From the NCBI GenBank assembly GCA_963825525.1, contig CAWGTN010000002.1, positions 32,001 through 96,000 on the forward strand: a DNA stretch of 64,000 nt, written 5' to 3'. The notes under the pieces are model-generated. The model worked only from the letters and a program-made list of their open reading frames with translations, searched no databases and was not told where the DNA came from. Position 1 is the first letter of the stretch, and each line of letters opens with the position of its first letter. The position numbers and the translations under genes are program-made. The stretch is from an uncultured Chloroflexia bacterium. GTDB taxonomy: Bacteria; Chloroflexota; Limnocylindria; QHBO01. Of this stretch, positions 1 through 64,000 are shown piece by piece.

Positions 1-1061
1 GCAGTTGCGCCCTCAGCGACATCGCAGACGGCGCCACCAAGCTGCAGGCAGTAGATCTCCAGCCCAGGGAGAGGCATCTCCGCAAGTGAGTCCGCGATGA
101 TGGCGATGACGCGATCGTCCATCTCGGCAATGAACCCTCCCTTGGAGTAATACCGCCGACCCCAAGGGAGGGCCTCGTCGCTCGCGCGCTGCAACTCGAA
201 GAATGTCGTTTCCACATTGGGATCCTGGACCCCTCGCGGGAACGAGAAGCGTTCCACAGCCGCGTCCGCGCCGATCATCGACCCGGTCCAGATCGCTCGC
301 AGCACCAACTCGTCCTTCGTGGCGACGAAGGCCGTGGTCAGCTCGCGTGGCGCATGTGCCGCCGCGTCGCGGTATCGCATCAGCGTCTCCGCAGTGGCTG
401 CGGTTGGATGCGTCCAGCGCCTGATCGCGACGGACCCCAGATCGTGCATGCGGAACCTGAACCTGGTGACGACGCCGAAATTGCCGCCACCGCCGCGGAT
501 CGCCCAGAACAGCTCCGGTTGTTCATCAGCGTCAACGCGCGAAAGTCTGCCGTCTGCCGTCACGATGTCTGCTTCGATGAGATTGTCGATGGTGAGCCCA
601 AAGCGCCGGCTGAGATAGCCCATGCCGCCTCCCAGGGTCAGGCCCCCAACGCCCGTATGCGACACCACACCGGCCGGTGTCACCAGGCCGTAGCGTTCGC
701 CCGCTGCGTCGACGTCGCCGAGCAATGCGCCCCCGCCGACTTCGACCGTCCTCGTCTGCGGATCGACGAGCACTGCGTTCATCCGTGACAGATCACAGAC
801 GATGCCGTTGTCGCAGGTCCCGAGGCCCGCGAAGCTATGGCCGCCGCACCGCACGGCCAGAGGCAGCCCGGAATCTCCAGCGATGCTCACGATCTTCTGG
901 ACATCGCTCGCCGTCGCGGCCTGCACGATCGCGCCAGGCATGCGTTCGACGACGGCGTTGTACACGCGACGAAGACGATCGTAGTCGCCATGGCTCGCAC
1001 CGACGACCGTGCCATCCAGCTGTGCTCGCGCCAATTGCCCAGCAACTGCTGTGTCGACCAA
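1..1061 (-). CDS. FAD-binding oxidoreductase (VAO/BBE family), 3' end outside the window
   Basis: Manual translation of the minus strand: TTG start after GAGG; LAVRCGGHSFAG covalent-FAD motif; GVVSHTGVGGLTLGGG; LFWAIRGGGGNFGVVT. Confidence 0.85.
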   Translation of the reverse strand, partial: MVDTAVAGQLARAQLDGTVVGASHGDYDRLRRVYNAVVERMPGAIVQAATASDVQKIVSIAGDSGLPLAVRCGGHSFAGLGTCDNGIVCDLSRMNAVLVDPQTRTVEVGGGALLGDVDAAGERYGLVTPAGVVSHTGVGGLTLGGGMGYLSRRFGLTIDNLIEADIVTADGRLSRVDADEQPELFWAIRGGGGNFGVVTRFRFRMHDLGSVAIRRWTHPTAATAETLMRYRDAAAHAPRELTTAFVATKDELVLRAIWTGSMIGADAAVERFSFPRGVQDPNVETTFFELQRASDEALPWGRRYYSKGGFIAEMDDRVIAIIADSLAEMPLPGLEIYCLQLGGAVCDVAEGAT

Positions 1062-1212
1062 TGGATACCTCAAGTGGCATTCGGGGGCAGAAAGGCATTG
1101 GCGTCCGAGCGCGGACCCGCCGACCGAGTATGCACAAGAGCCTAAGGACAATTCCGACCTGCGACGCACATCCGGCTCGAACGGCTTAGGCCCAGCCAGA
1201 CAGCGTGGGAGA

Positions 1213-1233
1213 AACTTGACACTGACGCAAGCG
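1213..1233 (+). repeat. Copy 1 of a ~21-bp intergenic motif, AACTTGACACTGACGCAAGCG
   Basis: 19/21 identical to 3116-3136; the core also occurs inverted at 3614-3634. Confidence 0.65.
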
Positions 1234-1345
1234 CCCCTGTGACGCCACAGCCAAGCCGTCGGGCTGAGGTGGGCCCAGACCGCCCTGTGGCGCCCAAGCG
1301 TGAGCTATCCTCCGCGCAAATCAGTGTGCGGGACCGGAGGGCGGT

Positions 1346-2695
1346 GTGGACATCGTGGCTGATCTGCGAGCGCGCACGCGGGGTGAGGTGTTGGCGCCGC
1401 GGGACGGCGGGTACGAGGCAGCCCGCGCGGCGTACAACGCATTGGCCACCGGCCAGCCCGCCTACATCTTCCGCCCGGCAGACGTGCCCGGCATCGTGGC
1501 GGCCGTCAGGTGGGCCGGGGAAGTCGACCTCCCCATCGGCGTCCGCGGAGGTGGCCACAGCGTGGCCGGACATTCGTCGCCGAACGGCGCGCTCCTCGTG
1601 GACCTGTCGCGTTGGCGTGGTGCCGTCGTCGATCCTGTCGCACGCACGGCGGAGGCGCTCGCTGGATCCCGGCTGATGGATCTGGACGCGGCGACTGCCG
1701 CGTACACGCTTGCGGCTCCTTCGGGCACGTTCATCGACACCGGCATCGGCGGCCTAACGCTGACCGGCGGCATTAGCTGGATCGTGGCCTCACAGGGATT
1801 CGCATGCGACGCTCTCATCGGGGCCAAGATGGTGACGATCGACGGCGACGTCATCGACGTCGACGACCAGCACGAGCCGGAACTGCTGTGGGGCCTCCGC
1901 GGAGGCGGCGGCAACTTCGGGATCATTACCCACCTGCGATACGCACTGACGCCCGTGCCGCGCATGTTCGGGGGAGCGCTCCGCTTTCGAGGTGCCGGTA
2001 TCCGTGACGTGATCATGCGCGTGTTGGAGATCGAAGCGACGGCACCCGACGAGCTCGTTCTGGCGATCGTTGCGTGGCGCGGAGAGGACGGCTCGCCGGG
2101 GATCTCGGTTAACTTCGCCTGGCGCGGTGACCCAGACGCCGGGGCGGCCGCTGTTCGCGCTCTTACCGACCACCAAGCTCTATTCGAGTCGGACGTCAAG
2201 GCGATGAGTTGGCTCCAGCAGCAAGCTCAATATGAGCCGATCCCGTTCGGTCTTCGTCAGTACTGGAAGGGCCATCTCGTCCGCACGTTGGACGAGACCC
2301 TGGCGGATGCGCTGATCGCGGCGGCGGCCGATGCAGGGGAATCATCTTTCTGCCTCGTGGAGCTCATCCACGGCGCCGCCCACCGCATTCCAGAGGCTTC
2401 CGCGGCATTTGGTGGACGTGCCGCCGTTGCCAATGTGACGGCGCTCGCCATCTGGGATGACGCGGAGGCTGACGAGCGGGAGATCGCCTGGGCGCGAAGC
2501 TTCGCCGACTCGGTGGCGCATCTCTCGCTTCGAGGCGGTGGGTACCTCAACTATCCCGAGCTCGATCAGACGGCTGCGCGGATAGCTGCAGCCTTTCCGT
2601 CAGCGACCTGGGACCGGCTGCGGCAGGTCAAGCTTCGACTCGATCCAGCCAACCGGCTGCGCTTCAACGCCAACATTCCACCGGCCGACGGCTGA
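1346..2695 (+). CDS. FAD-binding oxidoreductase (VAO/BBE family)
   Basis: VRGGGHSVAG, LWGLRGGGGNFG, C-terminal BBE-like YLNY...RLRQVKLRLDPAN. Confidence 0.9.
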   Translation: MDIVADLRARTRGEVLAPRDGGYEAARAAYNALATGQPAYIFRPADVPGIVAAVRWAGEVDLPIGVRGGGHSVAGHSSPNGALLVDLSRWRGAVVDPVARTAEALAGSRLMDLDAATAAYTLAAPSGTFIDTGIGGLTLTGGISWIVASQGFACDALIGAKMVTIDGDVIDVDDQHEPELLWGLRGGGGNFGIITHLRYALTPVPRMFGGALRFRGAGIRDVIMRVLEIEATAPDELVLAIVAWRGEDGSPGISVNFAWRGDPDAGAAAVRALTDHQALFESDVKAMSWLQQQAQYEPIPFGLRQYWKGHLVRTLDETLADALIAAAADAGESSFCLVELIHGAAHRIPEASAAFGGRAAVANVTALAIWDDAEADEREIAWARSFADSVAHLSLRGGGYLNYPELDQTAARIAAAFPSATWDRLRQVKLRLDPANRLRFNANIPPADG

Positions 2696-2770
2696 AGGCC
2701 TTCACTCGCGCTCGCCAAGCGGCAGTAGCTTCCGCCAGCGAGTAGAGTCCGCCTGCTACCTTGGCCGCCG

Positions 2771-3103
2771 ATGAGTCGATCACTCCGCGCCATCGTGTCG
2801 CTTCCCCTCCTGGGACTGGCATGTATGGGCTGCTTGCTGGGGGAGCCGAGGGACACCAGCGGCGTCCGCATCGTGAATTCAAGTTCCGAAACCGTGACGG
2901 TGGTTGTTCTGTATCCCGAACCAGCGGGCGAGAGCGAGCTGACTACGTACCGCCCAGGTGAGTCGTCGGTGGAGAACAACATGCTCGACCGAGAAGGTGG
3001 TTGTACGCGCTTCGTCATGGTCGCCCGGACCGAGGATGGCACCGAGATCGATCGTCAGGCCGCCCCGATCTGCCGGCATGCGGAATGGCGAATCGGCGAG
3101 TAG
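2771..3103 (+). CDS. Small putative lipoprotein/secreted hypothetical protein
   Basis: Hydrophobic N-terminus with LLGLAC/MGC lipobox-like Cys; TACCTT -10 box 8 nt upstream. Confidence 0.6.
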   Translation: MSRSLRAIVSLPLLGLACMGCLLGEPRDTSGVRIVNSSSETVTVVVLYPEPAGESELTTYRPGESSVENNMLDREGGCTRFVMVARTEDGTEIDRQAAPICRHAEWRIGE

Positions 3104-3115
3104 CCGCTTGGGTCG

Positions 3116-3136
3116 AACTTGACAGTGGCGCAAGCG
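3116..3136 (+). repeat. Copy 2 of the ~21-bp motif, AACTTGACAGTGGCGCAAGCG
   Basis: Direct repeat of 1213-1233. Confidence 0.65.
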
Positions 3137-3360
3137 ATATTGCCGCTCCACGGTCCGTGCGTGCACGTTCAGGCGATGATCGCCGTGTCGTCCGGCCGCT
3201 TAGGCGGTCGAGGTCCGTGATGTCGTTTGCGCCGCTTTTCTTCGGCGCGTCGTTGGCGACGCCGTTCGGCCCGAGTCAGGCGGTCTCGCGTCGTCGGCCG
3301 GCCTAGGAGCGATCGAAGCCATCGCAGCATCATCAGGCGCTATCAGATGGGCCCCGCGCT

Positions 3361-3556
3361 GAGGTGGGACGACGACGCCGGCAAGCGACACTGGAAGACG
3401 GAGGTGGTCGTCGGATCACTCGAGATGCTGTCGGGCCGATCGATGAAGGAGTACGCCCGGGAAGCTGAGGCCGTGGCCAACGCACCGGATGAATCGGCTC
3501 CGGTGGCGGCCAACGGCGCTGCCACCAACGATCTCGAGGCGGCGATCGCGATGTGA
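3361..3556 (+). pseudogene. ssb: 5'-truncated single-stranded DNA-binding protein remnant
   Basis: RWDDDAGKRHWKTEVVVGSLEMLSGR matches the C-terminal beta hairpin of the SSB OB fold, followed by an Ala/acidic tail; the N-terminal ~80 aa are absent. Confidence 0.6.
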
Positions 3557-3560
3557 TCCG

Positions 3561-3598
3561 TCGGGCGACGAGCCATCCCCTCCGGTCCCGTCGCCCGA
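3561..3598. terminator. Hairpin after the ssb remnant
   Basis: TCGGGCGACG...CGTCGCCCGA inverted repeat. Confidence 0.4.
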
Positions 3599-3613
3599 TC
3601 AACGATCGACGCC

Positions 3614-3634
3614 CGCTTGCGTCAACGTCAGTCA
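3614..3634 (-). repeat. Copy 3 (inverted) of the motif, TGACGTTGACGCAAGCG on the minus strand
   Basis: Shares the TGACnnTGrCGCAAGCG core with copies 1 and 2. Confidence 0.55.
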
Positions 3635-3700
3635 GTACGGATGCGGCGCTGGCGGCTCGGGTAGCTCTTGACGCCGACCGGCCACTGACCGTCATGTAGG

Positions 3701-3997
3701 ATGCGCAACGCAATGGAAACTGGTTTCATCCCCCAGTTGGCCGTAGTCGCCGTCAGTGCGGCCGCGGCGGCGGCTATCGCCATTTTCCAGCACTACAGCG
3801 GAAACAACTTCGTTTATCTGCTGGTCGGAATGGTTGTCTTCCTCGGCGTCCTAGGTTGGACAGATCCTGATCCAAACCTCCATCCATACAAGGTATTGCT
3901 GGCGGGCCTGGGAGCCGGGATGTGGGTGAGCGCCGTGCGTGACGAGTCACGACGTCGGCGGTCGGCCCGAGATTCAGATCGCACCATCCCGGGTTAG
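3701..3997 (+). CDS. Small integral membrane hypothetical protein (3 TM)
   Basis: Three hydrophobic segments and a basic tail; the start may be ATG 3713. Confidence 0.55.
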   Translation: MRNAMETGFIPQLAVVAVSAAAAAAIAIFQHYSGNNFVYLLVGMVVFLGVLGWTDPDPNLHPYKVLLAGLGAGMWVSAVRDESRRRRSARDSDRTIPG

Positions 3998-4196
3998 CTT
4001 GCCTCGACTCCGTCAGCGTCGCGGAAGGCTCGCGCCGTCGTTCTCTTGCTGTCCAGCCAGGGGACGATGGCCCTCGCGGACCGGAGGCTTTCAGGACTCC
4101 CGCGACTTCGTGGGGCGCCCGACCACCGTCCGGCGGCTGCTGGGTGCGGGCGAGGATGCGCTTCGATCCGAGCTATGGGGAGCTAAACCCCGGGTC

Positions 4197-4712
4197 TCAG
4201 TCCTCGTCGCAGCTGTCGGGCTTCGGGTCGTCCACGCACACAACAAACACGACGCCGATGCCCTCGCTCACCTGCTCGGGGCCACCGTTGATTCGGTAGT
4301 GAAGCCGGACGTTGTCGAGCTGATAGCGGCCTGGCCGCTCGGCAGTGATCTCGGCGACGATCCCGATGGTGTTGTCGGGGCTGTCGGAGCCGGTGAGGTT
4401 CGTGAAGGTGGCACCAGCCAGATCATGCAGCTCCTCGCCGATGAGACGGTTGCCGTCCGGCTTGAGGACGGGTGGGGAGAAGTAGAACTGAACGGTGGCG
4501 TCGTCGCCGACTCCGACAGGCTCCGCCGCGAGGAGTTCGATCTCGTCTCCCGGTCGAGGGGTCAGGAAGAGAACCGTGGTCGTTGCCGGTAGTCCCGGCG
4601 CAACGGGAACGCCCGCGCTGGTGTGGGGAGGCATCGTCGGGAGCGGGTAGGGATCTACAGCTTGCGCAGCGCAGGCTGTGAGAATGAATGTCAGTGCCGC
4701 GACCAACCGCAT
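4197..4712 (-). CDS. Putative lipoprotein, hypothetical
   Basis: GGAGGG RBS, MRLVAALTFILTAC lipobox, coding-like body. Confidence 0.65.
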   Translation of the reverse strand: MRLVAALTFILTACAAQAVDPYPLPTMPPHTSAGVPVAPGLPATTTVLFLTPRPGDEIELLAAEPVGVGDDATVQFYFSPPVLKPDGNRLIGEELHDLAGATFTNLTGSDSPDNTIGIVAEITAERPGRYQLDNVRLHYRINGGPEQVSEGIGVVFVVCVDDPKPDSCDED

Positions 4713-4945
4713 GTCAGATCCCTCCCTCGCCAACGACCCCGGGCAGCTTCGTCGAAGACTGGGCCCCCGCAATCCGCGCGTCAACGGTACGGTTCGCCGC
4801 CAGCTCGTCACGGTAGCCCCGGAGGCGAGTGGCATGAGTCAGGCTGAGCGGCTCTGTGACGGGTAGTGCCGGTGTGCGCGAACTGATCGTGGAGCCACGA
4901 GGTCGCAAACTTGGCCCCTCCAGCGTCCAGTAGACTCATGGACCT

Positions 4946-5326
4946 ATGACCCGACTCATCGTCCTCGGTCTCGCCATCGTGCTCGTGGGCTGTGGAGCTC
5001 CCACTGCCCCCAACTCCGCCGTCGACCATCACAGCCGAATCGAGGTGGTCAACTTGTTGGAGTCTGGCGCACCACCCGAACGCGATGAGTTCGGCAGCGT
5101 CGTGCTGCCCAACGAGTACGCCCATCTATCGGACATGGGTCTGATCGAAGTGAGAGACGATCCGTTCATGGTCTTCTTCACTACGTGGGTCGGGGGCAGT
5201 CCAGACCCCTACTGCGGTTACGAGTACTCCCCGGACCCTGCGGCCGTCGTGCTAGACCCGAGGGCAAGCGGTACCGGCGAGGCTGAGCCACTCGGAGGCG
5301 GGTGGTACTGGATCTGCGCCAGCTGA
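4946..5326 (+). CDS. Putative lipoprotein, hypothetical
   Basis: MTRLIVLGLAIVLVGC lipobox; C-terminal LGGGWYW. Confidence 0.65.
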   Translation: MTRLIVLGLAIVLVGCGAPTAPNSAVDHHSRIEVVNLLESGAPPERDEFGSVVLPNEYAHLSDMGLIEVRDDPFMVFFTTWVGGSPDPYCGYEYSPDPAAVVLDPRASGTGEAEPLGGGWYWICAS

Positions 5327-5352
5327 CCCTGGAAGGGCGGAGCCTGGCGTGG

Positions 5353-5853
5353 TTACATGCTTGCCCCGCATCGACGGAGGATCTCGTCGACAACGTGGTC
5401 GATCGGAGCGCTGGCGTCGATGACAACGCCGTTCTCCGGGACGTCGCCCTTCGTCTGATGCCATCCCACGATGAGTTCGCGTTCGGTCGGCTTTCCGCCA
5501 CCCCACTCCTCGTCCGGTCGCTCGTCCAGCCGCCGCTGCAACGTGGCGAGGTCCACTTCGAGGACAAAGACTTCGTCGAACAGATCGATGAACTTCGAGA
5601 AGTTCCTTGATCCACCGCAGAAGAAAGTGGCCGTTTCACTCTGGTCGGCGACCAGGGCTCTCACCTTGTCCACATCCCAGATGTGGTGCTCGTGTCCGCC
5701 GACCTGCGTAGCTTCACCCGTTGCCGGATCGCCCCGGTAGGCCAGCTCGCGGTCACCGTGAATGGCGTGGTGGCCGCGCCGCTGAAGCTCATCGCACACG
5801 GACGTCTTGCCGGTGCCCGAAAGACCCTCGATCAGGTAGTTCTTCCTGCCCAC
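5353..5853 (-). CDS. P-loop nucleoside/nucleotide kinase-like (AAA family) protein
   Basis: GTG start; NYLIEGLSGTGKT Walker A motif; TATTCT -10 box 7 nt upstream. Confidence 0.8.
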   Translation of the reverse strand: MGRKNYLIEGLSGTGKTSVCDELQRRGHHAIHGDRELAYRGDPATGEATQVGGHEHHIWDVDKVRALVADQSETATFFCGGSRNFSKFIDLFDEVFVLEVDLATLQRRLDERPDEEWGGGKPTERELIVGWHQTKGDVPENGVVIDASAPIDHVVDEILRRCGASM

Positions 5854-5885
5854 GTGCTGGAGAATACGAGAAGCCCGCGAGCAGC

Positions 5886-5911
5886 GATGAGTTTCGCGTC
5901 GTCGGGTGGTC
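5886..5911 (+). promoter_or_regulatory. Putative ECF-sigma promoter GATGAG-N16-GGTC
   Basis: Same architecture as the motif upstream of the second DHFR-like gene (8839-8864). Confidence 0.45.
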
Positions 5912-5944
5912 ATACCGTCCACCCGGTACCGAGAAGGACATCCG

Positions 5945-6508
5945 ATGCGCAGCGTGACCTATTCCATGGGCGTCTCACTCGACGGCTACATCGTGGGACC
6001 GGACGGCGGCTTCGACTGGACGACGCCCGACAAGGAGGTCTTTCGCTTCTGGATCGACGAGATCCGAGATGTCGGCGTCCACATACTGGGACGGCGCCTG
6101 TACGAGACGATGCTGTACTGGGAGACCGCCGACCAGAATCCGTCGCTTGACGACGATGAGCCCGAGTGGGCCGCGCTGTGGAATCCGCTTCCGAAGGTGG
6201 TGTTCTCCACCACGCTGTCGGCGGTGGAGGGCAATGCCCGTCTTGCGTCCGGCGGGTTGGCGGAGGAGGTCGAGCGACTGCGGGCCGAGCCGGGTGAGGG
6301 CGACATCGCGATCGGCGGCGCGACGCTCGCCGCCGAGGCGGCCGAATTGGGTCTCATCGATGAGTACCGGGCCATCGTCCACCCGGTGCTGGTCGGGGGC
6401 GGCATTCCGTTCTTTCCCCGGCGCGAGCGTCGGGTGGATCTCGAGCTCGTCGGGACGCGCACCTTCAACTCGAGATTCGTCTTGCTCAGCTACCGCGTCG
6501 CGCGTTAG
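5945..6508 (+). CDS. Dihydrofolate reductase family (RibD C-terminal domain) protein
   Basis: SLDGYI, LGRRLYE, IGGATLA, GLIDEY...HPVLVGGG; GAAGGA RBS. Confidence 0.9.
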   Translation: MRSVTYSMGVSLDGYIVGPDGGFDWTTPDKEVFRFWIDEIRDVGVHILGRRLYETMLYWETADQNPSLDDDEPEWAALWNPLPKVVFSTTLSAVEGNARLASGGLAEEVERLRAEPGEGDIAIGGATLAAEAAELGLIDEYRAIVHPVLVGGGIPFFPRRERRVDLELVGTRTFNSRFVLLSYRVAR

Positions 6509-6517
6509 GCCGAATGC

Positions 6518-7393
6518 TCAGGCGTGCGCGTCGCGCCGGTCGCTGACCGTGACGCCCAGCGCCGCGACGGTGACGCATGCGACGGCAAGCACGCCCGTCG
6601 GGCCCATCGCCTGGCTGAGCAGAAGCGCGCCGACCCCCGCGGCAACCACGGGCTCCAGGGTCACCAGGATGCCGTAGGATCGCGCCGTCATCCGCTGCAG
6701 CGCCTCGAACTCGAGCGACAGCGGCACCGCGGTCGACAGGATCGCGACGGCGAGGGCCGCACCCAGCAGGCCGAGATCGAGGCCACCCAGGCCGCCGACC
6801 ACCACCTCCACGGGCAGAACGACCAACGCCGCCACCACCATGCCGATTGCCAGGCCCGAGTTGCCCGGCAGAGCTCGGCCGATGCGCTGGCTCATCACCG
6901 TGAAGCCGGCCCAGCACAGCCCGGCCACGCCGGCCAGCGCCACACCCACGGGGTCGAGCGAGCCGCCGATCTGCGGCGTCAGCAGGACAATGCCGAGGAA
7001 AGCGAGCCCGATCCAGGCGAAGTCGCGCCCGCGACGCGAGGTGGCCACGGCCAGGCCCAGCGGCCCGACGAACTCGATCGCGACCGCAATACCGAGCGGA
7101 ATCCGCGCGATGGCCCCGTAGAAGGACAGGTTCATGAGGGCGAGGATCGCTCCGTAGGTCAGCAGCGCCCCAACGTGGTGACGCGCGTCCTCCCAGGCAA
7201 GCGAGTGCCGCGCCACGGCCATGACCAGCACCGCGGAGAAGGCCAGGCGCAGGAAGGTTGTCCCGACCGGGCCGAGCACCGGAAAGAGGTTGACCGCGAC
7301 GGCGGCGCCGAGCTGGATGGACACGATCGAGACGAGCAGGAGCCCGGGCGGTGGCACGGCAGCGACCGCACGCGCAAGCGCACCTCGGGTCAT
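6518..7393 (-). CDS. EamA/DMT transporter (RhtA-like)
   Basis: SIQLGAAVAV, IPLGIAVAIEFVGPL, ~10 TM segments. Confidence 0.9.
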   Translation of the reverse strand: MTRGALARAVAAVPPPGLLLVSIVSIQLGAAVAVNLFPVLGPVGTTFLRLAFSAVLVMAVARHSLAWEDARHHVGALLTYGAILALMNLSFYGAIARIPLGIAVAIEFVGPLGLAVATSRRGRDFAWIGLAFLGIVLLTPQIGGSLDPVGVALAGVAGLCWAGFTVMSQRIGRALPGNSGLAIGMVVAALVVLPVEVVVGGLGGLDLGLLGAALAVAILSTAVPLSLEFEALQRMTARSYGILVTLEPVVAAGVGALLLSQAMGPTGVLAVACVTVAALGVTVSDRRDAHA

Positions 7394-7576
7394 GGGATGC
7401 AGCGGCAAAAGGACAGGATCGACTTCCTTCTGATCGAAAGTGCAGCTTGCATTCGGCATCGTCCTCGGACGAGGGCTTGGGTAGCAGGCGCGATCGTCAT
7501 CGTGTGGCTTCTCGGTTCATCGACCGACCCGCATAGATGTTGCCGCCAACCGAATACGTGACCGGGGCGAATGCAT

Positions 7577-7602
7577 TGGTACCAACGGGGTGGATTCGAA
7601 TC
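7577..7602 (-). other. Degenerate tRNA 3'-end fragment (possible att scar)
   Basis: Minus strand reads GATTCGAATCCACCCCGTTGGTACCA (T-loop plus CCA end) with no 5' half. Confidence 0.35.
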
Positions 7603-7655
7603 TGCCCTGGGATAGAGTGGAGCGGCACCTTCGGCAGATTTGAAAGTGGGATCCG

Positions 7656-8162
7656 ATGAACACGCACACGCCGCGCCCCGTTGTGACGCACATTGCGCGG
7701 TTCGGTCGTCGGAAGGTGTTCATGACGGCTCTCGCCATCATGATCACCGGTTGCTCCGGCGAGGCGACTGAGGTCCAGATCGATGCGGGAACCGCTCCCT
7801 CCGGCGCTTGGTCGGCATGGGTATACGACTCCCTCACTTCCGGGGTCTGCTTTGAGGTAAGACCGAGCGGACATGATCCCGAACGGATCTGCGACCTCGA
7901 TGCCGGCAACACGGGGATATGGCGTCCAGACAGCAACGAGGGAGATGTCGAGTTTGTAACCGGGACGACCGCGGAGGCCAACGTAAGCCAGGCTGTGGTC
8001 ACGCTCGACGACGGCCAACAAATCAAGGCCGATGTCGAAGAGGCCACAGGAGTTTCGCCGCTACGGTTCTTTGTCATTGCGATCCCTGCCGGAGCGCAGG
8101 CGCGGCAACTTGACCTCCTCGATGTTGACGGGACGGTCCTCAACAGCCAGCCCCTGGGGTAA
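7656..8162 (+). CDS. Putative lipoprotein, hypothetical
   Basis: MTALAIMITGC lipobox-like segment; lower GC than flanking genes. Confidence 0.55.
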   Translation: MNTHTPRPVVTHIARFGRRKVFMTALAIMITGCSGEATEVQIDAGTAPSGAWSAWVYDSLTSGVCFEVRPSGHDPERICDLDAGNTGIWRPDSNEGDVEFVTGTTAEANVSQAVVTLDDGQQIKADVEEATGVSPLRFFVIAIPAGAQARQLDLLDVDGTVLNSQPLG

Positions 8163-8197
8163 GGACTCGGCCGCTGGCGTGTCTGCTTCTGCGCCAC

Positions 8198-8803
8198 TCA
8201 GCCGGCGGTCCCGAACGTCGCGCGCCCTGCCGGTCGGTAGGTCAGGATCGTGACGCCGGACGGCGTCGACCTCGACTCGATCAACGTCAGGTCGTGCGTC
8301 TGGCCCTGCTCCGGGAAGAGCCGAAGCCCGTCGCCCACGACGACGGGGTAGATCCACAGGTCAAGCTCATCGATGAGGTCGCGCTCGAGCAGCCATCGCA
8401 GCAGTGCGCCGCTGCCATGGACCTGGAGCTCGCGCCCGGGCTTGGCCTTGAGCTCACGCACTGCAGCCTCCGCGTCGTCCGAAATGACGTGGGTGTTCTG
8501 CCACGTCGGGTCCGTGAGCGTGGTCGACGGCACGTACTTGGGCAGGACGTTGATCCCGTGAGACACCGGATCACCCGCGTCATGGTGTGGCCAGTACGGC
8601 TCCCATATCTCCCAGGTCTTGCGGCCGAGCAGCAGCGCGTCCGCGCGCTCGAACCCCGCCACGATGGACTCCCACCCTTCCTTATCGGCGTACGGCATGA
8701 TCCATCCTCCGCGGTCAAACCCGCCGCGGCGGTCCTCATCAATGCCGCCGGGACCCTGGTACACGCCGTCCAGGCTCAGCATCATCCTGGCTGTCAGCTT
8801 CAT
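8198..8803 (-). CDS. Dihydrofolate reductase family (RibD C-terminal domain) protein
   Basis: MKLTARMMLSLDGVYQGPGG, LLGRKTW, VHGSGAL, PVVVGDGLRLF. Confidence 0.9.
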   Translation of the reverse strand: MKLTARMMLSLDGVYQGPGGIDEDRRGGFDRGGWIMPYADKEGWESIVAGFERADALLLGRKTWEIWEPYWPHHDAGDPVSHGINVLPKYVPSTTLTDPTWQNTHVISDDAEAAVRELKAKPGRELQVHGSGALLRWLLERDLIDELDLWIYPVVVGDGLRLFPEQGQTHDLTLIESRSTPSGVTILTYRPAGRATFGTAG

Positions 8804-8838
8804 CGTCTTCGCTCCATGGGGGTGATCATCGGCTGTTA

Positions 8839-8864
8839 GACGGCCTTGCGGACCGCGTCTCATC
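8839..8864 (-). promoter_or_regulatory. Putative ECF-sigma promoter GATGAG-N16-CGTC
   Basis: Matches the 5886-5911 architecture. Confidence 0.45.
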
Positions 8865-8911
8865 GGCGAGTCACAGAGGCCGAACCCATCACCCGCCCGT
8901 AGAGTATCCGG

Positions 8912-9565
8912 ATGACTGCGCCCATCCTCCTCCGAGCTGCGGACCTCATCGCCGAGCGGCCCGAGGGCACCACGGACGACATCCACTTCACCGAGGCGCT
9001 GGCCGCGTCGGTCATCGGCCATGCCAGCCGGCCTGGGGACCTGGTGCTCGACCCGTTTGCCGGCTACGGGACGACGTTGGCGGTGGCGGAGCGGTTGGGA
9101 CGCCGGTCGATCGGCATCGAGCTGGTGGCGGAGCATCTCGAGATCGCTCGTCGCAGGGTCGGCGCAGCCACACTGATCCTTGGTGATGCCCGCGAGCTGT
9201 CCCGCCTTGTGGATGAGCCGGTGGACCTCGTGCTGACCTCGCCGCCGTACATGACGGGCACGGACCACCGGGAAAACCCCCTGACCGGCTACGCGAGCAC
9301 CGATGGCGACTATCGCGGCTACCTGCAGGAGCTCGGCTCGATCTTCGAACAGGTCGCGACGCTGCTGCGGCCGGGAGGCCAGCTCGTGGTCAACGTGGCG
9401 AACGTGGTCGCCACCGACGGAAACGTGACGCCGTTGGCGGGCGACCTCGCCGGCATCATCGACGAGCACATTCCGCTGTTGGGCGTGACCACGCTGCGGT
9501 GGGACGAACCGCCGGCGGGTCTGGATGGCGACTATCTGCTCTGGTTCGCTCGACCGGGCGCCTGA
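8912..9565 (+). CDS. Orphan SAM-dependent amino-methyltransferase (DNA N4/N6 or Trm11-like)
   Basis: Motif I VLDPFAGYGTT precedes motif IV LVLTSPPY. Confidence 0.8.
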   Translation: MTAPILLRAADLIAERPEGTTDDIHFTEALAASVIGHASRPGDLVLDPFAGYGTTLAVAERLGRRSIGIELVAEHLEIARRRVGAATLILGDARELSRLVDEPVDLVLTSPPYMTGTDHRENPLTGYASTDGDYRGYLQELGSIFEQVATLLRPGGQLVVNVANVVATDGNVTPLAGDLAGIIDEHIPLLGVTTLRWDEPPAGLDGDYLLWFARPGA

Positions 9566-9643
9566 AGCCGACGAGCGACTCGAGGGCTCAACGGAGCGCC
9601 ACCGGCCTCGATGCGCCGGTGGTGCTCCTTGATTCCGGGGACG

Positions 9644-9979
9644 CTACATGAGGCCGACGATGTGGCCCTCCGGATCAGCGAACAGGGCGACGGTGGTCTC
9701 CGGTGCCACCTCGGTCAGCGGCATGATGATCTTGCCGCCGCGGGCCTCGACCCGACGCAGCGCCTCTGCGGCGTCATCGGCGGCAACGTAGAAGGTCACG
9801 TGGCCGGGCTGGCCCTCGGGCGCGGCCCCGAAGCCACCCGTCAGGTCGCCCTGGCGGACCATCCCGTATCCACCCGGGTTGTTGGTGTCGAGATCCCAGT
9901 CGAAGACCTCGCGATAGAACTTCTGGAGTGCGTCGCCGTCCTTGCCGACGACCTCGACGTGGACGATCTTGGCTGCCAT
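9644..9979 (-). CDS. VOC/glyoxalase family protein
   Basis: IVHVEV...FYREVFDW...FADPEGH; GAGGAG RBS. Confidence 0.9.
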   Translation of the reverse strand: MAAKIVHVEVVGKDGDALQKFYREVFDWDLDTNNPGGYGMVRQGDLTGGFGAAPEGQPGHVTFYVAADDAAEALRRVEARGGKIIMPLTEVAPETTVALFADPEGHIVGLM

Positions 9980-10027
9980 CGGGTGAGCTCCTCTCGGTTG
10001 TGGTGATGTTGTTCGTCTTCACCCATG

Positions 10028-10055
10028 CGACGTTCACACCGGCCCGATTTCGACA
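10028..10055 (-). promoter_or_regulatory. Putative ECF-sigma promoter TGTCGA-N17-CGTCG
   Basis: Same architecture as 18026-18053 upstream of yciI. Confidence 0.45.
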
Positions 10056-10128
10056 CCCGAGGTCCACGTCTATACTTGCCGCCCGCGACAGCCATGCATC
10101 GTGCTGGCGCGCCCAGCCGAGGGAACCA

Positions 10129-10875
10129 TTGACCGCCGAATACCCCTACAACGGACGGCTGAGCCGATGGGAAGAGGTTGCACCGGGCCTCGCCATCGTC
10201 GGCGTGCAGTCGCTCGAGGAGCCCTTCCCGTTCCAGCCCGGCCAGTACGCCACGCTGGGGCTGATGGGACCGGAGAAGCTCATCCAGCGGCCGATGAGCA
10301 TCTCGTCCTCGGCCGATGACCTCACCGAGTACGAATTCTTCATCCGTCGCGTCGAGGTCGGGGGCCTGACGCCGATGCTCTGGGAGCGTTCCGTCGGCGA
10401 CCCGATCAACATCAAGGGGCCGAAGGGCAAGTTCCTGCTCCAGGACGACGGCCGAACATGCCTCTTCGTCGCATCGGGAACCGGCCTGGCGCCGTTCATG
10501 AGCATGATCGACACGTTGCGTGCGCGCGGTCAGAGCCGCGACATCGTCCTGCTGCACGGAGTCAGCTACGACTACGACCTCGCCTGGCGCGAGGAGCTCT
10601 CCGAGCTGGCGAACGGCGATGGCTTCCCGCTCCGCTACGTCGGCACGGTCTCGAGGCCCAAGGGATCACCGGACTGGAAGGGGGCAACGGGCCGGGTGGA
10701 GGCCATCGTGTCCGAGCAGCTGGACGTCCAGGACCTGACGGCCGACAACACGACGATCTACCTGTGCGGCAACCCGGACATGGTGAGCGCCGTCGAGGAG
10801 ATCGCCATCGCGCGCGGCTTCGCACCGGAGCAGGTGCGCAAGGAGCTCTACTGGCCCAAGGGCCGGCAGCACTGA
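10129..10875 (+). CDS. fpr: Ferredoxin/flavodoxin-NADP reductase-like protein
   Basis: TTG start after GAGGGA; RPMSISS, ASGTGLAPF, CGNPDMV, C-terminal KELYW. Confidence 0.8.
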   Translation: MTAEYPYNGRLSRWEEVAPGLAIVGVQSLEEPFPFQPGQYATLGLMGPEKLIQRPMSISSSADDLTEYEFFIRRVEVGGLTPMLWERSVGDPINIKGPKGKFLLQDDGRTCLFVASGTGLAPFMSMIDTLRARGQSRDIVLLHGVSYDYDLAWREELSELANGDGFPLRYVGTVSRPKGSPDWKGATGRVEAIVSEQLDVQDLTADNTTIYLCGNPDMVSAVEEIAIARGFAPEQVRKELYWPKGRQH

Positions 10876-10883
10876 ACGTCGCC

Positions 10884-12450
10884 ATGACCGAACGCTTCTA
10901 CCTCACCACCGCGATCTTCTATCCGAGCGAGCGCCCGGCGCTGCACTCGATGTTCGAGGCGATCGGCGCGGATGCCATCGCCCGCTACTCGCGCCTGATG
11001 GGGCGTGACACGCGATTTCTGACCGGCATGGATGAGCACTCGGCCAACGTCGAGCGCGACGCCCGCGAGCGGGGGATCGACCCGCACGATCTCATCGACC
11101 CGTGGGCTGCCACCTGGCAGGAGACATTCGCGCGGTTCGGGATCAGCGCCGACCGGTTCATCCGGACGACGGATGCCGATCACGCGGTGGCATCGGTCGA
11201 GATGGTCCGGCGCGCACAGGCCGCCGGCGACGTCTACGAGGGCACGTATTCGGGCTGGTACTGCACCGGCTGCAACGAGTTCAAGACCGACCAGCAGCTG
11301 GTCAACGGCCGCTGCCCCGACCACCCGACGCTCGACCCGCAATGGTTGGAGGAGAACAACTACTTCTTCCGGCTCAGCGCGTACCAGCAACGGCTGGAGC
11401 AGCTCTATGCCGACAATCCGTCCTTCTGCGAGCCGGAGCACTTCCGCAACGAGGTGCTCGGCTGGCTGCGCGAAGGTCTGCGCGACTTCAGCATCAGCCG
11501 ATCCGGCACCGAGTGGGGCATCCCGTTCCCCGGCGACGAGAAGCACCGGATCTACGTGTGGTTCGACGCCCTGACGAACTACCTGACCGGCGCCGGATTC
11601 ATGAGCAACGACGGGGAGTTCGCGAAGTGGTGGCCGGCGGACCTCCACGTCATCGGCAAGAACATCACGCGCTTCCACTGCCTGTACTGGCCGGCCATGC
11701 TCATGAGCGCCGGCCTGCCCCTGCCGACCCAGGTCTTCGCGCACGGGTTCATGCTCGACCGCGGCGGGCAGCGCATGAGCAAGACGACCGGCAACACCCA
11801 GGATCCCGACGCCGTCGCCGATACGTTCGGCGTGGACGGCGTGCGCTACGTGGTCCTTCGCGAGGTGCCCTTCGATCGGGACGCGGACGTGACCTACGAC
11901 GGCTTCGTGCGGCGCTACAACGCCGACCTGGCGAACGACCTCGGAAACCTGGTGAATCGGACGGTCAGCATGAGCACGCGCTACCTCGAGGGCCGGCTTC
12001 CGCCCGTGGCCGATGCGGATCAGCCGGCCGATCTCGAGATCCGTGATGCGGTCGCCCGCACCGTTGCTGCCTACCACGCCGCCATGGACCGACGCCACCT
12101 CGACGAGGCGCTGGCAGCCCTCATGGAGCTTGCCGGCGCAGTCAATGGGTACGCGGAGGGACAGGCGCCCTGGTCGCTCAACAAAGCGGGGGAGAGCGCC
12201 CGCGTCGGCCAGGTGCTGGCCGTGATGGCCGAGGCGTGTCGGGCTCTCGGCCACCTGCTGGCGCCCTTCGCCCCGACCGGCGCCCGGGCAGATCCTCGAA
12301 CAGGTCGGGGCGGACATCCCGTACGACGACCGCGGAGCCGGCGGCCCGGGCCTCCCTGCGCTGCTCGAGTGGGGCGCATCGGCGGGCGGCCTCACCACGG
12401 GTACGGCCAGTCCGATCTTCCCGCGCATCGACACGGAGGCGGCGGGCTGA
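10884..12450 (+). CDS. metG: Methionyl-tRNA synthetase (short form) with an atypical HIGH motif; one extra base near 12288
   Basis: FYLTTAI, CxxC..CxxH knuckle, YVWFDAL, RMSKT, NDLGNLVNR; removing one G restores ...ARQILEQ...PIFPRIDTEAAG*. Confidence 0.85.
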
Positions 12451-13250
12451 GCCGAAGACGACGGCCTGAACGGCTTCCCGGCCTGGTCGACTCGCACTGT
12501 CATCTCCAGCATGCGCAGTTCGACTCCGACCGCGGTGCCGTGCTCGAACGGGCGGCCGATGCGGGCATCGAGCGCATCCTGGTCCCCGGGTGGGACATCG
12601 CATCATCCGAGCGAGCACTGGAGCTGGCGCGGCATCACGGCCCGCTGGTCCAGGCCGCGGTGGGTGTCCATCCCCACGACGCCGGGCAGATGGACGAAGC
12701 GCAATGGCGCCGGTTGGAGCAACTGGTCGCCGACCCGGGGTGCTCCGCGGTCGGCGAGATCGGCCTCGATTTTCATCGCAACCTGTCCTCGCCCGAGTCC
12801 CAGGAGGAGGCGTTCGTTCGCCAGCTGGACCTCGCCGCTGCGGCGGGGCGTCCGGTGCTCGTCCATGACCGAGAAGCTCACGCGGAAGTCACACGCGCGC
12901 TGCTGGCATGGCACGGCCGGACGCCGGGATCCGCGCGTGGGGCGCTTCATGCGTTCTCAGGCGATGCGAGCATGGCCCTCGAGCTGGTCGCGGCCGGCTA
13001 CCTGATCAGCTTCGCGTTGCCGGTCAGCTTCCGCCGGGCGGCGGGCCCGCGCGCCGCCGCGGCCGAGATCCCCTCAGGCTCCTTCCTGGTCGAGACCGAC
13101 GGCCCGTACCTCGGTCCAGACCGGGAGGCGCGCAACGAGCCGACGACGGCACTGCGCGTGGCCGCCGAGCTGGCGGAGCTGCGGGGCGTGACGCCGGATG
13201 TCATCACGCGCGAGGTTCGGGAGGCATACGACCGCTTGATCGTCCGATGA
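12447..13250 (+). CDS. tatD: TatD family deoxyribonuclease
   Basis: VDSHCH, GVHPH, VGEIGLD, VHDRE, ETDGPY; conserved position after metG; start uncertain (possibly CTG). Confidence 0.85.
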   Translation: MSRRRRPERLPGLVDSHCHLQHAQFDSDRGAVLERAADAGIERILVPGWDIASSERALELARHHGPLVQAAVGVHPHDAGQMDEAQWRRLEQLVADPGCSAVGEIGLDFHRNLSSPESQEEAFVRQLDLAAAAGRPVLVHDREAHAEVTRALLAWHGRTPGSARGALHAFSGDASMALELVAAGYLISFALPVSFRRAAGPRAAAAEIPSGSFLVETDGPYLGPDREARNEPTTALRVAAELAELRGVTPDVITREVREAYDRLIVR

Positions 13251-13361
13251 TCCATCGGTCGACCGCCCGACGGACGGGGGTTTGGCACGCGGGTTGCTCA
13301 GAGGAAGGTCGGCGGTGAAGGCCGCCTGCACGAATGGCATCGAAGGAGGAGGACCCACCCG

Positions 13362-13589
13362 ATGGGCCAGGTCAACGTCAACACCCCAGGCGGAGGCACC
13401 GCGGGCGAGCCCGCCGGCAGCAGCGGCGCCGGCTTCATCCTGGGAATCATCATCGCGATCATCGTGATCGCCGTGCTCGTCTATGTGCTGGTGCTGTCAC
13501 CCGGGAACAACGGCGGTGGTGACAACGGCGGCGACAACGGTGGCGGAGACCCGGTGCCGAGTGCACTGGTCGTCAGGCACCTCGCCTGA
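13362..13589 (+). CDS. Small single-TM hypothetical protein
   Basis: Strong AAGGAGGAGG RBS, one TM segment, GGDN repeats. Confidence 0.7.
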   Translation: MGQVNVNTPGGGTAGEPAGSSGAGFILGIIIAIIVIAVLVYVLVLSPGNNGGGDNGGDNGGGDPVPSALVVRHLA

Positions 13590-13605
13590 TCGCCTCCTCC
13601 GACGG

Positions 13606-13635
13606 AACGCCCCGACATCGCGTCGGGGCGTTTCT
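13606..13635 (+). terminator. Intrinsic terminator
   Basis: AACGCCCCGAC-N5-GTCGGGGCGTT followed by TCT. Confidence 0.7.
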
Positions 13636-13650
13636 CATGCCCGGCCATTG

Positions 13651-13680
13651 TTGACATCCGCGTTGATGCGGTGCTACCTT
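13651..13680 (+). promoter_or_regulatory. Housekeeping-sigma promoter of groESL
   Basis: TTGACA-N18-TACCTT with an extended TGn element. Confidence 0.75.
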
Positions 13681-13685
13681 GCCAC

Positions 13686-13712
13686 TTAGCACTCTCGTAG
13701 GTTGAGTGCCAG
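13686..13712 (+). promoter_or_regulatory. CIRCE element (HrcA operator)
   Basis: TTAGCACTC-N9-GAGTGCCAG versus consensus TTAGCACTC-N9-GAGTGCTAA, directly upstream of groES. Confidence 0.9.
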
Positions 13713-13809
13713 TCCTCCGGTCGCATCGGCCGCGCTGGCACTCCCGCGAAGGGCATCACAGACGCACAAATGCGCATCGGTTCCGCACGCTAGGAGGCAC
13801 TACGCACAC

Positions 13810-15820
<2,011 letters not shown>

Positions 15821-15841
15821 TCCAACCCCAGCAACCTCGAG

Positions 15842-15874
15842 ACGAGCCCCGGCTTCGGCCGGGGCTCGTTGCTT
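15842..15874 (+). terminator. Intrinsic terminator of groESL
   Basis: Perfect stem ACGAGCCCCGGC-TTCG-GCCGGGGCTCGT. Confidence 0.8.
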
Positions 15875-15979
15875 GCCCGGTCAACCGAGGAAGGCATCGC
15901 GGCCGATCGGCCGACGCGCCGCATGTTGATGCGCCGTACACTGCCCGCGATCAGGCATCCAGGGGAGCAGGAGGATTCG

Positions 15980-18019
15980 ATGGCAGATCGGATGCGCGTG
16001 CGGGGACTGCTGCTGGCGCTGAGCCTCGCCGTTGCGGCGGGAATGGCACCGGGCGAGGCGCAGGCCGCGGCGCCGACGACGAAGACGGCCCAGATTGCGG
16101 CGGGCCTCGTCATTCCCTGGGATGTGGCCTTCGCCCCTGACGGGCAGATGTTCGTGACCGAGCGCCCGGGCAGGATCCGTGTGTACTCCAGCGGCGCCAT
16201 CGGCGCCAAGCTCGTGAGGACCATCTCGGTCCCCTCGGTCCGCGCCGAGGGCGAGTCGGGCCTGATGGGTATCGCGGTCGACATCGACTACGCGTCGAAT
16301 CGGTACGTCTACGTCTGTGCGTCGCGCCAGACGTCGGGCGGGTGGTTGAACCAGGTGCTCCGCTATCGCGTCGCCTCCAACGGCAGCTGGGGTGGCCTCA
16401 CCGTGATCCTGAGCGGCATGGTGGCGAGCTCGATCCACAACGGGTGTGCGCTGGAGATGGATCGCTTCGCGAAGCTGTGGGTGAGCATGGGAGATGCCGG
16501 GGTTCCGTCCCGCGCCCAGACTCGCAACAGCCTCAACGGAAAGGTTTTGCGGGTCAACCGCAACGGAAGCGTGCCCTCCGACAATCCGGTCATCTCCGGC
16601 ACGAGGAACGCCGTCTATTCGATGGGCCACCGCAACGTCCAGGGCATCGCGATCCGACCGGGCACGGACCAGGTGTACGTGTCCGACCATGGACCGGACG
16701 TCAACGACGAGATCAATCTGCTCGTGCCGGGTGGGAACTACGGATGGCCGTGTTACACGGGAGCGTCGACGCCGAACTTCACGACCGGCTGTGGGGCGGC
16801 CTCGAGCTATCGTGCACCGCTGTGGGAATCGGGTGGGTCGACCATCGCCACGTCGGGCGCGACGTTCGTGGGTGGCACCCAGTGGGGTGACCACCGGGGA
16901 CACCTGTTCGTCAGCACCCTGAAGGAGCGGGATGTCCGTCGCTTCTCGATCAACGACGCCGGCACCGCGCTCGGAGGCCCAGCGCTCCACTTCGACAACG
17001 CGTGGGGTCGACTGCGTGCCATGGTGGCGGGTCCCGGCGATCAGCTGTACGTCACGACATCAAGCGGCAGCAATGACCGGGTGATTCGCATCAGCCCGGC
17101 CGAACCCGCCGTGTCGCGGGTGGCAGGCTCGGATCGCTTCGCCACGGCGGCGGCCCTCAGCAAGAACGCCTTCCCGGGGGGTTCCAGCCTCGTCTACGTC
17201 GCCACCGGAAACGACTTCCCCGATGCCCTGGCGGGCGGGGCGGCGGCCGGGTACCTGGGGGTCCCGGTCCTGCTGGTCCAGAAGACCAGCATTCCGGCTG
17301 CCACGAGAACGGAGCTCGATCGGCTCAATCCATCAAGGATCGTCGTCCTCGGGGGTGTCGGCGTGATCGCCGAGAATGTGCGGAGCGCGCTCGTCCCGTA
17401 CGCGTCGAGCGGCGACGTCTCGCGCCTGGCGGGCGCAGACAGGTATGCGACCGCGGCGGCCATCAGCGCCGCGAACTACGCACCCGGCGTGAAGGCTGCC
17501 TTCATCGCCACCGGCAGCGGGTTCGCCGATGCGCTGGCGGGCGCGCCGGCCGCCGCCCTCAACGACTCGCCGATGCTGCTCGTCTCCCAGGCCGCCATTC
17601 CCACCTCGACCCGGGACGAGCTCATCCGCCTCAAGCCGCAGAGGATCTACGTGCTCGGCGGTGGGGCTTCGATCAGCTCGGCCGTGGCATCGGCGCTGAA
17701 TGGCTACACGGCCGGATCGGTGACTCGGCTCTCGGGAAATGATCGCTACGGCACCGGGGCGGCCATCGTTCGGCAGTTCTGGACCAAGACTCGCGGGTAC
17801 GTGGCCACGGGGGTGTCATTCGTCGACGCGCTGGCAGGCGGTGCCATCGCGGGCAAGGAGAGCGTCCCGGTCCTGCTGGTCGCCGGCACGTTCGTGCCGC
17901 TGGAGACGGGCCAGGAAGTCCTGCGCATCGGCGCGTTCCGTCTGACGGTCATCGGCGGCACGGCATCGGTATCGAGCGGCGCGGCGAATCGGCTCAAGAT
18001 CCTGATGGGCGCGCCGTAG
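15980..18019 (+). CDS. Secreted PQQ-dependent sugar dehydrogenase (GSDH beta-propeller) with three cell-wall-binding-2 repeats
   Basis: Signal peptide; PWDVAFAPDG, GHRNVQG, GGNYGWP; three (R)xAGxDRyaT / FPDALAG / ILL-like CWB2 repeats. Confidence 0.88.
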   Translation: MADRMRVRGLLLALSLAVAAGMAPGEAQAAAPTTKTAQIAAGLVIPWDVAFAPDGQMFVTERPGRIRVYSSGAIGAKLVRTISVPSVRAEGESGLMGIAVDIDYASNRYVYVCASRQTSGGWLNQVLRYRVASNGSWGGLTVILSGMVASSIHNGCALEMDRFAKLWVSMGDAGVPSRAQTRNSLNGKVLRVNRNGSVPSDNPVISGTRNAVYSMGHRNVQGIAIRPGTDQVYVSDHGPDVNDEINLLVPGGNYGWPCYTGASTPNFTTGCGAASSYRAPLWESGGSTIATSGATFVGGTQWGDHRGHLFVSTLKERDVRRFSINDAGTALGGPALHFDNAWGRLRAMVAGPGDQLYVTTSSGSNDRVIRISPAEPAVSRVAGSDRFATAAALSKNAFPGGSSLVYVATGNDFPDALAGGAAAGYLGVPVLLVQKTSIPAATRTELDRLNPSRIVVLGGVGVIAENVRSALVPYASSGDVSRLAGADRYATAAAISAANYAPGVKAAFIATGSGFADALAGAPAAALNDSPMLLVSQAAIPTSTRDELIRLKPQRIYVLGGGASISSAVASALNGYTAGSVTRLSGNDRYGTGAAIVRQFWTKTRGYVATGVSFVDALAGGAIAGKESVPVLLVAGTFVPLETGQEVLRIGAFRLTVIGGTASVSSGAANRLKILMGAP

Positions 18020-18025
18020 CGGTTT

Positions 18026-18053
18026 TGTCCATTCGGGCGAAGCTTCGACGTCG
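18026..18053 (+). promoter_or_regulatory. Putative ECF-sigma promoter TGTCCA-N17-CGTCG
   Basis: Matches 10028-10055, including CGGGC in the spacer. Confidence 0.45.
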
Positions 18054-18107
18054 ATTCCGTGCACGGCCGATCCGAGCCGTGTCGGGAGCAGATGGAGGAA
18101 GTGAGCC

Positions 18108-18476
18108 ATGCGGTACGTGATCTTTACCTACGTCCACGAGGACGATGCCGCGACATGGGAAGCGCAGTCCCCCGAGGAGCAAGCGACCGACGTGGAGCGT
18201 CATCGCCGCTGGTTCGGCCAGTGGCACGAGCAGGTCAAGGGCGGTGAAGAGCTCGACGCACCGCGGCTGGTCAAGACGTTGCGGCCGGGCCGCCAGGGCG
18301 AGGGGATCACGGTCACCGACGGCCCGTTCATCGAGGCCAAGGAGTTTCTGGGGGGATTCATCGTGGTCGAGGCGGATTCGATGGAGGATGCCGTCGAGAT
18401 GGCCCGGGGATGGCCGTCCCTCGCGAGCCAGCCGAACGCGGTCGTGCAGGTTCAGCCGGTGTACGTTCGAGACTGA
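18108..18476 (+). CDS. YciI (DGPF domain) family protein
   Basis: VTDGPFIEAKEFLGGF. Confidence 0.9.
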   Translation: MRYVIFTYVHEDDAATWEAQSPEEQATDVERHRRWFGQWHEQVKGGEELDAPRLVKTLRPGRQGEGITVTDGPFIEAKEFLGGFIVVEADSMEDAVEMARGWPSLASQPNAVVQVQPVYVRD

Positions 18477-18507
18477 GCGCGGCACGCGAAATGCATTGGG
18501 GGTACGC

Positions 18508-18609
18508 ATGGAAGTCATCGCCGTCCTGATCGTGTTCGCGGTCGGCATCAGCCTCGAGCGGGCCCGCAACGCCCCGGCACCGGTTCGCGTTCGAAGGCGC
18601 GATCGCTAG
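18508..18609 (+). CDS. 33-aa putative membrane peptide
   Basis: MEVIAVLIVFAVGISLERARNAPAPVRVRRRDR; GGGGG SD-like sequence upstream; fills the intergenic gap. Confidence 0.45.
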   Translation: MEVIAVLIVFAVGISLERARNAPAPVRVRRRDR

Positions 18610-18665
18610 CGACACCCGCCGGGGCATCCCAGCGCAGCCGCTGAGCCACCCCTAGAATCGGGCTG

Positions 18666-21134
18666 ATGCCCGACACCGCCGCCGCACGCGATCCACGCCT
18701 CTCTCCCCAGGAGATCCTGGGGCGCCTGAACGAGCCCCAACGAGCGGCTGTCGGCCACCTGTCAGGCCCGCTCCTGATCCTGGCGGGGGCGGGGAGTGGC
18801 AAGACCCGCGTCCTCGCGCACCGCGTCGCGTTCCTCATCGCGTCCGGCTTCAAGCCGTGGCAGATCGTTGCCGTCACGTTCACCAACAAGGCAGCCGGCG
18901 AGATGCGTGAGCGAATCGCCGGGCTCATCGGCGAGGAATCGGCCCGCGAGGCCGCCATCGGCACGTTCCATTCGCTGTGCGCGCGAATCCTGCGGCGGGA
19001 CGGCGAGGCCATCGGGCTCACCCGAAGCTTCACGATCTACGATCGCGCCGACCAGGTGGCGCTGGTGAAGTCGATCCTGCGCCGGCTGGACCTCGACGAG
19101 AAGCGCTTCAGCCCCGCCGGCATGCTGGCCTGGATCGGCCAGCGCAAGGACGAGCTCGCGGACGTTGCGACCGCGACGCGCCAGGCCGCGAACTACTTCG
19201 ACGAGACGGCGGCCAGGGTGTACGAGGCGTACCAGCGGCAGCTGGGAGAGGACGGGGCGGTCGACTTCGACGATCTGCTCATGCGGACGGTCTTCCTGTT
19301 CGAGCAGCATCCCGACGTCCTGGCCCGCTACCAGGGCCGCTGGCAGCAGATCAACGTCGACGAGTACCAGGACACCAACCGCGCGCAGTACCTCCTCTGC
19401 CGGCACCTGGCGGCCAAGCACCGCAACCTCGCCGTGGTGGGTGACGACGACCAGAGCATCTACTCGTGGCGCGGCGCCGACCTGCGCAACATCCTGGACT
19501 TCGAGGCGGACTACCCCGACGCGACGGTCGTGAAGCTGGAGCAGAACTACCGGTCCACCCAGACGATCCTCGATGCGGCGCACGCCGTGGTCAGCCGGAA
19601 CTCCGGCCGCAAGGACAAGCGCCTGTGGACCGATCGCGGAACCGGCGCCCAGATCACCCTGTTCGACGCCTACAACGAGTACGAGGAGGCCGAGTTCGTC
19701 GCCCGCCAGGTCGAGAAGCTCGTCGGAGGCGCGGGCCGCGGGTCCATGGCCCGGCTGCTCACCAGCCGCGCGGACGACGAGGATGGTTCCCTGCGCTACG
19801 GCGACATCGCGATCGGCTACCGCATCAACGCCCAGAGCCGCGTGATCGAGGAGTCGCTCATGCGATTCGGAATCCCGTACCAGCTGGTGGGAGGGACGCG
19901 GTTCTACGAGCGCCGCGAGGTCAAGGACGCGCTCGGCTACGTGCGGCTGGCTCGAAATCCGGCGGACCGCGTGGCACTGGCGCGAATCATCAACGTGCCC
20001 GCGCGCGGGATCGGGGCCAAGACGGTCGAGGAGATCGGCGCCTGGTCGGAGTCGCGGGGAGTCACCATGTTCGAGGCCGTCACGCAGGCCGCCGAAAACC
20101 CGAATCTCGCGCCCCGCGCCCGCGCCCAGCTGGCCGTCTTCACCGAGCTGATGCGCGGGCTGATGGAGATGGCGGCAAGCGAGCCACCGTCGGCGATCTT
20201 CGATGCCGCCCTCGAGCGTTCCGGGCTCCAGGCGGTCATCCAGGACGGCACGGACGAGGGCGAGGAGCGCTGGGCGAACCTCACCGAGCTGCGGAACCAC
20301 GCGGCCGAGTTCGACGAGATCGCGGCGCCCGAGGGGCTGGCCCGCTTCCTCGAGGAGGTGGCCCTCGTCAGCGACCAGGACGAGCTCGACGAGGCTCCGG
20401 ACCGCGTCACGCTGATCACCCTCCACGCCGCCAAGGGCCTCGAGTTTCCCGTGGTGTTCATGGTCGGCATGGAAGAGGGACTGCTTCCGCATCGTCGCGC
20501 GCTCGAGGACGAGCGCGAGCTCGAGGAGGAGCGGCGGCTGGCGTACGTGGGGATGACCCGGGCGAAGGATCGGCTGTACCTCGTGCACGCGCACCACCGC
20601 TCGACGTACGGCGTCGGCGCACAGTCGGATCCGTCCCGTTTCCTGGCTGAGCTGCCCGAGGAGCTGCTGGCGGCCGAGCGCAGCGCCGCCCCGTTCCGCC
20701 GTGGAGGAGACTGGCCTCGCGGGACCGATGACGGCGGTTGGCAACCCAGCGGCTATCGCTCGCCAACGCGGCGAGTGCAGGAGCCGCTGCGCCCGATCTC
20801 TCTCCCGGACCTCGCGGGCCCGTCGCAGCCGCGACCGGTTGGACGCCGTCTGGATGCCGCGCGCGAGCGGGTTGCGTCGGCCAGCTACCAGGGCGCGGGC
20901 GCCGTCGATCTCGGAAGCGGAACGTTCTCCGCGCCGGGAGCGGGCGACGCGCTGGGCGCCGAGGAGGATCCGGCGTGGCGCGCCGGCGATCGCGTGCGCC
21001 ACCGGCGCTTCGGCGACGGGATCGTGGTCAGCAGCCGGATCGTGAAGGGCGACGAGGAGGTCACCGTGGCGTTCGTGGGTGAGGGAGTGAAGCGTCTGAT
21101 TGCCGCCTATGCCGGGCTGGAGCGGGTGAGCTGA
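18666..21134 (+). CDS. pcrA: ATP-dependent DNA helicase PcrA/UvrD
   Basis: AGAGSGKT, TFTNKAA, VDEYQDTN, LEQNYRS, HAAKGLEF, EERRLAYVGMTRA, C-terminal Tudor-like GDRVRHRRFG. Confidence 0.96.
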   Translation: MPDTAAARDPRLSPQEILGRLNEPQRAAVGHLSGPLLILAGAGSGKTRVLAHRVAFLIASGFKPWQIVAVTFTNKAAGEMRERIAGLIGEESAREAAIGTFHSLCARILRRDGEAIGLTRSFTIYDRADQVALVKSILRRLDLDEKRFSPAGMLAWIGQRKDELADVATATRQAANYFDETAARVYEAYQRQLGEDGAVDFDDLLMRTVFLFEQHPDVLARYQGRWQQINVDEYQDTNRAQYLLCRHLAAKHRNLAVVGDDDQSIYSWRGADLRNILDFEADYPDATVVKLEQNYRSTQTILDAAHAVVSRNSGRKDKRLWTDRGTGAQITLFDAYNEYEEAEFVARQVEKLVGGAGRGSMARLLTSRADDEDGSLRYGDIAIGYRINAQSRVIEESLMRFGIPYQLVGGTRFYERREVKDALGYVRLARNPADRVALARIINVPARGIGAKTVEEIGAWSESRGVTMFEAVTQAAENPNLAPRARAQLAVFTELMRGLMEMAASEPPSAIFDAALERSGLQAVIQDGTDEGEERWANLTELRNHAAEFDEIAAPEGLARFLEEVALVSDQDELDEAPDRVTLITLHAAKGLEFPVVFMVGMEEGLLPHRRALEDERELEEERRLAYVGMTRAKDRLYLVHAHHRSTYGVGAQSDPSRFLAELPEELLAAERSAAPFRRGGDWPRGTDDGGWQPSGYRSPTRRVQEPLRPISLPDLAGPSQPRPVGRRLDAARERVASASYQGAGAVDLGSGTFSAPGAGDALGAEEDPAWRAGDRVRHRRFGDGIVVSSRIVKGDEEVTVAFVGEGVKRLIAAYAGLERVS

Positions 21135-21599
21135 TGGCTGAGTTGGAGCTCATCGCGGATCTGAAACGGGAGCGGGAGCGCTTCTTCGGGGCGGTCGCGG
21201 CCATCTCCCCGCAGTCGATGACGACGCCGGGCCTGGTGGGGGAGTGGAGCGCCCGGGAGCTCATCGCGCACCTGGGGTACTGGGTCGGGCATGCCGCCGA
21301 GCAGATCCACCGGGTGGAGGAGGGCCGCGGCCCGGAGGCGGAGGACGAGGAGCCGTCGGTCGACGAGGTCAACGAGACCGTGGCACGCATCGCGCGCCAG
21401 ACCGACCTCGCGCGGGTGCGTGCACGCGAGGCGGCATCGGTCGAGGCGCTGATCGAGCGGCTGGAGGCCGTCGACCCGGCTCTGCTGGAGGAACAGCTCG
21501 CGGACGGATCGACGCTCCTGGAAGCCATCCGCGAGGACGCATCGGTCCACTATGCCGAGCACGCCGATGAGCTCGTCGCGATGACGGCGGCGCCGCCCA

Positions 21600-21607
<8 letters not shown>
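21134..21607 (+). CDS. DinB/YfiT-like four-helix-bundle protein
   Basis: GEWSARELIAH...HYAEH His triad; start overlaps the pcrA stop. Confidence 0.8.
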
Positions 21608-25208
<3,601 letters not shown>

Positions 25209-25212
<4 letters not shown>

Positions 25213-26452
25213 CGCCGTCCTCCCGCCATGCGTCCGGCGTCGGGTCGGCCGCCGCAGCCGCGCCATGGCGATGATGCCCACCAGGGGGCCGATGGCCAGG
25301 ATGGCGAACGCCACGGTCCAGCCCTCTCGCGTGCCCGGATCAAGCAGCCCCACGCCGATCATCGTCACGCCGGTCAGCAGGAACCCCGCGGCGGTCTGCA
25401 ACGCCAGGGCGGAACCGGCCGTGCCCGGAGGCGCCAGCTCGCTCACTGCGGTCGAGAACTGCGCGGAGTCGGCGACCACGGTGATGCCCCACACCACGAG
25501 CACCGTCAGCACGATGGCGGTCGGTGCTCCGAACAGGAAACCGACGACGATGGCGCTCGAGCCGGAGAGCGCCATGGCCGTGATCGTCACCGTCGTCCGA
25601 CCCAGCCGATCGGCCAACGCCCCGGCACCGATGCAGCCGACCGCTCCGGAGGCGACGACCAGGAAGGCGACGCCGCTCGCCGCGGCGGGCGGCACGTCAC
25701 CCGACAGCGCGAGCGTGGCCGCCACGAAGACCGGCACCCAGGTCCACATGGCGTACAGCTCCCACATGTGGCCGAGGTAGCCGAGGTTCGCCAGCTGCAC
25801 GCTGCGCTCGCCGAGCGCGGTACGTGCCATCCGCAGGCTGAGACGCACCGCCGGCGTGCTCATGGGTCCCTCGCGAACACCGAACCAGGCGACGGCCGCG
25901 GCGACAAGGCAGGGGAGCGGTGGCGGCCAGCACCACCGAGCGCCACTCGAGGCCGGCCAGTGCACCGAGCGACCGGAACAGGTGCGGCATCGCGGATCCG
26001 AGTGTGATGGCGCCGATCAGGATGCCGACCCCGAGGCCGCGTGACGCTCCGAACCAGCCGGACAGGACCTTCATCGCCACCGGGTACACGGCGGCGATGC
26101 CGGCGCCACTCAGCGCGCGGAGGGGCAATGCCGTGGCCAGGTCGGTGGCAAGCAGCCCGAAGGCCGCGTTGGCCACGGCCGCCAGCAGCGCGCCGCCGGC
26201 CATCAGCCGGCGGGCAGGGACGACGTCGGCGGCACCGGTGAAGGCGACCACCAGCGCGCCGACGACGAAGCCGAGCTGGACCGCCACCGTGAGCATGACC
26301 GTCTCGACCGAGCCGATCGCCCACTCCTCCCCGATGATCGGGGCCACCGCTGCGGCGCTGAACCACGGCACCAGTGCCAGCAGGACCGTCGCGGCGAGCA
26401 CGGCCAGCTGCGCCCAGCGGGCGGCGGGCTCGGGCTGGATCGACGCGGTCAC
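25209..26452 (-). CDS. MFS transporter, frameshifted twice (~25910 and ~25248)
   Basis: N half WFSAAAV..VYPVAMK, C half GYLGHMWELYAMW..ADSAQFS; removing one C gives the end RRRPDAGRMAGGRR*. Confidence 0.8.
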
Positions 26453-26507
26453 GCGGTCTCGGTGCCGTCGGACCGCCGGGCGACGCATCGCAGCCGCGCG
26501 ATCGGCT

Positions 26508-27338
26508 TCATCGGTCGCCCTCGGCAAGGAATGCCTCGACGATGGTGTCGTAGTCGCGGAACGAGCTGCGCACGGTGTGTCCGCAGTCGGGATCAGTCCG
26601 CAGCTCGGCACCCGGGATGGCGTCCGAAACCTGCCGCGTCGACTCGACCGGCACCACCTGGTCGAGCTCGCCCGCCAGGATCAGCGTCGGGATCGCGATC
26701 TCACCCAGCCGCCCGGTGACGAACGAGGACGGATCGAGGGTCGTGCGCAGCTCGCCGATGAATCGCTCAGGGGTAGCGGGACGAGGCTGGAGGTTGGCTG
26801 CCGCAGCGAATGATCCAGCCTCGTCCTCGGCTCCCGCCTTCATCTGGCGGGCCATGAGGCCGAAGAACGTGCCCCAGTCGCCGGCTTCGGCCAGGTCGAT
26901 CCAGCGCGCCATCCGCGAGGCCATCGGTGAGTCGGGCGGAGTCTCGGACGAGACGGCCGCAAGGACGAGCCGTGCCACCATCTCAGGATGGTCGACCGTC
27001 AGCCACAGGCTGATCCGTCCACCGCCCGATTCGGCCTCGATGGCCACCGGGCCGATCGACAGCGAACGCAGCGTTTCGGCAACGGCATCGGCAATGACCC
27101 GCGGGTGCATGATCCGCGGCGCATCGGCCGGGTCGTCGGGGAGGGGCCGGCCGATGACCGTGATGGCGCGTCGTTCCGCTCGACCGGCCCATCGGCGCGC
27201 GAGGAGCTGCTCGGTCCCGGCCAGCGGCCGGAAGCCGGTTTCCACGCCCCCGAGGACGACGAGGGGCACCCCATCGCCGCCCGGAATGCGGAACGATTCG
27301 ATTCGCCCGCCTGGGATCTCGAGTGCCTGGATCGCCAT
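26508..27338 (-). CDS. Alpha/beta hydrolase
   Basis: AESGGG nucleophile elbow, PTLILAGELDQVV, C-terminal GH. Confidence 0.8.
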   Translation of the reverse strand: MAIQALEIPGGRIESFRIPGGDGVPLVVLGGVETGFRPLAGTEQLLARRWAGRAERRAITVIGRPLPDDPADAPRIMHPRVIADAVAETLRSLSIGPVAIEAESGGGRISLWLTVDHPEMVARLVLAAVSSETPPDSPMASRMARWIDLAEAGDWGTFFGLMARQMKAGAEDEAGSFAAAANLQPRPATPERFIGELRTTLDPSSFVTGRLGEIAIPTLILAGELDQVVPVESTRQVSDAIPGAELRTDPDCGHTVRSSFRDYDTIVEAFLAEGDR

Positions 27339-27374
27339 CGGCGCAATCGTGCCAGATGGCGCTACCATCCGTGC

Positions 27375-27674
27375 ATGGCATCCATCAGCCGCGAGGACGT
27401 CGAGCACGTTGCCGATCTCGCGCGCCTCCATCTGACCGATGAGGAGATCGGCCGCATGCAGGTGCAGCTGTCGAAGATCCTCGATGCCGTCGAGACGCTG
27501 CGCGACGTGGACACCAGCCACGTCGGCCCCACCGCCAGCGTGATCCAGCTCGAGAACGTCATGCGCGAGGACGAGGCATCAACCCCGATGCCGCGCGATG
27601 TCACCCTTGCCAACGCGCCGCTGCGGGACGACCCGTTCCTCCGGGTGCCCACCGTCCTGGAAGAAGGGCGATGA
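27375..27674 (+). CDS. gatC: Asp/Glu-tRNA amidotransferase subunit C
   Basis: ISREDVEHVADLARL, NVMRED, FLRVPTVL. Confidence 0.95.
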   Translation: MASISREDVEHVADLARLHLTDEEIGRMQVQLSKILDAVETLRDVDTSHVGPTASVIQLENVMREDEASTPMPRDVTLANAPLRDDPFLRVPTVLEEGR

Positions 27675-29179
27675 GCTCCGGCTCCGGGCCCGACGGCACG
27701 ATCTCCGAGGCGGTCGAAGCGCTCCGTGACCGACGCGTCAGCGCGCGGGAGCTGACCGACGCCTGCCTCGCTCGGATCGAGCGCGACGGGGAACGCCTCA
27801 ACACCTTCCTTGCCGTCGAGCCCGAGGCGGCGCAGCGTGCTGCCGACGAGGCGGATGCGGCGCTGGCCCGTGGGGACGGCGAGGATCGGCCGCTGCTCGG
27901 GATCCCGTACGCGCTGAAGGACATCTTCGTCACCCGCGGCCTCGATTTCGACGGATCCCCGCTGCCGGGAACGATGCCGACGACCGCGGGCAGCTTCATC
28001 CTCGAGGGTTACCGCTCGCCGTTTCCTTCGTCAGCCGAGGAGCGGCTGGCCGAGGCGGGGTCCATCCTGCTGGGCAAGACGAACTGCGACGAGTTCGCGA
28101 TGGGCTCATCGAACGAGAACAGCGCCTACGGGCCGGTGCGCAACCCATGGGACGAATCGACGGTCCCGGGAGGGTCGTCGGGAGGGTCATCGGCTGCTGT
28201 CGCGGGGGGCCAGGCCTACTTCGCGCTCGGGACCGATACCGGCGGCAGCATTCGCCAGCCGGCCTCGCTGACCGGAACGGTGGGCATGAAGCCGACGTAT
28301 GGGCGCGTCAGCCGCTGGGGCATGATCGCGTTCGCCTCCAGCCTGGACCAGGCGGGGCCGATTGCTCGCTCGGTGGCGGATGTGGCCCTCGTCCTCGGCG
28401 CGATCGCCGGCCACGACAGGCGGGATTCCACCAGCGTCGACATCCCGGTGCCGCAGTACGCGGCCGCGCTGGACGGGAACGTGAAGGGCCTTCGGCTCGG
28501 CGTTCCGAAGGAGTACTTCGTCGCCGGCATGGAGCCCGGCGTCGAGAAGGCCGTACGGGCGGCCATCGACGTGCTGGCCGGCCTGGGCGCCGAGATCGTG
28601 GACGTGAGCCTGCCATCGACCGATCGCGGGCTGGCGACGTACTACATCATCGCGCCGGCTGAGGCATCGGCGAACCTTGCCCGCTTCGACGGCGTGCGCT
28701 ACGGGCTGTCCGCGGGCGCCGCCGAGCTGTGGGAGAACTACACCCAGACCCGGGGCCAGGGCTTCGGAGCCGAGGTCAAGCGCCGAGTCATGCTCGGAAC
28801 CTACGCCCTCTCGGCCGGCTACTACGACGCGTACTACGTGAAGGCGCAGCAGGTCCGGACCCTCATCAAGGCCGAGTTCGACGAGGTCCTGTCAAGGGTT
28901 GACGCCATCGTGGCGCCAACCTCGCCGAACGTCGCATTCAAGATCGGCGCCAAGATGGACGACCCCCTGGCGATGTACCTCAACGACGCCTGCACGCTGC
29001 CGGTGAACATTGCGGGACTGCCCGGCATCAGCGTGCCGTGTGGCCTGTCCGATGGGTTGCCCGTCGGCCTCCAGGTCATCGGCCGCGCCTTCGACGAGAG
29101 CACGGTGCTGCGCGTCGCCGATGCCTACGAGCGGGAGGCCGGCTTCAGCCATCTGCGACCACCCACGGCGCATGCCTGA
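27671..29179 (+). CDS. gatA: Asp/Glu-tRNA amidotransferase subunit A
   Basis: GKTNCDEFAMGSS, PGGSSGGS, GTDTGGSIRQPA, GYYDAYY. Confidence 0.96.
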   Translation: MSSGSGPDGTISEAVEALRDRRVSARELTDACLARIERDGERLNTFLAVEPEAAQRAADEADAALARGDGEDRPLLGIPYALKDIFVTRGLDFDGSPLPGTMPTTAGSFILEGYRSPFPSSAEERLAEAGSILLGKTNCDEFAMGSSNENSAYGPVRNPWDESTVPGGSSGGSSAAVAGGQAYFALGTDTGGSIRQPASLTGTVGMKPTYGRVSRWGMIAFASSLDQAGPIARSVADVALVLGAIAGHDRRDSTSVDIPVPQYAAALDGNVKGLRLGVPKEYFVAGMEPGVEKAVRAAIDVLAGLGAEIVDVSLPSTDRGLATYYIIAPAEASANLARFDGVRYGLSAGAAELWENYTQTRGQGFGAEVKRRVMLGTYALSAGYYDAYYVKAQQVRTLIKAEFDEVLSRVDAIVAPTSPNVAFKIGAKMDDPLAMYLNDACTLPVNIAGLPGISVPCGLSDGLPVGLQVIGRAFDESTVLRVADAYEREAGFSHLRPPTAHA

Positions 29180-29756
29180 AATCAGCCACGTCCGGATCGA
29201 GGTGCCGGAGCAGGGGACCCTGAACCGCATCCTGCGGGAGGGCGGCGCGCAGCTCTTCCCGCAGTGGCTGTATGCCGAGCCCGGCGACGAGCCGCGCATC
29301 CGATGGTGGGGCGTCCGCGCGGCCCCCACGCAGCTGCTCGAGGTTCCCGATGCCTCGGACGCGCGCCACGGGCTCTTTCCGAGGCCTGTTGACGACTGGA
29401 CCGAAGCGCCGCGTGGCCTGGTGCTGGCCACGGTGGACCTCGAGCGCGCGAAGGCCGATCTGGCACCCGCGTTCGGGGACGCCTGGACTGACGCCGGCGA
29501 CGATCCGCTTCTCGGAGCTCGATGTCAGCGGCTGACGCTGGATCGAAGCGTCCTGGTGCTCGCCGAGCCCACGACCGAGGGCTACGCGGCGGCGTGCCTG
29601 GCACGCTTCGGGGAAGGTCCGATCGCCATGGTACTGGACGGCACGACCGCCTCCGGCCGTCCCGCCCTGACGAACCCGGTGACGCGGAGCCCGGCCACGT
29701 ACGTTCGCATCGGCCCGGGGACCGCACCGACGCTGATCTTTCTGCCGGCGCGATGA
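29172..29756 (+). CDS. Hypothetical protein, possibly with a degenerate VOC-like fold
   Basis: Overlap-coupled to gatA and DUF1684; ATVDLERA...LARFGEGP. Confidence 0.6.
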   Translation: MPEISHVRIEVPEQGTLNRILREGGAQLFPQWLYAEPGDEPRIRWWGVRAAPTQLLEVPDASDARHGLFPRPVDDWTEAPRGLVLATVDLERAKADLAPAFGDAWTDAGDDPLLGARCQRLTLDRSVLVLAEPTTEGYAAACLARFGEGPIAMVLDGTTASGRPALTNPVTRSPATYVRIGPGTAPTLIFLPAR

Positions 29757-30571
29757 TCGATGCGGAGGCCCACAGCCGCATCGTCGAGGCGTGGCGCACG
29801 CAGCGCAATGCCCGTCTGATGGATGAGGTCGGCTGGCTCACGCTGGCCGGCCTCGGTTGGCTCAGTCCGGGGCGGAACCGCATCGGATCGGCAGAGGGCA
29901 GTGACGTTGTGCTGCCCGGCGGACCGGCGGAGGCGGGGAGCATCAACGTCACCGACGACGGAGTTCTCGCCTCGGGAGCGTTCGAGCATGACGGCCAGCG
30001 GGTGAACGACCTGCGCCTGTCGAGCGACAAGGAAGGGACACCGACGCTGCTTGAGCTGGGTCACCTGCGGCTGTGCCTGATCGAGCGCGGTGGCCGCTTG
30101 GCCATCCGGACATGGGACACGGAAGCGCCGCAACGCCGAGAGTTCGGTGGCATCGACCACTGGCCGGTCGCCCCGGAGTGGCGCATTGTCGGGACGTTCG
30201 AGCCGACGCCGGGACGAACCCTGGGCGTGCCGGATGTCCTCGGCACGATCGACCAGGCCCCGGCTCCCGGCGATGTGGTCTTCGAGGCCGGTGGCGCGAC
30301 GCATCGGCTCCAGGGCCTGGACGGAGGTGACTCGGGCGAACTGTGGATCATCTTCGCGGACGCGACCAATGGGTCGGAGACCTATGGCGGCGGCCGGTTC
30401 CTGTACACGAGTCGACCCGAGGCGGACGGGAGCGTGGTCATCGACTTCAACCGGGCGTACAACCCGCCCTGTGTCTTCTCACCGTTCGCGACCTGTCCGC
30501 TGCCTTGGGCGGAGAATCGGCTCTCGATCCGCATCGAGGCCGGGGAGATGCTCTACCGGCCTCCGGACTGA
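29753..30571 (+). CDS. DUF1684 family protein
   Basis: GWLTLAGL, FADATNGSETYGGGRF, DFNRAYNPPC..SPFATCPLP. Confidence 0.9.
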   Translation: MIDAEAHSRIVEAWRTQRNARLMDEVGWLTLAGLGWLSPGRNRIGSAEGSDVVLPGGPAEAGSINVTDDGVLASGAFEHDGQRVNDLRLSSDKEGTPTLLELGHLRLCLIERGGRLAIRTWDTEAPQRREFGGIDHWPVAPEWRIVGTFEPTPGRTLGVPDVLGTIDQAPAPGDVVFEAGGATHRLQGLDGGDSGELWIIFADATNGSETYGGGRFLYTSRPEADGSVVIDFNRAYNPPCVFSPFATCPLPWAENRLSIRIEAGEMLYRPPD

Positions 30572-30594
30572 CCGGCCGCTACACTGGCGGGCAG

Positions 30595-31795
30595 ATGAGC
30601 ACGACACAGCCCACCCGACGCGCCACCGCCGATTTCCTGAACGACACGCGTTCGCGCCATCCCGCCTTCGGGGATCCGCCGCTTCTTCGACATGCTGGCC
30701 GAGATGAACGACGTCATCAGCCTGACGATCGGCGAGCCGGACTTCACCACGCCCGAGCCGATCACCCGGGCGGCCATCGAGAGCCTCGAGGCGGGGGAGA
30801 CGCACTACACCGCCAACGGTGGAATGGTCGAGCTGCGCGAGCTGATCGCGGCCAACCTTCGAGATCGGTATGGCGTCTCGTACGACCCGATGGCGGAGCT
30901 CATCATCACGGTGGGAGCGTCCGAGGGCGTTGACGCCAGCCTGCGGGCCACCATCAATCCGGGTGACGAGGTCATCTACCACGAGCCGTGCTTCGTGGCG
31001 TATGCGCCGTGCATCGAGCTGGCCGGCGGCAGGCCCGTGGCTGTGAGTACCACGGACGCGACCGACTTCCGCGTCACCGCCGACATGATCCGTGCGGCGA
31101 TCACGCCACGCACCAAGGCCATCTTCCTTGGCTACCCGAACAATCCGACCGGGGCCGTGCTCGACCGGGAGGAGCTCGAGGACATCGCCCGCGTGGCCGA
31201 TGAGCACGACCTGCTCGTCTACTCGGACGAGATCTATGACCGGCTGGTGTACGGCGACCACCAGCACACCGCCTTCAGCGCGTTGCCCGGCATGCGGGAC
31301 CGGACCATCCTCCTCGGTGGTTTCAGCAAGAGCTATGCAATGACCGGCTGGCGCATCGGCTACGTGGCAGCCCCACGCGAGCTCATGAGCGGGATCTCCA
31401 AGATCCACCAGTACGGGATCATGTGCGCTCCCACCTCGGCGCAGTTCGCCGGCATCGAGGCGCTCAAGAGCGGAGAGCCGCACGTGCAGGAGATGCGCGC
31501 TGAATACGACCGCCGCCGCCGGTACATGACCGACCGCTTCAACCAGATCGGCCTGCATTGCTTCGAGCCGATGGGCGCCTTCTACTGCTTCCCGCAGGTC
31601 AGTGACGCGACCGGGCTGGACGAGACGACCTTCGCCGAGAAGCTCCTCGAAGAGGAGCGAGTCGGAGTCGTGCCTGGGACGGCGTTCGGGCCTTCGGGCG
31701 CCGGTCACGTCCGCGTCTGCTATGCCACCGCCTTCGACCAGATCGTCGAGGCCATGGATCGGATCGAGCGCTTCGTGGCGCGCCACCGCGCCTGA
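30595..31795 (+). CDS. PLP-dependent aminotransferase class I/II; one extra base near 30646
   Basis: Removing one A gives RVRAIPPSGIRRFFD; GEPDF, PNNPTG, SDEIY, GFSKSYAMTGWRIG. Confidence 0.9.
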
Positions 31796-31805
31796 CCGCG
31801 CGCCG

Positions 31806-32573
31806 ATGGAGAAGACGGCCGCCCAGCGATTCAGCGAAACGGCCGATGGCTACGCCCGCACGATGGCGCCCTCATTGCGCCACATGGCGGCAGAGGTCGT
31901 GCGGCGTGCGCGGGTGCAGCCGGGGGAATCGGTGCTCGACATCGGCACGGGTACGGGCACCGCGGCCGCCATGGCCCGTGGCGATGGACGACGCGTCGTC
32001 GGCGTCGATGCCGCGCCCGGGATGTTGGCGATCGCGCGCAGTGATGTCGACGGGGTTGAGTTCGTCGAGTCCGACTTCGCGTCGCTGCCGTTCGATGACA
32101 GGACCTTCGACATCGCGCTCGCCGTGCACGCGTTGCTCTTCGCTGCCGACCAGCGCGCCACCATGGTCGAGTGGCTGCGCGTCACGCGGCCGGGAGGTCG
32201 GCTCAGCCTATCGGTTCCAGGGCCGGCCGAGGTCACACCGAGCCACCTCTATCGCCGGATCTACGAGGACCACGGGATCGACACCGCGGGCCGGTACCCC
32301 ACCGCCGACTCTCTCGCTCGCCTTGCGGCGTCCGCAGGCTGGACCGGCGTGGAGGTCATGGCTGATCCGGGCACCGAGATCGTGCTCGGGTCGGAGGACG
32401 ACTACCGTGAGTGGCGCACGATCGGCTTCCGCGGGGCGGCGACTGCCGAGTACACGCCCGAGCAGAACACGGCGCTCACCGACGAGATGCTGGCCGTCAC
32501 GCCACGGGGTCCCGATGGTTCGTACCGAATTCCTTTCGGCGCGCTGTACCTCACTGCCAGGCGGGGCTCCTGA
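31806..32573 (+). CDS. Class I SAM-dependent methyltransferase
   Basis: VLDIGTGTG, LPFDDRTFD, RVTRPGG. Confidence 0.88.
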   Translation: MEKTAAQRFSETADGYARTMAPSLRHMAAEVVRRARVQPGESVLDIGTGTGTAAAMARGDGRRVVGVDAAPGMLAIARSDVDGVEFVESDFASLPFDDRTFDIALAVHALLFAADQRATMVEWLRVTRPGGRLSLSVPGPAEVTPSHLYRRIYEDHGIDTAGRYPTADSLARLAASAGWTGVEVMADPGTEIVLGSEDDYREWRTIGFRGAATAEYTPEQNTALTDEMLAVTPRGPDGSYRIPFGALYLTARRGS

Positions 32574-32588
32574 CCGGAGACGCGTCGC

Positions 32589-33005
32589 TCAGCCGCCGTA
32601 CTTGAGACAGGCGCGCGCGAACGAGAGGAGGCCCTCGAGGGAGCGATCGTCCGCATCGCTGGTGGCTGTGAGCTCGATCTTGGGTTCCTGCGCGACCAAC
32701 CGCCACACCGCCTTGTCATGGCCGGTGACCTCGTCGATCTGGGAGTCACTCTGGAGCCGCAGGCCGCTGAGCGACGCCCATCGGACCGCCTGGCCACGGA
32801 GGATCCATGATCCGCTCGGATCGGCCCCGGCGGGCGTGTACGTGAAGTCGAGCAGCCCGATGTCCGTCGCCACCAGAACGCGCATGCGGCCGCTGTCCGG
32901 ATGCACCCCGACATGCGCGGCGTACTCGTCCGCCCGCAGCTCGCCCATCTGACGCTGGATCAGGCCCCGGGCCTTGCCCAGGTTGTCCCACTCACCGATC
33001 TTCAT
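32589..33005 (-). CDS. Hypothetical protein (possible PH-like fold)
   Basis: Coding-like codon usage; TAGGCT -10 box 8 nt upstream. Confidence 0.65.
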   Translation of the reverse strand: MKIGEWDNLGKARGLIQRQMGELRADEYAAHVGVHPDSGRMRVLVATDIGLLDFTYTPAGADPSGSWILRGQAVRWASLSGLRLQSDSQIDEVTGHDKAVWRLVAQEPKIELTATSDADDRSLEGLLSFARACLKYGG

Positions 33006-33038
33006 GGCGGCGCAGCCTAGCAGTTGCGGGCGCGGTCA

Positions 33039-36000
33039 TCAGGCCCCGGGTGCCGAGAGCGCCTGCAATCTGCGGCGAGGCAGCGGGAGCCGGCCGACCG
33101 CGACGATGGCCTCCACCGCTTCGTATGGCACGGGCCGCGAGAAGTGGAAGCCCTGGCCGAGCTGGCACCCGCGAGCCTTCAGGGCGAGCAGCTGGGCCTG
33201 GGTCTCGATCCCCTCCGCCACCACCTCGAGCCCCATCGTGGACGCCATCTCGAGAATCGTCTGCACAACCGCTCCCTCTGGCTCTTGCGTGATGCGGGAG
33301 ATGAAGCTGCGGTCGATCTTCACGATGTGGAACGGCAGGTGACGGAGGCGCCCGAGCGAGGAGTAGCCGGTTCCGAAGTCATCGAGGGCCAGGCGGACGC
33401 CCAGCTTGCGGAGTTGGCGGAGCTCGCGAAGCGCGGCGAGGTTGTCGCCGATGATCGCGGTCTCGGTGATCTCGATCACAAGCAACCCGGGCTCGAGGCC
33501 GCTCTTGCGAAGTGCGGCACGCACGTCGGGAACCACGGTTCCCTGCGCGAGCTGCGACGCGGACACATTCACCGCGACGTGGAGCGGTCCCTCGGATGCG
33601 GCGTTCCACTCGACCGCGCGCCGGCAGGCCTCCCCCAGCACGAACTTGCCGATGGGGCCGATGAGGCCCGTCTCTTCGGCAAGCGAGATGACCTCGGTGA
33701 CCGGCACGAACTGGCCGTCGGGATCACGCCAGCGAAGCAGCGCCTCGAAGCCGGTCACGGTGCCGTCGCGCAGGTCCACCATCGGCTGGTAGAACACCTC
33801 CAGCCGCTCATCGGCGATGGCACGCGCCAGGTTTGCCTTGAGCTCGAGCCGGCGAAGTGCCTGCTCATGCATGCGTGCCTCGTAGAGCTCGAACCGTGCC
33901 TTGCCGCGCTGCTTCGCGACATACATCGCGAGGTCCGCGTTGCGGAGCAGCTCCTCCGGGCGAGCGGTTGCCTCGAGGTCCACCGCGATGCCGATGCTGA
34001 CGTGGACCTGGACCTGCTTGCGCATCACGCTGAACGGCCGCTCGAACGCTTCCATCAGGCGCGCCGCCACCGTCTGGGGGGTCTCGGACACGACGTCCTC
34101 GAGGAGGATCGCAAACTCGTCGCCGCCGAGTCGGGCCGCGGTGTCGACCGGCCGCAGGAGCCGTTCGAGCCGACGCCCGACCGCCACCAGCAGCGCGTCG
34201 CCGGCACTGTGCCCCAGGCTGTCGTTGATCGTCTTGAAGTCATCGAGGTCCAGGAACAGGACGGCGAGTCCGGCGTGCTCGCGGCTGGATCGGTCGAGCG
34301 CGTGCTGCACGCGATCGGAGAACAGGGCGCGGTTTGCAAGGCCGGTGAGCGAGTCGTGCAGCGCCTGGTGGCGGAGCTGGCCCTCGAGCTCCTTGCGGGC
34401 GGTGATGTCGTCGATGAGCGCGTTGAACCGCACGGTCTCGCCGTCCTCGACCGGCCAGATGGTCAGCTCGACCGGGAACCGATGGCCGTCGCGGTGCATC
34501 GCCTCGAGCTCCATCCGACGCGAGAGGATGCGGCCCTGCCCGGTGGCGGCGTAGCGGCGCATCCCGTCGTGATGGGCGACGCGCTGCTCCGGGGGGATGA
34601 CGAGCTCGGCAAGGTCGGCGCCCATGGCCTGATCACGCGTCCATCCGAACGTGTCCTCGGCCTGCTGGTTCCACTCGACGACGTGACCCTCGGACTCGAT
34701 GGCCACGAATGCCAGGCTGGCGGTGTCGATGATCATCCGCTGCTGCTCCTCGCTGGCGCGCAGCGCCTCCTCGGCCACCTTCGCGGCGGTGATGTCGATC
34801 ATCAGGCCCTGGAGGAGCGGCTGACCGTCGTCGCCCTCGGTGACCGCAACGTCATCGAGGATCCAGACCGTGCGCCCGTCGCGGCGGATCATGCGGTACT
34901 CGAAACGAGTCGTGGCGCCGGGATCGACGGCGGCGGCATCGGCATTGACCACCGACTCGCGGTCGTCCGGATGGATGCTCTGCGCCCATAGGAGGGGATC
35001 CGCGATCCACTCTGCCGGGGCGTAGCCGAGCATGCCCTCGATCTGCGGGCTGACAAAGTGCCACCGACCGGTGGGGCCGGGCTCGGCTCGGTACACGACG
35101 CCCGGCTGGCGCTCGACGAGTGATCGGTATTTGACCTCGGCGCTGGAGAGCTCCGCGGCCAGCTGCTGCTCGCGACGGACGGCTCGCTCGCGGTCGCGGA
35201 GGAGCACGCTCTGGCGAACGGCAACGGTCAGCAGCACGAGACCCATGGCCGCGACGTTGACGACGTTCATGGGGCTGGGCAGTGGCCTGAGGAAGTGGAT
35301 GGCCATGAGCCCCGGGGTGAGCGCCACGGCCGCGATCGGCATCGCCGAGCGCATGCGCGCTGCGCGTCGGGCGTATGTGGGGTTGTCGTCCACGGCGTCG
35401 GTCCAGGTCGCAACGCCCAGGGCGATAAGGACGATCCCAACGGACAGAAGCACCGGCGCCACGAGCGGATCGGACATCCGATCCGCCGTGGGCAGCGCCA
35501 GGCGGGACAGGAAGCCGATCCCGAGCGCAAAGAGGCCGGCCAGAACGACGAACGCACCGTGCGGTTTGCGCTCCGCGCGAACCGCGAGATGCAGGAGAAG
35601 GGTCGCGAGCATCGTCGCCAGGAAGAAGACGGCGTAGGCGAGGTTGATTCCTCCGGCCGGCGTGCGGGCAGCATCATGGCCGAAGAGGGTGATCATGAGA
35701 GACGCGGTCGCAAAGAAGACCATCGCGCCGTCGAGGTAGACGGCGGCCTCGTCTGTCCATGCGACACGACGCCGGATCGTCACCCAGTACGACGCGGCGG
35801 CGCACGCCAGCACGCCGACGAATGGAGCGTCGGATACGGCAGGGGTGGACACCACTCCGGCCACCGCCTCGACGTTGCGAATGAGCTCGCCGAGCAGCCA
35901 GAGGCCCATGGCCACCGTCATCAGGTAACGCACCCGGCGCACGCGGCCGGTTGTCTTTCGGAGGGCGAGCATGCCGAGCACGAACGCGAAGCCGGCAGCC

Positions 36001-36185
36001 ACGGTCAGCTCGGCGCGTGCCAGTGCGCTGCCGATGGGCGCCGGCGAGATTGCGGCGAGCACGGCAAGCACGCTGATGACCACGATCCCGGCCAGGATGG
36101 TGGCTCGAGCGTCAGCAGGCAGTCGCAGGAAGGCAGCCGGCATCGCCGGCCCACGTCGTGTCATGCCCCCATCGGCTTCGCGCAC
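33039..36185 (-). CDS. Membrane PAS-PAS-GGDEF-EAL c-di-GMP enzyme
   Basis: ~9 TM segments; two PAS domains (IHPDD; HRDG..FPVE); RPVD/GGDEF; [15 protein letters not shown]; start could be 36164. Confidence 0.93.
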
Positions 36186-36227
36186 CTCGCGTTATTCGTC
36201 ATCAGGCTAGGAACCAGCCTCACGTCC

Positions 36228-36249
36228 GGCCATGGCCCATATGGCCTAC
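36228..36249. promoter_or_regulatory. Palindromic operator GGCC-ATGGCCC-N4-GGCCTAC
   Basis: Near-identical to 62453-62474; 22 nt upstream of the minus-strand -10 box (TAGCCT). Confidence 0.5.
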
Positions 36250-36265
36250 TGCGTACAATCGGCGC

Positions 36266-37744
36266 ATGCCCGCCAGCACACGCACCGAGTACGAGACCGT
36301 CATCGGCATCGAGGTCCACGCTCAGCTGCGCACCCAATCGAAGATGTTCTGCCCGTGTCCGACCGCACCACCGGACGGTGGTGCCGATGAGCCCAACTCC
36401 CGGGTCTGCCCCGTCTGCATGGGAATGCCCGGTACGCTGCCGGTGATCAACCGGCGTGCGGTGGAGCTGGTGATGCTGACCGGACTCGCCCTGAACTGCC
36501 GGGTGGAGACGGAGGCCGTTCGGTTCGAGCGGAAGAACTACTTCTATCCCGATCTCCCGAAGGGATACCAGATCAGCCAGTACGCGCTGCCGCTGACCAG
36601 TGGCGGTCAGCTGGCGGTCCCGGTGCCTGCCGAGAACGGGGAGGTGACCGTCGGAATCACGCGCGCCCACCTCGAAGAGGACACGGCGCGGATGCAGCAC
36701 GCGGGTCGGGGCTACAGCGTCGTCGACTTCAACCGTGCGGGCGTGCCGTTGATGGAGGTGGTGACCGAGCCCGACATCCGCACTCCGGCCCAGGCCCGCG
36801 CCTACGGTGAGACGCTGCGGGAGCTCCTCCGGGCCATCGGCGCCAGCAATGCCGATATGGATGCCGGCTCCATGCGGATCGAGGGCAACGTCAGCCTCCG
36901 ACCGCGTGGCACGACCACGCTGGGCACGAAGGTCGAGGTCAAGAACCTGAACAGCTTCCGATCCCTGGAGCGGGCGCTCGAGTACGAGGTGGCGCGTCAT
37001 GCCGAAGCGCTCGATCGTGGTGAGACCCTCGTCCAGGAGACTCGTGGCTGGGACGAGGAGAACGGACGCACCATCATCCAGCGCTCGAAGGAGGAGGCGA
37101 ACGACTACCGCTACTTCCCCGAGCCGGACCTGCCGCCGCTGCGTCCATCCGAGGCGTGGGTTGCCGAGCTCCGCGCCGGCCTGCCCGAGGTACCCGCCCT
37201 TCGCCGGGCTCGCTACGTGGATGAGCTTGGATTGTCGGCCTACGACGCCGGAGTCCTGACGTCTGACAACGCGCTGGCCACGTACTTCGACGCGGTGGTG
37301 GATGCCGGAGTCGCGCCCAAGAGCGCAGCCAACTGGATCACCGGCGAGTTCAGCCGGCTGCTCAACCAGCATGCCGCGCGCGGCCTCCGTGCCGACGACG
37401 TCGCTCTGCGTCCCGAAGGCATGGCCATCCTCATCGGCGAGGTCGAGGAGGGAAGGGTGTCCGGCACGAATGCGAAGGCCGTGCTGGCCGCCGTGTTCGA
37501 GTCGGGCGAGGATCCGCGCGCCGTGATCGAGCGTGATGGACTTGGACAGGTCAGCGACTCGGACGCCATCGGTCGCGAGATCGAGGCCGTCATCACCGAG
37601 TTCGCCGGCCAGGTTGCCGAGTACCGCTCCGGGAAGCCGCAGCTCTTCGGGTTCCTGGTCGGGCAGGTCATGAAGCGCACCGCCGGGCGGGCGGACGCCA
37701 AGCTCGTCAACGCCGAGCTCCGCCGTCGGCTCGAGTCCGAATGA
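36266..37744 (+). CDS. gatB: Asp/Glu-tRNA amidotransferase subunit B
   Basis: [39 protein letters not shown]. Confidence 0.97.
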
Positions 37745-38529
37745 GCGGCGCCGATGCGGCCGAGCTGCTCCGCTTCGCGCACGAGATCCTCGACGAGACC
37801 GATGCGATCGCCCTGCGGCACGTGGGCTCCGGCCTGACGGTCAGCACCAAGCCCGATCGGACGCTGGTCACCCCGGCTGACACCGAGATCGAGACGTGGC
37901 TGCGCGAACGCATCGGGAGCCGATATCCGGGCCACACGGTGCTGGGCGAGGAGTTCGGGACCGAGGCGGATGCCGGCGACGGGCGCTGGATCATCGACCC
38001 GATCGACGCGACGCACAACGTGGTGCGTGGCATCGAGATCTTTGCCACCCTGCTCGCGTTCGAGCGCGATGGCGAGCTGCTGGTGAGTGTCGTCTCGGCG
38101 CCGGCGATGCATCGCCGATGGTGGGCCACCCGTGGCGGGGGAGCGATGGCCAGGACGGACGGGGTCGATCGACCGATTCGCGTCTCCGCGGTCAACGAGC
38201 TGGCCAACGCCCAGATCGTCTTCTCCACGCTGCGCGGTCTCGACGAGGCTGGACTGGGGGAGGGCCTCCGGGAGCTCACCGGGTCCGCATGGCGCGACCG
38301 CGGATTCGGTGACTTCTGGGGCCACATGCTGGTGGCGCAGGGATCAGCCGAGGCGATGGTCGAATACGGCGTGAAGCCGTGGGACATGGCTGCGCCGTAC
38401 CTCATCCTGACCGAGGCGGGCGGCCGCATGACCGACCTCGACGGCCGCAGCTCGTGGTCCGGACCGCAGGCCCTCACGACCAACGGCCTGCTCCACGATC
38501 AGATCCTGGACAAGCTGCACCGCCGATGA
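37741..38529 (+). CDS. hisN: Histidinol-phosphatase, inositol monophosphatase family
   Basis: [25 protein letters not shown]. Confidence 0.75.
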
Positions 38530-40064
38530 CCGCCGACGCGGCGCGCAGGACATGGCTCCTGGCTGACTTCAGCCTCGTGGTGCTGATCGTCGTGCTGGCG
38601 TTGCTCACCACCCTCGTCGTCGCGCTGCCGGCAATCGGACCGGGCATCGTGAATGACCGGCTGGACATTGCCATCATCACGGCATCGCTCCTCGTCTCGG
38701 TGGCGGTCGCCGCACTCAATGCGGCGCGTGGTCGCGTCGCCGGGGACGACGCCGCTCTCATGCGCGGGTCCGCATTCGCGGTGCTGGCGGTGCTCAATGC
38801 CCTGACCCTCATCGTGCAGGTGGGCGGCGCGGATCGGGCATTCGGCGCCGCGCTCGACGAGCCGGGCCAGCTGCCCGTGGTCGCGGCGATCCTGGCTCGT
38901 GGGGTCGCTGTCCTGCTGCTGGTGGGAGCCGGGATCTTCGCCCTGCGCGCTGACCGACTGTCGTTGAGCCCGAGCCTCGTCCTGGCGGGGCCGCCGGCTC
39001 TCGTGGCCGCGGTGCTGGTGCTCGGTGCCGCGTTCCAGGATCGGCTGCCCATGGTCATCGATTCGACGACCCTCGGCGAGCTTGTCCGTGACCCGACGGC
39101 CGCGCTGAGCGCCGGGTCCGCACCCTGGATGGTTGCGACCCAGGCGACCTTGGGGCTGGGCTTTTTGGCCGCGGCCATCCTCGCGCACCGCGCCTGGCGT
39201 CGCACCCGTGGGAGCGCGGACATCCTGCTGGCCGCGGGCCTGTTCATCGCGGCGTTCAGCCAGGTCCACAGCGCGATCCATCCCGGCAGCTATGCGACGC
39301 TCGTGACGAGCGGCGACCTCCTGCGGCTCGCGTTCTTCGGCGTGCTCCTCGTCGGCATCGTGGTCAACAGCCGCGACGACCTCCGCGCGCTTCGGCGCGC
39401 GAACGTGGAGCTGCGCCGGCTCACAGAAGCCGAGCTGGCGAGCGCGACGCTCGAGGAGCGCGCGAGGCTGGCGCGCGAGATCCACGACGGCCTGGCACAG
39501 GACCTGTGGTACGCGAAGCTCAAGCAGAGCCGCCTGGCACAGACGGCGGCGCTCAGCGGCCCGGCCCTCGAGCTCAGCGACGAGGTTGCCGATGCCATCG
39601 ACTCGGCGTTGGCCGAAGCCCGGAGCGCGGTTGCCGCCATGCGCGAGGGATCGGAGGCCGGCTCGCTCCTCGAAATGCTGTCACGCCACGTCGACGATTT
39701 CAGTGATCGGTTCGCGCTCCGGGTGGAGATGAACCACACCGGTGCCAACCCCGACATTGGACCGCGGGCCCAGGCGGAGGTGCTGCGCATCATCCAGGAG
39801 GCGCTGACCAACGTCCGCAAGCATGCGGATGCGACCGTGATTCGGGTGGATGTGGCGGTCGACGGCGACCTCCGACTCCGCGTGTCGGACAATGGCCGCG
39901 GGTTCCGGCCGGACACGGTTCCTGCCGGTTTCGGCCTGGAAAGCATGCGGCAGCGTGCCGAGCTGATCGGCGCGTCGCTGACGGTCAGCTCCGAGCCGCA
40001 GAACGGAACCCGGGTCGAGGTGCGCGCGCCACTCGTCGAGAAGGAGGGGAATCGTGGAACGTGA
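38526..40064 (+). CDS. Multi-TM sensor histidine kinase (HisKA_3)
   Basis: EERARLAREIHD, EALTNVRKHA, DNGRGF, GFGLESM. Confidence 0.92.
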   Translation: MTADAARRTWLLADFSLVVLIVVLALLTTLVVALPAIGPGIVNDRLDIAIITASLLVSVAVAALNAARGRVAGDDAALMRGSAFAVLAVLNALTLIVQVGGADRAFGAALDEPGQLPVVAAILARGVAVLLLVGAGIFALRADRLSLSPSLVLAGPPALVAAVLVLGAAFQDRLPMVIDSTTLGELVRDPTAALSAGSAPWMVATQATLGLGFLAAAILAHRAWRRTRGSADILLAAGLFIAAFSQVHSAIHPGSYATLVTSGDLLRLAFFGVLLVGIVVNSRDDLRALRRANVELRRLTEAELASATLEERARLAREIHDGLAQDLWYAKLKQSRLAQTAALSGPALELSDEVADAIDSALAEARSAVAAMREGSEAGSLLEMLSRHVDDFSDRFALRVEMNHTGANPDIGPRAQAEVLRIIQEALTNVRKHADATVIRVDVAVDGDLRLRVSDNGRGFRPDTVPAGFGLESMRQRAELIGASLTVSSEPQNGTRVEVRAPLVEKEGNRGT

Positions 40065-40723
40065 GGTTCCGCTGACGATTGCTGCTGGTGGACGATCACG
40101 CGCTCGTGAGATCTGCCGTCCGACAGGCGCTCGACGCGCCCGACATCGAGGTCGTCGGCGAGGCCTCCAGCGCGGAGCAGGCCATCGAGCTCGCCATGCG
40201 GCTGCGGCCGGACGTCGTGCTGCTGGACATCGATCTTCCGGGCATGAGCGGCGTGGAGGCAGTGCGAGAGATGGCGCCGCGCCTGCCTGATACCAAGATC
40301 GTGATGCTCACCGTCTCGACGGATCGGCGCGATCTGCTGGGTGCCATCCGACATGGTGCGGTCGGATACCTGACCAAGGATCTGACCGGTGAGTCGCTCC
40401 TGCGGTCAGTCCGCGGCATCCGTCGCGGCGACCTTCCGATGTCGCGCGCCCACGCCGCCACGGTCATGTCGCACCTGGCTCGGGGCACGAGGGCCGGAGC
40501 GAGCGACGCCGACCAGATTGCCGACCTGCTCAGCGTCCGTGAGACCGAGGTCCTCCGGCTGCTTGCCGATGGGCTGACCGACCGGGAGATTGCCTCGGGC
40601 CTGTCCATTTCGCCGCGTACCGTGGAGAGTCACGTGAGCAGCCTGCTGCGCAAGCTGGGCGTCAGGAACCGTGCCGAGGCGGCGCAGCGGTATCGGGCGG
40701 ACGGAGGCTCGGCTAGCGCCTGA
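40054..40723 (+). CDS. NarL/LuxR-family response regulator; extra base near 40074
   Basis: LVDDH, DVVLLDIDLPG, YLTK, LSVRETEVL...ISPRTVESHV. Confidence 0.92.
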
Positions 40724-41162
40724 GCGCGCGGCGCAGGAATCGGGCGACGGGACCGGAGTTGGCGTCGGGCTCCTCGCTTCGCTCGTGGACTCGCTTCCAG
40801 GCCATCTCCTGGCCGATCGCGACCTCGATTCCCGTCCGTTTCGGCTCCGGGTCGATCGGGATGGCGACGTGCGGGGCGCTGCGCCAGCGCTCGACCTCGG
40901 CAGCGGCGATTTCGTAGGCTTCCTGCCGGATTGCGAGCGATGCGAGGTCTGCCGGGCGCCCGGTGGCCGCGCGCCGCATGGCAGCGATCCATTCGTCGCG
41001 GACGGTGACGTATCGCTCCTCCGCCTCTGCCAGAGACCGTGGACGATCGGTGAGCGGGCCGGTGTGGGGTCGGGCCGCCTCGGTGTCTTCGAGCATGCCG
41101 TCCGCGGTCGACTCGTCGGACTGTCGGGCGCGGCGGGCATCGGCGGCGCGACGGATGCTCAT
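40713..41162 (-). CDS. Hypothetical helical protein
   Basis: ATGA overlap with the upstream gene; GGGAG RBS. Confidence 0.65.
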   Translation of the reverse strand: MSIRRAADARRARQSDESTADGMLEDTEAARPHTGPLTDRPRSLAEAEERYVTVRDEWIAAMRRAATGRPADLASLAIRQEAYEIAAAEVERWRSAPHVAIPIDPEPKRTGIEVAIGQEMAWKRVHERSEEPDANSGPVARFLRRALRR

Positions 41163-41647
41163 GATCGCAGCTCCCGCATGAGTGCGGCCATCTGGGCCCG
41201 GAGGAGGCGCGGCTGATCGACGTCCAGGCTGAATCCCTCGCCTTCACGCAGCGTGAGGAGCAGCCGTTCTCCGGCGAGCGAGGTTTCCACGACGTCTGTG
41301 AGCTGCACCGACATGACCACCTGTCCCAGGTGAACCATCCGGCGCGACGTGAGGTACAGAGTTCCCCCGTAGCCAAGCGCGCGTTCGTCACCCGGTCCCC
41401 TGAGGATCGCATGCGGGCGCAAGGCATGCAGATGCTCGTCCGCGGCGAGATGCGCAGCGATTGGCTCGTCGGCAGGGATCGTTGCCATCGGCTCCGTCAG
41501 CAAGCGAGCGCGGGCCTCGGCGGCAGCGACCTCATCGGATTCGGCGCGCGCGGCGGCCGTGAGGGCGTCACGCAGCGCGGGGCCTTCCTCCGTGGACGTC
41601 TCGTTCGAACTCGCTGAGGCGTCCCGGCCCCGCTCTGGCAACTGCAT
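41159..41647 (-). CDS. Hypothetical protein with a PH-like C-terminal domain
   Basis: GGTLYLTSRRMVHLG...VQLTDV pattern typical of bacterial PH folds; TACCTT -10 box 6 nt upstream. Confidence 0.65.
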   Translation of the reverse strand: MQLPERGRDASASSNETSTEEGPALRDALTAAARAESDEVAAAEARARLLTEPMATIPADEPIAAHLAADEHLHALRPHAILRGPGDERALGYGGTLYLTSRRMVHLGQVVMSVQLTDVVETSLAGERLLLTLREGEGFSLDVDQPRLLRAQMAALMRELRS

Positions 41648-41680
41648 GCACGGAAGGTACCCCTCCGGACCTCGATCGGC

Positions 41681-41810
41681 ATCCGGACATCTACGGATCA
41701 CGGTACGGAGTGCCCCATCCGTATCCGGACGCACCGGTGCGTACACGCACCGGTGATGGGGTGGGGGTACGGACTCGCGAATCAGTACCCCGCTCCGTAG
41801 GTTCACGGAT
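41681..41810. promoter_or_regulatory. Cluster of 18-bp pseudo-palindromes (TCCG-N8-CGGA) in a divergent promoter
   Basis: ATCCGGACATCTACGGAT (41681), ATCCGTATCCGGACGCAC (41717), CTCCGTAGGTTCACGGAT (41793). Confidence 0.55.
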
Positions 41811-41915
41811 GGCTCCACGGCACTTCGTTTGACACAGTGCCCGGGCATTCATTGATCTCGTGGTGTTCTGTGCCCGGATCATCATCTCGAGGGGAACTAG
41901 GGGATAGGGGAAATC

Positions 41916-44900
41916 ATGTCGTCGGCTGCCCACCGTCGTACGAGCCGTCCTGCGCTCGTCGTACTGCAGATCCTGGTCTTCGTCACGTACATCTTTGGTC
42001 CGACGTCGACGCTCGCCGAGGAGCCGATCATCGAGCCGACGCCGACCGAATCGGCCGCGCCCGAAGTGACGCCGGACCCGACGCCCGACCCGACGGTCGC
42101 GCCGACCGAGGAGCCTGCAGCGACGCCTGACCCGACCGCGACCCCAGCCCCGGTCGATCCGGATCCCACCCCTGATCCGACGCCCGACCCGACCCCCGAA
42201 CCCGTCGCGCCGACCACCCCCGGCACGCGCCCCTACATCGTCACCTTCTCCCCCGGGACTGATGCATCCCGCCAGGTCGAGATCCTCTCCAACGTTGGCG
42301 TCACCGACGAGAGCGCCATCCCGCAGCTCGCCATTCGCAGCGTCCTCCTCCACGAGACCGAGTACGCCGATGAGCTGACCGCCCTGCGCGCCTACCCCGA
42401 GGTGGAGCGGGTCGAGCTCGACCGCACCCGCGCCGTGGAAGCCGCCCCGTCCGACACCTCGTTCGCCGATCAGTGGTCGCTTGGCCAGATCGGCTGGAAC
42501 GACCTGTACGGCACCGTCTCCATCGGCGGCTCATCCGTGGTCGCCATCCTTGACACCGGCGTCGATGCCGGCCACCCGGACCTCGACGGCGTCGTCCTGC
42601 CCGGGTACTCCGTCCTGGGCGGCAGCGCCCTGACTGATCCGAACGGCCACGGCACCTGGATGGCCGGCATCGTGGCGGCCGAGACCGATAACGGCACCGG
42701 CATCGCCGGAACCGCCTACGCGGGCGTCTCCGTGCTGCCCGTCACCGTCCTGGGCGCCGATGGCACCGGACAGGACAGCGACATCATCGCGGGCGTCGTG
42801 TACGCCGCCGATGCGGGCGCCGACGTCATCCTCATGAGCTTCAGCAACCCCGGCTACTCGGCTGCCCTCCAGGCGGCCATCGACTACGCCTGGTCGTCGG
42901 GCGCCGTCCTGGTTGCCGCCACCGGCAACGACGGCTCGTCCGCCGCCACCTTCCCGGCCGGCGACCGCGGCGTCATCGGCGTCGCGTCGACCGACGCCGC
43001 CGATGCACTCGCCGCGGGCTCGAACTACGGGCCGCCGCCTTCATGGCCGCCCCGGGCGAGGGGATCGTCACGACGTCGGTTGGTGGTGGCGTTGCCACCA
43101 TCTCCGGCACCTCGGCTGCCGCGGCCTCGGTCGCCGGCGCAGCTGCGCTGCTGTCGGCCAACGAGCCGTTCCTGTCGAATGGCGTCATCGTCTCGCGCCT
43201 GGCGCGCACCGCCGATCCGGCGGGGGATCCGGCTGCAGACCGGCAACGGGCGACTCAACCTGGCCCGCGCCATGGCCGATGCCTCGACCGATTCGGTTCA
43301 GCCGGCAGGCGCCGCCCCGGTTGGGGACGGGGGACCGCTGGTGGGGCCGTATGTGGCAGCGGCGCCCGCAACTGGACTACTGACCTTCGGCGGCACCGGA
43401 TCCGGCTCGGTGACCATCACCCCGAGTGCACGGGACGATCGATGCCCCCACTTCATGCGGCGGAAGTCGGATCCGGCGCTGTATCCCGACGGTGACTTCC
43501 ACATGGTTCTGCCGAATCGATCTCCACCTCCTGGCCAACGGCGCTACGATCACGTTCAGCGCCACGGCGGACGGTGGCTCGACATTTGCTGGCTGGAGCG
43601 CAGCTAGCGGAGCGAGCACTAACACCGTGCACGAATACCAGCCCGGACATCGACAAATCCATGCAGTTCGGTGTTCGGATCCGGACGGCGACACTCGCCG
43701 TCGACAGTTCAATGCTGCGGCAGTGAACGCCGTCCGGTCAACAGCGTGCCCGCGCGCACAACGTCACGAACGAGGACACCGATCCGAGTCTTCATCGTCG
43801 GGCAACTCGAATCAGATCAGCGTCAGTGATCCGGATGTGGGCGGCGGCACGATGCAGGTCACGCTGACCTGCGACAAACGGCACGCTTACCCTCGGCTCG
43901 ATGCCACCGGCCTTAGCTTGAGCTTCAGCGATCGCCAACGGTACCGGAGCCGGTGACGGCACGGCCGATCGTCACGATGACCTTCCGCGGCACTCTCGCC
44001 CAGGTCAACGCCGCACTGGCCAGCCGTCACCTACATCCCGAACGCGAACTACTACGGCTCAGCGATCACTTCACGCATCACGAGTCAACGACCGGCAAAC
44101 GGTCGGATGTGCCAAGACCGATACGGATGTCGTGGCGATCACCGTCAACTCGGTCAACGACGCGCCGTCGTTCATGAAGGGCGCCAACCAGACGGTCAAC
44201 GAGGATGCCGGGCGCGCAGAGCGTCGTCAGGCTGGGCCACGGCGATCAGCGCCGGACCGGCCAACGAGTCGAGCCAGGTCGTCGACTTCATCGTCAGCAA
44301 TGACAACAACGCGCTGTTCAGCACCCAGCCGGCGGTCGCCGCCAACGGGACGCTGACCTACACCCCGGCCGCCAATGCCTTCGGCTCGGCGACGGTCATC
44401 TGTCCAGATCCATGACAACGGCGGCACCACCAACGGCGGCGTCAACACCAGCGCCGCGCAGACCTTCACCATCACCGTCAACTCGGTCAACGACGCGCCG
44501 ACCTTCACCAAGGGCGCCAACCAGACGGTCAACGAGGATGCGGGCGCGCAGAGCGTCTCAGGCTGGGCCACGGCGATCAGCGCCGGACCGGCCAACGAGT
44601 CGGGCCAGGTCGTCGACTTCATCGTCAGCAATGACAACAACGCCCTGTTCAGCACCCAGCCGGCGGTCGCCGCCAACGGGACGCTGACCTACACCCCGGC
44701 CGCCAATGCCTACGGCTCGGCGACCGTGACCGTCCAGATCCATGACAACGGCGGCATCGCCAACGGCGGCGTCAACACCAGCGCCACGCAGACCTTCACC
44801 ATCACCGTCAACGCGGTCAACGACGCTCCGTCGTTTGTGAAGGGCGCCGATCAGACCGTCGCCGAAGATGCCGGCATCCAGGTTGTCCCGAACTGGGCGA

Positions 44901-47900
44901 CCTTCATCAGCGCCGGACCGGGCAACGAGTCGTCCCAGGTGGTGACCTTCCAGATCACCGGCAACACCAATGCTTCGCTCTTCTCGGTGCTCCCAGCCGT
45001 CTCAACAGACGGAACGTTGAGCTACACCCCGGCTGCGGACGCATCGGGCAGCGCGACGATCACCCTGAACGCCAAGGATGACGGCGGCGTCGCCAATGGC
45101 GGCGTCGACGTGAGCCCATCGCAGACATTCACGATCACGGTGGACGCCGTCAACGACGCCCCCGTCGCGGTCGATGACGACTACGCCACCGACGAGGACA
45201 CCCTGCTGAGCGTTGACGCGCCAGGCGTGCTCGGGAACGACACCGACATCGATGGCGGACCGCTGACCGCGGTGCTGGTCGCCGGCCCGTCGAATGGCTT
45301 CCTGACGCTCAACGCCGACGGCAGCTTCGACTACACCCCGAACCTCAACTTCAACGGCACGGACAGCTTCACGTATCGCGCATTCGACGGATCGGCGAAC
45401 TCCAACGTCGCCACCGTCGATATCACGGTCAATGCCGTCAACGACGCCCCGGTCTGTGTCGCCGATTCGGGCTCGACCAACGAGGACGTGGCCCTGGTTG
45501 ACAGCGTCACCTGCACCGATGTCGACAGCGGCAGCCTCAGCTACGTGGTCATCGACGACGTCGCCAACGGCATGCTGTCCTTCGCCGCGAACGGCTCGTT
45601 CACCTACACGCCTGACGCGGACTTCAACGGCACCGATGGCTTCACCTTTAGCGCATCGGACGGCCTTCTGAGCTCCAACACCGTCGCTGTACACCATCAC
45701 CGTCAACCCGGTCAACGACGCCCCCGTGGCCGATGACGACGCCTATTCGACCGATGAGGACACGAGTCTCATCGTGGCCGCGCCTGGCGTACTCGGCAAC
45801 GACACCGACATCGAAAACGACGCGCTGACGCCCGTCCTGGTGACCGGCCCGGCGGATGGCAGCCTCACGCTCAACGCGACGGCAGCTTCACCTACACGCC
45901 CGACGCCGACTTCAACGGCACGGACAGCTTCACCTACATGGCCAACGACGGCGCGCTCGACTCGAACGTCGCGACCGTCACCATCACCGTCAACCCGGTC
46001 AACGACGCCCCCGTGGCCGATGACGACGCCTATTCGACCGATGAGGACACGAGTCTCATCGTGGCCGCGCCCGGCGTCCTCGGCAACGACACCGACACCG
46101 ACGGCGACGCGCTGACCGCCGTCCTGGTGACCGGCCCGGCCAATGGCAGCCTCACGCTCAACGCGAATGGCAGCTTCACCTACACGCCCGATGCCGACTT
46201 CAACGGCACGGACAGCTTCACCTACGTTGCGAATGACGGTGACCTCGACTCCAACGTGGCAACCGTCACGCTGACGATCGACCCGGTCAACGACGCGCCG
46301 ACATGCGACGATCCGCAGAGCGACAGTACCGATGAGGACACCACCCTCAACGGCGCCGTGCTCTGCGACGACATCGACGCCAACACGCTGACCTACAGCC
46401 TGGTCGCCGACGTCAGCAACGGGAGCCTGACCTTCAATCCCGACGGCACCTTCAGCTACAGCCCGGATGCCGACTTCAACGGCGCCGACAGTTTCACCTT
46501 CCACGCCAACGACGAGGGGCTCGACTCCAACACCGCCACCTTTAACATCACCGTCAACGCGGTCAACGACGCGCCGGAGTGCGTGAGCGACAGCGGAACG
46601 ACCGATGAGGACACGCAATTGTCCGGCTCGGTGGTGTGCTCGGACGTCGACGGCGACGCGCTTACCGTCTTGCTCGACGACGGCGTTGCCAACGGCAGCC
46701 TTAGCTTCTTCGCATCGGGCAGCTTCACCTACACGCCTGACCCGAACTTCAATGGCACAGACGACTTCACCTTCCATGCCTACGACGGCTTGCTCAACTC
46801 GGGCTTGGCCAGTTACAACATCACCGTCATCGCAGTCAACGACATCCCCGACGCGGTCGATGATGTCGACGATGCCGACGAGGATGGCCCGGCCATCACC
46901 ATCGACGTGCTGGCCAACGACAGCGACGCCGACCTGAGTGACGTGCTCAGCGTCGACAGCCTCAACACCACCGGCACGCTCGGCAGCGTCACCAACAACG
47001 GCACCGACGTGACCTACGATCCGAACGGCGCGTTCGAGTCGCTGGCCGTCGGCGAGACCGCCACCGACACCTTCAGCTACACCATCACCGACGGCCAGGG
47101 TGGCTTCGACACCGCCACCGTGACGGTCACCATCCACGGCCAGAACGACATCCCCGACGCGGTCGACGATGTCGACGATGCCGACGAGGATGGCCCGGCC
47201 ATCACCATCGACGTGCTGGCCAACGACAGCGACGCCGACCTGAGTGACGTGCTCAGCGTCGACAGCCTCAACACCGGCGGCACGCTCGGCAGCGTCACCA
47301 ACAACGGCACCGACGTGACCTACGACCCGAACGGCGCGTTCGAGTCCCTGGCCGTCGGCGAGACCGCCACCGACACCTTCAGCTACACCATCACCGACGG
47401 CCAGGGTGGCTTCGACACCGCCACCGTGACGGTCACCATCCACGGCCAGAACGACATCCCCGACGCGGTCGATGATGTCGACGATGCCGACGAGGATGGC
47501 CCGGCCATCACCATCGACGTGCTGGCCAACGACAGCGACGCCGACCTGAGTGACGTGCTCAGCGTCGACAGCCTCAACACCGGCGCCACGCTCGGCAGCG
47601 TCACCAACAACGGCACCGACGTGACCTACGACCCGAACGGCGCGTTCGAGTCGCTGGCCGTCGGCGAGACCGCCACCGACACCTTCAGCTACACCATCAC
47701 CGACGGCCAGGGTGGCTTCGACACCGCCACCGTGACGGTCACCATCCACGGCCAGAACGACATCCCCGACGCGGTCGATGATGTCGACGATGCCGACGAG
47801 GATGGCCCGGCCATCACCATCGACGTGCTGGCCAACGACAGCGACGCCGACCTGAGTGACGTGCTCAGCGTCGACAGCCTCAACACCCCGGCACGCTCGG

Positions 47901-50900
47901 CAGCGTCACCAACAACGGCACCGACGTGACCTACGACCCGAACGGCGCGTTCGAGTCCCTGGCCGTCGGCGAGACCGCCACCGACACCTTCAGCTACACC
48001 ATCACCGACGGCCAGGGTGGCTTCGACACCGCCACCGTGACGGTCACCATCCACGGCCAGAACGACATCCCCGACGCGGTCGATGATGTCGACGATGCCG
48101 ACGAGGATGGCCCGGCCATCACCATCGACGTGCTGGCCAACGACAGCGACGCCGACCTGAGTGACGTGCTCAGCGTCGACAGCCTCAACACCGCGCACGC
48201 TCGGCAGCGTCACCAACAACGGCACCGACGTGACCTACGACCCGAACGGCGCGTTCGAGTCGCTGGCCGTCGGCGAGACCGCCACCGACACCTTCAGCTA
48301 CACCATCACCGACGGCCAGGGTGGCTATCGACACCGCCACCGTGACGGTCACCATCCACGGCCAGAACGACATCCCCGACGCGGTCGATGATGTCGACGA
48401 CGCCGACGAGGATGGCCCGGCCATCACCATCGACGTGCTGGCCAACGACAGCGACGCCGACCTGAGTGACGTGCTCAGCGTCGACAGCCTCAACACCACC
48501 GCCACGCTCGGCAGCGTCACCAACAACGGCACCGACGTGACCTACGACCCGAACGGCGCGTTCGAGTCGCTGGCCGTCGGCGAGACCGCCACCGACACTT
48601 CAGCTACACCATCACCGACGGCCAGGGTGGCTTCGACACCGCCACCGTGACGGTCACCATCCACGGCCAGAACGACATCCCCGACGCGGTCGATGATGTC
48701 GACGATGCCGACGAGGATGGCCCGGCCATCACCATCGACGTGCTGGCCAACGACAGCGACGCCGACCTGAGTGACGTGCTCAGCGTCGACAGCCTCAACA
48801 CCAGCGCCACGCTCGGCAGCGTCACCAACAACGGCACCGACGTGACCTACGACCCGAACGGCGCGTTCGAGTCGCTGGCCGTCGGCGAGACCGCCACCGA
48901 CACGCTTCAGCTACACCATCACCGACGGCCAGGGTGCCTTCGACACCGCCACCGTGACGGTCACCATCCACGGCCAGAACGACATCCCCGACGCGGTCGA
49001 TGATGTCGACGATGCCGACGAGGATGGCCCGGCCATCACCATCGACGTGCTGGCCAACGACAGCGACGCCGACCTGAGTGACGTGCTCAGCGTCGACAGC
49101 CTCAACACCACCGCCACGCTCGGCAGCGTCACCAACAACGGCACCGACGTGACCTACGACCCGAACGGCGCGTTCGAGTCGCTGGCCGTCGGCGAGACCG
49201 CCACCGACACCTTCAGCTACACCATCACCGACGGCCAGGGTGGCTTCGACACCGCCACCGTGACGGTCACCATCCACGGCCAGAACGACATCCCCGACGC
49301 GGTCGATGATGTCGACGATGCCGACGAGGATGGCCCGGCCATCAACATCGACGTGCTGGCCAACGACAGCGACGCCGACCTGAGTGACGTGCTCAGCGTC
49401 GACAGCCTCAACACCACCGCCACGCTCGGCAGCGTCACCAACAACGGCACCGACGTGACCTACGACCCGAACGGCGCGTTCGAGTCCCTGGCCGTCGGCG
49501 AGACCGCCACCGACACCTTCAGCTACACCATCACCGACGGCCAGGGTGGCTTCGACACCGCCACCGTGACGGTCACCATCCACGGCCAGAACGACATCCC
49601 CGACGCGGTCGATGATGTCGACGATGCCGACGAGGATGGCCCGGCCATCACATCGACGTGCTGGCCAACGACAGCGACGCCGACCTGAGTGACGTGCTCA
49701 GCGTCGACAGCCTCAACACCACCGCCACGCTCGGCAGCGTCACCAACAACGGCACCGACGTGACCTACGACCCGAACGGCGCGTTCGAGTCCCTGGCCGT
49801 CGGCGAGACCGCCACCGACACGCTTCAGCTACACCATCACCGACGGCCAGGGTGGCTTCGACACCGCCACCGTGACGGTCACCATCCACGGCCAGAACGA
49901 CATCCCCGACGCGGTCGATGATGTCGACGATGCCGACGAGGATGGCCCGGCCATCACCATCGACGTGCTGGCCAACGACAGCGACGCCGACCTGAGTGAC
50001 GTGCTCAGCGTCGACAGCCTCAACACCACCGGCACGCTCGGCAGCGTCACCAACAACGGCACCGACGTGACCTACGACCCGAACGGCGCGTTCGAGTCGC
50101 TGGCCGTCGGCGAGACCGCCACCGACACCTTCAGCTACACCATCACCGACGGCCAGGGCGGCTATGACACCGCCACCGTGACGGTCACCATCCACGGTCA
50201 GAACGATGCGCCGACTGTTCAGGCTGGAGAAGATCTTGCCGGTGGCAGGGCTCCGCTGTCAGCCTGGCCTCCGCCACCTTTGCGGACGTCGACGTCAGTG
50301 ACACGCACACCGCCACAATCGACTGGGGCGACGTGACGCCGGTCGAGGTCGGAATCGTCAACCAATCGGCTGACACCGTTGCCGGCTCGCACGTCTATGC
50401 CGACAACGGTGTCTACACTGTGACCGTCTGCGTGACTGATGACAGTGGTGCAGAGACCTGCGACTCGCTCATCGCGACCATCAACAACGTGGCGCCGGTG
50501 GCGCCAAGCACGCCAAGCCTGGTCTCGCCGGCAAACGGCGCGATCACGAACGACAACACGCCGACCTTCGATTGGACCGATTCCACCGATCCGGCCGGCG
50601 CCAACGACACGATCACGTACTCGCTCCAGGTCGACAACAACGGATGCACCTTCCCGAGCCCGGAGATCAACGAGAGCGGGCTGAGCGCATCCACATACAC
50701 GCCGGGCATCGGCATTCCGGACAGCAATGCCTACTGCTGGCGCGTGTGGGCCTCCGACGAGGACGGCGGCATCGGCGCCTACAGTGCCACCCGCACCCTC
50801 ACCGTCGACGCAACGGCACCGACCGTCACGATCACGTTCCCCGTGAACGGCGGCACGTACAGCGAGACGACCTGGATCAACGGCTGCATGCCGCTGACCG

Positions 50901-51568
50901 GTGAGTTCTGCGGCTCGGCAAGCGATCCGACTTCTGGCATCAACGTGACCGAGGTCAGCATCAAGCAGGTCTCGACCGGCATGTACTGGAACGGCACGGC
51001 CTTCGCCAGCACGACCGAGGTCCTGTTCCCGGTCGGGAACGGCGGCACGTGGCTCAAGATGTTCGCCTACAGCAGCTTCCCGAGCACCGGCCAGTACACG
51101 ATCCGCGCGAAGACGACCGACAACGCCACGAACACGTCGACGACGTCGGTGACCTTCCAGCTGAATCGGTACACGCTGGACTACCAGTCGCCGATCGACG
51201 ATTCGACGCCGACCGCGATCGTGCTCAACACGGGTAAGAACGGCAGGGTCATCCCGGTCAAGATCCGGGTGTACCTGGAGGGCGTGAACCAGAGCAGCAC
51301 GCAGATCGCACAGGGCCGTCTCGAGATCAACGTCAACCCGACCAACTGCTCGACGGCGGCGGTCATGGACGGAGTTGAGCTCTACTCCGATGCCGGCGCA
51401 TCGAATGGCAACACCAACGATTTCCGCCCGACCGGTGACCACTGGATCTACAACCTCGATACGAAGGCGCTGGGCCTCGTGACGAACCAGTGCTATCGGC
51501 TGGATGTCTATCTCGATGGCGTCCGCATCTCGACCCAGCAGTTCGCGATCTTCAAGCCGACGAAGTAG
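41916..51568 (+). CDS. Giant (~3200 aa) secreted protein: signal peptide, Pro/Thr linker, S8 subtilase, >20 cadherin-like/Ig repeats, PKD/FN3-like domains and a PxKF-type C-terminal domain; many frameshifts
   Basis: VAILDTG, NGHGT and SGTSAAA triad; repeated [20 protein letters not shown] and FSYTITDG motifs run continuously across frame jumps; C-terminal GRVIPVKI...WIYNLDTK. Confidence 0.85.
46838..50201 (+). repeat. 11 tandem near-identical 306-bp (102-aa) cadherin-like repeats
   Basis: Unit AACGACATCCCCGACGCGGTCGA... recurs at 46838, 47144, 47450, 47756, 48061, 48366, 48671, 48978, 49284, 49590 and ~49895. Confidence 0.95.
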
Positions 51569-51585
51569 GACACCTCCTTCGAATG

Positions 51586-51620
51586 CGAGCGGGCCGGTCC
51601 CCAGGGGGCCGGCTCGTTCG
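51586..51620 (+). terminator. GC-rich hairpin after the giant gene
   Basis: CGAGCGGGCCGGTCCC..GGGGGCCGGCTCGTTCG. Confidence 0.55.
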
Positions 51621-51646
51621 ACGTCCGGGCGCGTAGCATCGGCGGC

Positions 51647-52753
51647 ATGAAGATGCGCGGTGCCGTGTTCCTGGGACCCGACCAACCGATCCGGATCGAG
51701 GAGCTTGAGCTCGATCCCCCCGGACCGGGGGAGGTGCTCGTTCGCATGGCCGCGGCCGGCGTCTGTCACTCGGACCTGCACGTCGTGGATGGGGAGTGGG
51801 ACCGTCCGACCGGCGTCGTGCTCGGTCACGAGGGCGCCGCTGTGGTCGAGCAGCTGGGACCAGGCGTGGGAAGCCTTGAGCTCGGCGACCTTGTCGTCCT
51901 GGCCTGGACCGCGCCCTGCGGCACCTGCCCAGCCTGCGCGCGCTCCGAACCGTGGCTGTGCAGCCGGCCCGATGGCAGCGGCCACCGCCTCGGCAAGGAC
52001 CTGGCGCGACTCCATCGCGCTGATGGAACGGCAGTCGGCGCATATTCGGGGATCGGCACCTTCGGGACGCACCAGGTCGTGGCTGCGTCGGCGGCAATCA
52101 AGATCGACCCCGCAACGCCGCCGGAGGTTGCTGCGCTCATCGGCTGCGCGGTGACCACCGGGATCGGCGCGGTGCAGGAGACTGCGGGCGTGATGGCGGG
52201 GGAGTCGGTGGTTGTCATCGGCCTCGGAGGCGTGGGGCTCTCGGCGGTCATCGGCGCGGCCGATGCCGGCGCGCGCGAGATCACCGCCATCGATACCAAC
52301 CCGGAGAAGCTCGAGCTCGCTCGCCGCGTGGGCGCCACGCGAACGTTGAGATCCGATGAGGCCGGCCAGGCGACCGGCGCCGATCACGTCCTCGAGTGCA
52401 TCGGCCTCGTGGAGACCGTCGAGTTGGCGGTCGAGCTTGTTCGTCCTGGCGGGATCGTCACGCTGGTTGGGATGCCGCCGCAGGGCGCCCGGGCGAGCTT
52501 CGACGTGTATCGGCTGGTCGAGGACAGCAAGCAGATTCGCGGCTCGAACTACGGGTCGGCAGTGCCTGCCCGCGATTTTCCGAGCATCGCCGAGCGCTAC
52601 CGAGCCGGCCGGCTGCCGCTCGACGCGTTGATCACGGCGCGCATCGGTCTCGAGGACCTCGATGCGGCCTTCGAGGCCATGCGCCGCGGCGACGGTGCCC
52701 GCAGGGTGGTCGTCTACCCGACGGGCACGCCACATGCGGTACGTGAGCCATGA
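51647..52753 (+). CDS. Zn-dependent alcohol dehydrogenase (MDR family)
   Basis: GVCHSD, LGHEG, CxxCxxC..C structural Zn site, GLGGVG. Confidence 0.92.
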   Translation: MKMRGAVFLGPDQPIRIEELELDPPGPGEVLVRMAAAGVCHSDLHVVDGEWDRPTGVVLGHEGAAVVEQLGPGVGSLELGDLVVLAWTAPCGTCPACARSEPWLCSRPDGSGHRLGKDLARLHRADGTAVGAYSGIGTFGTHQVVAASAAIKIDPATPPEVAALIGCAVTTGIGAVQETAGVMAGESVVVIGLGGVGLSAVIGAADAGAREITAIDTNPEKLELARRVGATRTLRSDEAGQATGADHVLECIGLVETVELAVELVRPGGIVTLVGMPPQGARASFDVYRLVEDSKQIRGSNYGSAVPARDFPSIAERYRAGRLPLDALITARIGLEDLDAAFEAMRRGDGARRVVVYPTGTPHAVREP

Positions 52754-52959
52754 GTGACGCGCGACAGAGCCCCATCCCACAGGATCGGGTCAACGAGAAC
52801 ATCGACCAGGCGCAGCGCGCCAAGGACGGCAAGCAGGAGCTCGCCGAGCAGGAGCGCTACCTGAAGGATCAAGGCGTCGACGAGCGCCCGGGCACGAACC
52901 CGAAGGAGCAGCCCGGCCTGCCGGACGAGCCGAATAGTCCGGCCGAGGGTGGCGACTGA
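52750..52959 (+). CDS. Small hydrophilic hypothetical protein
   Basis: ATGA overlap with adh; coding-like codon usage. Confidence 0.6.
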   Translation: MSDARQSPIPQDRVNENIDQAQRAKDGKQELAEQERYLKDQGVDERPGTNPKEQPGLPDEPNSPAEGGD

Positions 52960-52976
52960 GCCTTCCCGGACGCCAA

Positions 52977-53006
52977 ACGAGCCCGGAGACGTCGCTCCGA
53001 GCTCGT
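52977..53006 (-). terminator. Hairpin between convergent genes
   Basis: Minus strand ACGAGCTCGGAG-N6-CTCCGGGCTCGT-TT. Confidence 0.55.
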
Positions 53007-53042
53007 GGCACGCGCCAATAGGCTGCCGGTGACGGTCAGCGA

Positions 53043-53843
53043 TCAGTCGTCGTCGGAGCCTTCGTCCTCGTCCTCGTCTTCGTCGTCTCCACCGCTGTGG
53101 CCCTTGCTCTCGCGCGCCTCGGCACGCTCCGCCTTGCGAGCCTCCTTTTCGGCCTTGCGGGCTTCTTTCTCTGCCGCCCTGGCCTCGGCGGCAGCAGCCT
53201 TGTCATCCCGCTTGGCGTCGGTGGCTTCGCCGTCATCGGCGTCCTCCTCCGAGTCATCAGCGCCCTCGTGGCAGGTGATCCGCGCCGCTTCGCTCACGGC
53301 ACCGCCGTGGTTGTCGTTCTTTCCGCCGACCGCATCCTTGTCATGGGCAACTTCCCGGACGCACGCGCCGTGTGAGCCGTCGCCGCTGGCCCCGGCATCC
53401 TCGTCATCGGGAGCATCCTCGGCCTCTTCGGCGTCCTCGTCCTCATCCTGGTCGTCGGCGTCGCACTGCTCGGAGTCGAGGACGGCGCCGAACGACTCCG
53501 TTGACGTCTCGGGATCAACCTCATCGACGTCACAGTCCTCGAGGTCACACTCCTCGGCAGCGTCGAGGTCATCGGCTTCCGCTTCGGCGGACTCGGTCGC
53601 ATCGGCCCCCGAATCCGAATCCTCGTCGTCTGCGTCACAGGCATCGGACTCGACTGCTTCCTCGTCGGCGTCCTGACCGGCGTCGAAGATCAGGCCGTGG
53701 ACAAACCCGGCGATTGTCTGGCCCCGCGTGCCATCGGAGGCGCCTGATGGCGCCGCACCAAAGGCAGCCGACACCGACAGCGTGACAAGAATGGCGCCAC
53801 CGACGATCGCCAGCCAGGTGTTGCGGAAGCGTTCCATGATCAA
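53043..53843 (-). CDS. Secreted, extremely acidic low-complexity protein
   Basis: AGGAG RBS, signal peptide, D/E-rich tracts, two HGxxV motifs, KEARKAE repeats. Confidence 0.75.
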   Translation of the reverse strand: MIMERFRNTWLAIVGGAILVTLSVSAAFGAAPSGASDGTRGQTIAGFVHGLIFDAGQDADEEAVESDACDADDEDSDSGADATESAEAEADDLDAAEECDLEDCDVDEVDPETSTESFGAVLDSEQCDADDQDEDEDAEEAEDAPDDEDAGASGDGSHGACVREVAHDKDAVGGKNDNHGGAVSEAARITCHEGADDSEEDADDGEATDAKRDDKAAAAEARAAEKEARKAEKEARKAERAEARESKGHSGGDDEDEDEDEGSDDD

Positions 53844-54002
53844 TGACTCTCCTGTGCGGCGACGCGCGGGGCAGAGCGAGCGCCGCTGAGTGCCGGGTGC
53901 GTGGGCGCGCCCGAGCGATGTCCGAGAGAGTGTGCCACCCCTGCCCTGGCACGGGGCCCGTACATGCGTCCCTGGCCGTCCGGAAATGGTCCGTCCGTAC
54001 GC

Positions 54003-54464
54003 TCAGGCGGGCGGTCGACGCTGTGGGCGGTGCTTGCGAAGCAGGATGTCGATGGCGTCCCGATAGCGAGCGCCCGATGCGTGCCGACGCAGCCAGTCGA
54101 GGTAGTCAGGATCCCGACGGGCGATCTCGCCCAATGTCCAGCCCTGGTAGCGCCCGAAGTCCAGCCGGACGGCGTCACCATCCGCCCCCAGCGGCCCTCG
54201 CGGTGCGCCATGGGTGGCGTCCTCGGCCGGCGTGGGTGGGGGAGTGCGTCGTCGATCGGATTCCCAGGCCTGTCGCCTGACGGGATCCCGGACCACGGCA
54301 TACGCCCAGTTGAGGTCGACCATGCGGCGTTCGGCGTGCTCGTCCAGGGGTGCCCCGGCGTCGGGATGCGCCTTGCGCGCAAGCACTCGGTAGGCGGCCT
54401 GCATGACGTCCGGATCGGCGTCAGGCTGCACCTGGAGGATGCGGTATGGGTCGCGCCGCTCCAT
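54003..54464 (-). CDS. J-domain protein with a C-terminal FGRY (QSregVF_b/DUF3820-like) module
   Basis: DPYRILQV...AYRVLARKAHPD; LDFGRYQGWTLGEIARRDPDYLDWL. Confidence 0.85.
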   Translation of the reverse strand: MERRDPYRILQVQPDADPDVMQAAYRVLARKAHPDAGAPLDEHAERRMVDLNWAYAVVRDPVRRQAWESDRRRTPPPTPAEDATHGAPRGPLGADGDAVRLDFGRYQGWTLGEIARRDPDYLDWLRRHASGARYRDAIDILLRKHRPQRRPPA

Positions 54465-54476
54465 GGCCCTGCCCGC

Positions 54477-56138
54477 TCAGCGCAGGGCGCGTTCCACCAC
54501 CTGGCGCAGGACCGGGAGCGCGAGGGCCCCTTCCCCCAGCACCACGTCGTGGAAGCGACGGATGTCGAATCGCTCGCCCTGGCGTTCCTGAGCTTCAGCG
54601 CGAAGGCGCAGGATCTCGAGCTGCCCGAGCTTGTAGGCGAGCGCCTGCCCCGGATAGGCGATGTAGCGGTCGACCTCGTTCGTGACGTTGTTGAGCCCCA
54701 GCGCCGTGTGTGCGGCCATGAAGTCGATCGCCTGCTGACGCGTCCAGCCCAATGCATGGATACCCGTGTCGACCACCAGGCGCGATGCCCGCCACGCGTC
54801 GAACGACAGCACCCCGAACTGGTCCATCTCGCCTGACAGCAGCCCCATCTCCGCCGATAGCCGCTCGGTGTACAGCCCCCAGCCCTCGATGTACGCGGTG
54901 CTGCCGACGAACCGTCGGAACGCCGGCAGGTGGTCGAGCTCCTGCGCGATGGCGATCTGCAGGTGATGGCCGGGCACCGATTCATGGAATGCCAGGGTTT
55001 CCGCCTCGTAGCGCGGCCGCGTCTCGGGTGCGTAGGTGTTGACGTAGTACTGGCCCGGCCGTGAGCCATCCGCCGCCGGATCCCGGTAGTAGGCGATGGT
55101 CGAGTGCTTCTCCTCGTGGGATGGCATGACCACGACCTCGCACGAAGCCTTCGGAAGCCTCCCGAACCACCTGCCGATGGCCTCGTTGGCGCGTGCCAGC
55201 GACGCCCCGGCGGTCTCGGCAATCTCATCGCGCGATGCGAAGTGGAGCGCCGGGTCCTCCCGCAACGCGCCGAGGGTCTCGGCGAGGCCGTGGGTACCGA
55301 GGAGCCGAGCCCCGAGCGCCACGAACTCATCGTCGATCCGCTGGATTTCCTCCAGCCCGATGGCATGCACCTGCGCCGGATCCACGTCGAGCGACGTGTG
55401 CGCACGCGTCAGGAGCCGATACGCCTCATCGCCGCCCGGAACGTGCGAGAGCCCGGGTCGATCGTCGGGCCGTGCCCGCGGCGCGATCTCGTCGGCGACC
55501 ATGTGTCGGTACCGGTCGAAGGCGGGCCGGATCTGCTCGTCGATGACGGCGTGCAGTTCCTCGCGGATCGACGGCCACTCCGTGGCCGGGCTGGCGAGGG
55601 GCCAGTCCTCGGTGGCGCGATCCTGCACCTCGTCGAGTTGCTCGAGCACCCGGGCGCACAGGATCGCCACGCCGATGCGCCCTTCGGCCAGGCCGCGACG
55701 AAGGTCGTCGATGGCCCGGTCGATGTACTCGGGCATCGCGCGCCAACGTTGGAGCAGCGCCGCAGCCTCCGCATCCGATCGCACGGGGTGGAACGAGGGG
55801 ATGTTGAGAAGGTCGACCTGCGGCCCGTCCATCGGGTCGATGTTGAACGAGCGCAGGTCGGCGTCCAGGAAGGCGCGGTCGGTGAGGATGGCCTCGCGCA
55901 ATGCCGAGTTGGTGACGTCGTCGCCATCACGCTCGCTCGACACCCCTTCGAGCCTCTGCTCGAACGCATCGAGCTGTCGGCTCCACGCTTCGTTCGCGGT
56001 CGGCGAGAAGTCATCCAATTGGGCGTCATGCGAACGGTCGCCGAGCGCCGTCGCCTGCACCGGATGGCGTGCAAGCCAGGCAGCCCAGTAGTCGTCAGCG
56101 AGCTGGTCGAGGGTCGAGCCCGGAGCAGTGGCCGTCAT
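54477..56138 (-). CDS. DUF885 family putative metallopeptidase
   Basis: HESVPGHHLQ, EGWGLYTE, RLVVDTGIH, YPGQALAYKLG. Confidence 0.92.
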   Translation of the reverse strand: MTATAPGSTLDQLADDYWAAWLARHPVQATALGDRSHDAQLDDFSPTANEAWSRQLDAFEQRLEGVSSERDGDDVTNSALREAILTDRAFLDADLRSFNIDPMDGPQVDLLNIPSFHPVRSDAEAAALLQRWRAMPEYIDRAIDDLRRGLAEGRIGVAILCARVLEQLDEVQDRATEDWPLASPATEWPSIREELHAVIDEQIRPAFDRYRHMVADEIAPRARPDDRPGLSHVPGGDEAYRLLTRAHTSLDVDPAQVHAIGLEEIQRIDDEFVALGARLLGTHGLAETLGALREDPALHFASRDEIAETAGASLARANEAIGRWFGRLPKASCEVVVMPSHEEKHSTIAYYRDPAADGSRPGQYYVNTYAPETRPRYEAETLAFHESVPGHHLQIAIAQELDHLPAFRRFVGSTAYIEGWGLYTERLSAEMGLLSGEMDQFGVLSFDAWRASRLVVDTGIHALGWTRQQAIDFMAAHTALGLNNVTNEVDRYIAYPGQALAYKLGQLEILRLRAEAQERQGERFDIRRFHDVVLGEGALALPVLRQVVERALR

Positions 56139-56215
56139 CCACGCATCGTAGCGCCCGTCAGCGCGGCATCTGGGTCGAGTGCGGCACGGGCCCCTCCCCG
56201 TCGTCCTTGTCGGTC

Positions 56216-56347
56216 TCAGGGAGCCTCGCCATCCGGGTTCAACGCGTCGCCCGCCTCGCCCAACGTGGCGTCGTCATCGGCGATCGGGTTCTTGAGCTCG
56301 ATGTCGTCCATCTGCTCGATGCTGTCCTTCGTGCGGTCCTCGTCCAT
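56216..56347 (-). CDS. Small acidic protein (43 aa; may extend to 56158 if one base is spurious)
   Basis: GAGGAGG RBS; MDEDRTKDSIEQMDDIELKNPIADDDATLGEAGDALNPDGEAP. Confidence 0.6.
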   Translation of the reverse strand: MDEDRTKDSIEQMDDIELKNPIADDDATLGEAGDALNPDGEAP

Positions 56348-56410
56348 GGGATGTACCTCCTCGCGAATTCCCCATGCAAGTGGCGCGCCGAGGGCGCTAC
56401 CCTCGCACCG

Positions 56411-56584
56411 ATGCAGACTCCCGAACCGTCCCGCGTCGCGCTCGTCTCCCGGATCCCACCGCAGCCGGACCCGAATCGGCTGATGCGCACGTGCGCGAAC
56501 TGTGGGTCGGAGATGGAGGAGCGGAAGTGCAAGCTCATCTGCCGCGGCTGTGGATACTTCCTGAGCTGCTCTGATTACTACTGA
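56411..56584 (+). CDS. Small Zn-ribbon protein (CxxCG...CKLICxxCGY..SCSD)
   Basis: 57 aa, Cys pattern; TACCCT -10 box 7 nt upstream. Confidence 0.75.
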   Translation: MQTPEPSRVALVSRIPPQPDPNRLMRTCANCGSEMEERKCKLICRGCGYFLSCSDYY

Positions 56585-56596
56585 GTTCCCGCTCGC

Positions 56597-57325
56597 TTAC
56601 TGCACGGACCCGAAGAAGCGCATGGTGGCCATCATGCGGTCGAGCACGCCTCGATTGATGTCGAAGGTGCCACCCATCTTCGTGTCGGTGCGGGCCACGA
56701 GATTTGGGCCCTGCTCCAGCGTCGGTCCCAGCTGCACGACGTACTCGTAGGAGCCGCCGTCGCTGCCGTCGGCCGTGCCGTCGATCTCGAGCCGGACCGC
56801 TGGCTGCGTCCCACCCACGACGATGTTCTCGCTGCTGAGCACTCGGCGCGGGTATTCACGAACGCCGCTGACCACGAAGATCTCGATTGCGATCTCATCG
56901 GGCACGACATTCGGATCCGGCACCTCGTAGAAGGTGGGGCTGAACCAACTGCACGACGGCACCTTGCCGATATCGGTGTTGGTCCACCAGTCCTCAGGAA
57001 AGTCGAGCCGATAGCCGTCGCGTGAGCTCTGGCACTCGTCACGATCCAGGAACAGGGCATCCGCACCGGGGTTCGATGGGATGCCGAATCCGCCGGGTCC
57101 GATCGTGGCACTTGCCGAGGCGCTCGGAACGGTCGACTCAGGAACGCTTGGGGTGACGCTCGGTGAAGGTTGCGACGTGGCCGTCTCTGACGGACTGCTC
57201 GACGGCGTCGGCTCGGGCGTCAGGGCGGGGGACGAACTCGCCGACGGGCTGGGCGTGGACGTGCATGCGCCAAGCAGAAGAATGCACGCAAGCGGCAGCA
57301 GGGCTCGCCGGGCCGATCGATTCAT
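56597..57325 (-). CDS. Putative lipoprotein with a Ser/Pro/Thr linker
   Basis: LLLGAC lipobox; GYRLDFPEDW (PsbP-like segment). Confidence 0.75.
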   Translation of the reverse strand: MNRSARRALLPLACILLLGACTSTPSPSASSSPALTPEPTPSSSPSETATSQPSPSVTPSVPESTVPSASASATIGPGGFGIPSNPGADALFLDRDECQSSRDGYRLDFPEDWWTNTDIGKVPSCSWFSPTFYEVPDPNVVPDEIAIEIFVVSGVREYPRRVLSSENIVVGGTQPAVRLEIDGTADGSDGGSYEYVVQLGPTLEQGPNLVARTDTKMGGTFDINRGVLDRMMATMRFFGSVQ

Positions 57326-57373
57326 ATCCCAAGCCTACAGTGATCCAGGCACCGGAATGGGCCCGGAGCCTGG

Positions 57374-58291
57374 TCAGGGGGTGAACTCCACGGGGTCGGT
57401 CCTGACCGGCCCGTGCCTGGCAAGCTGCGCCAGGAGGACCCCGGCGACCACGAGCGCTCCGCCGACCAGCTGCGATGGCCCCAGCGCCTGACCAAGAAGC
57501 CACCATGCCAGGCCGGCGGCGAGCACGGGCTCCGCGGTCGTGGCGATGCCGGCCACCGCCGACGAGATCCAGCGCAGGGCCGCCACCGTCAGAGCGAAGG
57601 GGATCAGCGTCCCCAGCAGCCCGACGGCGACCACCCGCCAGGCAATGTCCGGATTGGCCAGGAGGTGGAGTGGCCACGTCCAGAGCGGAACGATGACGGT
57701 CCAGATCGCCGCCGCCACCAGGAAGCCGATGAACAGCGTGGTGGCCGGGTGCGTGCCTCGCCGCCCGGCAACCTCCGCCGCCACCAGGTAGCCCGCGAAG
57801 GTCAGCGCCGATGCAACACCGGCCAGGAGACCGCTCTGGTCGAGCGAGCCTGCTGATCCGGCAAGCGCCCCGCTGACGAGGATTGCCCCGAACAGCGTCA
57901 GTCCGCCGGCCGCCCAGACCGAGGCGGCGGGTGTCCTGCGTCCGACGAGCGCCGTCCCGGCCAGGACCAGGACAGGCGCCGTGTATTGCAGTGAGATCGC
58001 CACGCCGACCGGGACGCGGTCGATGGCCACGTAGTACGCGTAGTTGACGGCAACGATGCAGGCGCCGAAGACGATGAGGGGCACCGCCGCGTGGCGTGGG
58101 GGACGCACCAGATCTCGACGCGCGATGGCCAGGTAGAGCGCCAGCGGGACGAGGGCGACAACCACGCGCGCCTCGGCAAGCTGTTCCGGGGTGATGCCCA
58201 GGCGGAAGGCTCCCGCGGCGATGATCGCATTTGCCGCCCAGCATGCTGCGGCCACGACGCACGCCAAGGTCGCCAGCAGCGCGGGGCTCAT
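57374..58291 (-). CDS. EamA/DMT transporter
   Basis: VPVGVAISLQYTAPV, EPVLAA, ~10 TM segments. Confidence 0.9.
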   Translation of the reverse strand: MSPALLATLACVVAAACWAANAIIAAGAFRLGITPEQLAEARVVVALVPLALYLAIARRDLVRPPRHAAVPLIVFGACIVAVNYAYYVAIDRVPVGVAISLQYTAPVLVLAGTALVGRRTPAASVWAAGGLTLFGAILVSGALAGSAGSLDQSGLLAGVASALTFAGYLVAAEVAGRRGTHPATTLFIGFLVAAAIWTVIVPLWTWPLHLLANPDIAWRVVAVGLLGTLIPFALTVAALRWISSAVAGIATTAEPVLAAGLAWWLLGQALGPSQLVGGALVVAGVLLAQLARHGPVRTDPVEFTP

Positions 58292-58324
58292 GGGCCCGAG
58301 CCTACAGGACCTGCGAGGTGCGGA

Positions 58325-59680
58325 TCAGCGCGCGCTCTTGCCCTGGATGAGCGCATCGTCCGCGCGCAGGAACGTGTCGCGCAGTGACTCGCCGAGGACG
58401 GCGCCGGCGGTGCCGATCGAGATGCTGAGGCGAAGGTCGGGATGGCTGCCGCGCCAGGAGTCCGTGGCCGCCGCGATGCGTTCGCTCACGACCGCGAGGC
58501 CATCGCGCTCGGTTTCCGGCAGGATTGCCGCGAACTCGTCGCCGCCGAGGCGGACCACCACGTCGCTCTCGCGCAGCGCATCGCGAAGCACATCGGCGGC
58601 TGCGACGAGGATCTCGTCCCCTCCACCGTGGCCAAATCGATCATTCGTGAGCTTCAGGTGGTCGACGTCGAGCGAGAGAAGCGCAACTGGTCGACCGTGT
58701 CGGGTGAACAGGGCCTCCTCACGGCGCAGTGCCTCCTCCCAGGCGATTCGGTTGCCGAGCCCGGTCAGTGGATCCGTTCGAGCCTCGCGGGCAAACTGGT
58801 CCCGCTCACGAGAGAGCTCCTCTCGTGCCGCTGCCTGCGCCAGGAGGACCTCGGCCGCGTCGGCGATCGATCGCCCGACGCGCTGGCAGAGGAGCGTGAA
58901 TCCGCGGGCCCGATCCGTGGTGTGCCCCACCATGAGCGTGGCCATCGGCGAATCGGTCCCGATCCGCAAGGCGAATCGCGACACCAGGCTGATGCCCAGG
59001 GGATCGGCATCGATCTCCTGTTCGACCAGGGAATCGGTCGCCACTCGCTCGGCCAGTGACTCGAGATCGGGCCGCAGCTGCGGGTTCTGCGAGATGCGCG
59101 CCCACGCCGTGCCGCCGCCGGCGATCACCGAGCGCTCCCCATCACGGAACAGCACGACGCCGACCTCGCATCCGAGTGCGGTGGCTGCGGCCGCACCGAC
59201 ATGCGCGGCCGTGGCCGCGATCGTCTCGGGCCGGTACTCCATGAGCTGGCGCACCGCGTGGACCACCTCGAGCTCATCGGCAAGCAGCTTCGACGATGGG
59301 ATGTCGCCGCACGCAGCCGCGGACTCGGCTGCCGCGCGCAGGAGCTCACCGTCTGATGGGCCGATCGGTTGGCCGGAGCCGAACACCACCAGGTGACCGT
59401 CCCCGAGGGGAATGAGCGCCGCGTTTGACGACCAGTACGGGCCGACGATGCGGCGCGGCTCGCCGCTCTCCACGTGGCGTGCTCGGCCTCGCCGAATCGT
59501 CTCGGCGGCCAGCGGTTCCTCGGCGAGCGGCACGTCCACCACGCCTGCCCAGCCGATGCCGCGTCCCGCTCCACCCAGGAGGGAGAGCTCGAGGTCGCGC
59601 CGGACGAAGACGAGGATGTCGTCGACCCCGAGCGCGGCAGCCATGTCCGCGCAGCCGTGGTTCTCCTCCACGCCGTTCAC
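58325..59680 (-). CDS. GAF-type sensor diguanylate cyclase (GGDEF)
   Basis: TDPLTGLGNR, NDRFGH, RESD I-site, RLGGDEF; GTGA overlap with the upstream gene. Confidence 0.9.
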   Translation of the reverse strand: MNGVEENHGCADMAAALGVDDILVFVRRDLELSLLGGAGRGIGWAGVVDVPLAEEPLAAETIRRGRARHVESGEPRRIVGPYWSSNAALIPLGDGHLVVFGSGQPIGPSDGELLRAAAESAAACGDIPSSKLLADELEVVHAVRQLMEYRPETIAATAAHVGAAAATALGCEVGVVLFRDGERSVIAGGGTAWARISQNPQLRPDLESLAERVATDSLVEQEIDADPLGISLVSRFALRIGTDSPMATLMVGHTTDRARGFTLLCQRVGRSIADAAEVLLAQAAAREELSRERDQFAREARTDPLTGLGNRIAWEEALRREEALFTRHGRPVALLSLDVDHLKLTNDRFGHGGGDEILVAAADVLRDALRESDVVVRLGGDEFAAILPETERDGLAVVSERIAAATDSWRGSHPDLRLSISIGTAGAVLGESLRDTFLRADDALIQGKSAR

Positions 59681-62421
59681 GAGGCAAGAACCTGGGTGAT
59701 CGACGAGTCGGTGGCGACAAGGCGGGTGGCCGCGATCGGGTCCATCGGCCGCGCCAGGAGATAGCCCTGCCCGTAGTTCACGCCCAGCTCGCGCAGCCGA
59801 TGAAGCTGTCCCTCGTCCTCGATTCCCTCGGCCACGGTGAAGAGGCCCATCGCCGCGCCGAGCTGGATGACCGAACGGACGAGTGCCGTCTCGGTCTGAC
59901 CGGGCCGCAGCTGAGCCACGAAGCTCTGGTCGATCTTCAGGATGTCGATCGGGAACCGGGACAGGTAGCTCAGCGAGCTGTAGCCGGTGCCGAAGTCATC
60001 CAGCGCAATGTGGACGCCGAGCGCCTTCAGCTCGCGGAGGCGACCCTCGTCATCCTGCATCAGGCCGGACTCGGTGAGCTCGACGATCAGCCGGTCCGGA
60101 TCGAGCCCCGCGGCGTCGAGTGCGGCGCGGACCGTGGAGGTGATCGAGGCATCCTGGACCTGGCGCGGCGAGATGTTGACGCTGATGTGCAGCGGCCGGA
60201 CGCCCGTCGCGTTCCATGCCTGGGCCTGGCGGCAGGCCTGGTCGAGGACCCATTCGCCGATCGGCACGATGAGGCCCGTCTCCTCGGCCAACGGAATGAA
60301 GTCGTTCGGCATGACCTCGCCGCGGTCCGGGTGGCGCCATCTGAGCAATGCCTCGAAGCCACTGAGCTGCCCGTCCTGCAGGTCGAAGACCGGCTGGTAT
60401 CGCAGTCGAAGCTCGGAGCGCTCGACGGCTCGCTCGAGATCGGCCTTGAGCTCGAGGCGGTTGAGTGCCGCGGTATGCATGCTCGCCTCGAACACCTCGG
60501 TCCGACCCTTGCCGCGCCCCTTGGCCGTGTACATCGCCACATCGGCGTTGCGCAGCAGCTCGTCGGCGGTCTTCGTTTCGGGTCCCGATAGCGCAATCCC
60601 GATGGAGCCCGCAATGTGGACCTGCTTGCCGGCAACCTCGAACGGGCTGCACAGGGCATCCGTCAGCCGCTCGGCCACGATCCCGAACAACGCCGCATCA
60701 TTCGTCTCGAGCAGGATCGCGAACTCGTCGCCGCCCAGGCGACACACGGTGTCCTCGGGACGAAGCGCACCACGGAAGCGCTCGGCGACGGCCTGCAGGA
60801 CGTGGTCTCCGGCCGCGTGCCCCAGCGAGTCGTTGATCGTCTTGAAGTCGTCGAGGTCCAGGAACAGCACGGCCAGCGCCACGGAGCCTCGGCGGGCGAG
60901 GGCGTGCTGCACGCGGTCGATGAACAGCGCGCGGTTGGCGAGACCCGTCAACGGATCGTGGAACGCCTCGTGGACGAGCTGCCGCTCGAGGTCACGACGC
61001 TCGCTGACGTCCCGATAATTGACCACGATTCCGCCCACGGCGGGGTCCTCAGAGAGATTTCGCGCGGTGACCTCGATGTCACGCCACGATCCGTCGGCGT
61101 GCCGCGCCCGGCCCTCGAGGACGCGGACGAGCTCCGGGGATCGCAGGAGCTCGCCGAACGTCGCCTTCGCGGCCGCAATGTCGTCCGGGTGGATGATGTC
61201 GAACATGGACTGTCCGACCCGTTCGCCTGGCCGGTAGCCCAGCACCCGTTGCACGGCCTCGCTCTGGTAGGTGACGGTGCCGTCATCGGCAAGGATGAGC
61301 ATGACATCGGACGAGTTCCGGACGAGAGAACGAAAGCGCTGCTCGCTGAGCGTCAGGTGCGCTACGGCGGTTCGCTCGCGGTCAATGCTGGCCTCCGCCT
61401 CGTCGACCAGCCGGCCGCGCTCCCCGAGCAGGATCGTCTGCCGCGCGATGATCAGCGTGAGCACGATGCCGATCGACGCGTCCACCAGGAGCCCCGCGAG
61501 GTCGCCTCGGTGGGGAGTCAGGATGTGGTTGAGGACCAGGAGGATCGGCGCCAGGGTGGCCGTCGCCACCGGAAGTGCGGACCGAATCCGCGCGTAGCGG
61601 GCGGCTCTCGCTGGGTCGGCATGGATCGCGGGCGTCCACGTCGCGCTTCCATAGGCTGTGATCGTCACGCCGATGGCCGTGACCAGCTCGGCGCCGATGG
61701 CTACCTGCCCGACGCTGTCGGCAAGCAGCACCCAGATCATGCCGGCGGCGACGATGGGCAGCCCCACGGCGACGACCAACCATCCATGGAGTCCGCCGGG
61801 AGGGTTCGCGGCGAGGTAGATGACCACCAGTGAGCCGATGACGCCGGCAAAGACCACGACGTTTGCGGCCAGTGGCACGACGTCCGGCCGGGTGCCGATC
61901 AGTCGGCTGAGCGCCAGGATCGCGATGCCGGCCACGGTGAAGAAGACCGTCGCGGCGTCGATGTAGATGGACCGAGCCTCGCTGCGCGCGAAGCGCCCGT
62001 GGAACGCGGTGCCCCACATGGCGACCGTGACACCCGCAATCGCCGCCAGGCAGGCGAGCTCGATGGCGAACCATGGGACCGGTTCACCCTCCCCGATCCT
62101 TCCCAGGCTGCGCGCGACCTGGAGTGTCAGCCAGAGCACCGTCGCCGAGACCAGGAGACCTCGGTAGCGCCGCACCCGGCCCTCGGCAAGGCCAGCCGAT
62201 CGCACGGCGATCGAGGTCGCGACGAGCGCGGCTCCGATCGCCAGGGCGTATCGACTGAATGGGCCGAGGTCGCCGGAGGAGGCTCCGACGAGGGCCACGA
62301 CGGACAACGCGATGAGGCCGGCAACGAGCACCGGCAGCAGCGCACCGCGGTCACGCTCGCGCTCGCGCTCCTCGGTACGCGCGACAGCCGGCAGCGGCAG
62401 GACGCCTGAAGAGTGGCTCAC
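59677..62421 (-). CDS. Membrane PAS-GGDEF-EAL c-di-GMP enzyme
   Basis: ~9 TM segments; PAS (IHPDD); RPED/GGDEF; EALLRW; DDFGTGYSS. Confidence 0.93.
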   Translation of the reverse strand: MSHSSGVLPLPAVARTEERERERDRGALLPVLVAGLIALSVVALVGASSGDLGPFSRYALAIGAALVATSIAVRSAGLAEGRVRRYRGLLVSATVLWLTLQVARSLGRIGEGEPVPWFAIELACLAAIAGVTVAMWGTAFHGRFARSEARSIYIDAATVFFTVAGIAILALSRLIGTRPDVVPLAANVVVFAGVIGSLVVIYLAANPPGGLHGWLVVAVGLPIVAAGMIWVLLADSVGQVAIGAELVTAIGVTITAYGSATWTPAIHADPARAARYARIRSALPVATATLAPILLVLNHILTPHRGDLAGLLVDASIGIVLTLIIARQTILLGERGRLVDEAEASIDRERTAVAHLTLSEQRFRSLVRNSSDVMLILADDGTVTYQSEAVQRVLGYRPGERVGQSMFDIIHPDDIAAAKATFGELLRSPELVRVLEGRARHADGSWRDIEVTARNLSEDPAVGGIVVNYRDVSERRDLERQLVHEAFHDPLTGLANRALFIDRVQHALARRGSVALAVLFLDLDDFKTINDSLGHAAGDHVLQAVAERFRGALRPEDTVCRLGGDEFAILLETNDAALFGIVAERLTDALCSPFEVAGKQVHIAGSIGIALSGPETKTADELLRNADVAMYTAKGRGKGRTEVFEASMHTAALNRLELKADLERAVERSELRLRYQPVFDLQDGQLSGFEALLRWRHPDRGEVMPNDFIPLAEETGLIVPIGEWVLDQACRQAQAWNATGVRPLHISVNISPRQVQDASITSTVRAALDAAGLDPDRLIVELTESGLMQDDEGRLRELKALGVHIALDDFGTGYSSLSYLSRFPIDILKIDQSFVAQLRPGQTETALVRSVIQLGAAMGLFTVAEGIEDEGQLHRLRELGVNYGQGYLLARPMDPIAATRLVATDSSITQVLAS

Positions 62422-62452
62422 CGGCTGAGCGTAGGTCCCCCTCCCGGGGGAG

Positions 62453-62474
62453 GGCCATGGCCCTATCGGGCTAT
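62453..62474. promoter_or_regulatory. Palindromic operator GGCC-ATGGCCC-N4-GGGCTAT
   Basis: Matches 36228-36249; 23 nt upstream of the -10 box (TACGCT). Confidence 0.5.
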
Positions 62475-62488
62475 GCGCTCAGGCGCGG

Positions 62489-63091
62489 TCACTCCTCGAC
62501 CAGGTCCATCTCGACCAGATGCTCGGCAAGGAACCACACCTGGAGCTCGTGCCGGCGCAGGACGTCGCCCATCAGCAGGTCATTCGAGCCCCAATCCTTG
62601 GATTCCTCGGTCGTCTCGATGTCCTCGCGCACCTTGCCGATGATCGTCTCGTGCGCCTGCAGCAGGCGGGTGATCTGCGCGGGCACGTCCTCCGCCCCGT
62701 CCGGCGCGCGCTCGATCGTGGTCAGTTCGGCCGCGTGTCGGGGATCGCCGACCGCGATGCCGCCGAGCGCCTGGACGCGCTCGGCAAGGAGGTCGATCAG
62801 CTCGAGCTGCTCCTCGGCGTGCTTGTCGAACAGGAGGTGGAGCTGGTAGAAGGTTGGCCCGGCCACGTTCCAGTGCGCCTTCTTGTAGAGGGCATACAGG
62901 ATGGTGGTGTCCGCCAGGACCTCGTTCAGGAGGTCGCTGCTCTCTCGGCGGACCCTCTCGTCGAGGCCGATCGGCAACGCGCGCATCGCCGTGAACTTCT
63001 GAACTTCCTCGCCCAGCGTTGCATACGTCGGGCTGGCGCGATGGCCGTTGCCGTTGCTCGTCGCGCGCTTGGTTCGTGTGGTGGTGCTCAT
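62489..63091 (-). CDS. dps: DNA starvation/stationary phase protection protein Dps
   Basis: KKAHWNVAGPTFYQLHLLFD, DLLAERVQALGG; basic N-terminal tail. Confidence 0.93.
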   Translation of the reverse strand: MSTTTRTKRATSNGNGHRASPTYATLGEEVQKFTAMRALPIGLDERVRRESSDLLNEVLADTTILYALYKKAHWNVAGPTFYQLHLLFDKHAEEQLELIDLLAERVQALGGIAVGDPRHAAELTTIERAPDGAEDVPAQITRLLQAHETIIGKVREDIETTEESKDWGSNDLLMGDVLRRHELQVWFLAEHLVEMDLVEE

Positions 63092-63189
63092 ATCGGGGTC
63101 TCCAGTGCATCGAAGGAATCGATGGTGGCGCCAGTGCATTCTCCGGGCCACACCAGACCCCCGTCAGTGCAATGGCTAGGATTGGATGC

Positions 63190-63933
63190 ATGGCGAATCC
63201 CAGGGTCGTCGCAATCACCGGCGCCGGCGGTCTCATCGGCGGGTTGCTGACCGAGCACCTGTCCGGCCGATACGAGGTTCGACCCCTCCACCGGGAGGAT
63301 GCTGACATCACCGATCTCGGGGCCGTCGAGCGAGCCTTCCGCGGCGTCGACGCCGTGGTGCATCTCGCCGCGGCGGCCGACGTCGACTCGCGGTGGGACG
63401 AGGTGCTCGCGGCGAATCTCATCGGCGCCTACAACGTGTACGAGGCCGCGCGGCGTGCCGGCGTGGATCGCGTGGTCTTCGCGAGCTCGAACCACGCCGT
63501 CGGCATGTACCAGTGGGACGACGTTGGATTCACTGATCCCGGCAACCCGGCGATCGTGCCCGCCGACGCTCCCGTCCGGCCCGACTCCCTCTACGGGGCG
63601 AGCAAGGTGTGGGGAGAGGCGGTCGGCCGCTTCTACGTCGAGCGCCTCGAGGCATTGAGCGTGGTCTGCCTCCGCATCGGCTGGGTCACCGAGAATGACG
63701 AGCCGCCCACGCCTCTCCATGCGGCCCGCAAGGAAATCCAGCACGTCCGCGAGCGTGGGCCGGCCATGTGGCTCAGCCAGCGCGACTGCATGACGCTCAT
63801 CGAGGCGGCGCTGCTGACCGACGAGCGATTCGCCGTCGTCTACGGCGTGAGCGACAACACCGGCCGCTGGCTCAGCCTGGGGGAAGGGGAGCGGCTCCTC
63901 GGGTGGCAGCCACAGGACGGCTTCCGGCCGTAA
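63190..63933 (+). CDS. NAD(P)-dependent epimerase/dehydrogenase (uronate dehydrogenase-like SDR)
   Basis: TGAGGLIG, FASSNHAVG, YGASK, CLRIGW. Confidence 0.88.
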   Translation: MANPRVVAITGAGGLIGGLLTEHLSGRYEVRPLHREDADITDLGAVERAFRGVDAVVHLAAAADVDSRWDEVLAANLIGAYNVYEAARRAGVDRVVFASSNHAVGMYQWDDVGFTDPGNPAIVPADAPVRPDSLYGASKVWGEAVGRFYVERLEALSVVCLRIGWVTENDEPPTPLHAARKEIQHVRERGPAMWLSQRDCMTLIEAALLTDERFAVVYGVSDNTGRWLSLGEGERLLGWQPQDGFRP

Positions 63934-63945
63934 TGGCCCGCGGGA

Positions 63946-64000
63946 TCAGGCCCGGTACTCGCTGATCTCGAACAGGTTGGCGTCCGGATCCCGGAAGAAG
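63946..64000 (-). CDS. C-terminal end of a VOC family protein (partial)
   Basis: FFRDPDANLFEISEYRA*. Confidence 0.7.
   Translation of the reverse strand, partial: FFRDPDANLFEISEYRA

Follow-up and report, generated by a model that had tools for sequence, protein, structure and literature searches.

A methionyl-tRNA synthetase of Candidatus Limnocylindria with a naturally rearranged class I signature motif

The 64,000-nucleotide stretch of DNA analysed here (the window; contig CAWGTN010000002.1 of assembly GCA_963825525.1, from an uncultured Chloroflexia bacterium of soil) carries a metG gene at 10884..12450 on the forward strand, whose product is a MetRS1-type methionyl-tRNA synthetase (MetRS) that reads ALHS (A19-L20-H21-S22, encoded at 10938..10949, + strand) in place of H-x-G-H, with signature positions 1 and 3 swapped and the fourth His replaced by Ser. 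HxGH is one of the features that define class I synthetases, and the window MetRS has neither its first-position His nor its third-position Gly. We conclude that this is very probably the single functional, housekeeping MetRS of a Ca. Limnocylindria MetRS1 lineage in which HxGH was rearranged once, and that a frameshift within the gene as assembled is most likely an assembly error.

The assignment as metG draws on Pfam, NCBIfam, a PDB match, and an AlphaFold2 model. The product is approximately 522 aa long once an extra base at 12290 is disregarded, and it matches PF09334 with 324.9 bits in a Pfam search (cut-off 20.1) and the NCBIfam metG model TIGR00398 with 435.1 bits (equivalog cut-off 336.35). 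The only Pfam matches are to the MetRS and anticodon domains, and there is no extra catalytic domain. The top PDB match by phmmer is Brucella 4dlp (5e-127), and the nearest solved relatives are MetRS1 types, including M. tuberculosis 5xet/6ax8, M. smegmatis 2x1l, and Aquifex 2csx as well as 4dlp. An AlphaFold2 model built from a 65-sequence alignment has a mean pLDDT of 94.9 and a pTM of 0.93, superimposes on the M. tuberculosis MetRS with Met-AMP (6ax8) with a TMq of 0.95 and an rmsd of 1.9 Å, and places the signature motif with high pLDDT at the start of a helix spanning residues 20-38; all of the best 50 Foldseek matches listed for this model are MetRSs. The Zn knuckle (C127-x2-C130 ... C144-x2-H147; 11262..11324, +), the YVWFDAL motif (present in the translation of 10884-12284), and the anticodon-binding helix NDLGNLVNR, which contains N355 and R359 (11934..11960, +), are all intact, as an earlier reading of this DNA from its letters alone (the sequence-only reading) had stated.

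That reading also described the motif changes as in-frame substitutions in which both His residues and the Gly of HIGH are replaced, and alignments to solved MetRSs bear this out. In phmmer comparisons the query segment 'ypserpALHSmfeaigada' pairs with 'ypngkpHIGHayeliatda' of Brucella 4dlp and with 'ypnaapHVGHayeyiatda' of M. tuberculosis 5xet, in both cases with no gaps. Around the other motifs the alignments are likewise gap-free, with IGKNI (G258-K-N260-I261 at 11655..11666, +) pairing with IGKDI, and RMSKT (R297-M-S-K300-T301 at 11772..11786, +), which retains the second Lys, pairing with KMSKS. The canonical TGTDEHG reads TGMDEHS (11022..11042, +), with D50 and E51 kept, and this lies within the natural range of MetRS1 proteins.

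To judge how unusual these residues are we used a canonical set of 138 full-length MetRS1 rows, taken from the best 150 of 17,424 matches after 50% clustering. Signature position 1 is His and position 3 is Gly in 138/138 of these, as inclusion in the set required; in the window's clade position 1 is Gly, Ala, or Pro, and position 3 is His. The fourth position is more permissive, with the six commonest residues being His (93), Thr (21), Ser (9), Asn (7), Phe (5), and Tyr (2), such that the fourth His is missing in 45 of the 138; in the window's family it is Ser. The Ser of DEHS and the Thr at the fifth position of KMSKS, both found in the window's clade, are present in 28/138 and 27/138 canonical representatives, respectively, and Arg at the first KMSKS position occurs in 4/138, with the clade itself divided evenly (18 Arg, 18 Lys). 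The GKDI position is another matter, for the canonical proteins have Asp (110), Glu (21), or Gly (7) and never Asn, and Asn at this position (N260) is found in all 36 clade members examined and in no clade other than [A/P]LHS. The replaced Asp is presumably the ligand of the ribose hydroxyls, the role of D296 in the E. coli enzyme. Because loss of the fourth His, the Ser of DEHS, and the Thr and Arg of the KMSKS loop already occur in canonical MetRS1 proteins, the novelty lies in the swap of positions 1 and 3 together with the Asp to Asn change, and it is the replacement of His1 by Ala, Pro, or Gly with Gly3 to His, plus Asn in GKDI, that is exceptional. The active site had been described as rewritten, and this holds for the swap and for GKNI (each 0/138 among canonical rows) but not for the fourth His, DEHS, and KMSKS differences.

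Two further substitutions are peculiar to the window's family, E131N and R187F, at positions where 98% of the canonical rows have Glu and 88% have Arg, respectively. Elsewhere the clade keeps to the canonical pattern: residues Y13, D50, W226, A229, Y233, I261, H265, K300, N355, R359, and W430 each agree with the canonical consensus in 35 or in all 36 members, with the second Lys of KMSKS (K300) kept in 35. The positions of E. coli MetRS to which these map by alignment line the methionine pocket and read the anticodon.

The motif is not a sequencing artefact, a possibility that we rejected on finding P-[A/P]-L-H-S in every genus ortholog that covers it. Near-identical contigs from soil show no difference at 10938-10949 among the rows listed, but with 133 further rows beyond these the comparison proves nothing by itself.

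The gene has the hallmarks of purifying selection. All 16 pairwise comparisons of the window metG with its orthologs give dN/dS values between 0.074 and 0.288, and 168 of 493 columns are invariant across the 36 clade members, those of P-x-L-H-S included. It is also the only MetRS gene that we find. The window's genome (2.58 Mb in four contigs, 91.8% complete) has one full-length match to PF09334, of 312 bits, and searches of this 91.8%-complete genome with PF09334 or PF00133 revealed no second metG, with intact HIGH or otherwise. The weaker PF09334 matches correspond to other class I enzymes, namely CysRS, LeuRS, ValRS, and IleRS. Signature motifs of other synthetases in this genome, named from motif context and frame length, read HLGH (CysRS), HIGH (LeuRS and ValRS), HIGT (GluRS), HLGN (TrpRS), HFGN (TyrRS), and GVHH (IleRS). 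Among the matches listed for 24 genomes of the genus there is likewise no second MetRS-like match, the remaining ones having E values above 1e-9 and lying in frames of 450-1240 aa that belong to other class I enzymes. The gene is thus strongly constrained and, judging from its conservation, appears to do an essential job.

These observations bear on two alternatives. The first is that the protein is a repurposed MetRS paralog, a possibility already raised by the sequence-only reading. It might then activate an amino acid outside translation, with the true MetRS residing in unassembled sequence. The broken HxGH signature and a genome that is 91.8% complete leave some room for this, and MetRS-like domains have been recruited to other chemistry, as in the hydrazine synthetase PyrN (10.1101/2025.08.22.671884). 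However, besides the missing second MetRS in this genome and among the matches listed for the genus, the anticodon-recognition residues N355, R359, and W430 and those of the methionine pocket are conserved, the metG-tatD position is common to relatives, and the score exceeds the metG equivalog cut-off. The window protein also has none of the attributes of a non-translational paralog, which would be an extra domain, a degenerate KMSKS, and a coexisting true MetRS; PyrN differs in keeping HLGH and in having KFSTG and extra domains. We therefore regard repurposing as very unlikely. The second alternative is a decaying pseudogene, as loss of HIGH residues together with a frameshift might suggest. 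It is scarcely credible, and we rejected it on the grounds of the low dN/dS values, the column invariance that extends to P-x-L-H-S, and the presence of no other MetRS in the genome; the frameshift, moreover, is lacking in relatives. The preferred reading, a lineage-specific housekeeping MetRS with an altered ATP site, which had been the other of the two possibilities originally put forward, accounts for the sole copy, the motif shared throughout the genus and class, the purifying selection, and the TIGR00398 score. The window gene is a real, conserved housekeeping MetRS that is predicted to be functional, and its sole-copy status and purifying selection suggest that it charges tRNAMet.

As assembled, the gene changes reading frame. 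The interval 10884-12450 comprises 1567 nt, which is not a multiple of three; frame 1 as written becomes nonsense past residue 467 and stays open through tatD to 13250, and the conserved C-terminal tail ('PIFPRI...') lies in the next frame, ending at the TGA at 12448-12450. The sequence-only reading was right to assign this span to a MetRS but overlooked the shift. Comparison with five intact genus orthologs shows exactly one surplus base near 12286-12290 and no other indel, and contigs from Logan that are 95-99% alike, in 4/4 soil-type runs from four studies, omit one letter at 12290, this being the only indel among the differences listed. Because near-identical soil contigs from four studies are without it, the extra base (12290..12290, +) is most likely an assembly error, and we think it highly probable that the frameshift reflects a long-read type MAG and not biology.

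If the frameshift were genuine in this strain, the product would be either a MetRS with an altered C-terminus or a fusion of the MetRS core with TatD, the two parts connected by a garbled stretch of about 55 aa, and as written frame 1 is indeed stop-free from 10884 to 13250. However, at a GC content of 68-70% chance alone would be expected to leave the frame open past this point, and the restored metG frame finishes in the 'PIFPRI' tail common to the orthologs. The extra base is missing from both the aligned orthologs (5/5) and the soil contigs (4/4 runs), and the ileS gene of the same assembly also changes frame relative to an ortholog (near 2840-2866 of its locus, L119), making it a second frameshifted essential gene. 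A genuine shift is therefore unlikely. Among other genomes of the genus, metG is split in five with few contigs (G003, G008, G014, G016, and G021; 10-20 contigs each) and is lengthened but not split in one of five contigs (G020); in the fragmented G024 (340 contigs) it is in two pieces on separate contigs, and most many-contig assemblies have an intact frame of 520-525 aa.

To determine how widely the rearranged motif is distributed we compared 110 loci: the top 30 found in 41 relatives, together with the top 80 out of 578 matches. Those relatives that have names are MAGs bearing the label Chloroflexota, Ca. Limnocylindria, or Limnocylindrales; a few of the binning labels look misassigned. The motif is spanned by 107 of the loci, and 106 of these have His at position 3 with Gly, Ala, or Pro at position 1, although the loci were picked by similarity and the counts are biased accordingly. 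The most common form is GLHT (58 loci), followed by ALHS (30, counting the window), PLHS (11), GVHT (4), GLHH (2), and GLHF (1); the single exception is HIGT, at locus L107. The variant is thus conserved across the clade. Position 4 is Ser in all 41 [A/P]LHS loci and His in only the two GLHH loci of the 107, and GKNI accompanies [A/P]LHS (with IGMNI in one locus) as GKDI accompanies GLHx. One genome that is flagged as unpublished, G006, supplies one row (L016, L133) to the motif, tree, dN/dS, residue, and ileS counts, and no claim hinges on it.

The swapped rows occupy one side of a single branch nested within the canonical MetRS1 proteins, with an SH-like support of 99 (FastTree, 110 rows) and an SH-aLRT support of 97 (IQ-TREE quick, 52 rows), the latter whether or not the four motif columns are included. 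Within this branch of the unrooted tree, a (GLHF, GLHH) group is sister to a group comprising the GLHT and [A/P]LHS clades. The topology fits a single origin of the swap, and the simplest history would begin with one swap to GLHH, followed by loss of the fourth His, and then by the Gly to Ala or Pro and Asp to Asn changes in the window's family. For independent swaps elsewhere in MetRS, our view is that of the best 150 of 17,424 matches.

Several variants within these loci deserve mention. One subclade begins its signature with Pro (P-P-L-H-S; L043, L044, L046, L048, L050-L053, L058, L059, and L062) and is even farther from HxGH. The GLHH subclade (L032 and L036, in G025 and G037) has RLSRS at the KMSKS position, such that Arg replaces the second Lys, which is normally invariant. 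Elsewhere in the class there is a MetRS of a different type, approximately 600 aa long with a canonical HLGH (G035:C5:6700-8900, locus L150, and also in G031 and, probably, G027); it replaces the swapped MetRS1 in G035 and G027, and coexists with it in G031. The one match in G027 is 31% identical.

The genes flanking metG are those reported by the sequence-only reading. Upstream is an FNR-like FAD/NAD(P)-binding reductase gene of uncertain start (9928..10875, +; Pfam FAD_binding_6 and NAD_binding_1), the stop of which sits 8 nt 5' of the metG ATG, and downstream is a gene for a TatD-family hydrolase, the exact start of which is also uncertain (12450..13250, +; PF01026, 223 bits, and synteny). 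A tatD gene follows metG at 39/41 [A/P]LHS loci and 55/65 GLHx loci. The reductase gene is found 5' of metG at 40/41 [A/P]LHS loci and at 0/65 GLHx loci, and its pairing with metG arose alongside the further remodelling of the active site (Ser4 and GKNI). We know of no functional link between an FNR-like reductase and MetRS. A riboswitch or T-box upstream of metG was considered and dropped, because across the whole window no Rfam family attains its gathering score.

Two other regions of the window are unusual. Tandem ORFs at 44375-47929 (+) are rich in repeats of the bacterial Ig and cadherin-like kinds (Big_9, Cadherin_4/5), coincide with a strong excursion of GC skew and AT skew at 42-50 kb, and may together make up a single large adhesin gene that frame errors have interrupted. 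The product of 15869-18019 (+) combines a glucose/sorbosone dehydrogenase domain with three CWB2 cell-wall-binding repeats in one fusion.

Natural exchange of the first and third signature residues has a precedent, one that the sequence-only reading overlooked. IleRS2 enzymes naturally have G/AXHH (Gly, rarely Ala, at position 1) with catalysis only mildly affected, and the motif confers hyper-resistance to mupirocin (Brkic et al. 2023, PMC10485003). Crystal structures of IleRS2 show the Nε2 of the third-position His where that of the first His sits in HXGH, and the D. radiodurans IleRS2 reads ALHH (PMC10485003). Swapping positions 1 and 3 abolishes the activity of IleRS1 and of IleRS-A (PMC10485003; PMC13752280), showing that tolerance of the swap is not general.

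We propose that in one event in the lineage Gly, which later gave way to Ala or Pro, replaced the first His as Gly3 became His. By analogy with IleRS2, the imidazole of the position-3 His probably sits where that of the catalytic position-1 His would otherwise be. A small side chain at residue 19 would leave room for the H21 imidazole, H21 may stabilise the transition state of methionine activation as the first His does elsewhere, and activation of methionine by ATP would still proceed with the swapped signature. The window's family would then have drifted further, position 4 becoming Ser and the Asp of GKDI becoming Asn, where N260 may stand in for the ribose-hydroxyl-binding Asp. In the MetRS-like PyrN-C, Gly418 and Asp420 contact the ribose (10.1101/2025.08.22.671884), which by analogy would support such a role for the replaced Asp.

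A more speculative proposal, and one that we think rather doubtful, is that the swap evolved as a resistance device against a natural ATP-site or adenylate-mimicking inhibitor of MetRS in soil, much as GXHH protects IleRS2 from mupirocin. His3, Ser4, and the Asn of GKNI would then reshape the channel that runs from the signature motif to the KMSKS loop and so exclude the inhibitor. Were this so, there would be an undiscovered natural MetRS inhibitor, and the swaps in IleRS and MetRS would point to shared or repeated selection on class Ia synthetases. A literature search found no natural MetRS inhibitor tied to the clade.

The IleRS of the same bacterium is itself of the swapped kind. Its gene lies outside the window (G000:C2:221718-224100; L119 719-3100), and the product contains 'ANNPMGVHHAWGR' with GVHH, the known swapped signature of IleRS2. 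The ileS loci of relatives encode G[VI]HH in 30/30 of those fetched, and the swap is therefore present in two class Ia enzymes of the same bacteria. What the MetRS adds is that the swap has occurred a second time and independently, in a housekeeping enzyme of a whole bacterial class, such that it is not peculiar to IleRS2. The naturally occurring series GLHH, GLHT, ALHS, and PLHS also offers a gradient with which to probe the roles of the signature residues, and bears on the dispensability of the fourth His and of the ribose-binding Asp, and on possible intrinsic insensitivity to ATP-site inhibitors.

The swap has been termed 'adopted exclusively in IleRS2' (PMC10485003), and a 2026 paper continues to describe it solely for the catalytic domain of IleRS2 (PMC13752280). 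Our literature search, which covered the main texts of open journals, found no published swapped signature in a MetRS; in the literature so covered, the natural swap of the first and third residues was already known from IleRS2 only, and its presence in MetRS is new here.

Three known systems place the window enzyme in context. It has in common with canonical MetRS1 proteins (5xet/6ax8, 4dlp, 2x1l, and S. aureus 7wpi) 42-44% identity across the core, a fold matching at TMq 0.95, the Zn knuckle, the residues of the methionine pocket, the second Lys of KMSKS, and the anticodon helix, and it differs in having ALHS for HxGH, GKNI for GKDI, E131N, and R187F. With PyrN-C it has in common the MetRS fold, an altered KMSKS-type loop, and a Gly-x-Asp element on the ribose hydroxyls (10.1101/2025.08.22.671884); however, PyrN has HLGH, KFSTG, and a domain fusion and is no tRNA synthetase, whereas the window protein is a sole MetRS with its anticodon-binding residues kept. 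The closest likeness is to IleRS2, for both are class Ia enzymes of housekeeping function with a natural, clade-wide swap that combines a small residue at position 1 (here A19) with His at position 3 (here H21), and the ALHH described for IleRS2 compares with ALHS in the window. The window enzyme departs from the G/AXHH of IleRS2 in belonging to the MetRS1 family, in having Ser in place of the fourth His, which most clade members have lost (to Thr, Ser, or Phe), in a clade that allows Pro at position 1 (11 loci), in the added Asp to Asn change of GKDI, and in having no inhibitor known to be involved.
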